Positions 1-64,000 of a stretch of DNA of 64,000 nt are shown in pieces; position 1 is the stretch's first letter, and each line of letters opens with the position of its first letter. Position numbers and translations under genes: made by a program. This DNA comes from Burkholderiales bacterium. GTDB lineage: Bacteria; Pseudomonadota; Gammaproteobacteria; Burkholderiales; Burkholderiaceae_C. The notes under the pieces are model-generated. The model ran no database searches. It was not told where the DNA came from and saw only the letters and a list, made by a program, of their open reading frames with translations. Location of the stretch: assembly GCA_038244915.1 (NCBI GenBank), contig JBBRSZ010000008.1, positions 41,636 through 105,635 of the forward strand, in the 5' to 3' direction.

Positions 1-214
1 CTGGCCGCAGCACCTGCGTCGGCACGATCGCGTAGGCCGCGTACAGGTGGAAGACCGACATCGCCACCGCGACCAGCGTGATGCAGGCGGCCAGCCAGCC
101 GCCCAGCCGGTTTGGCGCGCCCTCCTCCTCCTCCACGTACAACTGCGCCTTCTGCATGGCCTCGTCGCTGACGGCGGCCTGGGTCGGGGAATCCGGAACG
201 ACCTGTTCAGTCAT
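1..214 (-). CDS. TRAP transporter fused permease (TAXI-associated DctQM type), N-terminal fragment running off the window
   Basis: Not in the ORF track because there is no stop in the window. The minus-strand ATG at 212-214 gives MTEQVVPDSPTQAAVSDEAMQKAQLYVEEEEGAPNRLGGWLAACITLVAVAMSVFHLYAAYAIVPTQVLRP. This is an acidic leader followed by a TM helix. It lies 108 nt downstream of the TAXI receptor gene on the same strand. Confidence 0.55.
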   Translation of the reverse strand, partial: MTEQVVPDSPTQAAVSDEAMQKAQLYVEEEEGAPNRLGGWLAACITLVAVAMSVFHLYAAYAIVPTQVLRP

Positions 215-322
215 GGGGCACGCTCTCTCTGTGGATGCGGGGACAAGGCCTGTCGCGAACTGGGGGCCCGGGCGGCCCAAACGAAAACCCCGCCATGCGG
301 CGGGGTGCAGGCGGGAAACCGC

Positions 323-1282
323 TCAGTTGAGCTTGATGCCTTTTTCGGCGAAGTACTTGACCGCGCCCGGATGGAACGGAATCGGCGTCGCGTTGGTCCG
401 CTGGTTCTCCAGCTTGAAGTTCTCCGCCTCCTTGTGCACCGCGATCAGGTCGGTGCGCTTGTCGAAGATGGTCTTGACGATGTTGTAGGCCGTCTTGTCG
501 TCCATGTTGGCGTGCGCCACCAGCAGGTTCATCACGGTCGCCTGCCTGTTGTCGCTGTCCATGCCCTTGTAGACCGCCTTGGGAATGGTGTCTTCGACGT
601 ACAGTTCGCCGTACTTCTTGTTCATCCTCGCCACGACTTCCGAGTGGTCGATCATCTTGATTTTGGTGCCGGGCGTGTTGGCCAGGTCGGCGACGGCCGC
701 CGTCGGAAGACCGCCGACCCAGAAGAAGGCGTCGATCTTGTTGTCCTTCATCGCGTTGACCGACTCGGCCACGCCGAGCCGCTCGCGCTTGACGTCCTTG
801 TCCTTGTCGATGCCGGCCGCTTCAAGGATGCGGAAGGCCATCACCTCGGTGGCGCTGCCGGGCGAGCCGGTGGAGATGTGTTTGCCCTTGAGGTCGGCGA
901 GATTGTTGACGCCACGCCCTTCGGTGGACACGATGTGCATCCGATTCGGGTACAGCACCATCAACGTGCGCAGCGGGACCTTGTGGCCCTTGAACTTGTC
1001 CTCGCCCTTGAAGGCGTCGAGCCCGGCATCGGCCATCGTGAAGCCGATGTAGGGCTTGTCGGTACCGATCAGCTTCAGGTTGTCGACCGAGCCGCCCGTG
1101 ACTTCGGCAGTGGCCTGCATGCCAGGCACGTTCTTGGACGGCACTGCCGCCAGCCCGCCCCCCATCGGGTAGTAGACGCCGCCGGTGCCGCCGGTGGCGA
1201 TGGAAATGTTCTGCGCCCCAGCCACCGCGGCCCAGGCGAACGCGCAGCCAACGATGGCGGTGCGCAGCGATTGAATGATCAT
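323..1282 (-). CDS. TRAP transporter solute receptor, TAXI family
   Basis: Internal ATG at 1280-1282 with an AGGAG-like RBS upstream. Signal peptide MIIQSLRTAIVGCAFAWAAVAGA followed by the TAXI hallmark ISIATGGTGGVYYPMGGGLA. The 82 aa upstream in the track ORF are Arg/His-rich junk. Confidence 0.85.
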   Translation of the reverse strand: MIIQSLRTAIVGCAFAWAAVAGAQNISIATGGTGGVYYPMGGGLAAVPSKNVPGMQATAEVTGGSVDNLKLIGTDKPYIGFTMADAGLDAFKGEDKFKGHKVPLRTLMVLYPNRMHIVSTEGRGVNNLADLKGKHISTGSPGSATEVMAFRILEAAGIDKDKDVKRERLGVAESVNAMKDNKIDAFFWVGGLPTAAVADLANTPGTKIKMIDHSEVVARMNKKYGELYVEDTIPKAVYKGMDSDNRQATVMNLLVAHANMDDKTAYNIVKTIFDKRTDLIAVHKEAENFKLENQRTNATPIPFHPGAVKYFAEKGIKLN

Positions 1283-1510
1283 TGCCTGTCTCCTTGTAAT
1301 CGTTGGCGAAGTGCACCTGCCGTCGCTCTTCGCTGCCAGATGCTGGTGGAGGCCTTCTTTCGCTGTCAACGGCGCAAACACCGCGTCGACACGGCCGAAA
1401 TCGTGGCAGGCCCGGCTGCTGATGTAGGATGCCGGCATCGGGATTTCAGCCTCCCGGTGTCCCAAGACGGTGTCCCGTCCAAGCGCTGGCAACTCAAGCT
1501 GGAGTGATCC

Positions 1511-2029
1511 ATGGACACCGCATCGCATTCATTTTCCCTTCACCAGTTCCGGCGCCCCTCGCGTTGGATCACCCGTGAGCGGCCGAAGATCGACCGCATC
1601 GCCTGCCCCTGGCTGGTGCTGCGCTTCATCGATCCGCAGGCGCAGTTCCTGTATGTCCCGACCGCTCAGGTGCTGGCCGAGGCCGAACGGCTCGGCGCCA
1701 TTTCCTATGACATCCCGGGCGCGCCGATCTCGCACGAAGGCGACTTGTGCAGCTTCGACGCGGTGCTCGCGGCGTTCGACCTGCGCCAGCCGGCGCTGGC
1801 CACCTTGGCGCGGATCGTGCGCGGGGCGGATACCGACCGGCTGGATCTCGCGCCGCAATCGGCGGGCCTGCTGGCGCTCTCGCTCGGCTTGTCCCGAACG
1901 TATGCGGACGACCATGCCATGCTTGCCGCGGCGCTGCCGCTGTACGACGCGCTGTACGCCTGGTGCCAGGTGGCGCAGGGCGAAAGCCACGGCTGGAACC
2001 CGGCCGCCATGGTCTGGGCGGCCCAGTGA
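1511..2029 (+). CDS. chrB: chromate resistance protein, ChrB C-terminal-domain type (short form)
   Basis: The sequence WITRERPKIDRIACPWLVLRFIDPQAQFLYVP...ISYDIPGA is typical of the ChrB C-domain. Its TGA overlaps the GTG of chrA. Confidence 0.65.
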   Translation: MDTASHSFSLHQFRRPSRWITRERPKIDRIACPWLVLRFIDPQAQFLYVPTAQVLAEAERLGAISYDIPGAPISHEGDLCSFDAVLAAFDLRQPALATLARIVRGADTDRLDLAPQSAGLLALSLGLSRTYADDHAMLAAALPLYDALYAWCQVAQGESHGWNPAAMVWAAQ

Positions 2030-3402
2030 CGGTGGCGCGTGAGACGGCCGAAGCGCCGGCAGCAGTTTCGTTCTCCGAAGCGCTGAAGTTCTGGCTCAAG
2101 CTGGGCTTCATCAGCTTCGGCGGCCCGGCCGGCCAGATTGCGATCATGCATCGCGAGCTGGTGGAACAGAAGCGCTGGATCTCGGAGCGCCGCTTCCTGC
2201 ACGCCCTCAACTACTGCATGCTGTTGCCGGGGCCCGAGGCGCAGCAACTGGCCACCTACATCGGCTGGCTGATGCACCGCGGCTGGGGCGGTGTCGTCGC
2301 CGGCGGGCTGTTCGTGCTGCCCTCGCTGTTCATCCTGATCGCGTTGAGCTGGGTCTACCTGGCCTTCGGCGAGGTGGCCTGGGTCTCGGGCGTGTTTTAC
2401 GGCATCAAGCCTGCGGTGGCGGCGATCGTCCTGCACGCGGTCTACCGCATCGGCAGCCGCACGTTGAAAAGGCCGTCGCAGGTGCCGCTGTTGTGGGCCA
2501 TCACCGTGGCCAGCTTCCTTGCGATCGCCGTGCTGCACGTGCCGTTCCCCTGGGTTGTGCTGGCGGCGGGGCTGGCCGGGCTCGGCGGGGCGCGGGTCGC
2601 GCCGCGCCAGTTTGATGGCGCCAGCGGCCATGGCGAGGCGATCAGCAGCTATGGCCCCGCGCTGATCGACGACAGTACGCCAACGCCGCCGCACGCGCTG
2701 TTCAGCCGCGGCGGGCTGGCCAAGGTGCTGGGTGTGGGCGCGTTGCTATGGCTCCTGCCGATGGCCCTGCTGGTCGCGGCGCAGGGCTGGAACTCGACGC
2801 TGGCGCAAATGGGCCTGTTCTTCAGCAAGGCGGCGCTGCTCACCTTCGGCGGCGCCTACGCGGTCCTTCCTTATGTCTACCAGGGGGCAGTGGAGCAATC
2901 CCACTGGCTCACCGGGCCGCAGATGATCGATGGCCTCGCACTGGGCGAGACCACGCCGGGCCCGCTGATCATGGTGGTGACCTTCGTCGGCTTCGTCGCC
3001 GGCTGGACCCGCCAGGTGCTAGGCCCCGACGCGGTCTTCCTGGGCGCGGCGCTGGCGGCTTTGGTCGTCACCTGGTTCACCTTCCTGCCGTCATTCGTGT
3101 TCATCCTGGCCGGCGGGCCGCTGGTCGAATCCACCCACGGGCAGCTCCGGTTCACGGCCCCGCTCACGGCCATCACCGCTGCAGTGGTCGGCGTGATTGC
3201 CAGCCTGGCGGTGTTCTTCATCGGCCACATCGTGCGGCGGCCAGGCGCCCTCGGCTGGTCGGGCGGCGACATTGACGTCGTGGCCCTGGCATTGATCGTC
3301 GTGGCCGCGCTCGCGCTGTTCCGGTTCAAGGTCGGCGTGATCCGCGTGATCGCCGGCTGCGCCGTCGCCGGGCTGCTGCTGCGGCTGGCCGGCCTGGCCT
3401 GA
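2026..3402 (+). CDS. chrA: chromate ion transporter ChrA (CHR family)
   Basis: FSEALKFWLKLGFISFGGPAGQIAIMHRELVEQKRWISERRFLHALNYCMLLPGPEAQQLATYIGW, plus a second homologous half containing FFSKAALLTFGGAYAVLPY. The start is taken as GTG 2026 (GTGA overlap with chrB) and is uncertain. Confidence 0.85.
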   Translation: MTVARETAEAPAAVSFSEALKFWLKLGFISFGGPAGQIAIMHRELVEQKRWISERRFLHALNYCMLLPGPEAQQLATYIGWLMHRGWGGVVAGGLFVLPSLFILIALSWVYLAFGEVAWVSGVFYGIKPAVAAIVLHAVYRIGSRTLKRPSQVPLLWAITVASFLAIAVLHVPFPWVVLAAGLAGLGGARVAPRQFDGASGHGEAISSYGPALIDDSTPTPPHALFSRGGLAKVLGVGALLWLLPMALLVAAQGWNSTLAQMGLFFSKAALLTFGGAYAVLPYVYQGAVEQSHWLTGPQMIDGLALGETTPGPLIMVVTFVGFVAGWTRQVLGPDAVFLGAALAALVVTWFTFLPSFVFILAGGPLVESTHGQLRFTAPLTAITAAVVGVIASLAVFFIGHIVRRPGALGWSGGDIDVVALALIVVAALALFRFKVGVIRVIAGCAVAGLLLRLAGLA

Positions 3403-3464
3403 GGCGGGACCGGCGCCGCGGCGTTATCCTGTGCGCTCTGTTCTTATCGGAAAGACAAGCGTCC

Positions 3465-4475
3465 ATGAACATCCTCATCACCGGCGGCTGCGGCTTCCTT
3501 GGCACCCGGCTTGCCCGCACCCTGCTGAAACAAGGCGCCTTGTCGCTGGCCGGGGAGCCGGCGCGCCAGATCGAACGCCTGACGCTGACGGACCGCGTGC
3601 CGCCGCCCGCCGATCTTGCCGCCAATCCCCGCGTGGTCTTCGTCGAAGGCGACCTGCTGGAACTGGCGCAGAGCCGCAGTTTGCCGGCGGCAGGCACCGA
3701 CCTCGTGTTCCATCTGGCCGGCGCGGTGAGCGGCGAATGCGAAGCCGACTTCGACCTGGGCATGCGCAGCAACCTGGACACCACGCGGGCCCTGCTGGAG
3801 GCCAGCCGTGCATTGGGCAGCCGGCCCACGTTCGTGTTCTCCAGCTCGCTGGCGGTGTTCGGCAACGCCCCGGGCACGGCGCTGCCGGAACTGATCGAGG
3901 ACGACACGCTCCCGACCCCGCAAAGCAGCTACGGCATCCAGAAGTTCATGTCTGAACAACTGGTGGCCGACTACGCGCGCAAGGGCTTCATCCGCGGCCG
4001 CAGTGTGCGGCTGATGACCGTGAGCGTGCGCCCCGGCAAGCCCAACGGCGCCGCATCGGGCTTTTTGAGCGGCATGATCCGCGAGCCGCTGGCGGGCCTC
4101 AAGGGCGCCTGCCCGGTGCCGCGCGAGACGCCGGTGGCGTTGGCGTCGCCGGGCACGACGGTCGACGGCATCATCCGCGCGGCCGAGGCGGCCGACGAGG
4201 AATGGGGACCGCTCACCGCCGTGAACCTGCCTTCGCTGTGCACCAGCGTCGGCGAGATGGCCGACGCGCTGGAGCGGGTTGGCGGCAAGGCGGCGACTGG
4301 CTTGCTGGACTGGACGCCCGACCCCGCCGTGCAGAAACTGGTCAAGACCTGGCCGGGCAATGTCGCTTCCACCCGCGCCAACGCCCTGGGCTTGCAGCCG
4401 GACAAGGACTTCGAGAGCGTGGTGCGCGATTACATCCGCGAGAACCCCGGCGCCGTGAAGTTGCCGGTTCGCTAA
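3465..4475 (+). CDS. NAD-dependent epimerase/dehydratase (extended SDR); possibly a D-erythronate dehydrogenase (DenD)-like enzyme
   Basis: N-terminal Rossmann motif [17 protein letters not shown] and catalytic YGIQK (YxxxK). The DenD-like idea rests only on the neighbouring isomerase. Confidence 0.75.
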
Positions 4476-4486
4476 AGGGAGGGGCC

Positions 4487-5311
4487 ATGCCACGCTTTGC
4501 CGCCAATCTGTCAATGCTCTACCCGGAGCTGGACTTTCTCGATCGCTTCGAGGCCGCCGCGAAAGACGGCTTCGAAGCGGTGGAGTACCTGTTCCCCTAC
4601 GCCTGGGAGGCACGCGAGATCGCGGCGCGGCTGAACGGCAACGGCCTGCAGCAGGTGCTGTTCAACACCGCGCCGGGCAACTGGGACGGCGGCGAACGGG
4701 GGTTGGCCTGCATCCCGGGACGTGAGGCGGAATTCGCGAAGGCGATCGAGCAGGCGCTGTCGTACGCGCAGGCGCTGGAGTGCCCGCGCATCCATGCGAT
4801 GGCGGGCCTGGTGCCAGCGGGCACGACGCGGGAAGCAGTCCGTGCCACTTACGTCGCCAATCTGCGCAAGGCTGCAGCGGTGGCGGCAAAGCAGGGCGTG
4901 GACCTGCTGCTGGAACCGATCAACACCCGCGACATCCCGGGCTTCTTTCTCAATCGCCAGGATGAAGCGCACCGGCTGGTCGAAGAGATCGGCGCCAGCA
5001 ACGTCAAGGTGCAGTTCGACCTGTACCACTGCCAGATCGTCGAAGGCGACGTGGCGATGAAGATCCGCCAGTACCTGCCCACCGGTCGGGTCGGCCACTT
5101 CCAGATCGCCGGCGTGCCGCAACGGCACGAACCCGACCTTGGCGAGCTGTACCACCCTTACCTGTTCGGTGTCATCGACGAAGTGGCGGCGCAGTGCGGC
5201 TGGCAAGGCTGGGTCGGCTGCGAATACCGGCCGGCACTCGGCACGCAGCCGGGCGGTACTTCGGCCGGGCTCGGCTGGATGCAGGCATGGAAGAAGCAGC
5301 CCAAGGGATGA
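4487..5311 (+). CDS. hydroxypyruvate isomerase family protein (Hyi/OtnI-like TIM barrel)
   Basis: ATG 4487 is preceded by AAAGGGAGGGG. The N-terminus [38 protein letters not shown] is nearly identical to that of the hyi gene at 45548-46327. Confidence 0.85.
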
Positions 5312-5664
5312 CTGCCGTCATCCAGGGCTACCACGCCCACGTCTATTTCGACGCCGGCACGGTCGCGCGGGCCCGTGCCGTCTGCGAGCAGGCTGCGGCG
5401 GCCTTCCCGGTCAAGCTGGGCCGCATGCATGAGAGGCCGGTGGGCCCGCACCCGGACTGGAGCTGCCAGCTGGCGTTCCGGCCCGAGCAGTTCGCGCAGG
5501 TCGTGCCCTGGCTGATGCTGCATCGGGACGGTCTGGTTGTGCTTGTCCATCCCCTCACCGGCAACGACCTGGTGGACCACCGCGATCGCGCGATGTGGAT
5601 GGAAGCCGTGCGGCCACTCGACCTGTCTGTGCTGGACGAGATTCCGGTTCACTACGAACTTTGA
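5308..5664 (+). CDS. DOPA 4,5-dioxygenase-family (DodA-like) small protein
   Basis: ATG 5308 overlaps the upstream TGA (ATGA). [15 protein letters not shown]...HERPVGPHP...LVHPLTG resembles the small bacterial DodA-like family. This is motif memory only. Confidence 0.6.
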
Positions 5665-5673
5665 GCTCGCGCC

Positions 5674-5865
5674 TCAGAGCGCGATCGGGTCCTTGCCATC
5701 GAGCAACTGTTCGACCATCGCCGACGACTCGCCGACCTGCTCCACCGCCTGTCGCAATTGCTGTTCGTTGCAGCCAAAGTGCTTGCTCCAGTACACGACC
5801 TCGGACGGATTGGTCATGTCGATGCGACCGCGTTGCGCCGGGACCGATTCGAATACGTATGCCAT
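5674..5865 (-). CDS. DUF3606 domain protein
   Basis: MAYVFESVPAQRGRIDMTNPSEVVYWSKHFGCNEQQLRQAVEQVGESSAMVEQLL matches the DUF3606 pattern (evvyW..k.g....L..AV..vG). Start taken at the internal ATG 5865. Confidence 0.55.
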   Translation of the reverse strand: MAYVFESVPAQRGRIDMTNPSEVVYWSKHFGCNEQQLRQAVEQVGESSAMVEQLLDGKDPIAL

Positions 5866-5971
5866 GGCGTCATCTCCCTTTCTTCTTGGTGACTGCACAC
5901 ACGGGGAGATTTGGCGCCTGTCATGTGAACGGCGTTGACCGGAGAGGCCGGAATTAAGTGTCAGTGCGCTC

Positions 5972-6754
5972 CTACTGGCGCAGGACAGATGCTCCGGCCG
6001 GGCTGAGGCGTTCGATCAGTGCCAGCGCGGCCGCCGGCGCGCGTTCCTTCGCGCCGTTGATGAAGAAGATGAACGCTTCGCGCGGCTGCGAGCCTGCGCT
6101 CCAGGCATTTGCCCCGAGCGCCCAATGGTCGATCTCACTGGGCGGATAACCGGTCGGGACTGAGGCTTCGCTGCGCATCAACCGGATGTACGCGAACGGC
6201 GCCTGGGGGTCGACGATCGCCGGAAACTTCGGGGAGTCGGTATGGACCGTGACGCAGCCGTACTTGCGTGCCAGCGCCAGGTACAGAGGCGTGTTGAAAC
6301 TTTCGTGCCGCACGTCGAGCACGTGGCGCAGGGCGCGGCTGTCGACCGAGCGCGGCAGCAGCGCCAGGAAGGCCTCGAAATCCTGCGGGTCGAACACCTT
6401 GGTCGGCATGAACTGCCAGACGATCGGGCCGAGCTTGTCGCCGAGTTCGCTGATGCCGCTGCCGACGAAGCGCTCGATCGATTCGCCCGCCGTTGCCAGC
6501 AGCTTGCGATTGGTGGCGAACCGATTGGCCTTGAGGGAGAACACGAAGCCGTCGGGCGTCTCGTCGCGCCAGCGGGCGAAGGTCGGCGGCTTGAAGGTGC
6601 TGTAGTAGGTCCCGTTGACTTCGATCGCCGTCAGCTGGCGGCTGGCGTATTCCAGTTCCTTGCTGTGGGCCAGGCCTGCGGGATAGAAATTGTCGCGCCA
6701 GGGCTCGTAGGTCCAGCCGCCGATGCCGACGCGCACCAGTCGATTTTCCTGCAT
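5972..6754 (-). CDS. DUF72 (YecE/UPF0759) family protein
   Basis: MQENRLVRVGIGGWTYEPWRDNFYPAGLAHSKELEYASRQLTAIEVNGTYYS is the classic DUF72 N-terminus. Confidence 0.8.
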   Translation of the reverse strand: MQENRLVRVGIGGWTYEPWRDNFYPAGLAHSKELEYASRQLTAIEVNGTYYSTFKPPTFARWRDETPDGFVFSLKANRFATNRKLLATAGESIERFVGSGISELGDKLGPIVWQFMPTKVFDPQDFEAFLALLPRSVDSRALRHVLDVRHESFNTPLYLALARKYGCVTVHTDSPKFPAIVDPQAPFAYIRLMRSEASVPTGYPPSEIDHWALGANAWSAGSQPREAFIFFINGAKERAPAAALALIERLSPAGASVLRQ

Positions 6755-6859
6755 GTCGTTTCCTTTCCCGGTCAACAACCTTCTGCCGTGGGCGGCCATG
6801 GTAGCCCGGGCGCCGCCACAGGCGTAAAGTCATGGGCTTGATTCGTCCCCGGAACCACT

Positions 6860-8332
6860 ATGAACAAACCGATCCAACACGAAATGCCGGCCGGCACGCT
6901 CGATGCCGGCGCTGCGCTGGCCCACGCCACTGAGCAGTGGGACCGCGACATCGTCCGGCAGATCACCGACTACATCCAGATTCCCGCCAAGTCGCCCGGC
7001 TTCGACAAGGAGTGGGCCGAACACGGCCACATCGAGACCGTGCTGCGCAACGCCGCAACCTGGGTCGAGGCGCAGAAGGTTGCGGGCCTGACGCTGGAGA
7101 TCGTGCGCCTGCCCGGTCGCACGCCCGTGCTGTTCTTCGAGATCGCCGCCACCAAGCCGATGTCGGCCCAGACGGTGCTGATGTACGGCCATCTGGACAA
7201 GCAGCCCGAGTTCACCGGCTGGCGCAGTGATCTCGGTCCGTGGACGCCCAAGTACGAGGACGGCAAGCTGTACGGCCGCGGTGGCGCCGACGACGGCTAT
7301 GCCGTCTACGCCAGCATTGCGGCGGTGCAGGCGCTCAAGGCGCAGAACGCGCCCCATCCGCGCATCGTCGGCCTGATCGAAACCTGCGAGGAATCGGGCT
7401 CGTATGACCTGCTGCCGTACATCGACGCGCTGCGGCCACGGCTGGGCGACGTCTCGCTGGTGATCTGCCTCGATTCCGGTGCGGGCAACTACGACCAGCT
7501 CTGGCTGACGACCTCGCTGCGTGGCATGGCCAGCGGCACGCTGAAGGTCGAGATCCTGACCGAAGGCGTGCACTCCGGCGACGCTTCCGGCCTGGTGCCC
7601 TCGAGCTTCCGGATCATGCGGCAGGTGCTGGATCGGCTGGAGGACAGCAAGACCGGCCGGCTGCTGCCGCAGAGTTTCCACTGCGAAGTGCCGGCGGAGC
7701 GGCTGGTGCAGACGAAGGCCACGGCGACCATTCTCGGCGACGAGGTCTACAAGCGCTTCCCCTGGGCTCATTACGACTGCGGCGGTTCGACGGCGTTCGC
7801 GTTGCCGACCACGACGGACCCGGTGCAGGCGCTGCTCAATCGCACCTGGACGCCGACCCTGTCCGTCACCGGTGCCGAAGGCTTTCCGGCGCTCAAGGAC
7901 GCGGGCAACGTGCTGCGCCCGTACACGGCGTTCAAGCTGTCGCTGCGCCTGCCGCCGCTGATCGACGCGGCTCAGGCCGTGCAGGAGCTCAAGAGCCTGC
8001 TGGAGGACAACGCGCCCTACCAGGCCAGGGTCACGTTCGAAAGCAATGGCGGCGCGACCGGGTGGAATGCGCCTGACACGGCGCCCTGGTTCGAGCAGGC
8101 GCTCAATCGTGCCTCGCAAGCGCACTTCGGCACATCGTGCGGCTACATCGGCCAGGGCGGCACCATCCCGCTGATGAACATGCTGAGCGAGGGCTTCCCG
8201 AAGGCGCAGATGATGGTGTGCGGCGTGCTCGGGCCCAAGAGCAATGCGCACGGGCCCAACGAGTTCCTGCACGTGCCATATGCGAAGAAGCTCACGGCGG
8301 CCGTGGCGGAAGTCATCGCGCAACTGCCCTGA
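6860..8332 (+). CDS. M20-family metallopeptidase (dipeptidase-like)
   Basis: Metal-ligand motifs MYGHLDKQPE, GRGGADDGYA and ETCEESGS, with the length typical of M20 dipeptidases. Confidence 0.85.
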   Translation: MNKPIQHEMPAGTLDAGAALAHATEQWDRDIVRQITDYIQIPAKSPGFDKEWAEHGHIETVLRNAATWVEAQKVAGLTLEIVRLPGRTPVLFFEIAATKPMSAQTVLMYGHLDKQPEFTGWRSDLGPWTPKYEDGKLYGRGGADDGYAVYASIAAVQALKAQNAPHPRIVGLIETCEESGSYDLLPYIDALRPRLGDVSLVICLDSGAGNYDQLWLTTSLRGMASGTLKVEILTEGVHSGDASGLVPSSFRIMRQVLDRLEDSKTGRLLPQSFHCEVPAERLVQTKATATILGDEVYKRFPWAHYDCGGSTAFALPTTTDPVQALLNRTWTPTLSVTGAEGFPALKDAGNVLRPYTAFKLSLRLPPLIDAAQAVQELKSLLEDNAPYQARVTFESNGGATGWNAPDTAPWFEQALNRASQAHFGTSCGYIGQGGTIPLMNMLSEGFPKAQMMVCGVLGPKSNAHGPNEFLHVPYAKKLTAAVAEVIAQLP

Positions 8333-8450
8333 GGGACTTTTTCACGGTCGCGACGGCCGATCCCGCGGGAGGTCGCGCTGGTCCCGCTGCTGCCGCCGCC
8401 GGTCCGCTGCGCGTTGCGCGGGCGGCGCCGGCAGGCAATCATCCTGGCCC

Positions 8451-9362
8451 ATGATTCCCGTCATCAGCGACTCGACGCTGTCCACCTACACCGCCAGCGA
8501 TGGCGACAACATCGCCATGCAGGACTGGCCGCTGCCGGACGGCCTGGCGCTGCGCGGCATGGTACTCATCGTGCACGGCCTGGGAGAGCATGCCGGCCGC
8601 CACGACGCGCTGGCCAAGCGCCTGAACAGCTGGGGCTTCGCGGTGCGTGGCTACGACCAGTACGGCCATGGCGAGTCCGGCGGCGGGCGCGGTTTGCTGC
8701 CCACGCCGACGCGGCTGCTCGACGACCTGGCCGACATCATCGACAGCACCCGGCTTCGGATGCCGTCGGGCGCCCCGCTGATCCTGCTGGGGCATAGCAT
8801 GGGCGGGCTGGTGGCCGGGCGACTGGTGTCGCTGGGACTGCGCCGGGTCGAGGGCTTGGTGATGTCGTCACCGGTGCTGGATCCCGGACTGAGCCCGTTG
8901 CAGAAACTGTTGCTGGCGACGCTGCCGCACGTGGCGCCCAATCTCACGGTGAGCAACGGGCTCGACGCCGACTTCCTTTCGCATGACCCACAGGTGGTGG
9001 CTGCCTACCGGCGCGACCCGCTGGTGCACGACCGGGTGTCCGGTCGGATGGGCCGTTTCATCGCCGACGCGGCAGCGGCCACGGTCGCCAGCGCGCCAGG
9101 GTGGAAAGTGCCAACCCTGCTGATTTACGCCGGCGACGACCGGATCGTCGAGCCGGCGGGCGCCCGCGCCTTTGCAGCCGCTGCGCCGGCTGCGGTGGTC
9201 ACGACGAAATGCTTCGGCAGCCTGTTCCACGAGCTCTTTCACGAGCCCGATCCGGTGCCGGTCTACGAAGCTCTCAGGCGGTGGCTGGACGCGCGCTTCG
9301 CAGACCCAGCCAGACCAGCGCGGCCGCCGTCAGCAGCACCGGCAGCAACGAGCCGTAGTTGA
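8451..9362 (+). CDS. alpha/beta hydrolase (lysophospholipase/monoglyceride lipase-like)
   Basis: Internal ATG 8451. Motifs include VLIVHGLGEHAGRH, the nucleophile elbow LLGHSMGG, and HELFHEP near the C-terminus. The 3' tail overlaps the convergent MFS gene by 89 nt. Confidence 0.75.
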   Translation: MIPVISDSTLSTYTASDGDNIAMQDWPLPDGLALRGMVLIVHGLGEHAGRHDALAKRLNSWGFAVRGYDQYGHGESGGGRGLLPTPTRLLDDLADIIDSTRLRMPSGAPLILLGHSMGGLVAGRLVSLGLRRVEGLVMSSPVLDPGLSPLQKLLLATLPHVAPNLTVSNGLDADFLSHDPQVVAAYRRDPLVHDRVSGRMGRFIADAAAATVASAPGWKVPTLLIYAGDDRIVEPAGARAFAAAAPAAVVTTKCFGSLFHELFHEPDPVPVYEALRRWLDARFADPARPARPPSAAPAATSRS

Positions 9363-10443
9363 GCAGGTTCCAGCCCTGGGTCGTGACCAGCACGCCGGAG
9401 GAGAACGAGCTCAGCGCCAGGGTGGCGAACACGAAGAAGTTGAGCGCGCCCTGGGCCCGGTCCTTTTCCTCCGGGGTGTAGGCCGAGAGCGAAAGCGTGG
9501 TGCTGCCGGTGAACAGGAAGTTCCAGCCCACCCCCAGCAGGAACAGCGCCACCAGGAACTGCTGCAGCTCCACTCCCGACAAGGCGACGACGATGCACGC
9601 GAGGTTGAGCGCCACACCCACACCCATCACGGGCAGCGCACCGAACCGTTTGATCAGGCTGCCGGTGAAAAAGCCCGGCGCGAACATGCCGATCACATGC
9701 CACTCCAGCACCAGCGCGGCGTCGCTGAACGGCAGCCGACACTGCTGCATCGCGATCGGCGTGGCCGCCATCAGCAGGTTCATCACGCCGTAACTGAGCG
9801 CGCCAGCCGCAGCGGCCACCATGAACACCGGCTGCGCCATGATCTTCGCCAGCGAGCGGCCATTGCCGGCGGCAGTGCGTGACGGCGCCGGCGCGAATTC
9901 CAGGAACGACATCAGCAGCATGGCCAGCAGCGCTACGCCAGCCAACGCGATGTAGGCGCCGGCGAATGGCACAGCGAACAGATCGCGTGTGCGGGCTGCC
10001 AGGTTGGGCCCGAGCACCGCGCCCAGCAGGCCGCCGGCCATCACCAATGACACCGCTTTCTCGCGCGCCGCCGGCGCGGCCAGTTCGGCCGCCGCGAACC
10101 GGTACAGGCCGGCGTTGGCGTTGTAGTAACCGGCGACCACCGTCGCAAAGCACAGCAACCAGAAATTCCTGCTGGCCGCCGCATAGGTGCATAGCAGGGC
10201 CGACAGCAGCGCCACGCACAGTCCCAGCTGGAACGAACGCTTGCGCCCGAGCAGGCGCTGGGTTCTGGCCACCATGCCGGTGGACAGCGCGCTGCCGACC
10301 ACATAACCCATCACCGGCAGCGTCGCCATCCAGCCCAGCGGCGCCAGCGACAGCCCGACCAGCCCGTTGATCGCGATGAAGGTGACGTTGTTGGTGAGGA
10401 AAAGGCCCTGGCAGATGGCCAGCAGCCAGAGGTTGCGGTTCAT
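9274..10443 (-). CDS. MFS transporter
   Basis: About 12 hydrophobic segments and the MFS loop motif ARTQRLLGRKRSF. Its ATG overlaps the rsmE stop (ATGA). Confidence 0.8.
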   Translation of the reverse strand: MNRNLWLLAICQGLFLTNNVTFIAINGLVGLSLAPLGWMATLPVMGYVVGSALSTGMVARTQRLLGRKRSFQLGLCVALLSALLCTYAAASRNFWLLCFATVVAGYYNANAGLYRFAAAELAAPAAREKAVSLVMAGGLLGAVLGPNLAARTRDLFAVPFAGAYIALAGVALLAMLLMSFLEFAPAPSRTAAGNGRSLAKIMAQPVFMVAAAAGALSYGVMNLLMAATPIAMQQCRLPFSDAALVLEWHVIGMFAPGFFTGSLIKRFGALPVMGVGVALNLACIVVALSGVELQQFLVALFLLGVGWNFLFTGSTTLSLSAYTPEEKDRAQGALNFFVFATLALSSFSSGVLVTTQGWNLLNYGSLLPVLLTAAALVWLGLRSARPATA

Positions 10444-11168
10444 CGGGCCAGTGTAAGAGCAGCCAGCGCCGCCAGCGGTGCGGTCTCGGCGCGCAGCACG
10501 CGTGGTCCAAGTGTCGCGCGCCGGAACCCGGCCGCGATGGCCAGCTCCTCTTCCTGTGGCGTCAGCCCACCCTCGGGCCCGGACAGCAACAGCGCCGCGC
10601 CCTCGTCACCGGCGACCGCGCGGATTGGCTGCGCTTCCAATGCCAGCGACAGCAGCAGCCGCGAGGGGCTGCTGGGGGTCGCCGCACCGAGCGCAGCAAG
10701 CCATTGCGCGAGGCCGGCCACGGGATGCAGCATCGGGACCCGATTGCGCCCGCTCTGTTCGCAGGCCGCGATCGCGACCGCCTGCCAGTGCGCCTGCTTC
10801 TTTTCGGCCCGCTCGCCCTGCAGCTTGAGCACGCTGCGTTGCGCCAGCACCGGCTGGATGCTGGCGGCGCCCAGCTCCGCCGCCTTCTCCACCAGCCAGT
10901 CCATCCGTTCGTTGGCCGGCATGCCGACCACCAGGTGGACCGCCCGCGCTGCTTCCCGTTCGATCGGATGGTGGCTGCCGACCGTCACGCTGACGTCGCT
11001 GCGGCCGATGCGCTCGATCACGGCGTCGAACTCGCCGCCATCCCCGTTGAACAGCGTCACGGTTTCGCCCGGCTGCATCCGCAGCACCTGGACATGGCGC
11101 GCCGCCGATGGCGGCAGCGCCAGCGCGTCGCCGCTGGCGAGCGGCAGGGGGCAATGGAGCCGGGGCAT
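10440..11168 (-). CDS. rsmE: 16S rRNA (uracil1498-N3)-methyltransferase
   Basis: MPRLHCPLPL...HVQVLRMQPGETVTLFNGDGGEFDAVI and the C-terminal LSGPEGGLTPQEEELA...LGPRVLRAETA are RsmE hallmarks. Confidence 0.85.
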   Translation of the reverse strand: MPRLHCPLPLASGDALALPPSAARHVQVLRMQPGETVTLFNGDGGEFDAVIERIGRSDVSVTVGSHHPIEREAARAVHLVVGMPANERMDWLVEKAAELGAASIQPVLAQRSVLKLQGERAEKKQAHWQAVAIAACEQSGRNRVPMLHPVAGLAQWLAALGAATPSSPSRLLLSLALEAQPIRAVAGDEGAALLLSGPEGGLTPQEEELAIAAGFRRATLGPRVLRAETAPLAALAALTLAR

Positions 11169-11194
11169 GGGCTGCTGCGCTCAGGCGTGCCGGG

Positions 11195-12292
11195 TCACAC
11201 GCGGCCGAACACGAAGGCGGCCGTCTGCTGCGTGCCTTCGACTTCGTCGACCAGCCGCAACAAGGGCGCCAACTCGCGGTAGCGGCTGGCGGTGGCACGG
11301 ATGTAGGCCAGGAAGCGCGGCGTGTCGGCCAGGTAGCGCGGCTTGCCGTCGCGCAGCGTCAACCGCGCGAAGATGCCGGCGACCTTCAGGTGCCGCTGCA
11401 GCCCCATCCATTCCACCGCCTTGTAGAACTCGCCAAAGTCGTTGTCCACCGGCAGGCCGGCTTTCTGCGCCCGCTGCCAGTAGCGCACCGTGATGTCCAG
11501 GACGAACTCCTCGTCCCAGCTGAGGAAGGCGTCGCGCATCAGGCTGGCGATGTCGTAGGTGATGGGGCCGTACACCGCGTCCTGGAAATCGAGCACGCCC
11601 AGGCGCTGCTCGGCCGCATCCAGCGGCATCATCAAGTTGCGCGGCATGAAGTCGCGGTGCACGTACACCTGCGGCGAGGCCAGGTTGCGCTCGATGATCA
11701 GGGCGAAGGTGCGATCCAGCGTCTCCCGCACCGGGCCAGCCACCGTGATCCCTTTGTGCTGCCCGAGGTACCACTGCGCAAACAGCTCCAGCTCGCGCCC
11801 CAGCAAGGCCTTGTCATAGACCGGGAGCACACCGGGACGGGAGGCAGCCTGCCAGGCGACCAGGGCGTCCGCGGCCCGCAGGTACAGGCCCTGATTGGCA
11901 GACGGGTCGTCGCGGTCGATCACTTCCATCATGGTCTGGGTGCCCAGGTCCTGCAGCAGCATGAAGCCGTTGGCCCGGTCCCAGTCCAGCACCTGCGGCA
12001 CGTTCAGGCCGGCCTCGGCCATCAGAGCGGCGACCTTGACGAACGGCGCGCAGTCTTCCTTGTCGGGCGGCGCATCCATGATGATCCGGCTGCCCTGGTC
12101 GCTGTCGATGCGCAGGTAGCGGCGGAAGCTGGCGTCGGCTGACGCCAGCCGCAGGCTCGTCGGCCGCAGGCCGTGGGGCGGCCCGACCCGGTCGAGCCAG
12201 TTATGGAAGGCGGCTTCGCGGACCGGCTCGGTCCACTCGACGGGAGACGAAGCGCCGGCAAGCGCGGCAGTCGAAGGCGGTGGATTGCTCAT
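11195..12292 (-). CDS. amgK: aminoglycoside-phosphotransferase-fold kinase, AmgK-like (anomeric MurNAc/GlcNAc kinase)
   Basis: APH-fold motifs FRRYLRI and VHRDFMPRNLM...VLDFQDA. It is divergent from lptD, as amgK is in Pseudomonas (from memory). Confidence 0.65.
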   Translation of the reverse strand: MSNPPPSTAALAGASSPVEWTEPVREAAFHNWLDRVGPPHGLRPTSLRLASADASFRRYLRIDSDQGSRIIMDAPPDKEDCAPFVKVAALMAEAGLNVPQVLDWDRANGFMLLQDLGTQTMMEVIDRDDPSANQGLYLRAADALVAWQAASRPGVLPVYDKALLGRELELFAQWYLGQHKGITVAGPVRETLDRTFALIIERNLASPQVYVHRDFMPRNLMMPLDAAEQRLGVLDFQDAVYGPITYDIASLMRDAFLSWDEEFVLDITVRYWQRAQKAGLPVDNDFGEFYKAVEWMGLQRHLKVAGIFARLTLRDGKPRYLADTPRFLAYIRATASRYRELAPLLRLVDEVEGTQQTAAFVFGRV

Positions 12293-12350
12293 GGATAATC
12301 CATTCTACAAATCCAGCCCTGTCCGCCGCGGCCGGCACCACCAGTCCACG

Positions 12351-14738
12351 ATGTTTCACCCGACGACGAAGGCGTTTCGCCCCCGCTTTGCCCTGACCCC
12401 GGTGGCGCTGGTGGCTTGCGCGCTGCTGCACTCGCCGGCCCACGCCCAGGCCGGCGGCGCGACCCCGGCCGTCGATGTGGGCCAGCCGGTGCTCAAGCCC
12501 AGTCCGCGCTTGCGCGAAGACATCCCGCCATCGGTGCGGCCCAACCTGCCAACCTACCTGTCGGGCGAGCGCGCCTCCGGTCGCACCGACCTGGAAACCG
12601 TGGTCGAGGGCGACGCCGAACTGCGGCGCGGCGACATGACGATCCGTTCGGACCGGCTCGAGTATTACCAGCCGGACGACCTGGCCAAGGCGCGCGGCAA
12701 CGTGCACATCAACCGCGCCGGCAACACCTTCGAAGGCCCGCTGCTGGAACTCAAGGTCGACGCCTTCGAGGGCTTCTTCCTGGCACCGCGCTACCGGTTC
12801 CTCAAGAACGGCGCCTACGGCGAGGCCGAGCGGGTCGATTTTCTCGACGACAAGCGCGCGATCATCCGCAACGCCACCTACACCACCTGCCAGCGCCGTC
12901 CGGGCCCAAGCTGGATGCCGGACTGGATCCTGCGCGCCGCCAGCATCCGGATCGACAACGAGGAAGAAACCGGCCATGCGAGCGGCGCGGTGCTGAGCTT
13001 CTTCAAGGTGCCCATCCTGCCGGTGCCGGAGCTGAGTTTTCCGCTGTCCGACAAGCGCAAGTCGGGTTTGCTGCCGCCGACGTTCGGCCTGGACAACCTC
13101 AACGGCGTCGAGCTGACGCTGCCGTACTACTGGGACATCGCGCCCAATCGCGATGCCACCTTCTTCCCGGCCGTGATGTCCAAGCGCGGCATCGACCTGG
13201 GCGGCGAGTTCCGCTACCTCGAGCCCGCCTACCAAGGCACGCTGCGCGCCAACTACATGCCCAGCGACACGCTGCGCGATCGCGATCGCTGGGGCTACGC
13301 ATTGGTCCATACCGGCAGTTTCTCGACCGGCCTGAGCGCGATCGGTAACCTCGGGCTGAACCTCAATCTGAACCGCGTCAGCGACGACAACTACTGGCGC
13401 GACTTTTCCCGCTCCGGCAGTTCGCTGACGCAACGCCTGCTGGCCAGCGACGGCTCGGTGTCGTGGAGCCGGGGGAACCTGTCGCTGAGCGCTCGGTCGC
13501 TCACATGGCAGACCTTGCAGGACGTCAGCTCGCCGATCGTGCCGCCGTACGACCGCCTGCCGCAACTGGTCGCCCGCTATGCCCGAAGCAACCTGGCCGC
13601 AGGCCTGGACACGTCGGTCGAGGCCGATTACACGCAGTTCCATTCGGACCGCACCCTCACCGGCCAGCCCAACGCCAAACGCAGCTACGTGCTGGCGCAG
13701 GTCAGCCGCCCGTGGCAGGCGCCCGGCTGGTTCTTCACGCCCAAGCTGCAGCTGCACGCGACCAATTACCAGTTCGACGCGCCGCTGGCCAATGGCGACA
13801 CCAATGTGAGCCGGGTGGTACCGACGCTCAGCCTGGACGGTGGCCTGGTGTTCGAGCGCGACGCCCGCTTCTTCGGCCGTGCGTTCCGCCAGACGCTCGA
13901 ACCGCGGGCGTTCTACGTCCATACGCCGTTCCGAGACCAGAGCCTGCTGCCCAACTACGATTCGGCGCAGACCGACTTCAATTTCGCCACCATCTACACC
14001 GAGAACGCGTTCGGCGGCAACGACCGCATCTCGGACAACAACCTGCTGACGCTGGGCGCCACCACCCGCCTGCTGGATCCGGACACCGGCGCCGAGGCGG
14101 CGCGCTTCGGCGTCGCCCAGCGGCTGCGCTTCAAGGACCAGAACGTCACGCTGCCCGGCGGCACGCCGGTGAGCGAGCGGCTGTCGGACATCCTGTTCGG
14201 CGCCTCGGTGAACTGGGTGCCACGGTGGAGCACCGACGCGACCGTGCAATACAACCCCAAGACGGGGCGGTCGATCCGCTCCACCATCGGTGCCCGCTAC
14301 AGCCCCGGCAACTACCGGGTGGTGAGCGCGGCCTACCGTCTGCAGCGCGGCTCCAGCGAACAGCTGGACGTCGGCTGGCAATGGCCGATCAACGACCTGT
14401 GGGGCGACAAGGGGCAGAACCTCGGACCCGGCATGGGCGAAGGCGAAGGCCGTTGGTACAGCGTCGGCCGGCTGAACTACAGCCTGCAGGACAAGAAGCT
14501 GGTCGATGCCGTGGTCGGGCTGGAGTACGATGCCGGCTGCTGGCTGGGACGGGTGGTGGTCGAGCGGCTGCAAAGCAGCACCTCGTCGTCCAACAAGCGG
14601 ATCCTGTTCCAGCTCGAGTTCGTTGGCTTCACTCGCCTGGGCTCGAACGCCCTGCAGTCGCTGCGGGAAAATATCCCCCGCTACCAGTACCTGCGCGAAA
14701 AGGTCACCACGCCCAGCCGCTTCAGCAACTACGATTGA
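12351..14738 (+). CDS. lptD: LPS-assembly outer-membrane protein LptD
   Basis: Signal peptide MFHPTTKAFRPRFALTPVALVACALLHSPAHA. It also has an OstA N-domain (RSDRLEYYQPDDLAKARGNVHINRAGNTFEGPLLELKVD), a large beta-barrel, and synteny with surA. Confidence 0.9.
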   Translation: MFHPTTKAFRPRFALTPVALVACALLHSPAHAQAGGATPAVDVGQPVLKPSPRLREDIPPSVRPNLPTYLSGERASGRTDLETVVEGDAELRRGDMTIRSDRLEYYQPDDLAKARGNVHINRAGNTFEGPLLELKVDAFEGFFLAPRYRFLKNGAYGEAERVDFLDDKRAIIRNATYTTCQRRPGPSWMPDWILRAASIRIDNEEETGHASGAVLSFFKVPILPVPELSFPLSDKRKSGLLPPTFGLDNLNGVELTLPYYWDIAPNRDATFFPAVMSKRGIDLGGEFRYLEPAYQGTLRANYMPSDTLRDRDRWGYALVHTGSFSTGLSAIGNLGLNLNLNRVSDDNYWRDFSRSGSSLTQRLLASDGSVSWSRGNLSLSARSLTWQTLQDVSSPIVPPYDRLPQLVARYARSNLAAGLDTSVEADYTQFHSDRTLTGQPNAKRSYVLAQVSRPWQAPGWFFTPKLQLHATNYQFDAPLANGDTNVSRVVPTLSLDGGLVFERDARFFGRAFRQTLEPRAFYVHTPFRDQSLLPNYDSAQTDFNFATIYTENAFGGNDRISDNNLLTLGATTRLLDPDTGAEAARFGVAQRLRFKDQNVTLPGGTPVSERLSDILFGASVNWVPRWSTDATVQYNPKTGRSIRSTIGARYSPGNYRVVSAAYRLQRGSSEQLDVGWQWPINDLWGDKGQNLGPGMGEGEGRWYSVGRLNYSLQDKKLVDAVVGLEYDAGCWLGRVVVERLQSSTSSSNKRILFQLEFVGFTRLGSNALQSLRENIPRYQYLREKVTTPSRFSNYD

Positions 14739-14752
14739 ATTCCAACCACAGC

Positions 14753-16132
14753 ATGATCAAACAACGCGCCTTCGTCCTGGGATTTGCACTGGTGGCGCAT
14801 GCCGTGGCCCTGGTTCCTGCCGCGCATGGCCAGGGGCTACGGGTGTCGCCGCAGCTGGGCGGCGCCCGCTCCGCCGTTCGTGCCAGCGACAGTTCGCCGC
14901 GGGCGGCGGACTACATCGTCGCCGTCGTCAACTCCGAGCCGATCACCAACAACGAGGTCCGCTCGCGGATGATCCGCTTCGAGCAGCAGCTGGCCCAGCA
15001 GGGCACGGCGCTGCCGCCCCGGGCGGAACTGGCCCGCCAGGTGCTCGAGCGGCTGATCAGCGAGAAGGCGCAGCTGCAACTGGCCCGCGAAACCGGGATC
15101 AAGATCGACGATGCGACGCTGGACCAGGCGGAGCAAAACGTGGCCCGCCAGAACCAGGTGGACGTCGCCGAGTTCCGGCGCCGCATCGCCGCCGATGGCG
15201 TCGAGCCGTCGCAGTTCCGGGACGACCTGCGCAACCAGCTGTTGCTGACGCGGCTGCGCGATCGCGAGCTGGAAGCCAAGGTCCGGGTGTCGGACCTGGA
15301 ACTCGACCAGTACATCCGCGAGCAGCAGGGGCTGAGTGACGCGTCAGCCGTCGAGCTCAATCTGGCACACATCCTGATCGCGGTTCCCGACGGTGCGACG
15401 CTGCAGCAGGCGACTGCCTTGCAGGCCAAGGCGCTGCGGGTGCAGGAGCGCGCTGCCGCCGGCGAGGACTTCGCCAAGCTCGCGCGCGAGTTTTCCGACG
15501 CCCCGGAGGCTGCGGCCACCGGCGGCGTTGTCGGCCTGCGCACGGCGGACCGCTACCCACCCCTATTCGTCGAAGCAACGCAGGAGCTGCGCGAAGGCGG
15601 CGTCAGTAAGGTGGTCCGCTCTGGCGCGGGCTTCCACATCATCAAGGTGGTCGAGAAGCGCCACGGTGGTCTGCCGGGCGCCCACGTGATCCAGAACCAC
15701 GCCCGCCACATCCTGCTGCGGCCCACCGCCCAGATGAGCGAAGAAGCAGCACGCGCCAAGCTGGCCGACTTCAAGAAGCGAGTCGAAGCCGGCCAGGCCG
15801 ATTTCGCCCAGCTGGCCAAGGAGAACTCGCAGGACGCGAGCGCCCGCAATGGTGGCGACCTCGGATGGGCCAACCCGGGCCTGTTCGTGCCGGAATTCGA
15901 AGACACGCTCAATGCGCTGTCGCCCGGCCAGATCTCCGAACCGCTGGTGTCGCGCTTCGGCGTCCACCTGATCCAGTTGCTGGAGCGGCGCGAGGCGTCT
16001 CTGAGCCAGCGCGAACAGCGTGACCTGGCACGCAACCTGGTGCGTGAGAAGAAATTGGATGAGGCCTACGTCAGCTGGGCCCAGGACGTTCGCGGCCGGG
16101 CGTACGTGGAATACCGCGATCCGCCCCAGTGA
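14753..16132 (+). CDS. surA: periplasmic chaperone/peptidyl-prolyl isomerase SurA
   Basis: ATG 14753, a signal peptide, the SurA N-domain, and two parvulin segments (HILI..., HILLRP...DLGW...[12 protein letters not shown]). Confidence 0.9.
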
Positions 16133-16899
16133 AGCACATTCCGCGCAAGCGCTTCGGCCAGCACTTCCTGGCTGACGCGGGCATCGTCGATGCGATCGTC
16201 CGCGCGATCGATCCGCGGCCGGGGGAGGCGATGGTCGAAATCGGCCCCGGGCTGGCGGCGCTGACACAGCCGCTGGTCGAGCGGCTGGGCCAACTGACCG
16301 TGATCGAGCTCGATCGGGACCTGGCCGCCAGGCTGCGCAGCCACGGCCAGCTCACGGTGATCGAGTCCGACGTGCTGAAGGTCGACTTCGCCGAGCTGGC
16401 CAGGGCCATGGGCCAGCCGCGGGTTCGGGTGGTCGGGAATCTGCCCTACAACATCTCCACACCTATCCTGTTCCACCTGCTGGGCTTTGTCGACAGCGTG
16501 CAGGACCAGCACTTCATGCTGCAAAGGGAAGTGATCGACCGGATGGTGGCGCGGCCCTCGACCAGCGACTACGGCCGGCTTTCGGTGATGCTGCAGTGGC
16601 GCTACGAGATGGAGAACGTGCTGTTCGTGCCGCCCGAATCGTTCGATCCGCCACCGCGGGTGGACAGCGCCGTGGTTCGCATGGTGCCGCGGGCAGCGTC
16701 CGTTGCCGTGGACGAGAAGCTATTGTCGGAGCTGGTCCAGGTTGCCTTCAGCCAGCGCCGCAAGATCCTGCGCCACACGCTGGGCAAGTGGCTGGAGCAG
16801 AAGAACTTCGCTGGTGCGTTCGATGTGCAGCGGCGTGCCGAGGAAGTGCCGGTTGAGGAATACCTCGCAGTGGCGCAAGCCGTTGCAGCCAGTTCCTGA
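16129..16899 (+). CDS. rsmA: 16S rRNA (adenine1518/1519-N6)-dimethyltransferase
   Basis: [21 protein letters not shown]...[11 protein letters not shown]...[12 protein letters not shown]. The GTG start overlaps the surA TGA. Confidence 0.9.
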
Positions 16900-16967
16900 A
16901 ATTCCCATGCCGTCGATCAACAAGAAGCCGGCCGGCCTTTTGCTAACGGCTGTTCCTCACACCCATG

Positions 16968-17000
16968 AAAAAGCCCGTCTCGCAGGACGGGCTTTGTTGC
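16968..17000. terminator. A-tract/hairpin/T-tract, probable bidirectional intrinsic terminator after rsmA
   Basis: aaaaaGCCCGTCtcgcagGACGGGCtttgttg. The 7-bp GC stem extends to 10 bp with A:T pairs, and a U-tract is available on both strands. Confidence 0.55.
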
Positions 17001-17166
17001 TTCAGGTGGCGATCAAGCCGCCGCGAGCCAATACCCGGCGTTGAAGGGGCTGCTCATTCGCAGCGCCAGGGGCGAGATGTCCACCAACAGGTCGGTGGGC
17101 ATCTTCTCTCCGTTGTCGGTCGCCGGTGCGGCAAGTTCTGCCGTTACGGTTCCCTGAGCCTCATTC

Positions 17167-17201
17167 GCCCGTTCTGCTTGGCTGGTGTGTGCAGAACGGG
17201 C
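17167..17201 (-). terminator. perfect 11-bp inverted repeat overlapping the barstar stop codon (hairpin with no clear U-tract)
   Basis: GCCCGTTCTGC (17167-17177), a 13-nt loop, then GCAGAACGGGC (17191-17201). Confidence 0.35.
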
Positions 17202-17671
17202 TACAGAAAAGAATAGAAACAGCGGAACGGTATCTTCCGGTCTGCCCAGTAATCGGCGGTGTCGCGGAAGATGTCCAGCAGCTGTTCGCGCGCCTCCTTG
17301 TCGAACTTGCCGTTGGCCGGGATCTGCTCGAGCACCACGATGAACCCGGGCTGGGGGCCCGACTTGTGCAACGGGTCTGTCATGCAGTCGTACAGCGCGT
17401 CGAAGTTCTTGCCGAAGTGCGACGGCAGGGTGAACTGCTGGGCGATCAAGTCCAGCACGTCCTGCTTGCTCTGCGCCGAGGCGAGGTTGGCATACAGGAA
17501 GTGTTGTCCGAGCGCAATGGCCGCGTCCTGCAAGTCCTGCACCCGGAAGGCGCGGATCGACTGCACGATGTTGCTGCGAACGCCTTTGAGGGGCTGGTCG
17601 CCGGCTTCCTTACGAAGTGGTGTGTCCATCTCCGCGTCTCTTTCCATAGTCAAAAACAGGTCCCGACTCAT
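17201..17671 (-). CDS. barstar-family ribonuclease inhibitor with an N-terminal extension
   Basis: The C-terminal half, LPSHFGKNFDALYDCMTD...FIVVLEQ, parallels barstar LPEYYGENLDALWDCLTG. It begins 5 nt after the RNase stop. The start (17671, 17647 or 17629) is uncertain. Confidence 0.7.
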   Translation of the reverse strand: MSRDLFLTMERDAEMDTPLRKEAGDQPLKGVRSNIVQSIRAFRVQDLQDAAIALGQHFLYANLASAQSKQDVLDLIAQQFTLPSHFGKNFDALYDCMTDPLHKSGPQPGFIVVLEQIPANGKFDKEAREQLLDIFRDTADYWADRKIPFRCFYSFL

Positions 17672-17676
17672 TGGGT

Positions 17677-18084
17677 TTACTCCACGATCTTGCGAAAACT
17701 TGCGTAGTGGTCGGCGGTGTAATAACAGGCGTGTGGCGCCCGGGCTGGCCCTCCACACACGATGCGCCGGGCTCCCCGGTCGCGTGATCCTGGCGTCAGC
17801 ACGGTGTACTCGCGGTAGAAACCGCGCCTTTCGGTCGGCAGCTGACGCTCCCGGTTGCCGAACACCACGCCGTCCTTGTCGAAGGGGAAAGGCCCGCCAG
17901 CGCGGATCAATTCGTAAGTCACCTGGCCCGCCTTGGGCAACTCGGCGATCGCAATGACCGCTGAACTGTTTGGGGCTGATCCTTCCCGCGAGGGCTGCCT
18001 GGCCTGAACCAGAGCCGTGCCAGTCAACGACGCTGCCAACAAGAAGCTAGTAAGTGCAAACTTGAGAGCCGCGACGCGCGACAT
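17677..18084 (-). CDS. secreted guanyl-specific ribonuclease (RNase Sa/barnase, N1/T1 superfamily)
   Basis: Sec signal MSRVAALKFALTSFLLAASLTGTALVQA. GGPFPFDKDGVVFGNRERQLP...YREYTVLTPGSRDRGARRIVCG...YYTADHYASF aligns almost residue-for-residue with RNase Sa as I remember it. Confidence 0.85.
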   Translation of the reverse strand: MSRVAALKFALTSFLLAASLTGTALVQARQPSREGSAPNSSAVIAIAELPKAGQVTYELIRAGGPFPFDKDGVVFGNRERQLPTERRGFYREYTVLTPGSRDRGARRIVCGGPARAPHACYYTADHYASFRKIVE

Positions 18085-18222
18085 GAAACGGACCTTCTTG
18101 GGGGTGACCTTCGGGGAGACGCCAATCCCGGAACCCCGGGATCCTCAAGATCCTCGGGTAAACCCGGAAAATTCAAGAGCGCTAGTGTGACGTATCTGCC
18201 ACGAAAACGCAAGCGCCTGCAC

Positions 18223-18264
18223 AAAAATTGGGCAGCCGGAGGGGCCATTTACGGCCGCCTCCGG
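18223..18264 (-). terminator. possible intrinsic terminator downstream of maeB
   Basis: On the minus strand, the CCGGAGGCGGCC/GGCCCCTCCGG stem (one bulge) is followed 8 nt later by TTTTT. Confidence 0.4.
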
Positions 18265-18300
18265 TGTCAAGCGAGTGAGCGCCCGCTGTTGCCTGGGGCT

Positions 18301-20613
18301 TTACCGTGCAGCGTTGGCGTCGGCAACTGTCAGGGCCGTCATGTTGACGATCCGGCGCACCGTCGTGCTGGCAGTGAGGATATGCACCGGTTTGGCTGCT
18401 CCCAGCAGCACCGGCCCGATGGCGATATTGCCGCCGGCCGCTGTCTTGAGCAGGTTGTAAGAAATATTGGCTGCATCAATGTTGGGCATGACCAGCAGGT
18501 TGGCGTCGCCAGACAAGGTGCTGTGCGGCATGAGCGCGTCGCGCGAGGACCCGTCCAGGGCCAAGTCGCCGTGCATCTCGCCGTCCACTTCCAGCCAGGG
18601 GGCACGCTCGCGCAGCAGTCCCAGCGTCTCTCGCATCTTCACGGCGCTGGGGTTGTTGTGGCTGCCGAAGTTCGAATGGCTGAGCAGGGCGGCCTTGGGC
18701 TTGAGGCCGAAGCGCATCATTTCCTCGGCCGCCATGACGGTGATCTCGGCCAGCTGGACCGCCGTGGGGTCGTAGTTGACGTGGGTGTCGACGAGGAACA
18801 CCTGGCGGTTGGGCAGCAGCAGGCCGTTCATGCAGGCATAGGTGCAGACTCCTTCGCGCCGGCCGATGACCTGGTCGATGTACTGCAGGTGCATCGCCGT
18901 GTTGCCCCAGGTGCCGACGATCATGCCGTCGACTTCTTCCTTATGCAGGAGCATCGCGCCGATCAGCGACAGCCGCCGCCGCATCTCGATCTTGGCGATC
19001 TGCACCGTCACGCCCTTGCGCTCGGTCATGCGGTGGTAGGTCTGCCAGAAATCGCGGTAGCGATGGTCGTGCTCGACGTTGACGATGTCGTAGTCCAGCC
19101 CCTCCTTTAGCCGCAGCCCGAACTTCTCGATCCGCTGGGCGATGATGGTCGGGCGGCCGATGAAGGTCGGCCGGGCGATGCCCTCGTCGACCACGATCTG
19201 GGCCGCGCGCAGCACGCGCTCTTCTTCGCCTTCGCAGAAGGCCACGCGTTTCTTCTCCGCAGACTTCGCCATCTGGAAGATCGGCTTCATCGTCGTGCCC
19301 GACGCGTAGACGAAGCTTTGCAGCTTCTCGCGATAGGCGTCCATGTCCTTGATCGGGCGCAGGGCGACGCCGCTGTCGGCGGCGGCCTTGGCCACAGCCG
19401 GGGCGATTTTCATCATCAGCCGCGGATCGAAAGGCTTGGGGATCAGGTATTCGGGGCCGAAGGCGAGCTGCTGGCCGGCATACGCTGCTGCCACGACCTC
19501 GCTTTGTTCGGCCTGCGCCAGTTCCGCGATCGCGTACACGGCGGCAATTTCCATCTCCACCGTGATGGTGGTCGCGCCCGAATCGAGCGCGCCGCGGAAG
19601 ATGTACGGGAAGCACAGGACGTTGTTGACCTGGTTGGGATAGTCGGTGCGGCCGGTCGCCATGATCACGTCGTCGCGCACGGCCTTGGCGTCCTCCGGCG
19701 AGATCTCCGGATTGGGATTGGCCAGCGCCATGATGATCGGCTGAGGCCCCATCTTGCGAACCATGTCCTGCTTGAGCACGCCGCCCGCGGAAAGGCCCAG
19801 AAAGATGTCGGCGCCCTCGATGATCTCGCTCAGGGTGCGGGCCGACGTCTTCTGCGCGAACTGGATCTTGTCCTCGTCCATCAGCTCCTTGCGGCCTTCG
19901 TACACCACGCCCGCCAGGTCGGTGGCGTAGATGTTTTCGCGCGGCAGGCCCAGCTTCACCAGCAGGCCGAGGCAGGCCAGCGCCGCCGCGCCGGCGCCGG
20001 AGGTGACCAGCTTGACCTTCTTGATGTCCTTGCCGGCGACTTTCAGGCCGTTGAGGATGGCCGCGCCGACGGTGATCGCGGTGCCGTGCTGGTCGTCGTG
20101 GAAGACCGGGATGTTCATGCGCTCGCGCAGCTTGCGTTCGACATAGAAGCAGTCCGGCGCCTTGATGTCTTCCAGATTGATGCCGCCGAAGGTGGGCTCC
20201 AGCGAGGCAATGATGTCCACCAGCTTGTCGAGGTCATTCTTCTCGTTGATCTCGATGTCGAACACGTCGATGCCGGCGAACTTCTTGAACAGGACGGCCT
20301 TGCCTTCCATCACCGGCTTGGAGGCCAGCGGCCCGATGTCGCCCAGGCCCAGGACCGCGGTGCCGTTGGTGATGACCGCGACCAGGTTGCCCCGGGCGGT
20401 GTACTTGAAGGCGTTGTTGGGGTCCTTGACGATTTCCTCGCAAGGCGCCGCGACGCCCGGGGTGTACGCCAATGACAGGTCGTGCTGGTTGATCAGCTGT
20501 TTGGTGGCGGCAATCGAGATCTTGCCGGGGACGGGAAACTCGTGGTACTCGAGGGCGGCGCGCCGCAGTTCGGCGCGCTTTTCGAGCTCGGTCGCCTGTT
20601 GGTTTTCTGCCAT
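18301..20613 (-). CDS. maeB: NADP-dependent malic enzyme (malic enzyme domain plus phosphotransacetylase-like domain)
   Basis: ATG 20613 is preceded by [62 protein letters not shown]; total length 770 aa. The 155-aa Arg-rich N-extension in the track ORF was rejected. Confidence 0.9.
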
Positions 20614-20738
20614 GGGTCTTGTCTCCTGGGAGGACAGCTTACGCCATCGCAAAGACGTGCCGTCGGCTGGAAAGGGAGAGCGATTGTAGTCCCGCCCCCA
20701 CCGCGTCCGCGGTGAGAGCAGCTGTGCCAAAAACACGG

Positions 20739-21911
20739 CTAAACGACCAGCCGGGAACTCATCTCGGCCCGTCGCGCGGTCTGCTTGCCGGCCAGCACGA
20801 AGCCCCGCGCCAGTCCGCCGTCGTCGATGAAGTGCCACAGTCCTTCTTCGGGACCGTGCCACTGCCCGCTGCCGCCGACCGCTGGCGAAGCCACCACCAG
20901 CGGCAACGCCGGGGTCTTGACCGAGACCGGCATCAGCGGGAAGGCAAGCGTGTCTGCGCGGCCCGCCAGCCGCGCCGCCAGCACCCTGGCAGCGTTCATG
21001 ATCGGCATCACGTAGGGCAGGCTGCGCCCGCCGGCGATCGGTCCGTCGACCCAGCGGCCGGCGGCGTACTGGGCGCAATCTCCGAGCGCGAAGATGTCGG
21101 CGTCGCTGGTCGCCAGCGTGTTGTCCACCACGATGCCCCGTTCGCAGACCAGTCCGGCGGCCTGGGCCAGCGCGGTATCGGCCCGCAGGCCGATCGCGCT
21201 GAGCACCACATCGGCGGCGATGCTTTCTCCATTGGCCAATTCCAGCCGCAGGGCTTCGCCGTCCCGGTGCACGGACCGCACGGTGGTGCCGAAATGCCAG
21301 CCGACACCCAGCGCGTGCAGCGCCAGGCGCAGCGCCTCGCTCGCCTGCGCGGGCAGCAGTGCCGCCAGGGGACGCGTCGACGGGTCGATCACGCTCACCC
21401 GCAAGCCCGCTGTCGCCAAGTCATTGGCGAACTCGCAGCCGATCAGGCCGGCGCCCATGATCGCGACCCGCGCGCCGGGCCGCAGCTGGGCGTGAAAAGT
21501 GGCGAAGTCGTCCAATGAGTTGACGCTGAGCACAAGCTGCGCGCCGTCGCCTTCGAGCGGAACGCGGATCGGCCTGGCGCCGGTGGCGATCACCAGCCGG
21601 CTGTACGCGATTGGCCCTTTGCCGGTGACAACCGCATGTGCCGCGCGATCGATCGCCTCGACCCGAGTGTGCTGCAGCAGCGTTACGCCGAGCGTCTCGG
21701 CCATCTTCGCAGCCGCAGTGTTGACCAGCTGTTCCGGCCGCTTGCCCTGGGCGAAGGCATTGGACAGCGAGGGCTTGGCGTAGAAATCGCCCCCATCGGC
21801 CGTGATCACCGTCACCGGCGCCGCCGGCTCCAGCTTGCGCAGCTCGCGAACGGTGGTCCAGCCTGCCAGGCCGCTGCCGAGAACGACGATCGGATCGACG
21901 GTGGCGCTCAT
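20739..21911 (-). CDS. rubredoxin-NAD(+) reductase (FAD pyridine nucleotide-disulfide oxidoreductase)
   Basis: Two dinucleotide-binding folds (IVVLGSGLAG, VAIMGAGLIGCEFA). It lies directly downstream of rubredoxin with a 2-nt gap. Confidence 0.8.
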   Translation of the reverse strand: MSATVDPIVVLGSGLAGWTTVRELRKLEPAAPVTVITADGGDFYAKPSLSNAFAQGKRPEQLVNTAAAKMAETLGVTLLQHTRVEAIDRAAHAVVTGKGPIAYSRLVIATGARPIRVPLEGDGAQLVLSVNSLDDFATFHAQLRPGARVAIMGAGLIGCEFANDLATAGLRVSVIDPSTRPLAALLPAQASEALRLALHALGVGWHFGTTVRSVHRDGEALRLELANGESIAADVVLSAIGLRADTALAQAAGLVCERGIVVDNTLATSDADIFALGDCAQYAAGRWVDGPIAGGRSLPYVMPIMNAARVLAARLAGRADTLAFPLMPVSVKTPALPLVVASPAVGGSGQWHGPEEGLWHFIDDGGLARGFVLAGKQTARRAEMSSRLVV

Positions 21912-21913
21912 CC

Positions 21914-22078
21914 TCAGATCTCGACGACTTCGAAATCGGCCTTGGCGACGCCGCAGTCCGGGCAGGCCCAGTTGTCGGGGACATCGGTCCAGCGGGTGCC
22001 TGGGGCCAAGCCGTCTTCAGGCCGGCCTGCGGTCTCGTCATAGATGAAGCCGCAAACAACGCAGAGATAGGTTTTCAT
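21914..22078 (-). CDS. rubredoxin
   Basis: [15 protein letters not shown]...[18 protein letters not shown] has two CxxCG knuckles. A GAAGGAAAC RBS precedes ATG 22078. Confidence 0.9.
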
Positions 22079-22147
22079 GGTTTTGTTTCCTTCAGAGGAG
22101 AGGTTCAAGGAGATAGACGCTGTTCGCGAGCGAAAAGTGACGCGGTT

Positions 22148-22636
22148 TCAGGCGGCCGCCGTGACTTTGTCCAGCTGGGCCCGGTAATGGGCGGCGTGCC
22201 GCTCTTCGACCTTGGCCAGGGCGGCGAACCGCTTCTGCGCCTTTTCCAGGGTGGCGCGGAACTGCGCGGCGTGGACCTTCGACTCCTCGATCTGCTCGCT
22301 CATCTCGGCCACCGCGGCGGCGTTGCCCTCGGCTTGCGCGGTCCTGCGAAAACCCGGGTACATCTCGGAGTACTCATAGGTCTCGCCGTCGATGGCGATC
22401 TGCAGCGCCCTGGCCGGGGTCATCTCGGCCTTGGGGTACAGCAGGTCGAGGTGGCCGAACGCGTGGGCCACTTCCTGATTGGCGGTTTCCTCGAACGTTC
22501 GGGCGGTCTCCTCGTCGCCGGCTTCGCGCGCCAGCTTGGCGAAGTAGCGGTACTTGATGTGTGCCATGGACTCGCCCGCGAAGGCGGCCTCCAGGTTGGC
22601 CAGGGTCTTGATCTCGGGGCGTTCGGTGGCGGTCAT
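22148..22636 (-). CDS. rubrerythrin-family ferritin-like diiron protein (no rubredoxin domain)
   Basis: ATG 22636 is preceded by GGAGAT. NLEAAFAGESMAHIKYRYFA...EEVAHAF...ETYE contains the ExxH diiron motifs. Length 162 aa. Confidence 0.8.
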   Translation of the reverse strand: MTATERPEIKTLANLEAAFAGESMAHIKYRYFAKLAREAGDEETARTFEETANQEVAHAFGHLDLLYPKAEMTPARALQIAIDGETYEYSEMYPGFRRTAQAEGNAAAVAEMSEQIEESKVHAAQFRATLEKAQKRFAALAKVEERHAAHYRAQLDKVTAAA

Positions 22637-22798
22637 CTGGATCTCCTTGTGGATAGCCGATTGAGGGAATCGATCGGCACAGGAGAGATGGTAGGGAGTT
22701 ACTATAGTCAAAGCCAATTGTCTTTGGCTAATCGATTGATAGGCCCTATTCAAGGCGGACGTATCATCCGGCCACATTCCACCCACGAGGAGCGGGCC
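22637..22798. promoter_or_regulatory. divergent promoter/operator region between the rubrerythrin operon and the SPFH operon
   Basis: The region is visibly more AT-rich than its flanks. It contains the inverted repeat AGCCAA-n6-TTGGCT (22712-22729) and two AATCGAT cores (about 22668-22674 and 22730-22736). No promoter hexamers could be assigned with confidence. Confidence 0.35.
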
Positions 22799-23839
22799 AT
22801 GGCGCTGATGGATTTCATCAAGAAGCAGTTCATCGACATCATCCAGTGGACCGAGGACGGCGACGGCACGCTGGCCTGGCGCTTCCCGATGCGGGACATG
22901 GAAATCCAGTACGGTGCCATGCTGACCGTGCGCGAATCCCAGCTGGCGGTGTTCGTCAACGAAGGCAAGGTGGCCGATGTGTTCGGCCCCGGCCTGTACA
23001 AGCTGACCACGCAGACCATCCCGGTGCTGACCTACCTGAAGAACTGGGACAAGCTGTTCGAGTCCCCGTTCAAGAGCGATGTCTATTTTTTCAGCGCCCG
23101 CCAGCAGGTCGACCAGCGCTGGGGCACGCCGCAGCCGATCACCATCCGCGACAAGGACTTCGGCGCTGTGCGGCTGCGGGCCTTCGGCAACTACAGCTAT
23201 CGGGTCGCCGATCCCAAGCTGTTCCACACCCAGATCTCCGGCACCCGCGACCTGTACACCGTCAATGACCTCGACGGCCAGCTGCGCGGGCTGATCCTGC
23301 AGCACATCTCCGACGCCATCGCCAGCAGCGGCATTGCGTTCCTGGACCTGGCGACCAACCAGAGCGAATTCGCCCGGGTCCTGACGACCGAGCTCGCGCC
23401 GTCTTTCGAGGCCATCGGCCTGAAGCTGGAAGGCATGACGGTGCAGAACCTGTCGCTGCCCGAGGAGCTGCAGAAGCTGCTGGACCAGCGCATCGGCATG
23501 GGCATGGTCGGCAACGACATGGGCAAGTTCATGCAGTACCAGACCGCGCAGGCGATTCCGGAAATGGCCAAGGGCGTCGCAGCCGGCGGCGGTGGCGGCA
23601 TCGCGGGTGACGCCATGGGCCTGGGCGCGGGCATCGCCATGGGACAGGTGCTCGCGAAGAACCTGCAGGAGGGCCTGCAGAGCGCAGCGGCTTCGCCAGC
23701 GGCGCAGGTCAATGCCACGGTGAAGCCGGACGACGTCATGGCCACGCTGGAGAAGCTCGGAGAGCTCAAGGCCAAGGGGATCCTGACGCAGGAAGAGTTC
23801 GACGCCAAGAAGGCTGAGCTGCTCAAGAAGCTGGTGTGA
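22799..23839 (+). CDS. SPFH/Band-7 domain protein (YdjI, virion-core-like type) with C-terminal SHOCT-like motif
   Basis: ATG 22799 is preceded by GAGGAG. MALMDFIKKQFIDIIQWTEDGDGTLAWRFPM...LTVRESQLAVFVNEGKV. A Gly-rich linker leads to the C-terminal LGELKAKGILTQEEFDAKKAELLKKL. Confidence 0.8.
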   Translation: MALMDFIKKQFIDIIQWTEDGDGTLAWRFPMRDMEIQYGAMLTVRESQLAVFVNEGKVADVFGPGLYKLTTQTIPVLTYLKNWDKLFESPFKSDVYFFSARQQVDQRWGTPQPITIRDKDFGAVRLRAFGNYSYRVADPKLFHTQISGTRDLYTVNDLDGQLRGLILQHISDAIASSGIAFLDLATNQSEFARVLTTELAPSFEAIGLKLEGMTVQNLSLPEELQKLLDQRIGMGMVGNDMGKFMQYQTAQAIPEMAKGVAAGGGGGIAGDAMGLGAGIAMGQVLAKNLQEGLQSAAASPAAQVNATVKPDDVMATLEKLGELKAKGILTQEEFDAKKAELLKKLV

Positions 23840-25314
23840 CGCCGCAACGCGTCTACCGCGCGCCCTGCCCCGGCTGCGGTGCGCCGGTCGAATTCCGCAG
23901 CGCCCAGTCGACTCACGCGGTCTGCAGCTACTGCCACAGCACCGTGGTGCGCGATGGCGACACGCTGTCGCGCATCGGCAAAATGGCGGAGCTGTTCGAC
24001 GACCACAGCCCGCTGCAACTCATGGCCGCCGGGCGCTGGCAGGCCAGGGGCTTCACCCTGGTCGGCCGATTGCAGTACAAAGGCCCGAGCGGGACCTGGG
24101 CCGAATGGAACCTGCTGTTCGACGACGGCGGCGCCGCACTGCTGGCGGAGGACAACGGCGCCTATGTGTTGGCCTTCCCGGCCGCGGCGCAGCGTGAGCT
24201 GCCCGAGGCGGCGCGCCTGCGCGTCGGCGCCACGACGGCGATCGGCGGCAAGACCTTCAACATCGCATCCAACGAAGACGTCACACTGATTTCCGCGCAG
24301 GGCGAGCTGCCCAAGCTGCCGCCGTTGGGCCAGACGTTCGCCATGGTGGAACTGCGCAGCGACGACGGCGAGGTGCTGAGCATCGACTACGGCTCGGAAC
24401 CGCCGGCCGTGAGCCGCGGCCGCTCCGTGCTGCTGGACGCCCTGCAGTTGACCGGGCTGAGCGACGAGAGCGCGAAACAGGAGCAGGCGCGCCAGTTCGC
24501 CTGCCCCAATTGCGGCGCGCCGGTGCAGGTGCAGCTGGCCGAAAGCAAGAGCATCACCTGCCGCTCCTGCAACAGCCTGATCGACCTGACCCACGGCATC
24601 GGCTCGGAGCTGCGGCACGCGCTGCAGGACGAGCCGATCGTGCCGCTGATCCCCCTGGGCAGCCTGGGCCAGTTGCAGGGGGCGCAATGGCAGGTGGTCG
24701 GCTACCAGCACCGGATGGGCCATGAGCCTGGCGAGGACGAGCACTTCGGCTGGGACGAGTACCTGCTGTACGAGCGCAAGCGCGGCTTCATCTTCCTGGT
24801 CGATTCCCAGGAGGGCTGGAGCATCGTCAAGCCCACCACGGGCGCGCCCAGGTATGTCGACGGCGCCAGCAGCGCCAGCTACCTTGGCACGACCTACCAG
24901 CTCAAAGACAGCTACGAGGCGCAGACCAGCTACGTGGCCGGCGAGTTCTACTGGCCGGTGGAGCGCGGCCAGGCCAGCTACAACCGCGACTTCGCCAGCG
25001 GCAGCGGCGTGCTGTCGATGGAGCAGGCGCCGCGCGAGATCACCTGGTCCAGCGGCAGCACCATCGCCAGTGACACCGTGGCCAAGGCGTTCGGCCTCGA
25101 CCAGAAGAAAGAGCTGCTGCAGCGCAGCGACGCCGGGCCGACCAGCCGCGCCAGCGGGGTCGGCTGCGGCACCATCATTGCGCTGGTCATCGTGCTGCTG
25201 ATCCTGCTGGCGCTGCTGCGCGCCTGCTCGGACGGGTCCTCTTCGGGCGGCAGCGCGTGGCGCAGCGGCGGCGGTTCATTCGGCGGCTACTCCAGCGGCG
25301 GCGGCCACAAATAG
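23836..25314 (+). CDS. DUF4178-type protein with two zinc-ribbon/DUF4178 repeats, a C-terminal TM helix and a Gly/Ser tail
   Basis: GTG start within a GTGA overlap. Two zinc ribbons: CPGCGAPVEF..CSYCHS and CPNCGAPVQV..CRSCNS. Also FGWDEYLLY...GEFYW, the TM segment IIALVIVLLILLALL, and the tail GGSFGGYSSGGGHK. Confidence 0.7.
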   Translation: MTPQRVYRAPCPGCGAPVEFRSAQSTHAVCSYCHSTVVRDGDTLSRIGKMAELFDDHSPLQLMAAGRWQARGFTLVGRLQYKGPSGTWAEWNLLFDDGGAALLAEDNGAYVLAFPAAAQRELPEAARLRVGATTAIGGKTFNIASNEDVTLISAQGELPKLPPLGQTFAMVELRSDDGEVLSIDYGSEPPAVSRGRSVLLDALQLTGLSDESAKQEQARQFACPNCGAPVQVQLAESKSITCRSCNSLIDLTHGIGSELRHALQDEPIVPLIPLGSLGQLQGAQWQVVGYQHRMGHEPGEDEHFGWDEYLLYERKRGFIFLVDSQEGWSIVKPTTGAPRYVDGASSASYLGTTYQLKDSYEAQTSYVAGEFYWPVERGQASYNRDFASGSGVLSMEQAPREITWSSGSTIASDTVAKAFGLDQKKELLQRSDAGPTSRASGVGCGTIIALVIVLLILLALLRACSDGSSSGGSAWRSGGGSFGGYSSGGGHK

Positions 25315-25344
25315 ATTTTGCGATGATTTCACAAGGAGAGCTCC

Positions 25345-25566
25345 ATGGGCATTGAATGGCTGAAACCCGGCGCCTTTTTCGGCTCCATCCTGTACGCGCT
25401 GATCGGCGTCGTCGTGTTCTGGCTGAGCTTCGTCATCATCGACAAGTTCACGCCCTACAAGCTGTGGGAGGAGATCGTCGAGAAGCAGAACCGCGCGCTG
25501 GCGCTGGTGGTTGCGGCGATGGCGCTGGGCATCTCGATCATCGTCGCCGCCGCCATCCACGGGTGA
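25345..25566 (+). CDS. DUF350 (YjfL-type) small membrane protein
   Basis: AAGGAGA RBS. The 73-aa protein has two TM helices flanking DKFTPYKLWEEIVEKQNRALAL, as in DUF350. Confidence 0.7.
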   Translation: MGIEWLKPGAFFGSILYALIGVVVFWLSFVIIDKFTPYKLWEEIVEKQNRALALVVAAMALGISIIVAAAIHG

Positions 25567-27101
25567 AGGCGGTCGCGCAAGTCCTGCCGACGCCCCGCCC
25601 GGTCGAGGTGGCGCTGCTGGCCTCGGTGTTCGTGGTCGCGGCCTGCGGGCTGGTCTACGAACTGGCCGCGGGCGCGCTCGCTTCATACGTGTTGGGCGAT
25701 TCGGTGCTGCAGTTTTCCACCGTCATCGGTACCTACCTGTTCGCGATGGGCGTCGGCTCCTGGCTGTCGCGCTATTTCGAGCGCCAGCTGCCCGCGCACT
25801 TCCTGCGCATCGAATTGATGGTGGCGCTGGTCGGCGGGCTGATGCCGGCCCTGCTGTTCCTCGCCAACGCCTATGCGCCGGGCTCGTTTCGCTTCCTGCT
25901 GTACGCGCTGGTGCTGGCGGTGGGCACGCTGGTGGGACTGGAGATCCCGCTCGTCATGCGGATCCTGCGCCGCAACGTGGCGCTGAAAGACCTGGTCTCG
26001 CAAGTCCTCACCTTCGACTACCTCGGCGCCCTCGCCGTGTCGGTGGCTTTCCCGCTGCTGCTGGTGCCGCAGCTCGGGCTGATCCGCACCGGTGTGCTGT
26101 TCGGCCTGATGAACGGCGCGGTGGCGCTGTGGGCCCTGTGGCTGTTCCGGCACGAGCTGCGCCGGATGCGGGCGCACGCCGCGGCCTGCGTGCTGACGCT
26201 GGCGGCGCTGGCGGCCGCCTTCGCCGGCGCCGGCCGCATCACCACGCTGGCGGAAGACCGCTTCTACCAGGACAGCGTCGTGTTCAGCGCAACCTCGCCC
26301 TGGCAGCGCATCGTGGTGACGCATGGCCGCGCCGGCCACCGGCTGTTCCTGAACGGCAACCTGCAGTTCTCCGAGCGCGACGAATACCGCTATCACGAGG
26401 CGCTGGTCCATCCGGCGATGGCGGGGCACGGCGCTGCGCGCAAGGTGGCCGTGCTCGGTGGCGGCGACGGGATGGCGGTGCGTGAAATCCTGCGCTACCC
26501 CGGCGTCGAGAGCGTCACGCTGGTGGAGCTCGATCCCAACATGACGCAGCTGTTCTCGCAGCACGAGGCGCTGGCGCGCCTGAACGGCGGATCGCTCTCG
26601 TCGCCGAAAGTGAAGATCGTCAATGCCGATGCCTTCAAGTGGCTGGAGGACTCGAAGGACATGTTCGACGTGATCGTGGTCGACTTTCCGGACCCGACCA
26701 ACTTCTCGATCGGCAAGCTGTACACGCAATCGTTCTATGCCCTGCTGGAGCAGCGCCTGTCGGCCAGCGGCTACGCCGTGATCCAGACCACCTCGCCGCT
26801 GGTGGCGCGCCAGAGCTTCTGGACCGTGGTGGCGACGCTGGAATCCGTCGGCCTGCGGGCCGTGCCGTACCACGCCCACGTACCGAGCTTCGGCGAATGG
26901 GGTTTCGTGATCGCCAGCCGCCGGCCGTTCCGGCTGCCGCCGGAATTGCCGCCGGGGTTGCGATTTCTGACGCCGGACAGCCTGCCTGCGCTGTTCGACT
27001 TCCCGCGCGACATGGCGCGGGTTCCGGCGCAGGTGAACCGGCTTTCCAACCAGGTGCTGGTGACCACCTACGAGCGCGAATGGGGCAGGGTGGCGCAGTG
27101 A
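25563..27101 (+). CDS. membrane-anchored polyamine aminopropyltransferase (spermidine/spermine synthase-like)
   Basis: GTG start in a GTGA overlap. The N-terminal part (about 200 aa) is polytopic. The C-terminal fold carries VAVLGGGDGMAVREILRYPGVESVTLVELDPNM and VIVVDFPDPTNFSIGKLYT. Confidence 0.8.
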   Translation: MKAVAQVLPTPRPVEVALLASVFVVAACGLVYELAAGALASYVLGDSVLQFSTVIGTYLFAMGVGSWLSRYFERQLPAHFLRIELMVALVGGLMPALLFLANAYAPGSFRFLLYALVLAVGTLVGLEIPLVMRILRRNVALKDLVSQVLTFDYLGALAVSVAFPLLLVPQLGLIRTGVLFGLMNGAVALWALWLFRHELRRMRAHAAACVLTLAALAAAFAGAGRITTLAEDRFYQDSVVFSATSPWQRIVVTHGRAGHRLFLNGNLQFSERDEYRYHEALVHPAMAGHGAARKVAVLGGGDGMAVREILRYPGVESVTLVELDPNMTQLFSQHEALARLNGGSLSSPKVKIVNADAFKWLEDSKDMFDVIVVDFPDPTNFSIGKLYTQSFYALLEQRLSASGYAVIQTTSPLVARQSFWTVVATLESVGLRAVPYHAHVPSFGEWGFVIASRRPFRLPPELPPGLRFLTPDSLPALFDFPRDMARVPAQVNRLSNQVLVTTYEREWGRVAQ

Positions 27102-28666
27102 CGGCTGTCTCACGCCGCGCGCTGCTGGCTGCAGCGGCTACGCCCCTGATCGGTTGCAGCAACTCGCCCGGAATCAGCGGCGGATTCAACGGCATCAGTC
27201 ACGAGCGCGGCCATCTGCTGCGTGCCGCGGCCGCGGCCGCGCGCCGTTCGCCTCCATCGGCCAGCCGGCGAACCCGGGTGCTGATCGCCGGCGGCGGCAT
27301 CGCCGGGCTTGCCGCGGCGAGGGCGCTGCGCTTGCGCGGCATCGACGACTTCGTGCTGCTCGAACTCGAGGACAGCGCCGGCGGCAACAGCCGGGGCGGC
27401 AAGATCGGCGGCGTCGCCTGCCCGCTGGGCGCGCACTACCTGCCGGTGCCGGGCGACGACGCGCCGCAGGTGCAGAACCTGCTGGAGGAACTGGGCTTGC
27501 GCCGCCGCGTCTCCGGCCGCTGGCAGTACGACGAGCGCCACCTGTGCCACAGCCCGCAGGAGCGGTTGTACTTCGAGGGCCAATGGCAGGACGGCCTGCT
27601 GCCGCTGCAGGGCGTGGGCGCGGACACGCTGGCGCAATACCGCCGCTTCTCGCAACGGGTCGAATCCGCGCGCCAGGCCGCGCGCTACACGGTGCCGCTG
27701 GCGGATGCCGCCGCCGCGCCACTCCAGCTCGCGCTCGATGCCTTGACGTTCAGCACGTGGCTGGAGCGCGAGCGCTTCACCGACGCCCGCCTGCACTGGT
27801 ACCTGGATTACTGCTGCCGCGACGACTACGGCGCCGGCATCGGGTCGGTCTCGGCCTGGGCCGGCATCCATTACTTTGCCAGCCGCCACGGCTTTCACGT
27901 GCCGGGCGATGGGCCCGAGCGCGACGCCGTGCTCACCTGGCCGCAGGGCAACGGCTGGCTCAGCGAGCGCATGGCGTGGCCGCTGGCCGAACGGCTGCGC
28001 ACCGGCCGTGTCGTCACCCGCATCGCGTCGTCGCGCCATGGCGTGGAGGTCGACGCCCTCGACGTGGCGAGCGGCGCCAGCGAGCGCTGGCTGGCGGACC
28101 GCTGCATCGTGGCGTTGCCGGTGTTCGTGGCGGCGCGGGTGGTCGAGAGTCCGCCGTCGTTCCTGCAGCTGGCTGCCGCCCGCATCCGCCACGCGCCATG
28201 GGTGGTTGCCAACCTGCACGTGCGTGAACCGCTGGAAGACCGGCGCGGCCCGGCGCCCGCCTGGGACAACGTCCAGTACGGGACCAGGGGCCTGGGCTAT
28301 GTCGATGCGCGGCACCAGAGCCTGGACCCGACGCCCGGTGCCACAGTGCTCAGCTGGTACCGGCCGCTGGGCGACGAAGCCGACGGCCGCCGGATGTTGC
28401 TCGAGCAGCCGTGGACGGTGTGGCGCGATGCCATGCTGGCCGAACTGTCGGTGCCGCATCCCGACATTGCGCAGAAGGCGACCCGGCTCGAGGTCACCCG
28501 CTACGGCCACGCCATGGCGATGCCGCTGCCGGGCACGCTGAAAGCCTGGTCCGGCCGCTCCACGCTGCGCACCGACCGGCTGGCCTTCGCCCACAGCGAC
28601 TGGGCCGGCTACTCCGTGTTCGAGGAGGCGATGGCCGCCGGCCACCAGGCTGCCGGCGCCGTTTGA
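27098..28666 (+). CDS. FAD-dependent oxidoreductase (amine-oxidase-like) with twin-arginine and lipobox signal
   Basis: GTG start in a GTGA overlap. The N-terminus VTAVSRRALLAAAATPLIGCS has an SRRxLL Tat motif and an L-I-G-C lipobox. It is followed by VLIAGGGIAGLAAARAL...LELEDSAGGN. Confidence 0.7.
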   Translation: MTAVSRRALLAAAATPLIGCSNSPGISGGFNGISHERGHLLRAAAAAARRSPPSASRRTRVLIAGGGIAGLAAARALRLRGIDDFVLLELEDSAGGNSRGGKIGGVACPLGAHYLPVPGDDAPQVQNLLEELGLRRRVSGRWQYDERHLCHSPQERLYFEGQWQDGLLPLQGVGADTLAQYRRFSQRVESARQAARYTVPLADAAAAPLQLALDALTFSTWLERERFTDARLHWYLDYCCRDDYGAGIGSVSAWAGIHYFASRHGFHVPGDGPERDAVLTWPQGNGWLSERMAWPLAERLRTGRVVTRIASSRHGVEVDALDVASGASERWLADRCIVALPVFVAARVVESPPSFLQLAAARIRHAPWVVANLHVREPLEDRRGPAPAWDNVQYGTRGLGYVDARHQSLDPTPGATVLSWYRPLGDEADGRRMLLEQPWTVWRDAMLAELSVPHPDIAQKATRLEVTRYGHAMAMPLPGTLKAWSGRSTLRTDRLAFAHSDWAGYSVFEEAMAAGHQAAGAV

Positions 28667-28696
28667 CGCCCGGGCGAGCGCCGGCGCTTAATGGCA

Positions 28697-28730
28697 GCGC
28701 GGTGGCCGCCACGGAGCCGCCCGTTTTTTC
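28697..28730 (+). terminator. weak hairpin plus T6 run after the oxidase gene
   Basis: GCGGT..loop..GCCGC followed by ccgTTTTTTc (T-run at 28724-28729). Confidence 0.3.
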
Positions 28731-28743
28731 TATGGAGGCTCGC

Positions 28744-30717
28744 ATGAAGCTCAAGCAAGGATCTGGAATCGGGCGTTCGCGCTGGCTGGCGTTGCTGGCC
28801 GCGGCCGCGTTGTGGGGTTGCGGTGGTGGCGACGACGGCATGTCGGCGTGCCTGCAGGCCACCGGCAGCGGCGGCGTGGTGGTGGGCTCGGGCCTGCCGG
28901 GCGACCCGGCGGTGCCAGAGCCCCAGTCGGGCTACAAGACCGGCAAGAAGCCGGTCACGGCGCGCCTGTACATGGCCGTCACGGCCAACCCGCTGGCCAG
29001 CCAGGCCGGCTGCGAAGTGCTGCGCGACGGCGGCACGGCAGCTGATGCGGCGGTGGCGATCCAGGCCGTGCTCGGGCTGGTGGAGCCGCAGTCGTCAGGC
29101 CTTGGCGGTGGCGCCTTCATGCTGCACTACACGGCCAGCACCGGCGCCGTGGAAAGCTACGACGGGCGCGAAACCGCCCCGGCCGCCGCGACCGAAGACT
29201 ACCTGCGCTACGTGAGCGCGGCCGACAAGACCAATCCGCTGCCCAGCCTGGGCTCCTCGTTCCTGAGCACCAAGGCCAGCGGCCGCTCGATCGGCACGCC
29301 GGGCGCGCTGCGGATGCTGGAGCTCGCGTACCAGGACCACGGCAACCTGCCCTGGACCTACCTGTTCCGCAAAGGCATCCAGCTGGCCAGCGACGGCTTC
29401 CCGATCAGCGGCCGGATGGCGGCCGCCATCAGCGGCGCGCGCGCCGACCTGCTGCGCGACCCCGAAGCCGCGGCCTATTTCCTGAACCCGGACTACACGC
29501 CCAAAGCCCTGGGCACGACGATCCGCAATCCCGCCTATGCCGACACGCTCTCGGCCATCGGTCAGGGCGGCGCCAACGCGCTGTACACCGGGCCGATCGC
29601 GCAGTCCATCGTCAACAAGATCAAGGTGACCAGCGGCGGCGTGACGAGCACCGTCGCGATCACGCCCGGCCTGACGGAACTCAGCGACCTGGCCAACTAC
29701 CGGGCGATCCGCCGCACGCCCGTCTGCACCACCTACCGCAGCACCTGGGTCTGCGGCATGGGCCCGCCCTCGTCGGGCGGCATCGCGGTGGCGCAGACGC
29801 TGGGTATCCTGGAGAACTTCGACCTGGCCGCCAATGCGCCGACGACCATCACTGCCGAAGGCGGCAAGCCCTCGGTGATGGGCGTGCACCTGGTCAGCGA
29901 ATCCGAGCGCCTGGCCTATGCGGACCGCAACAAATACGTGGCCGACACCGACTTCGTCACGCTGCCCGGCAACGGCATCGCCTCGATGGTCGACAAGAAT
30001 TACCTCAAGGGCCGCGCCGCGCTGATCTCCACCACGCGCAGCATGGGGACAGCGTCCGCCGGCGTGTTCAGCACGGCGCAGGCCCAGGGCGTCAGCGTGC
30101 AGGAGGGCAAGGGCACCACCCACATGGCCATCGTCGATCGCTACGGCAATGCGGTGACCATGACGACCACCATCGAGAGCGGCATGGGATCGTTCCACTT
30201 CACCCGTGGCTTCCTGCTGAACAACCAGCTGACCGATTTCTCCTTCGACCCGTCGGACGCCTCTGGCCCGATCGCCAATCGGGTCGCGGCGCTGAAGCGC
30301 CCGCGCAGTTCGATGGCGCCGACGCTGGTGTTCAACAAGGCGGGCGACGGCTCGCGCGGCAGCCTGCTGATGGTCACCGGCTCGCCCGGCGGCGCGACCA
30401 TCATCCAGTTCGTGGTGAAGACGCTGGTGAGCGCGCTCGATTGGAAGATGGACGCGCAACAGGCGACGTCGACACCGAACTTCGGCGCCGCCAACAGCCC
30501 GACCACCGGTGTCGGCGGCGAGCATCCGCTGATCGACGCCAGCAATAGCGGCAACAACGACGCGCTGGTCACCGGACTGCGCGCCATGGGGCACACGGTG
30601 TCGGTCGCCGCGCAGTCCAGCGGCGTCTCCACCATCATCCGGGTGCCGTCGGCCGACGGCACGCTGCTGGTGGGCGGCGCCGACCCGCGGCGCGAGGGCA
30701 TCGCGCTGGGCGACTGA
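28744..30717 (+). CDS. ggt: gamma-glutamyltransferase, lipoprotein-type signal
   Basis: GGAGG lies 5 nt before ATG 28744. Lipobox LWGC. Motifs NPLASQAGCEVLRDGGTAADAAVA, SGLGGGAFM, the autoprocessing site GTTHMAIVD, and GSPGGATII. Confidence 0.85.
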   Translation: MKLKQGSGIGRSRWLALLAAAALWGCGGGDDGMSACLQATGSGGVVVGSGLPGDPAVPEPQSGYKTGKKPVTARLYMAVTANPLASQAGCEVLRDGGTAADAAVAIQAVLGLVEPQSSGLGGGAFMLHYTASTGAVESYDGRETAPAAATEDYLRYVSAADKTNPLPSLGSSFLSTKASGRSIGTPGALRMLELAYQDHGNLPWTYLFRKGIQLASDGFPISGRMAAAISGARADLLRDPEAAAYFLNPDYTPKALGTTIRNPAYADTLSAIGQGGANALYTGPIAQSIVNKIKVTSGGVTSTVAITPGLTELSDLANYRAIRRTPVCTTYRSTWVCGMGPPSSGGIAVAQTLGILENFDLAANAPTTITAEGGKPSVMGVHLVSESERLAYADRNKYVADTDFVTLPGNGIASMVDKNYLKGRAALISTTRSMGTASAGVFSTAQAQGVSVQEGKGTTHMAIVDRYGNAVTMTTTIESGMGSFHFTRGFLLNNQLTDFSFDPSDASGPIANRVAALKRPRSSMAPTLVFNKAGDGSRGSLLMVTGSPGGATIIQFVVKTLVSALDWKMDAQQATSTPNFGAANSPTTGVGGEHPLIDASNSGNNDALVTGLRAMGHTVSVAAQSSGVSTIIRVPSADGTLLVGGADPRREGIALGD

Positions 30718-30732
30718 GCCGGGGCGCGGCGC

Positions 30733-32142
30733 TCAGCCGCGCATCAGCGCTTCGATCTCGTCGGCCTGCACCGGCACGCCGCGCGAGATCAGCTCGCAGC
30801 CGCCCTCGGTGACGATCGCATCGTCCTCGATGCGGATGCCGATGTTGTGGAACTTCTCGGGCACGCCGTCGCCGGGGCGCACATACAGGCCCGGCTCGAT
30901 GGTCAGCACCATCCCGGGTTTCAGGATCCGGCTGGGGCGGTTCTTGATCACTTCGCCGGACAGCGGGTCCTTGCGCTCGCTCACCTCGCCGACCTGCGAC
31001 GGCTCCACGTAGCTGCCGCAGTCGTGCACGTCCATGCCCAGCCAGTGGCCGGTACGGTGCATGTAGAACTGGAAGTAGCTGCGGTTGTCGATCACGTCCT
31101 GCGCGCTGCCGACCTTGTTCTTGTCGAGAAGGCCGACATCGAGCAGGCCCTGCGCCAGCACCTTCACCGTCGCGTCGTGCGGGTCGGTGAAGCGGGCGCC
31201 GGCCCTGGTGGCGTCGACCGCGGCTTGCTGGCTGGCCAGCACCAGGTCGTACAGCGCGCGCTGCGGGCCGCTGAACTTGCCGTCGGCCGGGAAGGTGCGG
31301 GTGATGTCGCTGGCATAGCCGTCGAGTTCGCAGCCGGCGTCGATCAGCACCAGCTCGCCCTTGCGCACCGGCGCCACGTCGGCGCGGTAATGCAGCACGC
31401 AGGCATTGGCGCCGGCGGCGACGATCGAGCCGTAGGCCGGGTACTGCGAACCGCCGAGGCGGAATTCATGCAGCAGTTCGGCATCGAGGTGGTACTCGCG
31501 CACGTCCTTGCCGCCGCGCAGCATCCGTGCCGACAGCTGCATGGCGCGGATGTGGGCGCGGGCGCTGATCTGGGCGGCGCGCCGCATGATGTCCTGCTCC
31601 TGCGGGTCCTTGACCAGCCGCATCTCGTCGAGGATGGCGCACAGGTCGCGTTGCTGCTCCGGACACAGGGCGCCGTAGCGCACGCGCGAGCGCACCTTGT
31701 TCAGCCAGCCGCCGACCCGGGCTTCCAGGCCTTCGTGGATCGCGAACGGGAACCAGACGGCATCGCGGTTTTCCAGCAGCCGGGGCATCTGCTCGTCGAG
31801 TTGGGCCACCGATATCGCGCCGTCCACGCCGAGCGCGGCGGGCGCCGCGTCCGGGCCGAGCCGGAAGCCGTCCCAGATCTCGCGTTCCAGGTCTTTCGGC
31901 GCGCACAACAGCGTGCTCTTGCCGTCGCCGGTGATCACCAGCCACGCGTTCGGCTCGCCGAAGCCGGTCAGGTAATAGAAGTAGCTGTCGTGCCGGTACA
32001 GGAAGTCGCTGTCGCGGTTGCGGGGCCGCTCCAGCGAGGTGGGGATGATGGCGATGCCGTCCTTGCCGATCTGGGCGGCGACGCGGGCGCGGCGCTGGCT
32101 GTAGACCGAGTCACCGATGAGGGGAGTAGAGGCCATGTTCAT
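30733..32142 (-). CDS. pepP: Xaa-Pro aminopeptidase (M24B)
   Basis: FLYRHDSYFYYLTGFGEPNAWLV at the N-domain, with VLIDAGCELDGYASDITRTF, HRTGHWLGMDVHD and IEPGLY...IGIRIEDD as the metal ligands. Confidence 0.85.
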   Translation of the reverse strand: MNMASTPLIGDSVYSQRRARVAAQIGKDGIAIIPTSLERPRNRDSDFLYRHDSYFYYLTGFGEPNAWLVITGDGKSTLLCAPKDLEREIWDGFRLGPDAAPAALGVDGAISVAQLDEQMPRLLENRDAVWFPFAIHEGLEARVGGWLNKVRSRVRYGALCPEQQRDLCAILDEMRLVKDPQEQDIMRRAAQISARAHIRAMQLSARMLRGGKDVREYHLDAELLHEFRLGGSQYPAYGSIVAAGANACVLHYRADVAPVRKGELVLIDAGCELDGYASDITRTFPADGKFSGPQRALYDLVLASQQAAVDATRAGARFTDPHDATVKVLAQGLLDVGLLDKNKVGSAQDVIDNRSYFQFYMHRTGHWLGMDVHDCGSYVEPSQVGEVSERKDPLSGEVIKNRPSRILKPGMVLTIEPGLYVRPGDGVPEKFHNIGIRIEDDAIVTEGGCELISRGVPVQADEIEALMRG

Positions 32143-32166
32143 GCGCCAATTGTCGCGTACGACGGA

Positions 32167-32928
32167 CTACTTCGGTTGGAACAGGGCCGGCACGGCGTTC
32201 GCCACATTTGCCTTGATCAACGATTCCGCTTCCCTGAGTTTCTCCTGGGGCGTCAGCGCGCCCCAGGCGTCCATGCCGGTCTTGTTCTGCGCCGCCGCAG
32301 CCACGCTGTTGGCCGTGATGCTCTGCGTGCGTACCTCCATCGTGGCCAGGTCCACCAGCCGCAGCTGGATGTACAGGTAGGGGGCGATGATGCCTTCGCT
32401 GTGCTCGCCGGTGCGGGTGTTCTGTACGCGCAGCGACGGATCGACGTAGAAGCCCATTCCCTCCAGCTGGCCGCGGCCGGTGGTAGGGGTGCTGTAGGCG
32501 AGGCGGATGACATTGTTGTGCCGGTACTTGGTGGCAGTGACCAGGTGCGTGAAGCCCTGCTGGCGCAGCGCGTCGATCAGCGCGTTGCCGGCGACCACCT
32601 TGTCGTCCGCGACAACCGCGGCGGGGTCCATGTCGGACCCCGCCACGGCCACCTTGAGCAGAAGCACCGTGGCGTCGGGCGCGACCTTGCCCACCGCCTC
32701 CTGGGCGGCTTTCAATACCTCGATGTCCAGCAACGGGCCGGGCATCTTCAGGACGTTCGCGGCGTTGCTGAGGTTGGTCCCGGTCCCGCGATAGATCGAG
32801 ACCGTCAAGATGTCGCCCACCAGAGAGCTGATGGCGATCTTGGCCGCGACCGGCGCTGGCGCCTGGGCCTGCGCCCCACCCGCGAGCGCGCCGGCCAGAA
32901 TGAGCAGTGCGACGAACAGACGTTTCAT
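32167..32928 (-). CDS. hypothetical exported protein
   Basis: ATG 32928. Signal peptide MKRLFVALLILAGALAGGAQA. I recognise no family. It is tightly packed between murU and pepP on the same strand. Confidence 0.55.
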   Translation of the reverse strand: MKRLFVALLILAGALAGGAQAQAPAPVAAKIAISSLVGDILTVSIYRGTGTNLSNAANVLKMPGPLLDIEVLKAAQEAVGKVAPDATVLLLKVAVAGSDMDPAAVVADDKVVAGNALIDALRQQGFTHLVTATKYRHNNVIRLAYSTPTTGRGQLEGMGFYVDPSLRVQNTRTGEHSEGIIAPYLYIQLRLVDLATMEVRTQSITANSVAAAAQNKTGMDAWGALTPQEKLREAESLIKANVANAVPALFQPK

Positions 32929-32954
32929 GGAGTCTGCCTTGCGATCGAGTGTGT

Positions 32955-33653
32955 TTACTGCGCGTTCAGGTCGGCAAGACGACCCGGGGTTCCGACGTCG
33001 GTCCACGGGCCGGGGTAGACCTCGGCGGTGAGTTGCCCCTTGTCGATCGCCGCCAACAGCAGCGGCAGCATCGGGGCTTTGATACCAGCCGGGTTGCCAG
33101 CGGGGAGGCTGGCGAAGAAATCCTTGCGGTACATCCCGATGGTGGAATAAGTGGATCTGGGCGCGCCCTCACACAGCGCAACGCCATCGGCGCGCAGGCC
33201 GAAATCGCCCTTGGGGTTGTGGGGCGGGTTGGCCACCAGGTAGATGTGGGCGAGCTTGCCGCCGGCATCGAAGCGTTCCAGCGCGGCGCGCGAGAACTCG
33301 AATTGCGGCGCGTAGACATCGCCAGCCACCAGCCAGAAGCTGTCGGCCAGCAGCGGCAGCGCCCTGGCGATGCCGCCAGCCGTCTCCAGCGCGCCGCCGA
33401 AATCCTTGCCCTCGTTCGAATGGCGGATCCGCAGCCCCTGGAAGTCCGGCGGGAAGCGGTCCTCGATCTGCTGGCCCAGCCAGGCGCTGTTGATCACGAT
33501 GTCGCGCAAGCCGGCGCGGGCCAGGGCCTCGAGGTGGTACTGCAGCAGCGGCTTGCCGCGCACCTCCAGCAGCGGCTTGGGGCAGCTGTCGGTGAGCGGC
33601 CGCATCCGCTCGCCGCGGCCGGCCGCCAGGATCATGGCCCGCGCGCCGGTCAT
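32955..33653 (-). CDS. murU: N-acetylmuramate alpha-1-phosphate uridylyltransferase (MurU-like nucleotidyltransferase)
   Basis: MILAAGRGERMRPLTDSCPKPLLEVRGKPLLQYHLEALARAGLRDIVINSAWLGQQIEDRF closely parallels Pseudomonas MurU as I remember it. The ATG overlaps the upstream TGA (ATGA). An alternative start is 33635. Confidence 0.7.
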   Translation of the reverse strand: MTGARAMILAAGRGERMRPLTDSCPKPLLEVRGKPLLQYHLEALARAGLRDIVINSAWLGQQIEDRFPPDFQGLRIRHSNEGKDFGGALETAGGIARALPLLADSFWLVAGDVYAPQFEFSRAALERFDAGGKLAHIYLVANPPHNPKGDFGLRADGVALCEGAPRSTYSTIGMYRKDFFASLPAGNPAGIKAPMLPLLLAAIDKGQLTAEVYPGPWTDVGTPGRLADLNAQ

Positions 33654-34036
33654 TGGCCGTCACCCCGGTCCAGCGAGCGCTGCTCGGTCCACTCGGGCTG
33701 GAAACGATCGATCAGCGCATCCATCAGGCTGCGGGCGCGGGCTGAATGATCGCCGCTGAAGTTGCAGACATAGACGTCGGCCGTCACGGCGCGCTGCTCG
33801 GGCCAGGTGTGCAGGCAGATGTGCGACTCGGCCAGCAACACCGTCGCCGTGACGCCGCCCGCCCCGGCCTGCGTGGCGGGGAACGTGTGGAACAACTGGT
33901 CCACCGGCTGCAGCCCCGCCGCCACCACCGCCTGCACGCACCAGTCGCCCAGGCGCTGGGCGTCCGTCAGCCAGGCGGCGTCGCAGCGGCACCGGTACAG
34001 ATCGGCCGTCAGGTGGAGTCCTTGCATGGACGCCAC
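33650..34036 (-). CDS. S-adenosylmethionine decarboxylase-family pyruvoyl proenzyme (small SpeH/SpeD class 1)
   Basis: GLHLTADLYRC...TATVLLAESHICLHTWPE...ADVYVCNF contains the E-S self-cleavage site in its canonical context. The substrate (SAM versus Orn/Arg) cannot be read from sequence alone. Confidence 0.75.
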   Translation of the reverse strand: MASMQGLHLTADLYRCRCDAAWLTDAQRLGDWCVQAVVAAGLQPVDQLFHTFPATQAGAGGVTATVLLAESHICLHTWPEQRAVTADVYVCNFSGDHSARARSLMDALIDRFQPEWTEQRSLDRGDGQ

Positions 34037-34125
34037 TTTAGACGATGCCGCAGGCCCGGCAGGCAGGGCCGGGGTGCTGGGTAAAATGTCGGGTTATCCC
34101 CGATCCTTCCCCGGAGCTCTCCCCG

Positions 34126-36204
34126 ATGGCCAACACTTCCCTGATGGCGAACGCGATTCGCGCGCTCGCCATGGACGCCGTACAACAAGCCAACTCGGGT
34201 CACCCCGGCGCCCCGATGGGCATGGCCGAGATCGCCACCGCCTTGTGGGGCCGCCATCTCAAGCACAACCCGGCCAATCCGCACTGGGCCGACCGTGACC
34301 GCTTCGTGCTGTCCAACGGCCACGCCTCGATGCTGCTCTATTCGTTGTTGCATCTCACCGGCTACAACCTGCCGGTGCAGGAGTTGCGCAACTTCCGCCA
34401 GCTGCACAGCAAGACCCCCGGCCATCCCGAGGTGGATGTCACGCCCGGCGTCGAAACCACCACCGGCCCGCTCGGCCAGGGCCTGACCAACGCGGTCGGC
34501 ATGGCGCTGGCGGAAAAGCTGCTGGCGACGGAATTCAACCGCGACGGCCACACCGTCGTCGACCACCACACCTATGCGTTCATGGGCGACGGCTGCCTGA
34601 TGGAAGGCATCAGCCACGAGGCCTGCGCCCTGGCCGGCGCCTGGAAGCTGGACAAGCTGGTCGCGATCTACGACGACAACGGGATCTCGATCGACGGCCA
34701 GGTGACGCCCTGGTTCATCGACGACACCCCGGCCCGCTTCAAGGCCTACGGCTGGAACGTGATCGGCCCGATCGACGGCCATGACGTCGATGCCGTCGAC
34801 CGCGCCATCGCCGATGCGCGCCGCAGCGCCAGCAACGGCAGCACCGGCCCGACGCTGATCGTCGCCAAGACCCACATCGGCCAGGGCTCGCCCAATCGCG
34901 TCAACACCGCCAAGGCCCACGGCGAGCCGCTGGGCGCCGACGAGATCGCCCTGACCCGCGCCGCGCTGGACTGGTCGCACGAGCCGTTCCAGCTGCCGCA
35001 GGCGGCCTATGACGAGTGGGACGCCAAGGCCAGGGGCAAGGCGGCCGAGGCCGACTGGAGCAAGCGCTTCGCGGCCTACCGCGAGGCCCATCCAGACCTG
35101 GCCGCCGAATTCACCCGCCGCATGAAGGGCGAGTTGCCGCGCAACTTCGCCCAGGTGGCGGTGGACACCGCGGTCGCCGCCCATGCCAAGGCCGAGACCG
35201 TCGCCTCGCGCAAGGCCTCGCAGCTGGCGCTGGAAGCCTTCACCGCCGCCCTGCCGGAAATGCTGGGCGGCTCGGCCGACCTGACCGGTTCCAACCTCAC
35301 CAACACCAAAAGCACGCCGCCCCTGCGCTTCGACCTGGCCGGCAAGGTCAAGCTGGCTGACGACGGCAATGCATCAGAAAATGCACCAAGGCGCATTGGC
35401 CGCCACATCAACTACGGCGTGCGCGAATTCGGCATGGCCGCGATCATGAACGGCATCGCGCTGCACGGTGGCTACATCCCGTATGGCGGCACCTTCCTGA
35501 CCTTCAGCGACTACAGCCGCAACGCGATCCGGATGGCGGCGCTGATGAAGCGGCGGGTCGTCCACGTGTTCACCCACGACTCGATCGGGCTGGGCGAGGA
35601 CGGCCCGACCCACCAGTCGATCGAGCATGCCGCCAGCCTGAGGCTGATCCCCAATCTGGACGTCTGGCGACCCTGCGACACGGCGGAGACCGCCGTCGCC
35701 TGGGCAGTCGCTTTGCAGAACATGAACCGCCCGACCGCGCTGCTGCTGTCGCGCCAGAACCTGCCGTACGCCCCCAAGGCCGGCCTGGAAGACATCAGCA
35801 AGGGCGCTTACGTGCTGGCCGAGCCCGCTGAAGTGGGCGTGAACAAGAAGCCGCAAGCCGTGATCATCGCCACCGGCTCCGAAGTGCAGCTGGCGCTCAA
35901 GGCCCAGGAACAGCTGGCGCAGCAGAACATCGCCGTGCGCGTGGTCTCGATGCCCAGCACCACGGCTTTCGACCGCCAGAGCGCCGCCTACAAGGTCTCG
36001 GTGCTGCCGGCCGGCGTCCCTCGGATCGCCGTCGAAATGGGCGCGACCGACGGCTGGTGGAAATATGGCTGCGCCGCCGTGGTCGGCATCGACAGCTACG
36101 GCGAATCGGCGCCGGCCAACGTTCTGTTCAAGCTCTTCGGCTTCACCCCGGAGAACGTGGCGGACACGGTGCGGGCCGTGCTGCAGGGCCGGACTGGCGC
36201 GTAG
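34126..36204 (+). CDS. tkt: transketolase
   Basis: [41 protein letters not shown]...[13 protein letters not shown]...[15 protein letters not shown]. Confidence 0.9.
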
Positions 36205-36209
36205 TGGCC

Positions 36210-36893
36210 ATGGCGACCGTGCGCCTCCAGCTCATTCCTGCCGTCGTGGCACTCGGACTGGCGCTTGCTGGTGGCGTTGTCGCCGCGGCCGAGTGCGAGG
36301 CGCCCCGGATTGCGCAAGGTCGCATCAACGCGGTGGTCAAGGCGGTCGGCGCCGAAAGCTACCAGATGGATCCGAGCGCGTGGGTCGCGCGGCTGACGTT
36401 CTCCGCTCCCGACGCGCCGCCTTTGGTGGAAACGATCTACGCGGGCGGCGACTCGCGCTTCGCGGACCGACTCATTGCCGAGGCCAGGCTGCTGCGCTCG
36501 CCGTGCGCCACGGCCGCCGCGCCGTTGACATCTCGGGAGTTCCGCTACGTGGGCGTGCGTTACGGCGGTTTCGAGAGATACAGGGCCGCCGAACCGCGAC
36601 TCAAGCGCGAGCTGCAGCTGACCGAACTCGTCCGGCTGATCAAGGACCTGAAGTCCCAACGCGTGAAATTCGACCTGCGCGAGATGGGTTGCCCGTTCAA
36701 GCTGCGATTCGCTCCGTTCCAGCCCTACCTGCCGAACGAGGTCGAAGAGCAGGTCCAGGGCGAGCCGTCCCGGGCGCCGCTGCTCGAGTGGCTGCGGACC
36801 ATCACCGTCGATATTCCAAAGGACATGATGCCGACCGCCATCGGGCGTGAATCGATGATCGCCGTGCCCTGCGCGGTCCTGGACCTTTCGTAG
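36210..36893 (+). CDS. hypothetical exported protein (four Cys) inserted between tkt and gap
   Basis: Signal peptide MATVRLQLIPAVVALGLALAGGVVAAA. No family recognised. The start is ATG 36210 or GTG 36204. Confidence 0.5.
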   Translation: MATVRLQLIPAVVALGLALAGGVVAAAECEAPRIAQGRINAVVKAVGAESYQMDPSAWVARLTFSAPDAPPLVETIYAGGDSRFADRLIAEARLLRSPCATAAAPLTSREFRYVGVRYGGFERYRAAEPRLKRELQLTELVRLIKDLKSQRVKFDLREMGCPFKLRFAPFQPYLPNEVEEQVQGEPSRAPLLEWLRTITVDIPKDMMPTAIGRESMIAVPCAVLDLS

Positions 36894-37916
<1,023 letters not shown>

Positions 37917-37929
37917 CGTGCGAGCGCTC

Positions 37930-38778
37930 ATGACCCATCCTTTCGCTGCCCCCGGCGTGCGCGCCGCCTCTTCGCTGCTGCTGCTGTTGCTGGCGGCACC
38001 TGTCCTCGCACAGACCCCGGCGGCCGCCGATCTGCCGCTCTGGGAGATCGGCGCGGTCGGCTTCGGCGTGTCGCAGCAGGCCTACCCCGGCGCCTCGGAA
38101 CAGGTGCGGCGCGCACTCGCGCTGCCCTACGTCATTTACCGTGGCAAATACCTGCGCGCCGATCGAGACAATGTCGGCGTACGCGTGGTCAACAAGGAGC
38201 GCTACGAACTCGATGTCGGCTTCGCCGGCGCCTTCGGTTCGCGCGCCAGCGACACCGAGGCGCGGCGCGGCATGCCGGAACTGGGCACCCTGGTCGAATT
38301 CGGTCCGCGCTTGAAGTGGAACCTCGGCGCCGCGCCGGGTGACGGCCGCCTGCGGGCCGATGTCGCGCTGCGCGGCGTGTTCGACCTGAGCAACAGCCTG
38401 CGCTACCAGGGCCTGTCGCTGGAGCCCCGGCTGGTCTACGAGCGGCGCGGCGAGGGCGGCTGGCGCTATGGCGCCAGCGTCGGTCCCTTGCTGGGCAACG
38501 GACGGCTGGCCGACACCTTCTACGGCGTGGCGCCCGCGTATGCGTTGCCGGACCGCCCGGCGTACGCGGCCAAGGCGGGCCTGATCGCCTGGCGCCTGGG
38601 CGTCAATGCCTCGCGCGAAGTGACGCCCGACCTGCGGCTGTTCGTGTTCGGGCGGCTCGACTCGGTGGCCGGCGCCGCCAATCGCGACAGCCCGCTGGTG
38701 CGCAAGACCAATGGCGGCAGCGTCGGCGTCGGCCTGAGCTACACCTTCGCCCGTTCCAGCCAGCGCGCCAACGACTGA
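37930..38778 (+). CDS. MipA/OmpV family outer-membrane protein
   Basis: Signal peptide ending in PVLAQ, then LWEIGAVGFGVSQQAYPGASEQVRRALALPYVIYRGKYLRADRD, typical of MipA. An alternative start is GTG 37918. Confidence 0.7.
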   Translation: MTHPFAAPGVRAASSLLLLLLAAPVLAQTPAAADLPLWEIGAVGFGVSQQAYPGASEQVRRALALPYVIYRGKYLRADRDNVGVRVVNKERYELDVGFAGAFGSRASDTEARRGMPELGTLVEFGPRLKWNLGAAPGDGRLRADVALRGVFDLSNSLRYQGLSLEPRLVYERRGEGGWRYGASVGPLLGNGRLADTFYGVAPAYALPDRPAYAAKAGLIAWRLGVNASREVTPDLRLFVFGRLDSVAGAANRDSPLVRKTNGGSVGVGLSYTFARSSQRAND

Positions 38779-38803
38779 GGGCCGCGAGCGGGAGCGTTCC
38801 CGC

Positions 38804-39628
38804 TCACGCCGGCGTATCGCCCTGCAGCGTGATGCGTTGCATCACTCGCCGGAAGCCGTGATAGTCGTTGACGGGGTTGTGCTGCACGCAGCGGTTGTCC
38901 CAGAACGCGATGCAGTTCGGCTCCCACACGAAGCGGCAGGTGAACTCTGGCTTGACCTGGTGTTCGAACAGGAAGCGCAGCAGCGGCACGCTTTCCTCGT
39001 CGGTCAGGCCCTTGATGCCGGCGGTGTGCGCGACGTTCACGTATAGCGCCTTGCGCCCGGTCTCTGGATGGGTGCGCACCACCGGGTGTTCGGCCCGGTA
39101 CTCCTTGGGCGCCTCCTGCTTGCCGCCTTCCTTGATCCGGTCCTCGCGGGTCTTGCTGACGTCGGCCTTGGCCGAACTGCTGATGCCGACCAGGCCCTGC
39201 AGCAGGCCTTTCATGGTGTCCGATAGCGCCTCGTAGGCCGCGTACTGGCTGGCGAACAGGGTGTCGCCGCCATAGGGCGGCACTTCACGCGACAGCAGCA
39301 TCGAGCCCATCGGCGGCCGGTCGAGGTAGGTGGTGTCGGAATGCCAGATGCCGCCGAAGTTGCTCTTCTCGTGCTCCAGCTTCTTGACTTCGATGATGTG
39401 CGGATAGCCGGCAATGCCTTTGACAAAGGGATACTCGACCGGCTCGCCCATGGCCCGGGCGAACTCCATGAACTGCGCCGGCGTGAGGTCCTGGCCGCGC
39501 AGGAAGATGACCTGATGCTCCAGCAACACGCTGCGGATCTCGGCGGCCAGCGCTGCGGGAATGCCCGCAGCCAGGGTCACGCCGGAGATTTCGGCGCCCA
39601 GCGCGCCGGCGATGCGTTTGACTTTCAT
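38804..39628 (-). CDS. TauD/TfdA-family Fe(II)/2-oxoglutarate dioxygenase
   Basis: ATG 39628. GAEISGVTL...QVIFLRGQDLTPAQ...GIWHSDTTY (HxD)...DNRCVQHNPVNDY. Length 274 aa. Confidence 0.85.
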   Translation of the reverse strand: MKVKRIAGALGAEISGVTLAAGIPAALAAEIRSVLLEHQVIFLRGQDLTPAQFMEFARAMGEPVEYPFVKGIAGYPHIIEVKKLEHEKSNFGGIWHSDTTYLDRPPMGSMLLSREVPPYGGDTLFASQYAAYEALSDTMKGLLQGLVGISSSAKADVSKTREDRIKEGGKQEAPKEYRAEHPVVRTHPETGRKALYVNVAHTAGIKGLTDEESVPLLRFLFEHQVKPEFTCRFVWEPNCIAFWDNRCVQHNPVNDYHGFRRVMQRITLQGDTPA

Positions 39629-39630
39629 GG

Positions 39631-40107
39631 TCAGTGATGATGCCCGTGCTCGCCGTGCACGTGGCGATGCGTGATCTCTTCCTCGCTGGCGGCGCGCACG
39701 CCGGTGACCTTGAGCGTGAACTTCAGCGCCTTGCCGGCCAGCGGGTGATTGGCGTCCAGCAGCACCTGCTGGCCCTTGATCTTCAGCACGTTGAACACCT
39801 GCTTGCGGCCATCGTCGGTATAGCCCTCGAGCTGGCCGCCGATCTTCACGCCCGGCGGGAAGTCGGCGCGCGAGATGGTCTTGGCCAGCCCTTCGTCGCG
39901 CTCGCCGAAGGCATCTGCCGGCTGCAGCGCCAGCGTCACCTGGTAACCGGCTTCCTTGCCGTCGAGCGCTTGCTCGATCTTGGGCAGCGTGTTCTCGTAG
40001 CCGCCATGCAGGTAGGTCATCGGCTGGTCGCTGGCGTCGATCAGCTTGCCCTGGGCATCGGCCACCCTGTAGTTCAGGGTGACCACGGAGTCTTTTGCGA
40101 TTTTCAT
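39631..40107 (-). CDS. slyD: FKBP-type peptidyl-prolyl isomerase SlyD with a His-rich tail
   Basis: MKIAKDSVVTLNYRVADAQGKLIDAS...HPLAGKALKFTLKVTGVR...HRHVHGEHGHHH. Confidence 0.85.
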   Translation of the reverse strand: MKIAKDSVVTLNYRVADAQGKLIDASDQPMTYLHGGYENTLPKIEQALDGKEAGYQVTLALQPADAFGERDEGLAKTISRADFPPGVKIGGQLEGYTDDGRKQVFNVLKIKGQQVLLDANHPLAGKALKFTLKVTGVRAASEEEITHRHVHGEHGHHH

Positions 40108-40160
40108 GCCGCGATTCTGCCGTGGAACGGCGACCGGAGCCGGGCCGCGACAATGGCGCC

Positions 40161-40931
40161 ATGCAGCAAACCGATCCATCCATCGTGGCCGACGCCCTGC
40201 TCGCGGCCCGCCGCTCCCACTCGCCTGCCGACGCACTGGCCCTCGCCGAGCGCCTGACCACCCCGGCCGAGGCCTATGCGGTCCAGGCCCTGGTGGCGCA
40301 TGGCATGCGAGCCGATGACTCCGCCTTTCCAGGGGCCTGGAAATCGGGTGGACCCTCGCGCACGGCCGATTCCACCCATGCCCCGCTGCCGGCCAACGGT
40401 GTGTGGGCCAGTCCGGCAGACGCCAGCGGCTGGCCGTTCAAGCTGCGCCTGATCGAGGTGGAGATCGCCTTGCGACTGGGCCGGGCCGTGACCGCCGCCG
40501 AGGCGGCTGCGCTGACGCATGAGAACGCGCCGGCCCTGGTCGACGCCATGACGGTGTCGATCGAGATCGTCGATTCGCGCTGGCAGCAAGGCGTGGCGGC
40601 GCCGGCGCTGCTCAAGCTCGCGGACCTGCAGTCGCACGGCGCGCTGGTGCTGGGGAGCTGGGTAGCGTTCGCACCGCGCGACTGGGCGGCGCAGGCCTGC
40701 ACCGTGCAGATCGGCGCCGGCGCGGCGCGGGAGTTCCGCGGCACCCATTCCATGGCCGACCCGGCCTGGGTGCTGCCGGCTTGGCTGCGCCACGCGACGC
40801 GCGATGGCGCGACCGCACCGGCCGGCTCTTTGGTGACCACCGGCACCTGGTGCGGCATGCTGCCGGCCGCCGCCGGCGACCGGGTGACGGCGCGCTTCGC
40901 CGGCATCGGCGACGCCTCGGTCCAGCTCTAG
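40161..40931 (+). CDS. 2-keto-4-pentenoate hydratase (MhpD/HpcG) family protein
   Basis: AEAYAVQ...WKSGG...EVEIALRLGR...SIEIVDSRW...ADLQSHGALVLG...LVTTGTW follows the family pattern. Confidence 0.6.
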   Translation: MQQTDPSIVADALLAARRSHSPADALALAERLTTPAEAYAVQALVAHGMRADDSAFPGAWKSGGPSRTADSTHAPLPANGVWASPADASGWPFKLRLIEVEIALRLGRAVTAAEAAALTHENAPALVDAMTVSIEIVDSRWQQGVAAPALLKLADLQSHGALVLGSWVAFAPRDWAAQACTVQIGAGAAREFRGTHSMADPAWVLPAWLRHATRDGATAPAGSLVTTGTWCGMLPAAAGDRVTARFAGIGDASVQL

Positions 40932-40954
40932 CCCGCTGGCCCGCCAGACGGTCA

Positions 40955-40975
40955 TCGACATTAGTGTAAACACTG
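40955..40975. promoter_or_regulatory. 21-bp AT-rich element with 5-2-5 palindromic core (candidate GntR/FadR-type operator), copy 1
   Basis: TCGACATTAGTGTAAACACTG is the exact reverse complement of 58891-58911. The core is AGTGT-AA-ACACT. Two TTGACG boxes follow at 40979 and 40991. Confidence 0.5.
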
Positions 40976-40994
40976 GTGTTGACGATCTTGTTGA

Positions 40995-41156
40995 CGACTA
41001 AAGTTGAAGCCGTTCGGCGTGCCAATCGTGGTCGGCCTGATCGTGCAGTCGACCGGCTCGTACTTTCTGGCGCTGATGCTGTTCGCCGCCGCCGGCGCGG
41101 GCCTGTTCATCTGTTCGACAATGCTGATCGACTACAGCAAGAAGTTGCCGGTCTGA
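40995..41156 (+). pseudogene. C-terminal remnant of an MFS (ACS/galactonate-type) transporter gene
   Basis: The reading frame that opens just after TGA 40992-40994 reads RLKLKPFGVPIVVGLIVQSTGSYFLALMLFAAAGAGLFICSTMLIDYSKKLPV*. This looks like the last TM helix and tail of an MFS protein. There is no start codon and no upstream body. Confidence 0.45.
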
Positions 41157-41172
41157 AGCCGCCGACACCACC

Positions 41173-41901
41173 ATGACGAAACACAAGCGCATCGGCGTAT
41201 TGACGCCTTCCTCCAACACGGCGCTGGAGCCGCTGACCAGCGCCATGGTCAGCGGCATCCCAGGCGTCACGGCCCATTTCTCGCGCTTCGGCGTCACCGA
41301 GATCTCGCTGCGCGACCAGTCGACCAACCAGTTCGACGACAGCCTGATCCTGCAGGCTGCGCGCCTGCTGGCCGACGCGCATGTGGACGTGATCTGCTGG
41401 AGCGGCACCTCGGCCAGCTGGCTGGGCTTCGAGCGCGACCGCCAGCTGTGCGCGCGCATCACCGAGGCCACCGGCATCCCGGCCACCACCTCGGTGCTGG
41501 CGCTCAATGAACTGTTGGCCGCGCAGGGCGCCCGTACCCTGGGCCTGGTCTCGCCCTACGTCGACGACGTGCAGCAGCGCATCATCGCCAACTACCGCGC
41601 CATCGGCATCGAATGCGTGGCCGAGAGCCACCTGGGCATCACCGTCAATTTCGACTTCGGGCTGGTCGCACCCGAAACGCTCAGCCGCATGCTGCGGGAG
41701 GTCGCGGCGGCGCGGCCCGACGCCATGACCGTGATGTGCACCAATCTCCACGGCGCCCAGCTGGTGGACGAACTGGAGCGCGAGCTCGGCATCCCGATCT
41801 ACGACTCGGTGTCCACCGTGGTCTGGAAGGCGCTGCAGCTGGTCGGCGCCGACACCCGCGAGTTGCGCGGCTGGGGCCGGATGTTCGGCCCGCCGGCCTA
41901 A
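41173..41901 (+). CDS. maleate cis-trans isomerase / arylmalonate decarboxylase family (Asp/Glu racemase superfamily)
   Basis: RIGVLTPSSNTALEP...ICWSGTSASW...LGLVSPY...VMCTNL shows the two catalytic Cys contexts typical of maleate isomerase. Confidence 0.7.
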   Translation: MTKHKRIGVLTPSSNTALEPLTSAMVSGIPGVTAHFSRFGVTEISLRDQSTNQFDDSLILQAARLLADAHVDVICWSGTSASWLGFERDRQLCARITEATGIPATTSVLALNELLAAQGARTLGLVSPYVDDVQQRIIANYRAIGIECVAESHLGITVNFDFGLVAPETLSRMLREVAAARPDAMTVMCTNLHGAQLVDELERELGIPIYDSVSTVVWKALQLVGADTRELRGWGRMFGPPA

Positions 41902-43316
41902 ACGCTCGCGATCCGCATCAGGTTGGTGGTGCCGGGTGTGCCGAAGGGCATGCCGGCGATGATGACGATGCACTGGCCGGCCGCGGCAAACTGCTCAGCG
42001 CGGGCCACCTTGCGCGCGACCTGGGCCATTTCCTCGGCACTTGCCACGTCCTCGATGTGAACGGAATGCACACCCCACACCAGCGCCAGCCGGCGCGCGG
42101 TCGGCAGGCTGGGTGTCAGGCTCAGCACCGGCGATTCCGGCCGCTCGCGCGCCGCCCGCAGGCTGGTGTGGCCGGAACTGGTGAAGCAGACGATGGCGCT
42201 GGCGTGCAGCAATGACACGGCGTGGCGCATCGCGCAGCACACCGCCTCGGCGACATCGCCGCCGGGCCGGGCCTCGGTGTGGGAGGCTTCCATGAACTGT
42301 CGGTACAGCGGGTCGGCCTCGACCTCCTCGATGATGCGGTTCATCATCTGCACCGCCTCGACCGGATACTTGCCGGATGCGGATTCCGCCGACAGCATCA
42401 CGGCGTCGGCGCCGTCGTAGATGGCGGTGGCGACGTCGGACGCCTCGGCCCGGGTCGGCACCGGGCTGTCGACCATCGATTCGAGCATCTGGGTGGCAAC
42501 CACCACCGGCACGCCGAGCCGGCGGCAGCTGCGCACGATGCGCTTCTGGATCGCCGGCACACGTTCGGCCGGCAGTTCCACGCCCAGGTCGCCGCGGGCC
42601 ACCATCACCGCGTCGGACAACGCGACGATCTCGTCGAGGCAGTCGATGGCCTGCGGTTTTTCCAGCTTGCAGATGATGGCGGCGCGGTCGCCGATCAGCT
42701 CGCGCGCCTCCTGCACGTCCTGCGGCCGCTGCACGAACGACAGGGCGATCCAGTCGGCGCCGAGTTCCAGCGCCAGCGCCAGGTCGACCCGGTCCTTGGC
42801 CGTCAGCGCGGTGACCGGCAGCAGCACGCCGGGCACGTTGACGCCCTTGCGTTCCGACAGCTTGCCGCCCACCGCGACCCGTGTCTGCGCGAAGTCGGCC
42901 CCGCAGCGTTCGACCACCAGCCGCAGCTTGCCGTCGTCGAGCAGCAGCTCGGCGCCGGGTTCCAGCGCGGCGAAGATCTCGGGGTGCGGCAGGCCGACGC
43001 GGCTGGAATTTCCGGGGCGGGGGTCGAGGTCGAGGCGAAAGGCCTGGCCCGGCGCCAGCTGCACCGGCCCCTCGGCAAACGTGCCCACTCGCAGCTTCGG
43101 TCCCTGCAGGTCGGCCAGGATCGCGATCGGCCGGCCGGTTTCCCGCTCCAGTTCACGCAGCACGGCAAAGCGGGCGCGATGGTCGTCCGCGCTGCCATGG
43201 CTGAAGTTCAGCCGGAACACATCCACGCCTGCCATGAACAGCTGGCGGACGGTGTCCTTGTCCGAGCTGGCGGGTCCCAGCGTGGCGACGATCTTGGCGT
43301 TTCGATTTCTGCGCAT
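41898..43316 (-). CDS. pyk: pyruvate kinase
   Basis: RNAKIVATLGPASS...FRLNFSHG...LQGPKLR...MVARGDLGVE...ATQMLESM. Confidence 0.9.
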   Translation of the reverse strand: MRRNRNAKIVATLGPASSDKDTVRQLFMAGVDVFRLNFSHGSADDHRARFAVLRELERETGRPIAILADLQGPKLRVGTFAEGPVQLAPGQAFRLDLDPRPGNSSRVGLPHPEIFAALEPGAELLLDDGKLRLVVERCGADFAQTRVAVGGKLSERKGVNVPGVLLPVTALTAKDRVDLALALELGADWIALSFVQRPQDVQEARELIGDRAAIICKLEKPQAIDCLDEIVALSDAVMVARGDLGVELPAERVPAIQKRIVRSCRRLGVPVVVATQMLESMVDSPVPTRAEASDVATAIYDGADAVMLSAESASGKYPVEAVQMMNRIIEEVEADPLYRQFMEASHTEARPGGDVAEAVCCAMRHAVSLLHASAIVCFTSSGHTSLRAARERPESPVLSLTPSLPTARRLALVWGVHSVHIEDVASAEEMAQVARKVARAEQFAAAGQCIVIIAGMPFGTPGTTNLMRIASV

Positions 43317-43319
43317 GGT

Positions 43320-44621
43320 CTAGGGTGGTTGTGGCGCATCGATGAGGATGGCGCGGAAGTCGTTCACGTTGGTCAGCGTCGGGCCGGTGACCACCGAATC
43401 CCCGAGCGCCTGAAAGAAGGAATGGCCGTCGTTGTCGGCCAGCCGCTCGCGCGGCGAGAGTGCGAGGGCGCGGGCGCGCGCCAGGCTGTCGGGCGCCAGC
43501 CGGGCGCCGGCGATCTCCTCCTGGCCGTCGACGCCATCGGTGTCGCCGGCCAGCGCATGGATGCGGGGGTGGCCGTTCAATGCCAGGCCCAGCGACAGCA
43601 GAAATTCCACGTTGCGTCCGCCGCGCCCCTGGCCACGCACGGTGACCGTGGTTTCGCCTCCCGAGAGCAGCACGCAGGGCGGCGCCACCGGCTGGTCGCG
43701 CGCGGCCACCTGCCTGGCGATGCCGGCCAGCACCGTGCCGACGTCGCGCGCTTCGCCCTCGAGCGCATCGCCGAGGATGAAAGGCGCGTGGCCGGCTTCG
43801 CGCGCCACGGCGGCTGCGGCTTCCAGCGCCAGCTGCGGCGTCGCGATGATGCGGGTCTCGGCGCGCGCCAGTCGGGCGTCGCCCGGCTTGACCGACTCGC
43901 CGCGGCCGCTGGCCAGCAGCTCGCGCACATGTGCCGGCAAGCCAATGCCGTACCGGCGCACAACGGCCAGCGCGTCCTCGCAGGTGGTCGGGTCGGCCAC
44001 CGTGGGCCCGGAAGCGATGTTGATCGGGTCGTCGCCCGGTACATCCGAGATCAACAGAGTCAGCACGCGTGCCGGGTGGCAGGCCGCGGCCAGCCGGCCG
44101 CCCTTGATAGCGGACAGGTGCCGCCGGACACAGTTCATCTCGCCGATGGTGGCGCCGCACTGGAGCAGCGCCCGGTTGATGGCTTGCTTGTCGTCCAGCG
44201 TCAATCCCGGCGCCGGCAGCGGCAGCAGGGACGAGCCGCCGCCCGAGATCAGGCACAGCACCAGGTCGTCCGGGCTCAGGCCCTGGACCATGTCGAGCGT
44301 CCGGCGGGCGGCAGCCAGGCCGGTGGCATCCGGCACCGGGTGCGCGGCTTCGACGATCTCAATGCGTTCGCACGGCACGGCGTATCCGTCACGGGTCACC
44401 ACCAGCCCGGACAGCGGTCCGGGCCAATGGTCTTCGACGGCGCGCGCCATCGCCGCCGACGCCTTGCCGGCACCGACCACGATCAGCCGGCCGCGGCCCA
44501 GCGACTGCGGCTCGGGCAGGTGCGGCGGAACGCAGAGCGACGGCTGGGCCGAGGCGATCGCGGCGTCGAACATGCGCCGCAGCAGTAGCTGCGCCCGCGT
44601 TGATGCACTGCGGTCATGCAA
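43320..44621 (-). CDS. ttuD: glycerate 2-kinase / hydroxypyruvate reductase family (MOFRL, TtuD-type)
   Basis: LLRRMFDAAIASAQP...LIVVGAGKASAAMA...CLISGGGSSLL...RHLSAIKGG...LLSGGETTVTV...GGRN. The start is uncertain: TTG 44621 overlaps the glxR stop, and ATG 44699 or the internal ATG are alternatives. Confidence 0.8.
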   Translation of the reverse strand: MHDRSASTRAQLLLRRMFDAAIASAQPSLCVPPHLPEPQSLGRGRLIVVGAGKASAAMARAVEDHWPGPLSGLVVTRDGYAVPCERIEIVEAAHPVPDATGLAAARRTLDMVQGLSPDDLVLCLISGGGSSLLPLPAPGLTLDDKQAINRALLQCGATIGEMNCVRRHLSAIKGGRLAAACHPARVLTLLISDVPGDDPINIASGPTVADPTTCEDALAVVRRYGIGLPAHVRELLASGRGESVKPGDARLARAETRIIATPQLALEAAAAVAREAGHAPFILGDALEGEARDVGTVLAGIARQVAARDQPVAPPCVLLSGGETTVTVRGQGRGGRNVEFLLSLGLALNGHPRIHALAGDTDGVDGQEEIAGARLAPDSLARARALALSPRERLADNDGHSFFQALGDSVVTGPTLTNVNDFRAILIDAPQPP

Positions 44622-45519
44622 GCTGCTGCCCGATCTCGAAGTTCGCCAGCTTCTCGAGCGCCCGCACCATGGCCGAGTGATCCCAGGCCGCGCCGCCATG
44701 CGCGGCGCAGGCGTTGAACAGCTCCTGTGCGGTGGCGGTGTTGGGCAGCGCCACGCCGAGCTCGCGTGCGCTGGACAGCGCCAGGTTCAGGTCCTTCTGG
44801 TGCAGCGCGATGCGAAAGCCCGGATCGAAGGTGCGCTTGATCATGCGGTCGCCATGCACCTCCAGGATCTTGGACGATGCGAAGCCGCCCATCAGGGCCT
44901 GGCGCACCCGCGCCGGATCGGCACCGGCCTTGGCCGCGAACAGCAGGGCCTCGGCGACCGCCTCGATGTTGAGCGCGACGATGATCTGGTTGGCCACCTT
45001 CGCGGTCTGGCCGTCGCCGTTGCCGCCCACCAGCGTGATGTTCTTGCCCATCAACTCGAACAACGGCTTGATCCGCGCGAACGTCGCTTCGGGGCCACCG
45101 ACCATGATCGACAGCGTGGCGTTCTTCGCGCCCAGCTCGCCGCCCGACACCGGCGCATCCAGGTAGTCGCAGCCCAGGGCGTTGATCTTCCCGGCCAACA
45201 CCTTGGTCGCGATCGGCGAGATCGAACTCATGTCGACCACCACCTTGCCCTTGCTCAGGCCAGCGGCAATACCGTTGTCGCCGAACAGAACCGTCTCCAC
45301 ATCGGGCGTGTCGGGCACCATGGTGAAGACGACGTCGGCGCGCTCGGCCACGCCACGGGCGTTGGTGCATTGGGTGGCGCTGCTGCTCGCGACAGCTGGT
45401 GGCATCTTGCCGCGGGTAAAGACGAACAGCTGGTGGCCGGCCTGGATCAGGTGGCCCGCCATCGGCGCGCCCATGATGCCCAGGCCGATGAAACCGATCT
45501 TGAGGGGTTGGGAAGTCAT
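44614..45519 (-). CDS. glxR: 2-hydroxy-3-oxopropionate (tartronate semialdehyde) reductase
   Basis: ATG 45519. KIGFIGLGIMGAPMAGHL...DAPVSGG...GNGDGQTAKVANQ. Length 301 aa. Confidence 0.85.
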   Translation of the reverse strand: MTSQPLKIGFIGLGIMGAPMAGHLIQAGHQLFVFTRGKMPPAVASSSATQCTNARGVAERADVVFTMVPDTPDVETVLFGDNGIAAGLSKGKVVVDMSSISPIATKVLAGKINALGCDYLDAPVSGGELGAKNATLSIMVGGPEATFARIKPLFELMGKNITLVGGNGDGQTAKVANQIIVALNIEAVAEALLFAAKAGADPARVRQALMGGFASSKILEVHGDRMIKRTFDPGFRIALHQKDLNLALSSARELGVALPNTATAQELFNACAAHGGAAWDHSAMVRALEKLANFEIGQQLA

Positions 45520-45547
45520 GCGGTTGTTCCTTGGAAGACGTTGGGCT

Positions 45548-46327
45548 TTACAGGGCCAGGCGCTGGCGCCAGCCCAGCCCGGCCTCGGTGGTCGACGCCG
45601 GCTTGTATTCGCAGCCGATCCAGCCGCGGTAGCCGATGCGATCGAGGTGGGCGAACAGGAAGGCGTAGTTGATCTCGCCGGTGCCCGGCTCGTTGCGTCC
45701 GGGGTTGTCGGCCAGCTGGATGTGGCCGATGCGCGCCAGCTGCTTTTGCATCGTGGCCGCCAGTTCGCCTTCCATGCGCTGGGCGTGGTAGATGTCGTAC
45801 TGGACGAAGGCATTGGCGGCGCCCACGTCGTTGAGGATCTCGAGCGCCTGCGCCGTGCGAGTCAGATAGAAGCCCGGGATGTCGTAACTGTTGATCGGCT
45901 CGATCAGCAGCCGCAGGCCGGCCTGCTCAAGTTCCCTGGCGGCGAACTTCAGGTTCGCCACCAGCGTCGAGCGCAGCAATTCCTGGTCGGCACCCGCCGG
46001 CACCTTGCCGGCCAGGCAGTTGAGTTGCGGCACGCCCAGGGCCAGGGCGTATTCGATGGCCTGGCCGACGCCGGCCCGGAATTCGGCCTCGCGGCCGGGC
46101 AGGCAGGCGATGCCGCGCTCGCCGCCCTCCCAGTCGCCGGCCGGCAGGTTGTGCAGCACCAGCGCCAGCCGGTGGGCGTCGAGCCGCGCGCGGATGTCGA
46201 TTGCCGCGAAGCCATAGGGAAACAGGAACTCGACGGCCTCGAAGCCGGCCCTGGCGGCCCGCTCGAATCGGTCGAGGAACGGCACCTCGGTGAACAGCAT
46301 CGTGAGGTTGGCTGCGAATCTGGGCAT
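45548..46327 (-). CDS. hyi: hydroxypyruvate isomerase
   Basis: [38 protein letters not shown], positioned between gcl and glxR. Confidence 0.88.
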   Translation of the reverse strand: MPRFAANLTMLFTEVPFLDRFERAARAGFEAVEFLFPYGFAAIDIRARLDAHRLALVLHNLPAGDWEGGERGIACLPGREAEFRAGVGQAIEYALALGVPQLNCLAGKVPAGADQELLRSTLVANLKFAARELEQAGLRLLIEPINSYDIPGFYLTRTAQALEILNDVGAANAFVQYDIYHAQRMEGELAATMQKQLARIGHIQLADNPGRNEPGTGEINYAFLFAHLDRIGYRGWIGCEYKPASTTEAGLGWRQRLAL

Positions 46328-46345
46328 GCTTGCTCCGTGGTCGGG

Positions 46346-48136
46346 TCAGTCGAGCATGCCCACGGCGGTGGGCACGTCCTGCTTGTAAAGCGCGAGTTCC
46401 TCGAACTCGGTCACGTTGTCGATCTCGGTGCCCATCGCGATGTTGGTCACCCGTTCCAGGATGATCTCGATCACCACCGGCACCTGGAATTGCGCCATCC
46501 AGGCCTCGGCCTGCCGGATGGCGGGTGCGATCTCCTCCTGCCGGTGCACGCGGATGGCCTTGCAGCCCAGGCCTTCGACCACCTTCACGTGATCGATGCC
46601 ATAGCTGCGCGACGCTTCGTCCTCGAGCGTGTTGATGTTGTCGAACCCCAGCTGCACGCAGTAGTCCATCGAAAAGCCGCGCTGGGCCTGGCGGATCAGC
46701 CCCAGGTAGCTGTTGTTGACGACCACGTGGATGTAGGGCAGCCGGAACTGCGCGCCGACCGCCAGTTCTTCCAGCATGAACTGGAAGTCGTAGTCGCCCG
46801 ACAGCGCGACCAGCTTGCGGGTCGGGTCGGCCGCCCGCACGCCCAGCGCCGCCGGCACGGTCCAGCCCAGTGGCCCGGCCTGCCCGCAGTTGATCCAGTG
46901 GCGCGGCTGGTAGACATGCAGGAACTGCGCGCCGGCGATCTGCGACAGGCCGATGGTCGAGACATAGGTCACGTCCTTGCCGAAGGCATTGTTCATGCAC
47001 TGGTACACGCGCTGCGGCTTCATCGGCACGCTGTCGAAATTGGTCTTGCGCAGGTACTTCACGTCGGACTTGCGCGCGAGGCATTCAGCGGCCCAGGCGC
47101 TGCGGTCGCGCAGGCGGCCGGCGGCCTTCCAGTCCCGGGCGACTTCGACGAACAGCTGCAAAGCCGCCTTGGCGTCGCTGACGATGCCGTAGTCCGGCGC
47201 GAACACGCGGCCGATCTGGGTCGGCTCGATGTCGACGTGGATGAACTTGCGGCCCTTGCAGTACACCTCGGGCGAGCCGGTGTGGCGGTTGGCCCAGCGG
47301 TTGCCGATGCCCAGCACGAAGTCGCTGGCCAGCATGGTGGCGTTGCCGTAGCGGTGGCTGGTCTGCAGCCCGCACATGCCGGCCATCAGCCGATGGTCGT
47401 CGGGAATCGCGCCCCATCCCATCAGGGTCGGGATGACCGGGATGCCGGCGATCTCGGCGAACTGCACCAGCAGCTCCGAGGCGTCGGCGTTGATGATGCC
47501 ACCGCCGGCGACGATCAGGGGCCGCTCGGCGGAGTTGAGCATGTCCAGCGCCTTCTCGATCTGGCTGCGCGAAGCGGTGGGCTTGTACACCGCCAGCGGC
47601 TCGTAGCTGTCGATGTCGAACTCGATCTCGGCCAGCTGCACGTCGATCGGCAGGTCGATCAGCACCGGCCCGGGCCGGCCCGAGCGCATCAGGTGGAAGG
47701 CCTGCTGGAAGGCGCGCGGCACCTGGGCCGGTTCCATCACGGTGGTGGCCCACTTGGTCACCGGCCGGGCGATCGAGGCGATGTCCACCGCCTGGAAGTC
47801 TTCCTTGTGCAGGCGGGCGCGCGGCGCCTGGCCGGTGATGCACAGGATCGGGATGCTGTCGGCCTGGGCCGAATACAGGCCGGTGATCATGTCGGTGCCG
47901 GCCGGGCCGGAGGTGCCGATGCACACGCCGATGTTGCCGGCCCGGGCCCGCGTGTAGCCCTCGGCCATGTGGGAGGCGCCTTCGACGTGGCGCGCCAGGA
48001 TGTGGCTGATGGTCTGCCGTTCGCGCAGCTGCGCATACAGCGGATTGATCGCCGCGCCCGGCACGCCGAAGGCCTGGGTGACGCCTTCTTTTTCCATCAC
48101 CAGCACCGCGGCCATGACCGCCTTCATCTTTGCCAT
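46346..48136 (-). CDS. gcl: glyoxylate carboligase (tartronate-semialdehyde synthase)
   Basis: ATG 48136 is preceded by [40 protein letters not shown]. ThDP motif GDYDFQF...NNSYLG. Length 596 aa. Confidence 0.9.
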
Positions 48137-48258
48137 CTCGATCTCCTGGGGTTGACGCCGATGGTCCGCGCGGCGGCCCCGCTTGCGAAGAGCAATCCGG
48201 TGATAAGACCTATTCCAGCGCGCAATAAAGAGCCAGCCCACTGGGCTACAGTCGCGCC

Positions 48259-49167
48259 ATGGACCGATTGGCAAGCCTGGACCTCTTCATCCGCGTGGTC
48301 GAGACCGGCAGCTTCAGCAAGGCCGCCGAAGAACTGGGCATCGCCCAGCCGACCGCCACCAAGGCAGTCGCGTCGATCGAGCAGCGGCTCGGGGCCCGGC
48401 TGCTGCACCGCTCGACCCGGGGCATCACGCCCACCGAGGTCGGCGCGCTGTACTACGACCGCTGCAAGCGGATCTCGCGCGAGATCGAGGACGCGGAGAA
48501 CGTGGCCGCGCTGCTGCAGGGCGGTCTGAGCGGCCAGGTCCGTGTCAGCACGTCGCTGGCGTTCGGACGGCGCGTGATGGTGCCGCTGATGCTGCGCTAC
48601 ATGAAGTCGCACCCCGGCCTGAGCGTCGACCTGAGCTTCGACGACCGCTATGTCAACCTCGTCGAGCAAGGCTTCGACCTGGCGATCCGGATGGGTCGGC
48701 TCTCGGATTCCGCGCTGGGCGCGCGCCACCTTGGCAGCAATCCGTGGGTGATGGTGGCGGCGCCGTCCTATCTGGAGCAGCACGCGGCGCCGCGGGTGCC
48801 GGCCGACCTTGCAGCCCATGCCTGCGTGGTCTACAGCAGCGTCCAGGGCGACGCCCGCTGGAACCTCACCGCGTCCGATGGCGAGCAGATGTCGATGCCC
48901 GTCACCGGCCCGCTGCGCTCGAACAACCTGTCGGCCGTGCTGGCGGCGGCGCGCGCCGGGATGGGCCTGGCCGTGCTGCCCTGGTATGTGGCCCGCGAAT
49001 CGGTGGCCGATGCCAGCCTGGCGACAGTGCTCACCGACCACATGCTGCCGGCCCAGGACATGCATGCCGTGTACCCCTCGCCGAAGCTGGTGCCGGCCAA
49101 GGTCACCAGCCTGATCGCCTTCCTGCAGGCGGCGCTGGCCGGCGAATGGTGGAGCCAGACGCTGTAG
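48259..49167 (+). CDS. LysR-family transcriptional regulator, divergent from gcl
   Basis: [54 protein letters not shown] is the LysR wHTH. Confidence 0.85.
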
Positions 49168-49182
49168 GACGGGCTGCGGCTC

Positions 49183-50598
49183 TCAGCTGTCCGCCAGCGC
49201 CGGCCAGCGTCCGGCCCAGGGCTGTGCCGCTTCGCAGGCGCCGCCAAGATCGAGCAGCATGTCGTCGGCGCCATACGCGCCGACCAGCTGCATCCCGATC
49301 GGCAGGCCTTCGCGCGACGGCTCGCAGGGCAGCGCCAGGCCGGGCAGGCCCGCGGCATTCACCCAGCCGGTGTAGACGGCATGACCACGCGGCCCGACCT
49401 CCAGGCCGTCGATGCGGCTCGGGTAGGCCTCTTCGGCCGGCCAGGGCAGGGCCGCCGCGGACGGCAGCACGATCACATCGAGATCGGCGAACAGCGCCAC
49501 GGTGTCGCGCCGTAATTGCTTCACCCGCTCCAGGATCTGCCACAGCCGGGCGGCTGGCAGCCGCCGTCCCAGGTCCGCCATGGCGCGGTATTTCTGCGAG
49601 GCCTGCGCCGCCCAGAGCGGCTGGGCGTCGAACAGTTGCGCCAGGCCGATCTGGCCGATCTGCGGCCAGGCGTCGCCGAAGAAGTCCAGGTCCAGCGGCA
49701 GCGGCCCGGCCTCGACCCGATGGCCCAGCGCTTCAAGTTGCGCGACCGACCGGCCCACGCTGGCGGCGATCTGCGGATCGAGCGGCGCGGAACCGAAACG
49801 CTCGACATACAGCACGCGCAGCGGGGCTTTCGTCCGCAGCTGCGCGGCCGCGTGCGCGGCGGCCAGCGAAGAGCGGTCCACCGGCGCCGGGCCACGCATC
49901 ACGTCGAACAGCAGCCGCGCATCGGCGACCGTGCGCGCGAGCGGGCCGATCACCTCGAAGTCGAGCAGCAGGCTGGGCAGCACGTGCTCGCGCGGCACCG
50001 CGCCCAGCGAGGGCTTCAGGCCGACCAGGCCGGTGTGCGAAGCCGGCCGCCGGATCGAGCCGCCGCCGTCCTGCCCGATCGCCAGCGGCGCGATGCCGCT
50101 GGCCACCGCCGCCACCGCGCCGCCGCTGGACCCGCCGGGCGTGAGCGCGAGGTTCCAGGGATTGCGGGTGGGGCCGAAGATCGGGTTGTCGGTGTAGCCC
50201 TCGAGCGCGAACTCCGGCACGTTGGTCTTGCCCAGGATCAGGGCGCCGGCGGCGCGGGCCCGGGCCACGGCCAGTTCGTCGTGCTGGCTGCGCAAGCCGG
50301 CCAGGCCGGGCGAGCCCCAGGTGGTCGGCAGGTCGCTGGTGAACAGGCTGTCCTTCACCGTCAGCGGGACGCCATCCAGTGGCGACAGTGGCTGGCCGCG
50401 CGCATGGCGCTCGGTGGCGGTTGCCGCCTCCGCCAGGAAGGAGTCGTCGCGCCGCGCGATCACCGCATTGAGTTGCGGATTCACCGCCTCCAGCCGTGCC
50501 AGGCAGGCGCGCGCCGCCGCCAGCGGCGTCAGCGAACCATCCCGGAATCGCCTCGCCATCGCCACCGCGCTCAGGCGCCACACAACGTCGCCGCTCAT
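49183..50598 (-). CDS. amidase-signature (AS) family amidase
   Basis: ATG 50598. PLDGVPLTVKD...GKTNVPEF...GGSSGGAVAAVASG...GQDGGGSIRRPA. Length 471 aa. Confidence 0.85.
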   Translation of the reverse strand: MSGDVVWRLSAVAMARRFRDGSLTPLAAARACLARLEAVNPQLNAVIARRDDSFLAEAATATERHARGQPLSPLDGVPLTVKDSLFTSDLPTTWGSPGLAGLRSQHDELAVARARAAGALILGKTNVPEFALEGYTDNPIFGPTRNPWNLALTPGGSSGGAVAAVASGIAPLAIGQDGGGSIRRPASHTGLVGLKPSLGAVPREHVLPSLLLDFEVIGPLARTVADARLLFDVMRGPAPVDRSSLAAAHAAAQLRTKAPLRVLYVERFGSAPLDPQIAASVGRSVAQLEALGHRVEAGPLPLDLDFFGDAWPQIGQIGLAQLFDAQPLWAAQASQKYRAMADLGRRLPAARLWQILERVKQLRRDTVALFADLDVIVLPSAAALPWPAEEAYPSRIDGLEVGPRGHAVYTGWVNAAGLPGLALPCEPSREGLPIGMQLVGAYGADDMLLDLGGACEAAQPWAGRWPALADS

Positions 50599-50609
50599 GC
50601 CCTTGCTCC

Positions 50610-51902
50610 TCACATGTGGGCCGGCAGCCAGGTCGCCAGCTGCGGCACCGCGATCAGCAGTAGCGTGAACAGGATCATGATCACGGCGTAAGGCAATGCG
50701 CCCCAGATCGCGTCCTCGATCCCGCCTTTGTCGGGCCGGATGCCGTGCACCACGAACAGGTTCATGCCCACCGGCGGTGTGATCAGCCCCAGCTCGCACA
50801 TCAGCACGATGAAAATGCCGAACCAGATCGGGTCCACGCCCAGCGCCGTGGCAATCGGATAGGTGATCGGGATGGTCGCCACCTGCATCGACAGCACGTC
50901 CATGAACATGCCCAGGACCAGGTAGAACACGATCAGTGCCAGGATCAGCCCGGTGGCCGACAGGCCAAGGCCCGCCACCCATTTGGTCATCTGCTCGGCG
51001 ACGCCGGTCAGGCTGATCGCCAGGTTGAGGATGAACGCCGCCGTGATGATCAGCAAGATCATGCCGCTGACCCGGGCGGTGGAGATGAAGCAGGTCAGCA
51101 TCAGCTGCCGGCTCATCTTGCCCGAGTGCCAGACGAAGCCAAGCGCCGCCATCACGCCCAGGGCCGCGCTTTCGGTGGTGGTGGCGATGCCGAAGTAGAG
51201 GCTGCCCATCACGATCCCGAACACCACCACTGGCGCGATCAGGTGCTGCAGGCTGCGCAACTTGTCGGCGAACGGCACATGGGCTTCGCGCATCGCGTTG
51301 CCGCTCATGAGGCTGGAGATCGCGATGTACAGCATGAAGCATCCCGTCAGCAGCAGGCCGGGGATGATGCCGGCGATGAACAGCTTGCCGATCGAGTTGT
51401 TGGTGAGCGAGCCGTACACGATCATGTTCACGCTCGGCGGAATCAGGATGCCGAGCGTACCGCCGGCCGCCAGCGAGCCGAGCGAGGCCCGCATCGGGTA
51501 GCCGCGCTTTTGCAGCGATGGCAGCGCCACCGTGCCCACCGTCGCGGCGGTCGCGACCGACGACCCCGAGGTGGCCGCGAACAGCGCGCAGCTGCCGATG
51601 TTGGTGTGCAGCAGCCCGCCCGGCAGCCGTCCCAGCCAGGCCGACAGTGCGATGTACATCCGGTCGGCGATGCCCGAGCGCAGCAGCAGTTCGCCCAGCA
51701 GGACGAACAGCGGGATCGAGGTCAGCAGGTTCTCGTTGTGCACGCCCCAGACCACCGGCGCGATCGAGTCCATGAACGGCAGGCCGTAGGCCGCGATGCC
51801 GCCGACGATGCCGACCACGGCCATCGACACCGCGATCGGCAGGCCCACCAGCATCATGCCCAGCATCACGGCGAAGGCGATGCCGAAATAGGCGATGCTC
51901 AT
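50610..51902 (-). CDS. TRAP transporter large permease (DctM), set B
   Basis: ATG 51902 overlaps the dctQ stop. MSIAYFGIAFAVMLGMMLVGLPIAVSM...LFAATSGSSVATAATVG. Length 430 aa. Confidence 0.85.
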   Translation of the reverse strand: MSIAYFGIAFAVMLGMMLVGLPIAVSMAVVGIVGGIAAYGLPFMDSIAPVVWGVHNENLLTSIPLFVLLGELLLRSGIADRMYIALSAWLGRLPGGLLHTNIGSCALFAATSGSSVATAATVGTVALPSLQKRGYPMRASLGSLAAGGTLGILIPPSVNMIVYGSLTNNSIGKLFIAGIIPGLLLTGCFMLYIAISSLMSGNAMREAHVPFADKLRSLQHLIAPVVVFGIVMGSLYFGIATTTESAALGVMAALGFVWHSGKMSRQLMLTCFISTARVSGMILLIITAAFILNLAISLTGVAEQMTKWVAGLGLSATGLILALIVFYLVLGMFMDVLSMQVATIPITYPIATALGVDPIWFGIFIVLMCELGLITPPVGMNLFVVHGIRPDKGGIEDAIWGALPYAVIMILFTLLLIAVPQLATWLPAHM

Positions 51903-52480
51903 GGTTGCGCTCCTTCGATGGCCTGGCGCTGCGCCAGGTCGTCCAGTTCTTCCTTCAGTTCTTCCTTGGCGCTCTTGGGATGGAAGTCGTGGTTGAGCGT
52001 CTCGATCCGTCCGGTCAGCAGCAGCCAGCTGGCCCGCACCGAATAGCCCAGCGCCACCAGCGCGAAGATGACCAGCCCTGCATACCAGACCCCCTGCGGC
52101 CAGACCAGGGGCGTGGCCCACGGCGTCTGCGCGGTGCTGCCGTATTGCAGGGTGTCGGTGATCACCTTGGTGGCGATCCAGGCCACGAAGATGCCGAAGG
52201 CCGCCAGGCTGGTGACCGAGAACCAGTTCAGGAAGGCTTGCAGCCGGCGCGGGAACTTCTCGTGGAAGACGTCGACCCGGATGTGGTTGCGGCCCATCAG
52301 CGCCAGGCTGAAGGCGATGGTGGAGCCCACCGCCAATGCGTAGCCGCCGAGTTCGTCGGCGCCTTGCAGCGACACGTTGAACAGCTTGCGGCAAGTGGTC
52401 TCCACCGTGACGACCACCGCCAGCAGCAGGAAGATGCCGCCGAAGATCGTCGCCAGCACGTTCTCGATGTGTTGTTTCAT
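51899..52480 (-). CDS. TRAP transporter small permease (DctQ), set B
   Basis: ATG 52480. Four TM segments, in the position between dctP and dctM. Confidence 0.7.
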   Translation of the reverse strand: MKQHIENVLATIFGGIFLLLAVVVTVETTCRKLFNVSLQGADELGGYALAVGSTIAFSLALMGRNHIRVDVFHEKFPRRLQAFLNWFSVTSLAAFGIFVAWIATKVITDTLQYGSTAQTPWATPLVWPQGVWYAGLVIFALVALGYSVRASWLLLTGRIETLNHDFHPKSAKEELKEELDDLAQRQAIEGAQP

Positions 52481-52545
52481 GCTGGAGGCTCCGGTGGATG
52501 GAGCGGCCAGCGGCGCGCCCCGTTGCAGTGAGGTCGCGCCGTTGC

Positions 52546-53601
52546 TCATTTCAGCCCCAGCACCGGTGCGACCTGGGCCTTCCACTTGGCCGAGCAGCCG
52601 GGGTTGGACTTGTCGCAGACCTCGGCCCAGGTCGGGAACGACACTTTGTTGACGGCGCCGTGGATCAGCTCATTGTCGGCCGGCGTGACCGGCACGGTCA
52701 CCAGCTTGAACTTCTTGCCGGTGGTGCACGGGTCCTTGCCGGCGTTGCAGTTCAGCGCATCCTGGAACAGCTCTTCCGAATAGACCCAGATCTCGTCGGT
52801 GAACTTGTCGAACGCGGCCTTGAGCTTGGCCTGCTGGTCGGGCTTGAGCTGGTTCCAGGCCTTGAGCGAAATGGCATAGCCGTTGAGCGCCATCTGGAAG
52901 CCCAGCGGCATCTGGTGCGTCGTCACCTCCGGCCAGCCGGCGGAGTTGGCCGAGCTGGGTCCGGTGATGGCGCAGTCCACCACGCCCAGCGACAGCGACT
53001 GGTGGGTGTCGGCGAACGACACCGGCACCGGCGTGCCGCCGACCAGTTCGATGAACTTGGCCAGGTTCTGGTCATACACGCGGACTTTCATGCCCTTGAT
53101 GTCGGCCAGCTTGGCGATCGCCTTCTTGCAGAACAGGATCTGCGGGCCGAACGGCCAGACGCTCAGCAGCTTGACGTTGAACTGCTGCTGCAGGCGCTGG
53201 TCCACGGTGTCGAAATAGGCCTTGGCCACCTTGCGGCCGGTGGCGTAATCGGGGCTGGCGCCCACCAGGTCCAGCCCCAGCAGGGTCGGTTCGTCGCGCG
53301 AGTTCTGCGACACCCGCAGCGAGACGATGTCGAACAGGCCGGCCTTCATTACCCGCAGCTGCTCGGTGTCCTTGATGCCGAGCGTGTCGATCGGCTTGTA
53401 GTCGACGTCGATCGGCAGCCCGGTGCGCTCGGCGAAGTGCTCGAAGAAGGGCTGCTCCTTGTTCTTCTGGATCAGGCCGGTGGCCAGCGGCTGGCCGATG
53501 GCCTTGAACTTCAGCCGCTCCTGGGCCTGGGCGGCCGGCAGCGTGAAGGCGAGCGCGAGGGCCGCGGCGGCCAGGGTTTTCAAGCAGGGATTGAGCTTCA
53601 T
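52546..53601 (-). CDS. TRAP transporter substrate-binding protein (DctP-type), set B
   Basis: ATG 53601. Signal peptide ending in PAAQA. DctP-like body with several Cys residues. Confidence 0.75.
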   Translation of the reverse strand: MKLNPCLKTLAAAALALAFTLPAAQAQERLKFKAIGQPLATGLIQKNKEQPFFEHFAERTGLPIDVDYKPIDTLGIKDTEQLRVMKAGLFDIVSLRVSQNSRDEPTLLGLDLVGASPDYATGRKVAKAYFDTVDQRLQQQFNVKLLSVWPFGPQILFCKKAIAKLADIKGMKVRVYDQNLAKFIELVGGTPVPVSFADTHQSLSLGVVDCAITGPSSANSAGWPEVTTHQMPLGFQMALNGYAISLKAWNQLKPDQQAKLKAAFDKFTDEIWVYSEELFQDALNCNAGKDPCTTGKKFKLVTVPVTPADNELIHGAVNKVSFPTWAEVCDKSNPGCSAKWKAQVAPVLGLK

Positions 53602-53652
53602 GGGAGGGGTCCTTGTGGTGAGTGTGGAGGCGGTCAAGCGGGAGGTAGTCAA

Positions 53653-54933
53653 TCAGTAGCCGAGCGCGCGCGGGAGCGCCGTGACCAGGGGCGGATAAAG
53701 CATGCAGGCCACCAGCACGCCGTACATCAGCGCGATGAAGGGCCAGACATTGGCGACCAGTTCCCGCATCCGCACGCCTGTGATGCCGCAGACGACGAAC
53801 AGCACCACGCCCACCGGCGGCGTGAGCATGCCGATCACCAGGTTGAGGACGAACAGGAAGCCGAAGTGCAGCGGGTCGATGCCGTACTGGATCGCGATCG
53901 GGTGCAGCAGCGGCACCAGCATGATGTAGGCGGCGTTCGATTCCAGGAACATGCCCACCACCAGCAGCAGCACCGCCACCAGCGCCATGTAGGCCAACGG
54001 GTTGGTGGTCAGATGGTGCAGCAGGGCGGACAGCTTCTGCGGCATCAGGTCGACCGTCATCAGGTAGGTGATGACGGAAGCGAAGGCAATCAGCGCGCCC
54101 ACCATCGCCGACGTGATGGCCGCCCGGATCACGATGCCGGGCAGGTCGGCCAGCTTCAGGCTCCGGGTGACGAAAAAGCCCAGCGCCATCGCGTAGACCA
54201 CCGCGATGGCCGAGCCCTCGGTGGCCGTGAAGGCGCCGCCGACGATGCCGCCGATCACCAGCACCGGCATCACCAGCACGATCAGCGAGCGCCGCAGTTC
54301 GGCCAGCACCGCGCTCAGGCGGAACGGCTCGCCGGTGACGGCCCAGCCGCGCCGGCTGGCGATCCAGGAACACAAGGCGATGAAGCCGACCGTGATGATC
54401 AGGCCGGGGACCACGCCGGCCATGAACATGCCGCCGACCGAGACCGACGAGCCGGCCATGAAGGCGTAGACGATCATCGCGCCGCTGGGCGGGATGATGG
54501 GGCCCAGGTTGGCGGCGGCGGCGACGATGGCGGTGGCGAAGCCCTTGTCGTAGATCTTCGTCAGCGAAGGCACCAGGATCGACGACAGCGCGCTGGCGTC
54601 CGAGACCGCGGCACCGGACACCGTCGCCAGGCCGGCGCCGGCCAGCAGGGTCACGTGCGCCATCCCTCCCCGCACCCGGCCGACGATGCTGTTGGCCAGC
54701 GCGATCAGGCGCTCGACGATGCCGGCCTTGATCATCAGCTCGCCCGCCAGCATGAAGAACGGGATCGACATCAGCGGGAATGAATTGACCGAGTGCATCA
54801 TGCGCTGCGGCAGCATCGACAGGTCGACCCCGGTGAACAGCAGAGCGGCGACCGCGGCGACGCCCATGGCGAAGGCGATCGGCAGGCCCAGCAGCGACAG
54901 GGCCATGAAGGCGATGACGACGGCCAGGCTCAT
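53653..54933 (-). CDS. TRAP transporter large permease (DctM), set A
   Basis: MSLAVVIAFMALSLLGLPIAFAMG...FPLMSIPFFMLAGELM...ATVSGAAVSDASAL. Confidence 0.85.
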   Translation of the reverse strand: MSLAVVIAFMALSLLGLPIAFAMGVAAVAALLFTGVDLSMLPQRMMHSVNSFPLMSIPFFMLAGELMIKAGIVERLIALANSIVGRVRGGMAHVTLLAGAGLATVSGAAVSDASALSSILVPSLTKIYDKGFATAIVAAAANLGPIIPPSGAMIVYAFMAGSSVSVGGMFMAGVVPGLIITVGFIALCSWIASRRGWAVTGEPFRLSAVLAELRRSLIVLVMPVLVIGGIVGGAFTATEGSAIAVVYAMALGFFVTRSLKLADLPGIVIRAAITSAMVGALIAFASVITYLMTVDLMPQKLSALLHHLTTNPLAYMALVAVLLLVVGMFLESNAAYIMLVPLLHPIAIQYGIDPLHFGFLFVLNLVIGMLTPPVGVVLFVVCGITGVRMRELVANVWPFIALMYGVLVACMLYPPLVTALPRALGY

Positions 54934-55475
54934 TCGGCGCTCCCCGCGCGACGGGGCAGCGGCCCGGCCAGCACATAGCGGATGAAGTGCAGCGCGCTAA
55001 GCAGCGCGCCGATGCCCACCGGCGCGATGAACCAGCCCACGCTGAGGCTGACCGTGGCCATCAGCTCGTCCCACTGCTCGCGCGCCACGCCCAGCGAGGC
55101 CCAGGCGAGCGCCAGCATCAGCAACGCGCACAGCACGGCCCCGGCCCGACGCAGTACCGTCTGCGCCGCCGACGGCAGCTTGTCGACCATCAGGTCGATG
55201 CCGATGTGGGCGCCGTCGCGCACACCCAGCGGGATCGCCAGGAAGATGGCCCAGACGAACGCCAGCCGGCCGATTTCGTCCGCCCAGTCCAGCGACAGGT
55301 TGAAGCCGTAACGCAAGGCGACCTGCGACGAGACCACGGTCACCATGACCGCGACGGCTGCCAGCAACGCCGCGGTGACCAGCCAGTCGAGACCGGCCAG
55401 CGCGCGCGCAAGCCAGTGGACCGCGACCGGCACCGGTGCAGCGGCCGTAGCCTGCAGGGGGAGGTCGCCCGCCAT
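54930..55475 (-). CDS. TRAP transporter small permease (DctQ), set A
   Basis: Four TM segments. ATGA overlap with dctM and a 1-nt gap after dctP. Confidence 0.7.
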   Translation of the reverse strand: MAGDLPLQATAAAPVPVAVHWLARALAGLDWLVTAALLAAVAVMVTVVSSQVALRYGFNLSLDWADEIGRLAFVWAIFLAIPLGVRDGAHIGIDLMVDKLPSAAQTVLRRAGAVLCALLMLALAWASLGVAREQWDELMATVSLSVGWFIAPVGIGALLSALHFIRYVLAGPLPRRAGSAE

Positions 55476-55476
55476 G

Positions 55477-56484
55477 TCAGTGCTTTGCGGCCTCGGCCAG
55501 CACCTGGTTGACCAGGTCGGCGCCGGCGCGCTTCTTCACGTCCTCGATCACCGGAGCGGTCGCCTTGCGCATCTCTTCGCGCGCCGCCGGCGTCAGCTCG
55601 GTGTACGTCATCTTGCCCTTGAGCAGGGCCAGCTGCTTGGCTTCTTCTTCGGCGGCCAGCTTGCGCTGGAAGGCGACGGTCGTGGTCATCGCCTCGCGCA
55701 CCGCCTTCTGGTCCTGCGGCTTGAGCTGGTCGAACGCCTTCTTGCTGGCGACGACGGCGATGAAGTCGAAGAAGTGGCCGGAGTTGGACAGGTACTTCTG
55801 CACCTCGGCGTAGCGCCCGGCCGAGATCACCGTGTACGGATTCTCCTGGCCATCGACCACGTGTTGCTCGAGCGCGGAATACAGCTCCTTCACGTCCATC
55901 GCCACCGGGTTGGCGCCCAGCGCGCGGAAGGTCGCCAGGTGGGTTTCATTGGGTTGCAGCCGCACCTTCAGGCCCTTGAGGTCGGCCATGCTGCGGATCG
56001 GACCGCGGCTGTTGGTGACGTGGCGCATGCCCAGCTCCATCCAGCCCAGCGAAACGAAACCCTTGTCGTTGAGCTTGTGGTCGATCGCGGTGCCCACCGG
56101 GCCGTCGATCACGCGGAAGGCCGACTCGCGGTTGGTGAAAACGAACGGCAGGCTGACCGCTTCCAGCTCGGGCGCGATGCGCGAGAGAAACGCGGCGCCG
56201 ACCCAGGTGATTGCCAGGGTGCCGGAGCGCACTGCATCGACGTTCTCCTTGGCGCCGCCCAGCTGCATCGCTGGGAACACGTCGACCTGCAGCTGGTTGT
56301 TGGTGAGCCGCGCGATCTCCTTCTTGAAGACCTGTTCCACGGCGACGCTGCTCGGATGCTCGGTGGCGAAGTTGCCGGCGATCTGCAGTTTTTGCTGGGC
56401 AGCGACGGGCAGAGCCAGTGCGGCGAGCGCCAGGGTCGATGCCAGGGCCAGCCGGCGCCAGGGATTGCGGGGGATGTGGTTCAT
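55477..56484 (-). CDS. TRAP transporter substrate-binding protein (DctP), set A
   Basis: Signal peptide ending in PVAAQ, then GGAKENVDAVRSGTLAITWVG...LKGLKVRLQPN...ALGANPVAM...LEQHVVDGQENP. Confidence 0.85.
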   Translation of the reverse strand: MNHIPRNPWRRLALASTLALAALALPVAAQQKLQIAGNFATEHPSSVAVEQVFKKEIARLTNNQLQVDVFPAMQLGGAKENVDAVRSGTLAITWVGAAFLSRIAPELEAVSLPFVFTNRESAFRVIDGPVGTAIDHKLNDKGFVSLGWMELGMRHVTNSRGPIRSMADLKGLKVRLQPNETHLATFRALGANPVAMDVKELYSALEQHVVDGQENPYTVISAGRYAEVQKYLSNSGHFFDFIAVVASKKAFDQLKPQDQKAVREAMTTTVAFQRKLAAEEEAKQLALLKGKMTYTELTPAAREEMRKATAPVIEDVKKRAGADLVNQVLAEAAKH

Positions 56485-56510
56485 GGTGAGTCCTTGTGTT
56501 GGTGTTGTGG

Positions 56511-57257
56511 TCAGCGGCTGCGATCGAGCAATCGCGCGATGCCGGCGGGCAGGCCCTGGTGCGGCTTGACCGGCGGCGGGGCAAAACTGCCGCGGCTGTG
56601 GGTTCCGGGCCGCAGCGCCACCAGCGATTGCGCATGGCGCACCGCGCTGGAGACGCCGTCCACCACCGGCACCGGTAGCTGCCCCTGCAGCGTGCGCGCC
56701 AGGCCGGCCAGCGGCGCGCCGGCCAGCACGATGACGTCGGCGCCGTCCTCGTCGACGGCGCGTTCGGCCAGCGCCTTCAGGGCCTGGGTGTGGTCGTCCT
56801 GCACCTGGCCGATGCTGGCCAGCGGCCGGTCCAGCGCGCGGATGCTGGCCAGCCGGGCGCCGAAGCCGTAACTCTCCACCACCTCGCGGTACCAGGCCTG
56901 GATGCGCTGCGAGATGGCGATGATGGAGATGCGGTGGCCGAGCAGGTGGGCGCTGGCCAGCGCCGCTTCGGTCATGCCGGTGACAGGGATCGGCAACACC
57001 TCGCGCAGGCCGGCCAGACCCGGATCGCCGAATGCGGCGACCACCAATGCGTCGTAGTTGCCCTGGTGTTCGCCAGCCAGCTGCGCTGTCGCGTAGGCGC
57101 CGATCATCGCTTCGAACCGGGTCTCGATGTAGGCGACGCCAAACGGCGCCGTCAGCACCTCGATCTGCGTGCCGGGGTCGGCGGCCCGCAGCGCCTCGGC
57201 GCGGATCAGCTCAGACACGCTGTCGGAGATGTTGGGGTTGATCAGCAGCAGCTTCAT
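56511..57257 (-). CDS. Asp/Glu/hydantoin racemase family protein
   Basis: ATG 57257 overlaps the hydantoinase TGA. MKLLLINPNISDSVSELI...VVAAFGDPGL...VLAGAPLAG. Confidence 0.8.
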   Translation of the reverse strand: MKLLLINPNISDSVSELIRAEALRAADPGTQIEVLTAPFGVAYIETRFEAMIGAYATAQLAGEHQGNYDALVVAAFGDPGLAGLREVLPIPVTGMTEAALASAHLLGHRISIIAISQRIQAWYREVVESYGFGARLASIRALDRPLASIGQVQDDHTQALKALAERAVDEDGADVIVLAGAPLAGLARTLQGQLPVPVVDGVSSAVRHAQSLVALRPGTHSRGSFAPPPVKPHQGLPAGIARLLDRSR

Positions 57258-58678
57258 GCCACACCTTCCTTGCGTCGCGGTACCAGCGAGGGCGGGCCGC
57301 AGCGCAGGAAGCGGCCGCGGCCGGCCCGGCTGAGGAGATTCACGCCGTCCCACACCACTTCGCCGCGGCTGAGCGTCAGGCCCGGCCAGGCCTTCAGCTG
57401 CGTGCCTTCGTACGGCGTGTAGTCGACGTGGTGATGCAGCCGCGCGTTGCTCACTACCACGTCGCGCTCGTCCCAGACCACCAGGTCGGCGTCGCTGCCG
57501 ATCGCGATCGTGCCCTTGCGCGGGTGCAAGCCATAGGCCTTGGCCGGATTGGTGGCCGTCAGCTCGACGAACTTGTGGATGGAAATCTGTCCGGCCAGCA
57601 CGCCTTCCGAATACAGCAGCGGCATGCGCGTTTCCAGCCCGGGGATGCCGTTGGGGATGTGACGGAACGGCACTTCCTCGCCACCTGGCTTCTTGCCGTC
57701 CGGCGCGTCATACCTGAAGGGCGCGTGGTCGGACGAGAACACGGTGAACAGCCCATCGGCCAGGCCGTCCCAGATCACTTCCTGGTTGGCCTTGTCGCGC
57801 GGCGGCGGGCTGCAGATGCAGCGCGCGCCCTGGTAGCTGTCGTCGATGCCGAGGTCTTCGGCTGTGAGGAACAGGTATTGCGGGCAGGTCTCGGCGAACA
57901 CCTTCAGGCCGTGGCCGCGGGCCCAGCGGATCTGCTCGATCGCTTCCTTGCCGGAGACATGGACGATCAGGATCGGCACGTCCACCAGCTGCGACAGCGC
58001 GATGGCGCGATGCGTCGCTTCCCGCTCCACCAGCATCGGGCGGGCGTGGGCGTGGAAGCGCGGCGCGGTGCGGCCGGCCGCCTCCAGCCGCTTGGTGAGC
58101 CACTCGATGCAGTCGGCGTTCTCGGCGTGCACCATCGCCATCGCGCCGTGGCGGCGCGCCACATCCAGCACGTCCAGGATCTGGCCGTCGTCCAGCTTGA
58201 GGTCGTCATAGGTCATGTAGACCTTGAACGAGGTGTAGCCCTCGGCGATCAGCGCCGGCAGCTCTTCGGCCAGCACCTTCGGCGTCGGGTCGCTGACGAT
58301 CAGGTGGAAGGCGTAGTCGACATGGGCCTGGCCTTCGGCGCGGCTGTGGTAATCCAGCACCGCGGCGCGCAGCGACTGGCCTTTCTCCTGCGCGGCGAAG
58401 GGAATCACGGTGGTGGTGCCGCCGCAGGCGGCGGAGCGGGTGCCGCTGTCGAAGCCGTCGGCCATGCGCAGCGGCGGCGCCATCGGCTGGTCGAGATGGC
58501 AGTGGGCGTCGACGCCGCCCGGCGTCACCACCCGATGGGCGGCGTCGATCTCGCGCTCGCCCGCCTCCAGGCCCAGCCCGAGCTGCGCGATGCGCCCGCC
58601 GCGAATGCCGATGTCGCAGTCGAAGCTGTCGCTGGCGGTGGCGACGCGCGCATTGCGCACGACCAGGTCGAAGCTCAT
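57254..58678 (-). CDS. dihydropyrimidinase/D-hydantoinase-family cyclic amidohydrolase (imidase candidate)
   Basis: ATG 58678 is preceded by AGGAGG. VTPGGVDAHCHLD...TSFKVYMTY (carboxylated Lys context)...MVHAEN...SSDHAPF. Length 474 aa. Confidence 0.85.
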   Translation of the reverse strand: MSFDLVVRNARVATASDSFDCDIGIRGGRIAQLGLGLEAGEREIDAAHRVVTPGGVDAHCHLDQPMAPPLRMADGFDSGTRSAACGGTTTVIPFAAQEKGQSLRAAVLDYHSRAEGQAHVDYAFHLIVSDPTPKVLAEELPALIAEGYTSFKVYMTYDDLKLDDGQILDVLDVARRHGAMAMVHAENADCIEWLTKRLEAAGRTAPRFHAHARPMLVEREATHRAIALSQLVDVPILIVHVSGKEAIEQIRWARGHGLKVFAETCPQYLFLTAEDLGIDDSYQGARCICSPPPRDKANQEVIWDGLADGLFTVFSSDHAPFRYDAPDGKKPGGEEVPFRHIPNGIPGLETRMPLLYSEGVLAGQISIHKFVELTATNPAKAYGLHPRKGTIAIGSDADLVVWDERDVVVSNARLHHHVDYTPYEGTQLKAWPGLTLSRGEVVWDGVNLLSRAGRGRFLRCGPPSLVPRRKEGVA

Positions 58679-58890
58679 GCCTGCCTCCTGCCGGCACCAC
58701 ACAGGTGCAGGGCCAGTACTGGAGGAAATGAAAACATGTCTGTCGACAACGTTGCTGACTGATCTTGGTGCAAAACGGGTGTCATGGTGTTCGAGGGAAG
58801 GCATTGAGCAATATCCGGGCCCGGCCGGCTGCTGGAGCGCGGACATCCGCACTTCAGGAGAACTATCGTTCACCGGCCGGAATACACACA

Positions 58891-58911
58891 CAGTGTTTAC
58901 ACTAATGTCGA
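58891..58911. promoter_or_regulatory. 21-bp element with palindromic core (candidate GntR/FadR operator), copy 2, in the hydantoinase/GntR divergent region
   Basis: CAGTGTTTACACTAATGTCGA is the exact reverse complement of 40955-40975. Confidence 0.5.
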
Positions 58912-59012
58912 CAATTTGGAGGCGCCGCTGTCGCCCCGCCGCCGAAAAGGCTTCATACTCCAGCCTGTTACGACTTCTGCCACCCGGAGTTCACTTGACG
59001 TTCCGACCGTTG

Positions 59013-59054
59013 CGCCTTGGCGTGCTGACACCTTCATCCAATACGGCACTGGAG
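59013..59054 (+). pseudogene. N-terminal relic of a maleate-isomerase-family paralogue
   Basis: It encodes RLGVLTPSSNTALE, compared with RIGVLTPSSNTALE at the start of the 41173 gene. By hand count 34 of 42 nt are identical, with most differences at third codon positions. The frame ends at 59072 and has no body. Confidence 0.4.
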
Positions 59055-59062
59055 TTGTTCCA

Positions 59063-59833
59063 ATGGCCATGACGACCAGCAGCAAGCGGCCCGCCGCCGC
59101 GAAGAAGGCGCGTGTCGCCGCCAAACCAGCCGCCGCCGTGACTGCGGGCAAGGCCGAAGCCAGCGCCGAGAGCGACAACAGCGTCGACGTCATCTACGAG
59201 AAGATCTATGTCGCCATCCTGGAACACCGCCTGCATCCCGGCACCAAGCTCGGCGAGGAGCGGCTGGCGGAGATTTTCGGTGTCGGCCGGGCCCGGGTGC
59301 GCGAGGTGCTGGCGCGGCTGGCGCACGAGCAGATCGTGGAGCTGTTCCCACAGCGCGGCGCCTACGTGGCCAAGCCCTCGACCGAGCAGGCGCGCGACGT
59401 GTTCGAGGCGCGCCGGCTGATCGAGCCGGCCGTGCTGCGGCGGCTGATCGACACGCTGGCGCCCGACAAGGTCACCCGGCTGCGCCAGCACCTCGAGCTG
59501 GAGTTCGACGCGGCCCGCCGCGACGACAAGCGCGCCGTGATCCGCCTGTCAGGCGAATTCCATACCCTGGTGGCCGAACTGGCGGGCAATTCGGCGCTGG
59601 CCCGCAGCATGCGAGAGCTGTGCATGCTGACCTGCCTGACGATCTTCCTGTACGACGCGCCGACCTCCAACAGCTGCCGGGCCGACGAGCACACCCAGAT
59701 CGTCGACGCGATCGCCAAGCGCGACCGCGCCAAGGCCGAAAGGCTGATGAGCGATCACCTGGACCACATCGAGCACAGCCTCAAGCTGGACAGCTCCAGC
59801 GGCGAAGCTGATCTCGAGGAGATCTTCAGCTGA
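59063..59833 (+). CDS. GntR-family (FadR/FCD subfamily) transcriptional regulator with an Ala/Lys/Pro-rich N-terminal tail
   Basis: wHTH LGEERLAEIFGVGRARVREVLARLAHEQIVELFPQRGAYV followed by an FCD-like helical domain. The start (ATG 59063) is uncertain. Confidence 0.8.
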   Translation: MAMTTSSKRPAAAKKARVAAKPAAAVTAGKAEASAESDNSVDVIYEKIYVAILEHRLHPGTKLGEERLAEIFGVGRARVREVLARLAHEQIVELFPQRGAYVAKPSTEQARDVFEARRLIEPAVLRRLIDTLAPDKVTRLRQHLELEFDAARRDDKRAVIRLSGEFHTLVAELAGNSALARSMRELCMLTCLTIFLYDAPTSNSCRADEHTQIVDAIAKRDRAKAERLMSDHLDHIEHSLKLDSSSGEADLEEIFS

Positions 59834-60875
59834 CGACGGGCTCGGGCTTTTCCTCACGCCCGCCGGGATGGCGGGCGAAGCGCGCCGGATCCGTCCCGTG
59901 CACCGGCGCGCTGTCCGGCCAGGGCCAGCCGCCGAACTGGGTGCGGCGGTAGTCCTGCATGGTCTGCGCGATCTCGGCCTGGGTGTTCATCACGAAGGGG
60001 CCGTACTGCACCACCGGCTCGCCCACCGGCCGGCCCTGCAGCAGCAGGAACTCGCCCAGGCTGTCGCCGTTGACCAGCTCCACGTCGGTGTCCGCCTGCA
60101 GTTCGATCACCGACGCCGGCTCCACCGCGCGGCCGGCAACCTGCACCAACTGGCCCTTGAAGAAATACAGGCGCCGTTGCGTGCCGGCACCGCTGGCGGC
60201 CGGCAGCGTCCAGCGCGCACCGGGCTGCATGGTGACGGTCCAGATTGCGACGTCGGACTGCGGCTGCGCGGCCCAGGAATCGGGCGGCGGCGCCAGCGGC
60301 TGCGCGGCCCCAGCCAGGGCGCCGGCGATCACGGCCACCTCGGTCTTGCGGCCGGCGCTGTCGGCCGTGACCCGCCGCGGGATCTGGCCGGACCAGAACA
60401 TGGTGAAGTGCGGCGGCGACATCTTGCTGCGCGCCGGCAGGTTCAGCCAGATCTGGAACAGCTCCAGCGGGTTGTCGCCATGCGCATCCAGCAGCGGGAA
60501 CATCTCGGCGTGGACCACGCCCTGGCCGGCCGTGAGCCATTGCACATCGCCCTGGCCGAAGCGCGCGGTCGCGCCCAGCGAATCCGAATGGTCGATCAGC
60601 CCCTTGCGCACGATGGTGACGGTCTCGAAGCCGCGGTGCGGGTGGGCCGGAAAGCCCGGCACCGCCTCGCCGTGGTACATGCTCCAGCCGTCCTTGCGGC
60701 TGAAGTCCTGGCCGATGTCGCGGCCGGCCAGCGCTGCGGGCGGCACGCCCAGCTTGCCGTCGGAGCTGGGATAGGCATCGTCGTGATAGGCGCAGAACAG
60801 GAAGGGATCCGAGGTTTCCCAGGGAAAGCCCAGCGGCTTGACGGACAGGACGGGAGATGCGGTGGTCGTCGGCAT
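59826..60875 (-). CDS. pirin family protein (bicupin)
   Basis: GFPAHPHRGFETVTIVRKGLIDHSDSLG...QWLTAGQGVVHAEMF. ATG 60875 is preferred over the TTG that the track used at 60887. Confidence 0.85.
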   Translation of the reverse strand: MPTTTASPVLSVKPLGFPWETSDPFLFCAYHDDAYPSSDGKLGVPPAALAGRDIGQDFSRKDGWSMYHGEAVPGFPAHPHRGFETVTIVRKGLIDHSDSLGATARFGQGDVQWLTAGQGVVHAEMFPLLDAHGDNPLELFQIWLNLPARSKMSPPHFTMFWSGQIPRRVTADSAGRKTEVAVIAGALAGAAQPLAPPPDSWAAQPQSDVAIWTVTMQPGARWTLPAASGAGTQRRLYFFKGQLVQVAGRAVEPASVIELQADTDVELVNGDSLGEFLLLQGRPVGEPVVQYGPFVMNTQAEIAQTMQDYRRTQFGGWPWPDSAPVHGTDPARFARHPGGREEKPEPVVS

Positions 60876-60918
60876 GGGGCGCTCCAAAAGGTCGATGTGA
60901 GGGCGCGCCCCGGCTGTT

Positions 60919-61515
60919 TCAAGCGAGGCGCTGCAGCAAGGTCGCCGGCACCGGCCAGTCGGCGGCGGTGGTCAGCTTGAGGTTGAGCGGGTCGCCTTCG
61001 ACCGTGGCGAAGGCGTGGCCGGCGCGCAGCACCAGAGCCATGGTCGAGGCGGCGACCCAGCCGTGCCGCTGCGCCCGGTCGACCGTGTCGAGCAACAGCT
61101 CGCGGCTGAAGGCCAACGGGGTCTGGAAGCTGCCATCGGGCAGCACGGCGGCGGCAATGCCGACCGGCTGCGCGGCGGCCAGCACCGCCTGCGCCAGCGC
61201 GACGCAGGTGAAAGGCCGGGCCGCGTCCCAGACGATCACCCAGGGCCGGGTGGCGCCATGGGCCAGCAGCCGGACGCTGTGCTGGCGGGTCGGCCCGCCG
61301 TCGATGCGCATCCAGCGGCATTGCGCGGGCAGCACCGGATGCGCGCCGGGCGGGCAGGCCGCGATCACTTCGCCGGCGATCCGCATGGCCTTGCGCACCA
61401 CCCATTCCAGCACCGGCCGCCCCTGCAGTTCCAGCAACGCCTTCGGCCCCAGGCCCATGCGTTCGCCGCTGCCGGCGGCAGGGACCAGCACCGTCACATC
61501 AGCGCTTTGCATCAT
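60919..61515 (-). CDS. IspD/TarI-like nucleotidyl(cytidylyl)transferase paralogue
   Basis: ATG 61515 overlaps the upstream TGA. VTVLVPAAGSGERMGLGPKALLELQGRPVLEW...DGGPTRQHSV...VWDAARPF. Length 198 aa. Confidence 0.7.
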   Translation of the reverse strand: MMQSADVTVLVPAAGSGERMGLGPKALLELQGRPVLEWVVRKAMRIAGEVIAACPPGAHPVLPAQCRWMRIDGGPTRQHSVRLLAHGATRPWVIVWDAARPFTCVALAQAVLAAAQPVGIAAAVLPDGSFQTPLAFSRELLLDTVDRAQRHGWVAASTMALVLRAGHAFATVEGDPLNLKLTTAADWPVPATLLQRLA

Positions 61516-62381
61516 GCGATGGCGGCGTCGAGCGCGGCGCGCCAGGCCAGCAGCTGGGCGTCGCCGGGCGCCCGGGCCAGGATCTGGTCCACCAGCCTGC
61601 GGGTGCGCGGCAGGTCGCCGGCGAGCCACTGGTCGCACAGCCGCTTGAGCGACCAGCAGCGCCATTGCAGGTTGGTCTCCTGCAGGGCGCGGCAGGAGAC
61701 CAGGGAATCCCATTCCGGCTGCGGCGTGCGCCAGTCGCCATAAAGGGCCGACAACAGCGCGTCGGCCGGTTCCGGCCACCACACCGCGCCGGCCGGTCCC
61801 TCCCGGCTGGCCACGACGAACCAGGGGTAATGGACGATCCGCTGGTGCGATGGCGGGCGGTCATACAGCCAGGCGCCGCCCACCAGCCGCCGGTGTTCCG
61901 GCTCGCGCCGGATCCCGAACAGGTCCACGCTCAGGCGCGGCTGCAGCAGCGCGAAGGTGGCCACGTTGCCGAACGGCGGCGAATTGCCGGCCCTCACGAA
62001 CCCGATCGCCTCCAGCGTGCGGCAGGTTAGCTGGAAGTCCTCCAGCCAGACCGCCAGGTCGGCGTCGTCGTCGTTGGCCAGCAGCCTGCCGTCCCGCTCC
62101 AGCCCCAGCAGCGTGCCGGCGAAGGGGAAGGCGCCGCACCCGGCGCGCTTGAGTTGCGCCAGCACCAGCCACAGCAAGCTCGTGACCCGCTCTTCGTCCC
62201 AGGGCGGCGGCGCGGGCCGCTCGCTGCGCGTCCGGTCTCCTTGCGTCGCCAGCAGCGCGAGCGCGTCGAGCACGCCGACCAGCGCTTCATGCATCGTCGC
62301 CAGGTCGCCCTGCAGCAGCGCGACATCCGACCGCGCCAGCGCCGCGTTGGCCTGCGCCAGCGCCAGCACCCCGGCCGTCAC
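61512..62381 (-). CDS. LicD-family (fukutin-like) phosphotransferase
   Basis: GTG 62381 overlaps the EF-G TGA. FAGTLLGLERDGRLLANDDDADLAVW and LLSALYGDWRTPQPEW match the LicD GTLLG...DDDxD...YGdw..P pattern. An alternative internal ATG start is possible. Confidence 0.6.
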   Translation of the reverse strand: MTAGVLALAQANAALARSDVALLQGDLATMHEALVGVLDALALLATQGDRTRSERPAPPPWDEERVTSLLWLVLAQLKRAGCGAFPFAGTLLGLERDGRLLANDDDADLAVWLEDFQLTCRTLEAIGFVRAGNSPPFGNVATFALLQPRLSVDLFGIRREPEHRRLVGGAWLYDRPPSHQRIVHYPWFVVASREGPAGAVWWPEPADALLSALYGDWRTPQPEWDSLVSCRALQETNLQWRCWSLKRLCDQWLAGDLPRTRRLVDQILARAPGDAQLLAWRAALDAAIA

Positions 62382-64000
62382 GCCTCGTCTCGCACCTTGT
62401 ACTGCGACACCAGTTGCTTTTGCACCGTCGGCGGCACGGACTCGTAATGGCTGAATTCCAGCCGGAAGCTGCCCTGGCCGCCGGTCAGCGCATTCAGGCG
62501 CGACTGGTAAGCCGCCAGCTCCGACAGCGGCGCCTGTCCCACCACCGTCAGCGCGCCGTTGCCGTTGCCGGACTGGGTGCCGTTGACCTGGCCGCGCCGC
62601 GCCGACAGGTCGCCGGTGATGTCGCCGACGTTGGCCTCGGGCGCCGCGATCTCCATGGTGACGATCGGCTCCAGCACGTTCGGCGCCGCCGCCTGCACGG
62701 CGGCGATCACCGCCTTGCGGCCGGCCGTGATGAAGGCGATCTCCTTGCTGTCGACGCTGTGGTGCTTGCCGTCGTACACCACCACCCGCAGGTCCACCAC
62801 CGGGTAGCCGGCGATCACGCCCTGCTCCAGCGCCTGCCGCACGCCCTTCTCGACGGCCGGGATGAAGTTGTAGGGAATCGCGCCGCCCTTGACCTGGTCG
62901 ACGAACTCGAAGCCCGAGCCGCGCGGCAGCGGCTCCACCTTCAGGAACACTTCGCCGAACTGGCCGGCGCCGCCGGTCTGCTTCTTGTGGCGGAAGTGGC
63001 CCTCGGCCGGCGCGGTGATGGTCTCGCGGTAGGCGATGCGCGGCGGCCGGGTGTTGACCTCGCACTTGTGCACCTCGGTCAGCCGCTCCAGCACGGTGCG
63101 CAGGTGCAGCTCGCCCAGGCCGTAGACCACGCTCTCGTTGGTGACGGGCACGTGCTCCACCCGCAGGCACGGGTCTTCGCTGACCAGCTTGTGCAGGATC
63201 TCGTGCAGCCGCTGCTCGTCGCCGCGCCGCTTGGGCTCGATCGCCAGGCCGTGCACCGGCACCGGGAACTCCAGCGGCTTCAGGTGGATGTGGTCGTCCT
63301 CGGCGGCGTCGTGCAGCACGGCGTCGAACTGCAACTCCTCCACCTTGGCGATCGCGCACAGGTCGCCCGGCACGGCGCGCGGCACTTCGGCGAAGTCCTT
63401 GCCTTGCAGCATGAACAAATGGCCGACCTTGAACGGCCGCCGGCCGTCGCCGACGAACAGCTGGCTGTCGCGGGTGATGGTGCCCTGGTGCACCCGGATG
63501 ATCCCCATCTTGCCGACGTACGGGTCCTGGGTGATCTTGAACACATGGGCCAGCACGTGGCGCGCCGGGTCAGGCACCGCCTCGATCGGCCGGGCCTGCG
63601 AACCCTCGCCCTTGAGGAACTCCGGCGGGTTGCCCTCGCCCGGGTTGGGCAGCAGCCGGGTGATCACTTCCAGCAGCTCGGGCACACCGGCGCCGGTGCG
63701 GGCCGACACGAAGCACACTGGAATGAGGTGGCCTTCGCGCAGCGCCTGCTCCAGCGGCGCATGCAGCTGCGCCGGGTCGACGTCGCCGTCGTCAAGGTAG
63801 CGCTCGACGAAGGCGGCGTCCACCTCCACCACCTGTTCCACCAGCGCGCGGTGGGCCTGCGCCACTGAGGAGAAGTCGGTCGGCGTGTCCTCGTCGGCCT
63901 TGTTGTAGAAGCAGTCCACCACCCGGGCGCCGCGGCCGGCCGGCAGGTTGACCGGCAGGCACTCGCGGCCGAAGGTGGCCTGGATCTGCTCGAGCAGCGC
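62378..64000 (-). CDS. elongation factor G paralogue (C-terminal ~540 aa; N-terminus beyond the window)
   Basis: The frame stays open to the window edge (…ALLEQIQATFGRECLPVNLPAGRGARVVDCFYN). Domains II-V are present: IRVHQGTI..., LAIEPKRRGDEQRL, ELHLRTVLERL, HKKQTGGAGQFGEV, GYPVVDLRVVVYDGKHHSVDS. Confidence 0.85.
   Translation of the reverse strand, partial: ALLEQIQATFGRECLPVNLPAGRGARVVDCFYNKADEDTPTDFSSVAQAHRALVEQVVEVDAAFVERYLDDGDVDPAQLHAPLEQALREGHLIPVCFVSARTGAGVPELLEVITRLLPNPGEGNPPEFLKGEGSQARPIEAVPDPARHVLAHVFKITQDPYVGKMGIIRVHQGTITRDSQLFVGDGRRPFKVGHLFMLQGKDFAEVPRAVPGDLCAIAKVEELQFDAVLHDAAEDDHIHLKPLEFPVPVHGLAIEPKRRGDEQRLHEILHKLVSEDPCLRVEHVPVTNESVVYGLGELHLRTVLERLTEVHKCEVNTRPPRIAYRETITAPAEGHFRHKKQTGGAGQFGEVFLKVEPLPRGSGFEFVDQVKGGAIPYNFIPAVEKGVRQALEQGVIAGYPVVDLRVVVYDGKHHSVDSKEIAFITAGRKAVIAAVQAAAPNVLEPIVTMEIAAPEANVGDITGDLSARRGQVNGTQSGNGNGALTVVGQAPLSELAAYQSRLNALTGGQGSFRLEFSHYESVPPTVQKQLVSQYKVRDEA

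Follow-up and report, generated by a model that had tools for sequence, protein, structure and literature searches.

[quoted passage not shown] 2024, mSystems, PMC11237479). Among the sister operons as outlined there, the Shewanella oneidensis SO_3765 type consists of a CesT/Tir-PspA dyad, a 7TM-SpdSyn, DUF350, DUF4178 and a lipoprotein; this type and M. tuberculosis Rv2597-Rv2601 share with the locus studied here a core of DUF4178, DUF350 and a membrane-fused aminopropyltransferase, but in place of the SPFH/SHOCT protein of our locus the sister operons have either PspA and CesT/Tir or DUF2617 and DUF4247, and their architectures, as given in that text, hold no oxidase. B. subtilis pspA-ydjGHI resembles our locus in its Band-7 protein and its double-zinc-ribbon membrane protein, which go along with a membrane-stress function; it differs in that it holds PspA and a protein with a TPM domain and lacks polyamine enzymes; its YdjG is described as having an NTF2-like domain, not DUF4178 (PMC11237479). 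E. coli yjfIJKLMC, like our locus, sets a DUF350 membrane protein (YjfL) beside a polyamine-handling enzyme, and its lipoprotein YjfM has a Gly/Ser/Tyr-rich tail that recalls the one described below; unlike our locus, it holds the PspA paralogue YjfJ, a CesT-like DUF2170, a DUF2491 and the ATP-grasp peptide--spermidine ligase YjfC, and no aminopropyltransferase, DUF4178, Band-7 or oxidase. A first-pass annotation of our locus had cited this E. coli operon for its PspA paralogue, DUF350 and YjfC, rightly, but also for DUF4178 and Band-7 genes, which are absent there. MFS-spermidine synthase fusions are reportedly accompanied by a class-1b AdoMet decarboxylase and DUF350; our locus likewise clusters a membrane-fused homologue with these two, whereas its fusion protein (gene 4) is far closer to PRK03612 and has seven helices, not a full MFS domain.

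We analysed this locus in a 64-kb window (the whole stretch of DNA under study) from a Burkholderiales bacterium, in which the following features were located:

22762-22767, plus strand: -10-like element TATCAT, about 32 nt ahead of the gene 1 start
22787-22792, plus strand: ribosome-binding site GAGGAG of gene 1
22799-23839, plus strand: gene 1, SPFH/Band-7 (Band_7_1) protein that has a hydrophobic segment rich in Gly and, at its C-terminus, a SHOCT helix pair
23836-25314, plus strand: gene 2, with, in order, a zinc ribbon, DUF4178, a zinc ribbon, DUF4178, a transmembrane helix and a tail
25144-25311, plus strand: tail module at the C-terminus of gene 2 (residues ~437-492), one transmembrane helix, then ...RACSDGSSSGGSAWRSGGGSFGGYSSGGGHK
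25345-25566, plus strand: gene 3, 73-aa DUF350 (YjfL-type) protein with two transmembrane helices, AAGGAGA ahead
25563-27101, plus strand: gene 4, seven-helix membrane domain (~14-224) fused to an aminopropyltransferase domain (~235-512)
27098-28666, plus strand: gene 5, lipoprotein of flavin amine oxidase fold, predicted to be exported by Tat; ATG 27080 is an alternative start
33650-34036, minus strand: class-1b, speD-like AdoMet decarboxylase, motif LLAESHICLHTWPE, Pfam AdoMet_dc

All five plus-strand ORFs are open throughout in the window sequence, and the first-pass annotation had read their junctions correctly, with GTGA at three of the four and a 30-nt gap, ATTTTGCGATGATTTCACAAGGAGAGCTCC, containing AAGGAGA at the fourth. 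An independent gene caller returned the identical five-gene set (346, 492, 73, 512 and 526 aa) on a contig from a metagenome, the gene 5 of which shares 97% identity with that of the window. The start of gene 5 is ambiguous between ATG 27080 (a 22-nt overlap, as called in this metagenome relative) and GTG 27098. A TATCAT or CAATAT element at equal distance from the gene 1 start is kept in most of 66 Comamonadaceae loci; a consensus scan called no plus-strand promoter, and no sigma-54-like element was seen. The domain calls of the first-pass annotation all held, each scoring above the curated HMM cut-off, and its coupled five-gene operon was borne out by gene-neighbourhood comparison, with the five genes contiguous and in the same order in 64 of 80 Comamonadaceae loci (one per species-level genome). 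Its parts list named the five genes and overlooked both the His-Lys tail module of gene 2 and the AdoMet decarboxylase 5 kb downstream.

The same architecture is found again in Gemmatimonadota, Sphingomonadales, Burkholderia and Ralstonia, and on about 60 diverse contigs from metagenomes. An order that is kept in most Comamonadaceae and returns in other classes and phyla goes far beyond what chance would give, and the five genes are a genuine, widely conserved operon. Around the transferase gene of diverse metagenome loci, the oxidase follows directly in 58/62, in agreement with the tight link that had been postulated between the two; DUF350 lies directly ahead in 58/66 metagenome loci, and DUF4178 and Band-7 lie upstream in 45/48 and 25/36 diverse loci, respectively. 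In Ralstonia the transferase and oxidase genes form a two-gene unit of their own, 10 kb away from the remaining parts.

The AdoMet decarboxylase of the window (Pfam AdoMet_dc, 1.3e-26) is encoded 5 kb downstream of the operon, where it overlaps an NTP_transferase gene (32955-33653) by 4 nt in a speD/NTP_transferase/pepP unit. In 39 Comamonadaceae loci a homologue lies downstream of gene 5 at a distance of at most 10 kb, adjoining gene 5 in five of them; it is part of the operon itself in Novosphingobium, Gemmatirosa, Burkholderia and Ralstonia, and of the 28 metagenome loci that have long flanks, 20 contain it. The decarboxylase is probably the enzyme that supplies the aminopropyl donor.

Gene 4 matches Pfam Spermine_synth (1.4e-34) and NCBIfam PRK03612 'polyamine aminopropyltransferase' (690 bits, cut-off 472), passes the NCBIfam 'fused MFS/spermidine synthase' subfamily model (50.3 bits, cut-off 40) and falls below the cut-off of the canonical speE model TIGR00417 (150 bits, cut-off 249.55). 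Every cofactor-binding and catalytic motif of aminopropyltransferases is kept, and GGGDG 299-303, DE.RYHE 273-279, D324, D356, D374 and D377 are invariant across phyla; the membrane-embedded E33, E127 and D152 are likewise invariant from Comamonadaceae to Gemmatimonadota. Its best PDB relatives and closest solved catalytic domains, at about 30% identity and with all motifs in common, are the T. thermophilus triamine/agmatine aminopropyltransferase (1UIR/3ANX) and the plant thermospermine synthase ACL5 (6BQ2), which, unlike gene 4, are soluble and have neither a membrane domain nor such operon partners. The AF2 model (mean pLDDT 71) contains seven membrane helices, and the positive-inside rule predicts that the catalytic domain would be periplasmic if helix 7 spans the membrane.

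These features bear on an ordinary housekeeping explanation, in which gene 4 would be a membrane-anchored spermidine/thermospermine synthase, gene 5 a catabolic polyamine oxidase and the three membrane proteins neighbours with a Psp-like function of their own. The equivalog-level assignment of gene 4 to 'polyamine aminopropyltransferase', its intact catalytic motifs and the position of the window's speD in another transcription unit, among housekeeping genes, would all fit, but seven parts co-travel, with stop and start codons that overlap, in three or more phyla, gene 4 misses the TIGR00417 cut-off, and its membrane domain, with its invariant acidic residues, is conserved beyond the needs of a mere anchor. 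Related membrane-fused spermidine-synthase homologues, moreover, reportedly gave no spermidine and failed to complement an E. coli speE mutant, which argues against putrescine as the acceptor, and Betaproteobacteria are said to be marked by putrescine and 2-hydroxyputrescine rather than spermidine. We consider a housekeeping role distinctly unlikely. The fusion of the catalytic domain to a conserved polytopic domain, the periplasmic, lipid-anchored partner oxidase and the tie to membrane-remodelling scaffolds (SPFH here, PspA in sister operons) would also suit a non-protein envelope acceptor, such as a phospholipid head group, a periplasmic glucan or a peptidoglycan amine, with the seven-helix domain binding a lipid-linked acceptor and the oxidase trimming the added group. 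This explanation appears very improbable, since the conserved acidic residues suit a cationic small molecule at least equally and the neighbourhoods of the compared loci have no conserved gene for the handling of lipids or glycans.

Gene 5 matches Pfam Amino_oxidase over its whole length (2e-20), and the Tat RR motif and lipobox Cys that the first-pass annotation had pointed out are invariant in 58 homologues; Tat motifs are also present in its Ralstonia, Novosphingobium and Gemmatirosa homologues. Foldseek searches with its AF2 model (pLDDT 81, pTM 0.84) placed a bacterial monoamine oxidase solved with putrescine (8P84/9H5P), putrescine oxidase 2YG3 and MAO-A/B at the top and the spermidine dehydrogenase SpdH (7D9J) at rank 48. 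Pseudomonas aeruginosa SpdH and Rhodococcus putrescine oxidase thus share the flavin amine oxidase fold of gene 5, but they are only 16-19% identical to it and their specificity is not transferable. All named matches are 16-22% identical, a level from which the substrate of gene 5 cannot be deduced.

Gene 2 has two DUF4178 stretches (Pfam, 1.9e-30), weak Pfam zinc-ribbon matches at residues 10-35 and 215-250, and CxxC pairs at residues 11-33 and 223-245. Across 69 sequences, 184 of its positions reach 97% conservation or more, and no sequence relative was found in the PDB. It ends in a transmembrane helix and a Gly/Ser/Tyr tail with a terminal His-Lys, predicted to be periplasmic. In the 69 Comamonadaceae sequences, R476, G479, G480, G483, G484, S486, G488-G490, H491 and K492 are at least 97% conserved, and the linker between the helix and this conserved end is variable. 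Neither Pfam nor NCBIfam has a family that matches the tail module. In Ralstonia, Novosphingobium, Burkholderia, Gemmatirosa and Tritonibacter it is encoded on its own, by a small ORF that lies between DUF4178 and DUF350.

This tail makes its C-terminal Lys a candidate aminopropyl acceptor. If proteins were aminopropylated in this way, the terminal His-Lys would receive the group, the periplasmic oxidase would remove or convert the modification, and no free polyamine would be made, which would account for the spermidine reportedly missing with related fusions. The near-universal occurrence of the module in the operon, where at least 51 of 54 diverse metagenome loci have it with Lys as its last residue (2.8% of background peptides end in Lys), the conservation of H491 and K492 beyond a variable linker and the presence of the module beside the transferase in the oxidase-less Tritonibacter operon all argue for this possibility, as do three independent topology predictions that point to the periplasm (the tail after an N-in helix, the Tat-exported oxidase, the transferase after helix 7) and the E. 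coli sister operon, with its 'peptide--spermidine ligase' YjfC and the similar tail of YjfM. Nevertheless, we think it unlikely: we know of no protein-lysine aminopropyltransferase, the active site of gene 4 retains both Asp typical of diamine-binding enzymes, a catalytic domain in the periplasm would be on the far side of the membrane from its decarboxylated AdoMet, and a C-terminal Lys could serve otherwise, for example in peptidoglycan attachment as in Lpp or in metal binding.

Gene 1 matches Band_7_1 (1.8e-75) and SHOCT (1.8e-9) in Pfam, its protein has no signal peptide, and its identity is 74-89% in the Comamonadaceae loci and 46-57% in Novosphingobium, Gemmatirosa and Burkholderia. Gene 3 matches DUF350 (1.8e-15) and, by phmmer, E. 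coli YjfL (1.3e-4), and it has two hydrophobic segments. No pspA was found in the operon, its flanks or the 64-kb window, where a phmmer search with YjfJ at E<=10 returned nothing, in line with the absence that had first been noted. The window's operon is a member of the PspA-free Band-7/SHOCT class as set out in the main text of Ravi et al. 2024 (PMC11237479), sharing with it DUF4178, DUF350/YjfL and a Band-7 protein that has SHOCT and a hydrophobic segment at its C-terminus, along with three enzymes, namely an AdoMet decarboxylase, a polyamine oxidase and a spermidine-synthase-like one fused to a 7TM domain; it differs in that the decarboxylase lies outside the operon, 5 kb downstream, and in the His-Lys-ending transmembrane tail, which that main text does not mention. 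The module had been called uncharacterised, and indeed we found no biochemistry or experiment on any member of this operon class in the literature, but the arrangement itself had already been described.

Altogether, the five genes and the AdoMet decarboxylase on balance probably form one membrane-bound aminopropyl-transfer module, a PspA-free Band-7/SHOCT version of the DUF4178/DUF350/7TM-spermidine-synthase family. This reading is suggested by the operon structure, the kept gene order, the in-operon decarboxylase of other lineages and the Ralstonia transferase-oxidase unit, by the invariant catalytic and acidic residues, the match to a solved aminopropyltransferase fold, the MAO/putrescine-oxidase fold and the Tat signals, and by the same grouping reached independently in the main text of Ravi et al. 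2024 (PMC11237479). Against it count the lack of spermidine and of speE complementation reported for related membrane-fused homologues, the separation of gene 5 from genes 1-4 in a few genomes, the Tritonibacter version without any oxidase, the substrate question for gene 5, the roles of the three scaffold proteins, which we infer from context, and a periplasmic catalytic domain in gene 4, which would be awkward given the cytoplasmic cofactor.

In such a module, the class-1b decarboxylase would, judging from its family, make decarboxylated AdoMet in the cytoplasm, and gene 4 would move the aminopropyl group onto an amine acceptor at the inner membrane, our leading guess being a small di- or polyamine. 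The six-helix bundle of gene 4 with its three invariant acidic residues may handle a cationic substrate or product across or along the membrane, and the product, accessible in the periplasm, would be oxidised there by gene 5, whose sequence carries the export signal of a lipid-anchored Tat substrate and whose fold suggests flavin amine oxidase activity. The SPFH/SHOCT protein, the zinc-ribbon/DUF4178 protein with its His-Lys tail and the DUF350 protein may act as a sub-membrane and transmembrane scaffold or regulator, standing in for PspA and CesT/Tir, as the substitution relative to the sister operons suggests. Polyamine synthesis and turnover, as put forward in the first-pass annotation, is a putative function of the module, which in this scheme would set the level of an aminopropylated compound at the envelope through the balance between its synthesis and its oxidation.

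The five plus-strand ORFs that the first-pass annotation had described were present exactly as reported when ORFs were read in the window, and all three GTGA overlaps (23836-23839, 25563-25566 and 27098-27101) as well as the 30-nt gap ahead of gene 3 (ATTTTGCGATGATTTCACAAGGAGAGCTCC) were found in the sequence. An independent gene caller returned the same five genes (346, 492, 73, 512 and 526 amino acids) on a metagenome contig (the "closest relative") with a gene 5 that shares 97% identity with that of the window. It placed the start of gene 5 at an upstream ATG (window 27080), so that genes 4 and 5 overlap by 22 nt instead of 4 nt, and the twin-arginine signal of gene 5 is retained with either start codon. 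The gene 5 oxidase thus belongs to the operon, since its start overlaps the end of gene 4.

The domains previously called from motifs each scored above curated HMM thresholds of Pfam and NCBIfam. Gene 1 encodes an SPFH/Band-7 protein (Band_7_1, 1.8e-75) with a C-terminal hydrophobic segment and SHOCT (1.8e-9), gene 2 carries DUF4178 in two stretches (1.9e-30) together with two CxxC...CxxC ribbons, and gene 3 encodes a DUF350 protein (1.8e-15). Gene 4, a 7TM-fused aminopropyltransferase ("transferase"), matched Spermine_synth (1.4e-34) and NCBIfam PRK03612 'polyamine aminopropyltransferase' (690 bits, cut-off 472), while gene 5, a Tat amine oxidase ("oxidase"), matched Amino_oxidase over its full length (2e-20). 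DUF4178, DUF350 and 7TM-fused spermidine-synthase-like genes therefore stand together in one operon. The absence of pspA also held: no PspA relative was seen in the 64-kb window or among the flanking genes, and phmmer with E. coli YjfJ as sole query gave no PspA/IM30 match at E<=10 among window ORFs of at least 60 aa. The observation is real, was well described and is biologically interesting. An anti-phage defence system was rejected because PADLOC models gave nothing relevant, the sole match being gene 4 against mad2, a generic methyltransferase-fold model.

Upstream of the operon lie divergent rubrerythrin, rubredoxin, rubredoxin reductase and malic enzyme genes; downstream, a lipoprotein gamma-glutamyltranspeptidase gene is followed by pepP on the opposite strand. 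The features considered around the operon were:
1438-1489, plus strand, chrB-b RNA motif (Rfam RF03086; 49 bits, gathering score 36.5), the only Rfam match of the window
17201-18084, minus strand, barstar-domain ORF (Pfam 1.6e-27 for barstar) beside a 135-aa ORF
22148-22636, minus strand, rubrerythrin
22712-22729, perfect palindrome AGCCAA-N6-TTGGCT in an AT-rich stretch of the 162-nt intergenic region between rubrerythrin and gene 1
28744-30717, plus strand, gamma-glutamyltranspeptidase with a lipoprotein signal (LWGC), 77 nt 3' of gene 5

Only a -10-like element is conserved 5' of gene 1, and a sigma-54/PspF-type promoter or another stress promoter was therefore rejected. An intrinsic terminator after gene 5 was rejected too, because the fold there did not exceed that of shuffled sequence (z = -0.16) and a scan found none. 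No riboswitch or known RNA was found near the operon. The palindrome is probably an operator of the rubrerythrin/rubredoxin/reductase genes; similar elements (GCCAATTG...TGGCT) occur at a Caenimonas (L001) and a Ramlibacter (L041) locus, both with rubrerythrin upstream. A functional link of the operon to these genes through peroxide removal was discarded, since they are nearby in only 5 of 80 related loci, among which maeB and pepP are the stable chromosomal neighbours. The gamma-glutamyltranspeptidase was likewise rejected as a sixth operon member: because none of the 80 related genomes has a homologue and only the closest metagenome relative has a counterpart, it looks like a recent insertion. 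In this same relative, the counterpart of the 135-aa ORF beside the barstar gene is annotated as a barnase-type ribonuclease (PF00545).

In its passages on such operons, Ravi et al. 2024 (PMC11237479) describe 7TM-fused spermidine-synthase-like genes together with YjfL/DUF350, DUF4178 and a CesT/Tir-PspA dyad, and also two variants lacking this dyad, one of which is the M. tuberculosis Rv2597-Rv2601 type. In the other variant, according to the same passages, the place of CesT/Tir-PspA is taken by a Band-7 protein whose C-terminal part has a hydrophobic segment and SHOCT; the window shows the same replacement, and its operon is a member of this second, Band-7/SHOCT variant. In the published variant, as described there, the operon includes a polyamine oxidase gene, as in the window, and an AdoMet decarboxylase gene, a link for which Li et al. 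2019 are cited; in the window the AdoMet decarboxylase gene (speD) is on the opposite strand, 5 kb downstream. The comparison with E. coli yjfIJKLMC that had been drawn at first pass stood in part: a PspA paralogue, DUF350 and the peptide--spermidine ligase YjfC are indeed found there, but DUF4178 and Band-7 are absent. The operon class is already published but functionally uncharacterised; in the literature searched, DUF4178 was mentioned by a single paper, and there was no experimental work on any operon member and nothing on the function of Rv2597/Rv2600/Rv2601 or Ralstonia speE.

At least 591 species-level genomes encode a relative of the oxidase, and a count of clusters at 50% identity with E<=1e-30 also gave 591. 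Scanning one genome per species, we compared the best 80 of these at least 591 loci, all from Comamonadaceae. Caenimonas, Ramlibacter and Variovorax supplied the best named relatives, which places the source of the window in the Comamonadaceae. A profile search for more diverse homologues turned up the same close relatives again. All five genes were contiguous and in order in 64 of the 80 loci. Four others carried insertions of 0.7-5.7 kb, every one between genes 4 and 5; three had gene 5 without other operon genes nearby, in two more a copy of gene 4 preceded gene 5 by about 9 kb, and the remainder were interrupted by contig ends. The inserted genes were rejected as extra parts because they are unrelated to the operon: one set is for hydroxyproline catabolism (Rhodoferax L013, 4313-10002, with a Pfam-unmatched 400-aa ORF directly before gene 5) and another comprises an L,D-transpeptidase (YkuD) with an M15 peptidase (Polaromonas L048, 7810-9957).

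Outside this family, the parts were arranged as follows:
Novosphingobium: SPFH, DUF4178, DUF4178, 48-aa ORF, DUF350, transferase, oxidase, speD
Gemmatirosa: Band-7, speD, DUF4178, small ORF, DUF350, transferase, oxidase
Burkholderia stagnalis: parts in two divergent halves
Ralstonia solanacearum, unit 1: DUF350, SPFH, DUF4178, 61-aa ORF, speD
Ralstonia solanacearum, unit 2, 10 kb from unit 1: transferase-oxidase
Tritonibacter: DUF4178, small ORF, DUF350, transferase only

We also inspected 80 diverse metagenome loci whose transferase is 51-82% identical to the Novosphingobium protein:
oxidase directly after transferase, 58 of 62 loci
DUF350 directly before transferase, 58 of 66 loci
DUF4178 upstream, 45 of 48 loci
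Band-7 upstream, 25 of 36 loci
speD present, 20 of 28 loci with long flanks

Seven parts are co-inherited in this way. The transferase and oxidase are the core pair, a point that adds to the first-pass annotation.

The catalytic motifs of the transferase are intact. The nearest relatives of its catalytic domain are the Thermus triamine/agmatine aminopropyltransferase and thermospermine synthase, and sequence motifs for binding decarboxylated AdoMet are present along with the catalytic Asp pair. GGGDG (299-303), D324, D356, D374 and D377 are invariant among nine sequences from four lineages and align with 1UIR, while GGGDG, DE.RYHE and both D-x-x-D-P Asp residues are kept in all lineages. Against the canonical SpeE model (TIGR00417), gene 4 reached 150 bits, under the equivalog cut-off of 249.55. 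Such fusions reportedly give no spermidine, and a substrate other than putrescine is said to have been proposed. The membrane domain is conserved at least as much as the catalytic domain, with E33, E127 and D152 invariant inside membrane helices. Lys/Arg counts in the loops (2, 4 and 4 in loops 2-3, 4-5 and 6-7, none in the remaining ones) give an N-in orientation, and a seventh hydrophobic helix is found at 202-221. If this helix spans the membrane, N-in places the catalytic domain outside; if it does not, the domain is cytoplasmic, and we hold the two placements about equally probable.

The oxidase shows the GxGxxG fold for FAD binding, and Amino_oxidase covers its full length. An exact match to the gene 5 protein was not on record. 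Its predicted structure (pLDDT 81) has the fold of monoamine/putrescine oxidases, with spermidine dehydrogenase lower in the list and all at 16-22% identity; concerning an active-site Lys, no Lys of any position was invariant in a 58-sequence alignment, which was based on sequence rather than structure. The protein carries a Tat export signal, with a twin-arginine, a hydrophobic stretch and a lipobox Cys (SRRALL...LIGC in the window), of which R6, R7, L17 and C20 are invariant in homologues. This signal does not vary among Comamonadaceae, homologues from Ralstonia, Novosphingobium and Gemmatirosa have it as well, and the oxidase thus carries it in every lineage inspected.

A motif scan detected LLAESHICLHTWPE on the minus strand of the window, within a class-1b AdoMet decarboxylase gene, speD, the putative supplier of decarboxylated AdoMet. 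The genes concerned are:
30733-32142, minus strand, pepP, co-oriented with the two genes below
32167-33006, minus strand, 279-aa ORF without Pfam match, occupying about 800 nt from pepP to the NTP_transferase gene
32955-34036, minus strand, speD and the NTP_transferase gene
33650-34036, minus strand, speD (Pfam 1.3e-26)

The window speD overlaps the NTP_transferase gene (MurU-like by domain) by 4 nt. The closest relative has the same speD/NTP_transferase/pepP unit, convergent to the operon, and since pepP and the NTP_transferase gene abut there, the stretch of the 279-aa ORF reflects either an insertion or a different choice of start site. Of the 80 related genomes, 39 encode a speD homologue no more than 10 kb from gene 5, five of them directly beside it; at 30 of these 39 loci the NTP_transferase gene is within 100 nt of speD. 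In two loci (L026 and L065) the entire unit is inverted, with speD directly 3' of gene 5. Elsewhere, speD is inside the operon in Novosphingobium, Gemmatirosa, Burkholderia, Ralstonia and many metagenome loci. This tie between donor enzyme and operon, in the window and elsewhere, is new beyond the first-pass annotation.

The enzyme activities, the scaffold role and the passage of substrate through the membrane are inferred. The reading that we favour, as somewhat more likely than not, is a membrane aminopropyl-transfer module. The AdoMet decarboxylase would feed aminopropyl transfer at the membrane, the product would be oxidised in the periplasm, and the SPFH, DUF4178 and DUF350 proteins would organise the module.

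A second part that the first-pass annotation lacked is a near-universal His-Lys tail, which makes a specific hypothesis testable. The C-terminus of gene 2 consists of a transmembrane helix and then the tail RACSDGSSSGGSAWRSGGGSFGGYSSGGGHK, whose final 17 residues are nearly invariant among 69 Comamonadaceae sequences. In all lineages examined outside Comamonadaceae, this tail module is a separate small ORF in the gap between DUF4178 and DUF350, with an N-terminal helix, a tail that is Gly/Ser/Tyr-rich or carries DNPGxYRS, and Lys as last residue (...GGHK, ...GPTHK, ...YHK, ...HHYTGGK). The tail ORF passed a strict filter in 51 of 54 metagenome loci (39 HK endings, 12 GK), and two of the three others also end in HK on inspection; only 2.8% of background peptides have a C-terminal Lys. 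The module matched no Pfam or NCBIfam model and goes unmentioned in the passages of Ravi et al. 2024 (PMC11237479) that deal with these operons. The E. coli YjfM tail is similar but ends in HWGG: yjfM (L086, 7388-8026) encodes a DUF1190 lipoprotein with mature start GCSDSS and a Gly/Ser/Tyr/Arg-rich end (...SRGGYGRSSSARGHWGG), resembling the post-helix stretch RACSDGSSSGG...GGGHK of gene 2, and no model links both. Directly after the gene 2 helix, C464 (nt 25225-25227; LRAC, LSTC) reaches a conservation of at least 97% among Comamonadaceae and resembles a lipobox, here at an internal helix; Burkholderia has LFSC in the same place, and Ralstonia and Novosphingobium are without this Cys. Lpp is joined to peptidoglycan via its C-terminal Lys by L,D-transpeptidase-type enzymes, and the YkuD/M15 insert of Polaromonas is curious because the tail also ends in Lys.

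The acceptor of the aminopropyl group comes close to an even chance of being a small polyamine; the His-Lys tail is an unlikely acceptor and another envelope molecule a very unlikely one, and housekeeping spermidine synthesis, or no activity, takes what remains. Were the tail modified, the operon would be a protein-modification machine, which we consider rather improbable: decarboxylated AdoMet would be passed via the conserved acidic six-helix bundle, a periplasm-facing transferase domain would add its aminopropyl group to the C-terminal His-Lys, and the Tat oxidase, likewise facing the periplasm, would then remove or oxidise this group. If true, this would make it the first case of protein aminopropylation in bacteria and would explain the AdoMet decarboxylase of bacteria without spermidine.

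For AdoMet decarboxylase, whose role in bacteria making no spermidine is unexplained, the proposed membrane aminopropyl-transfer module provides the best candidate function. The module is widespread, from Betaproteobacteria to Gemmatimonadota, with relatives in M. tuberculosis and in the plant pathogen Ralstonia solanacearum, and it connects polyamine chemistry with SPFH- and PspA-type membrane maintenance.
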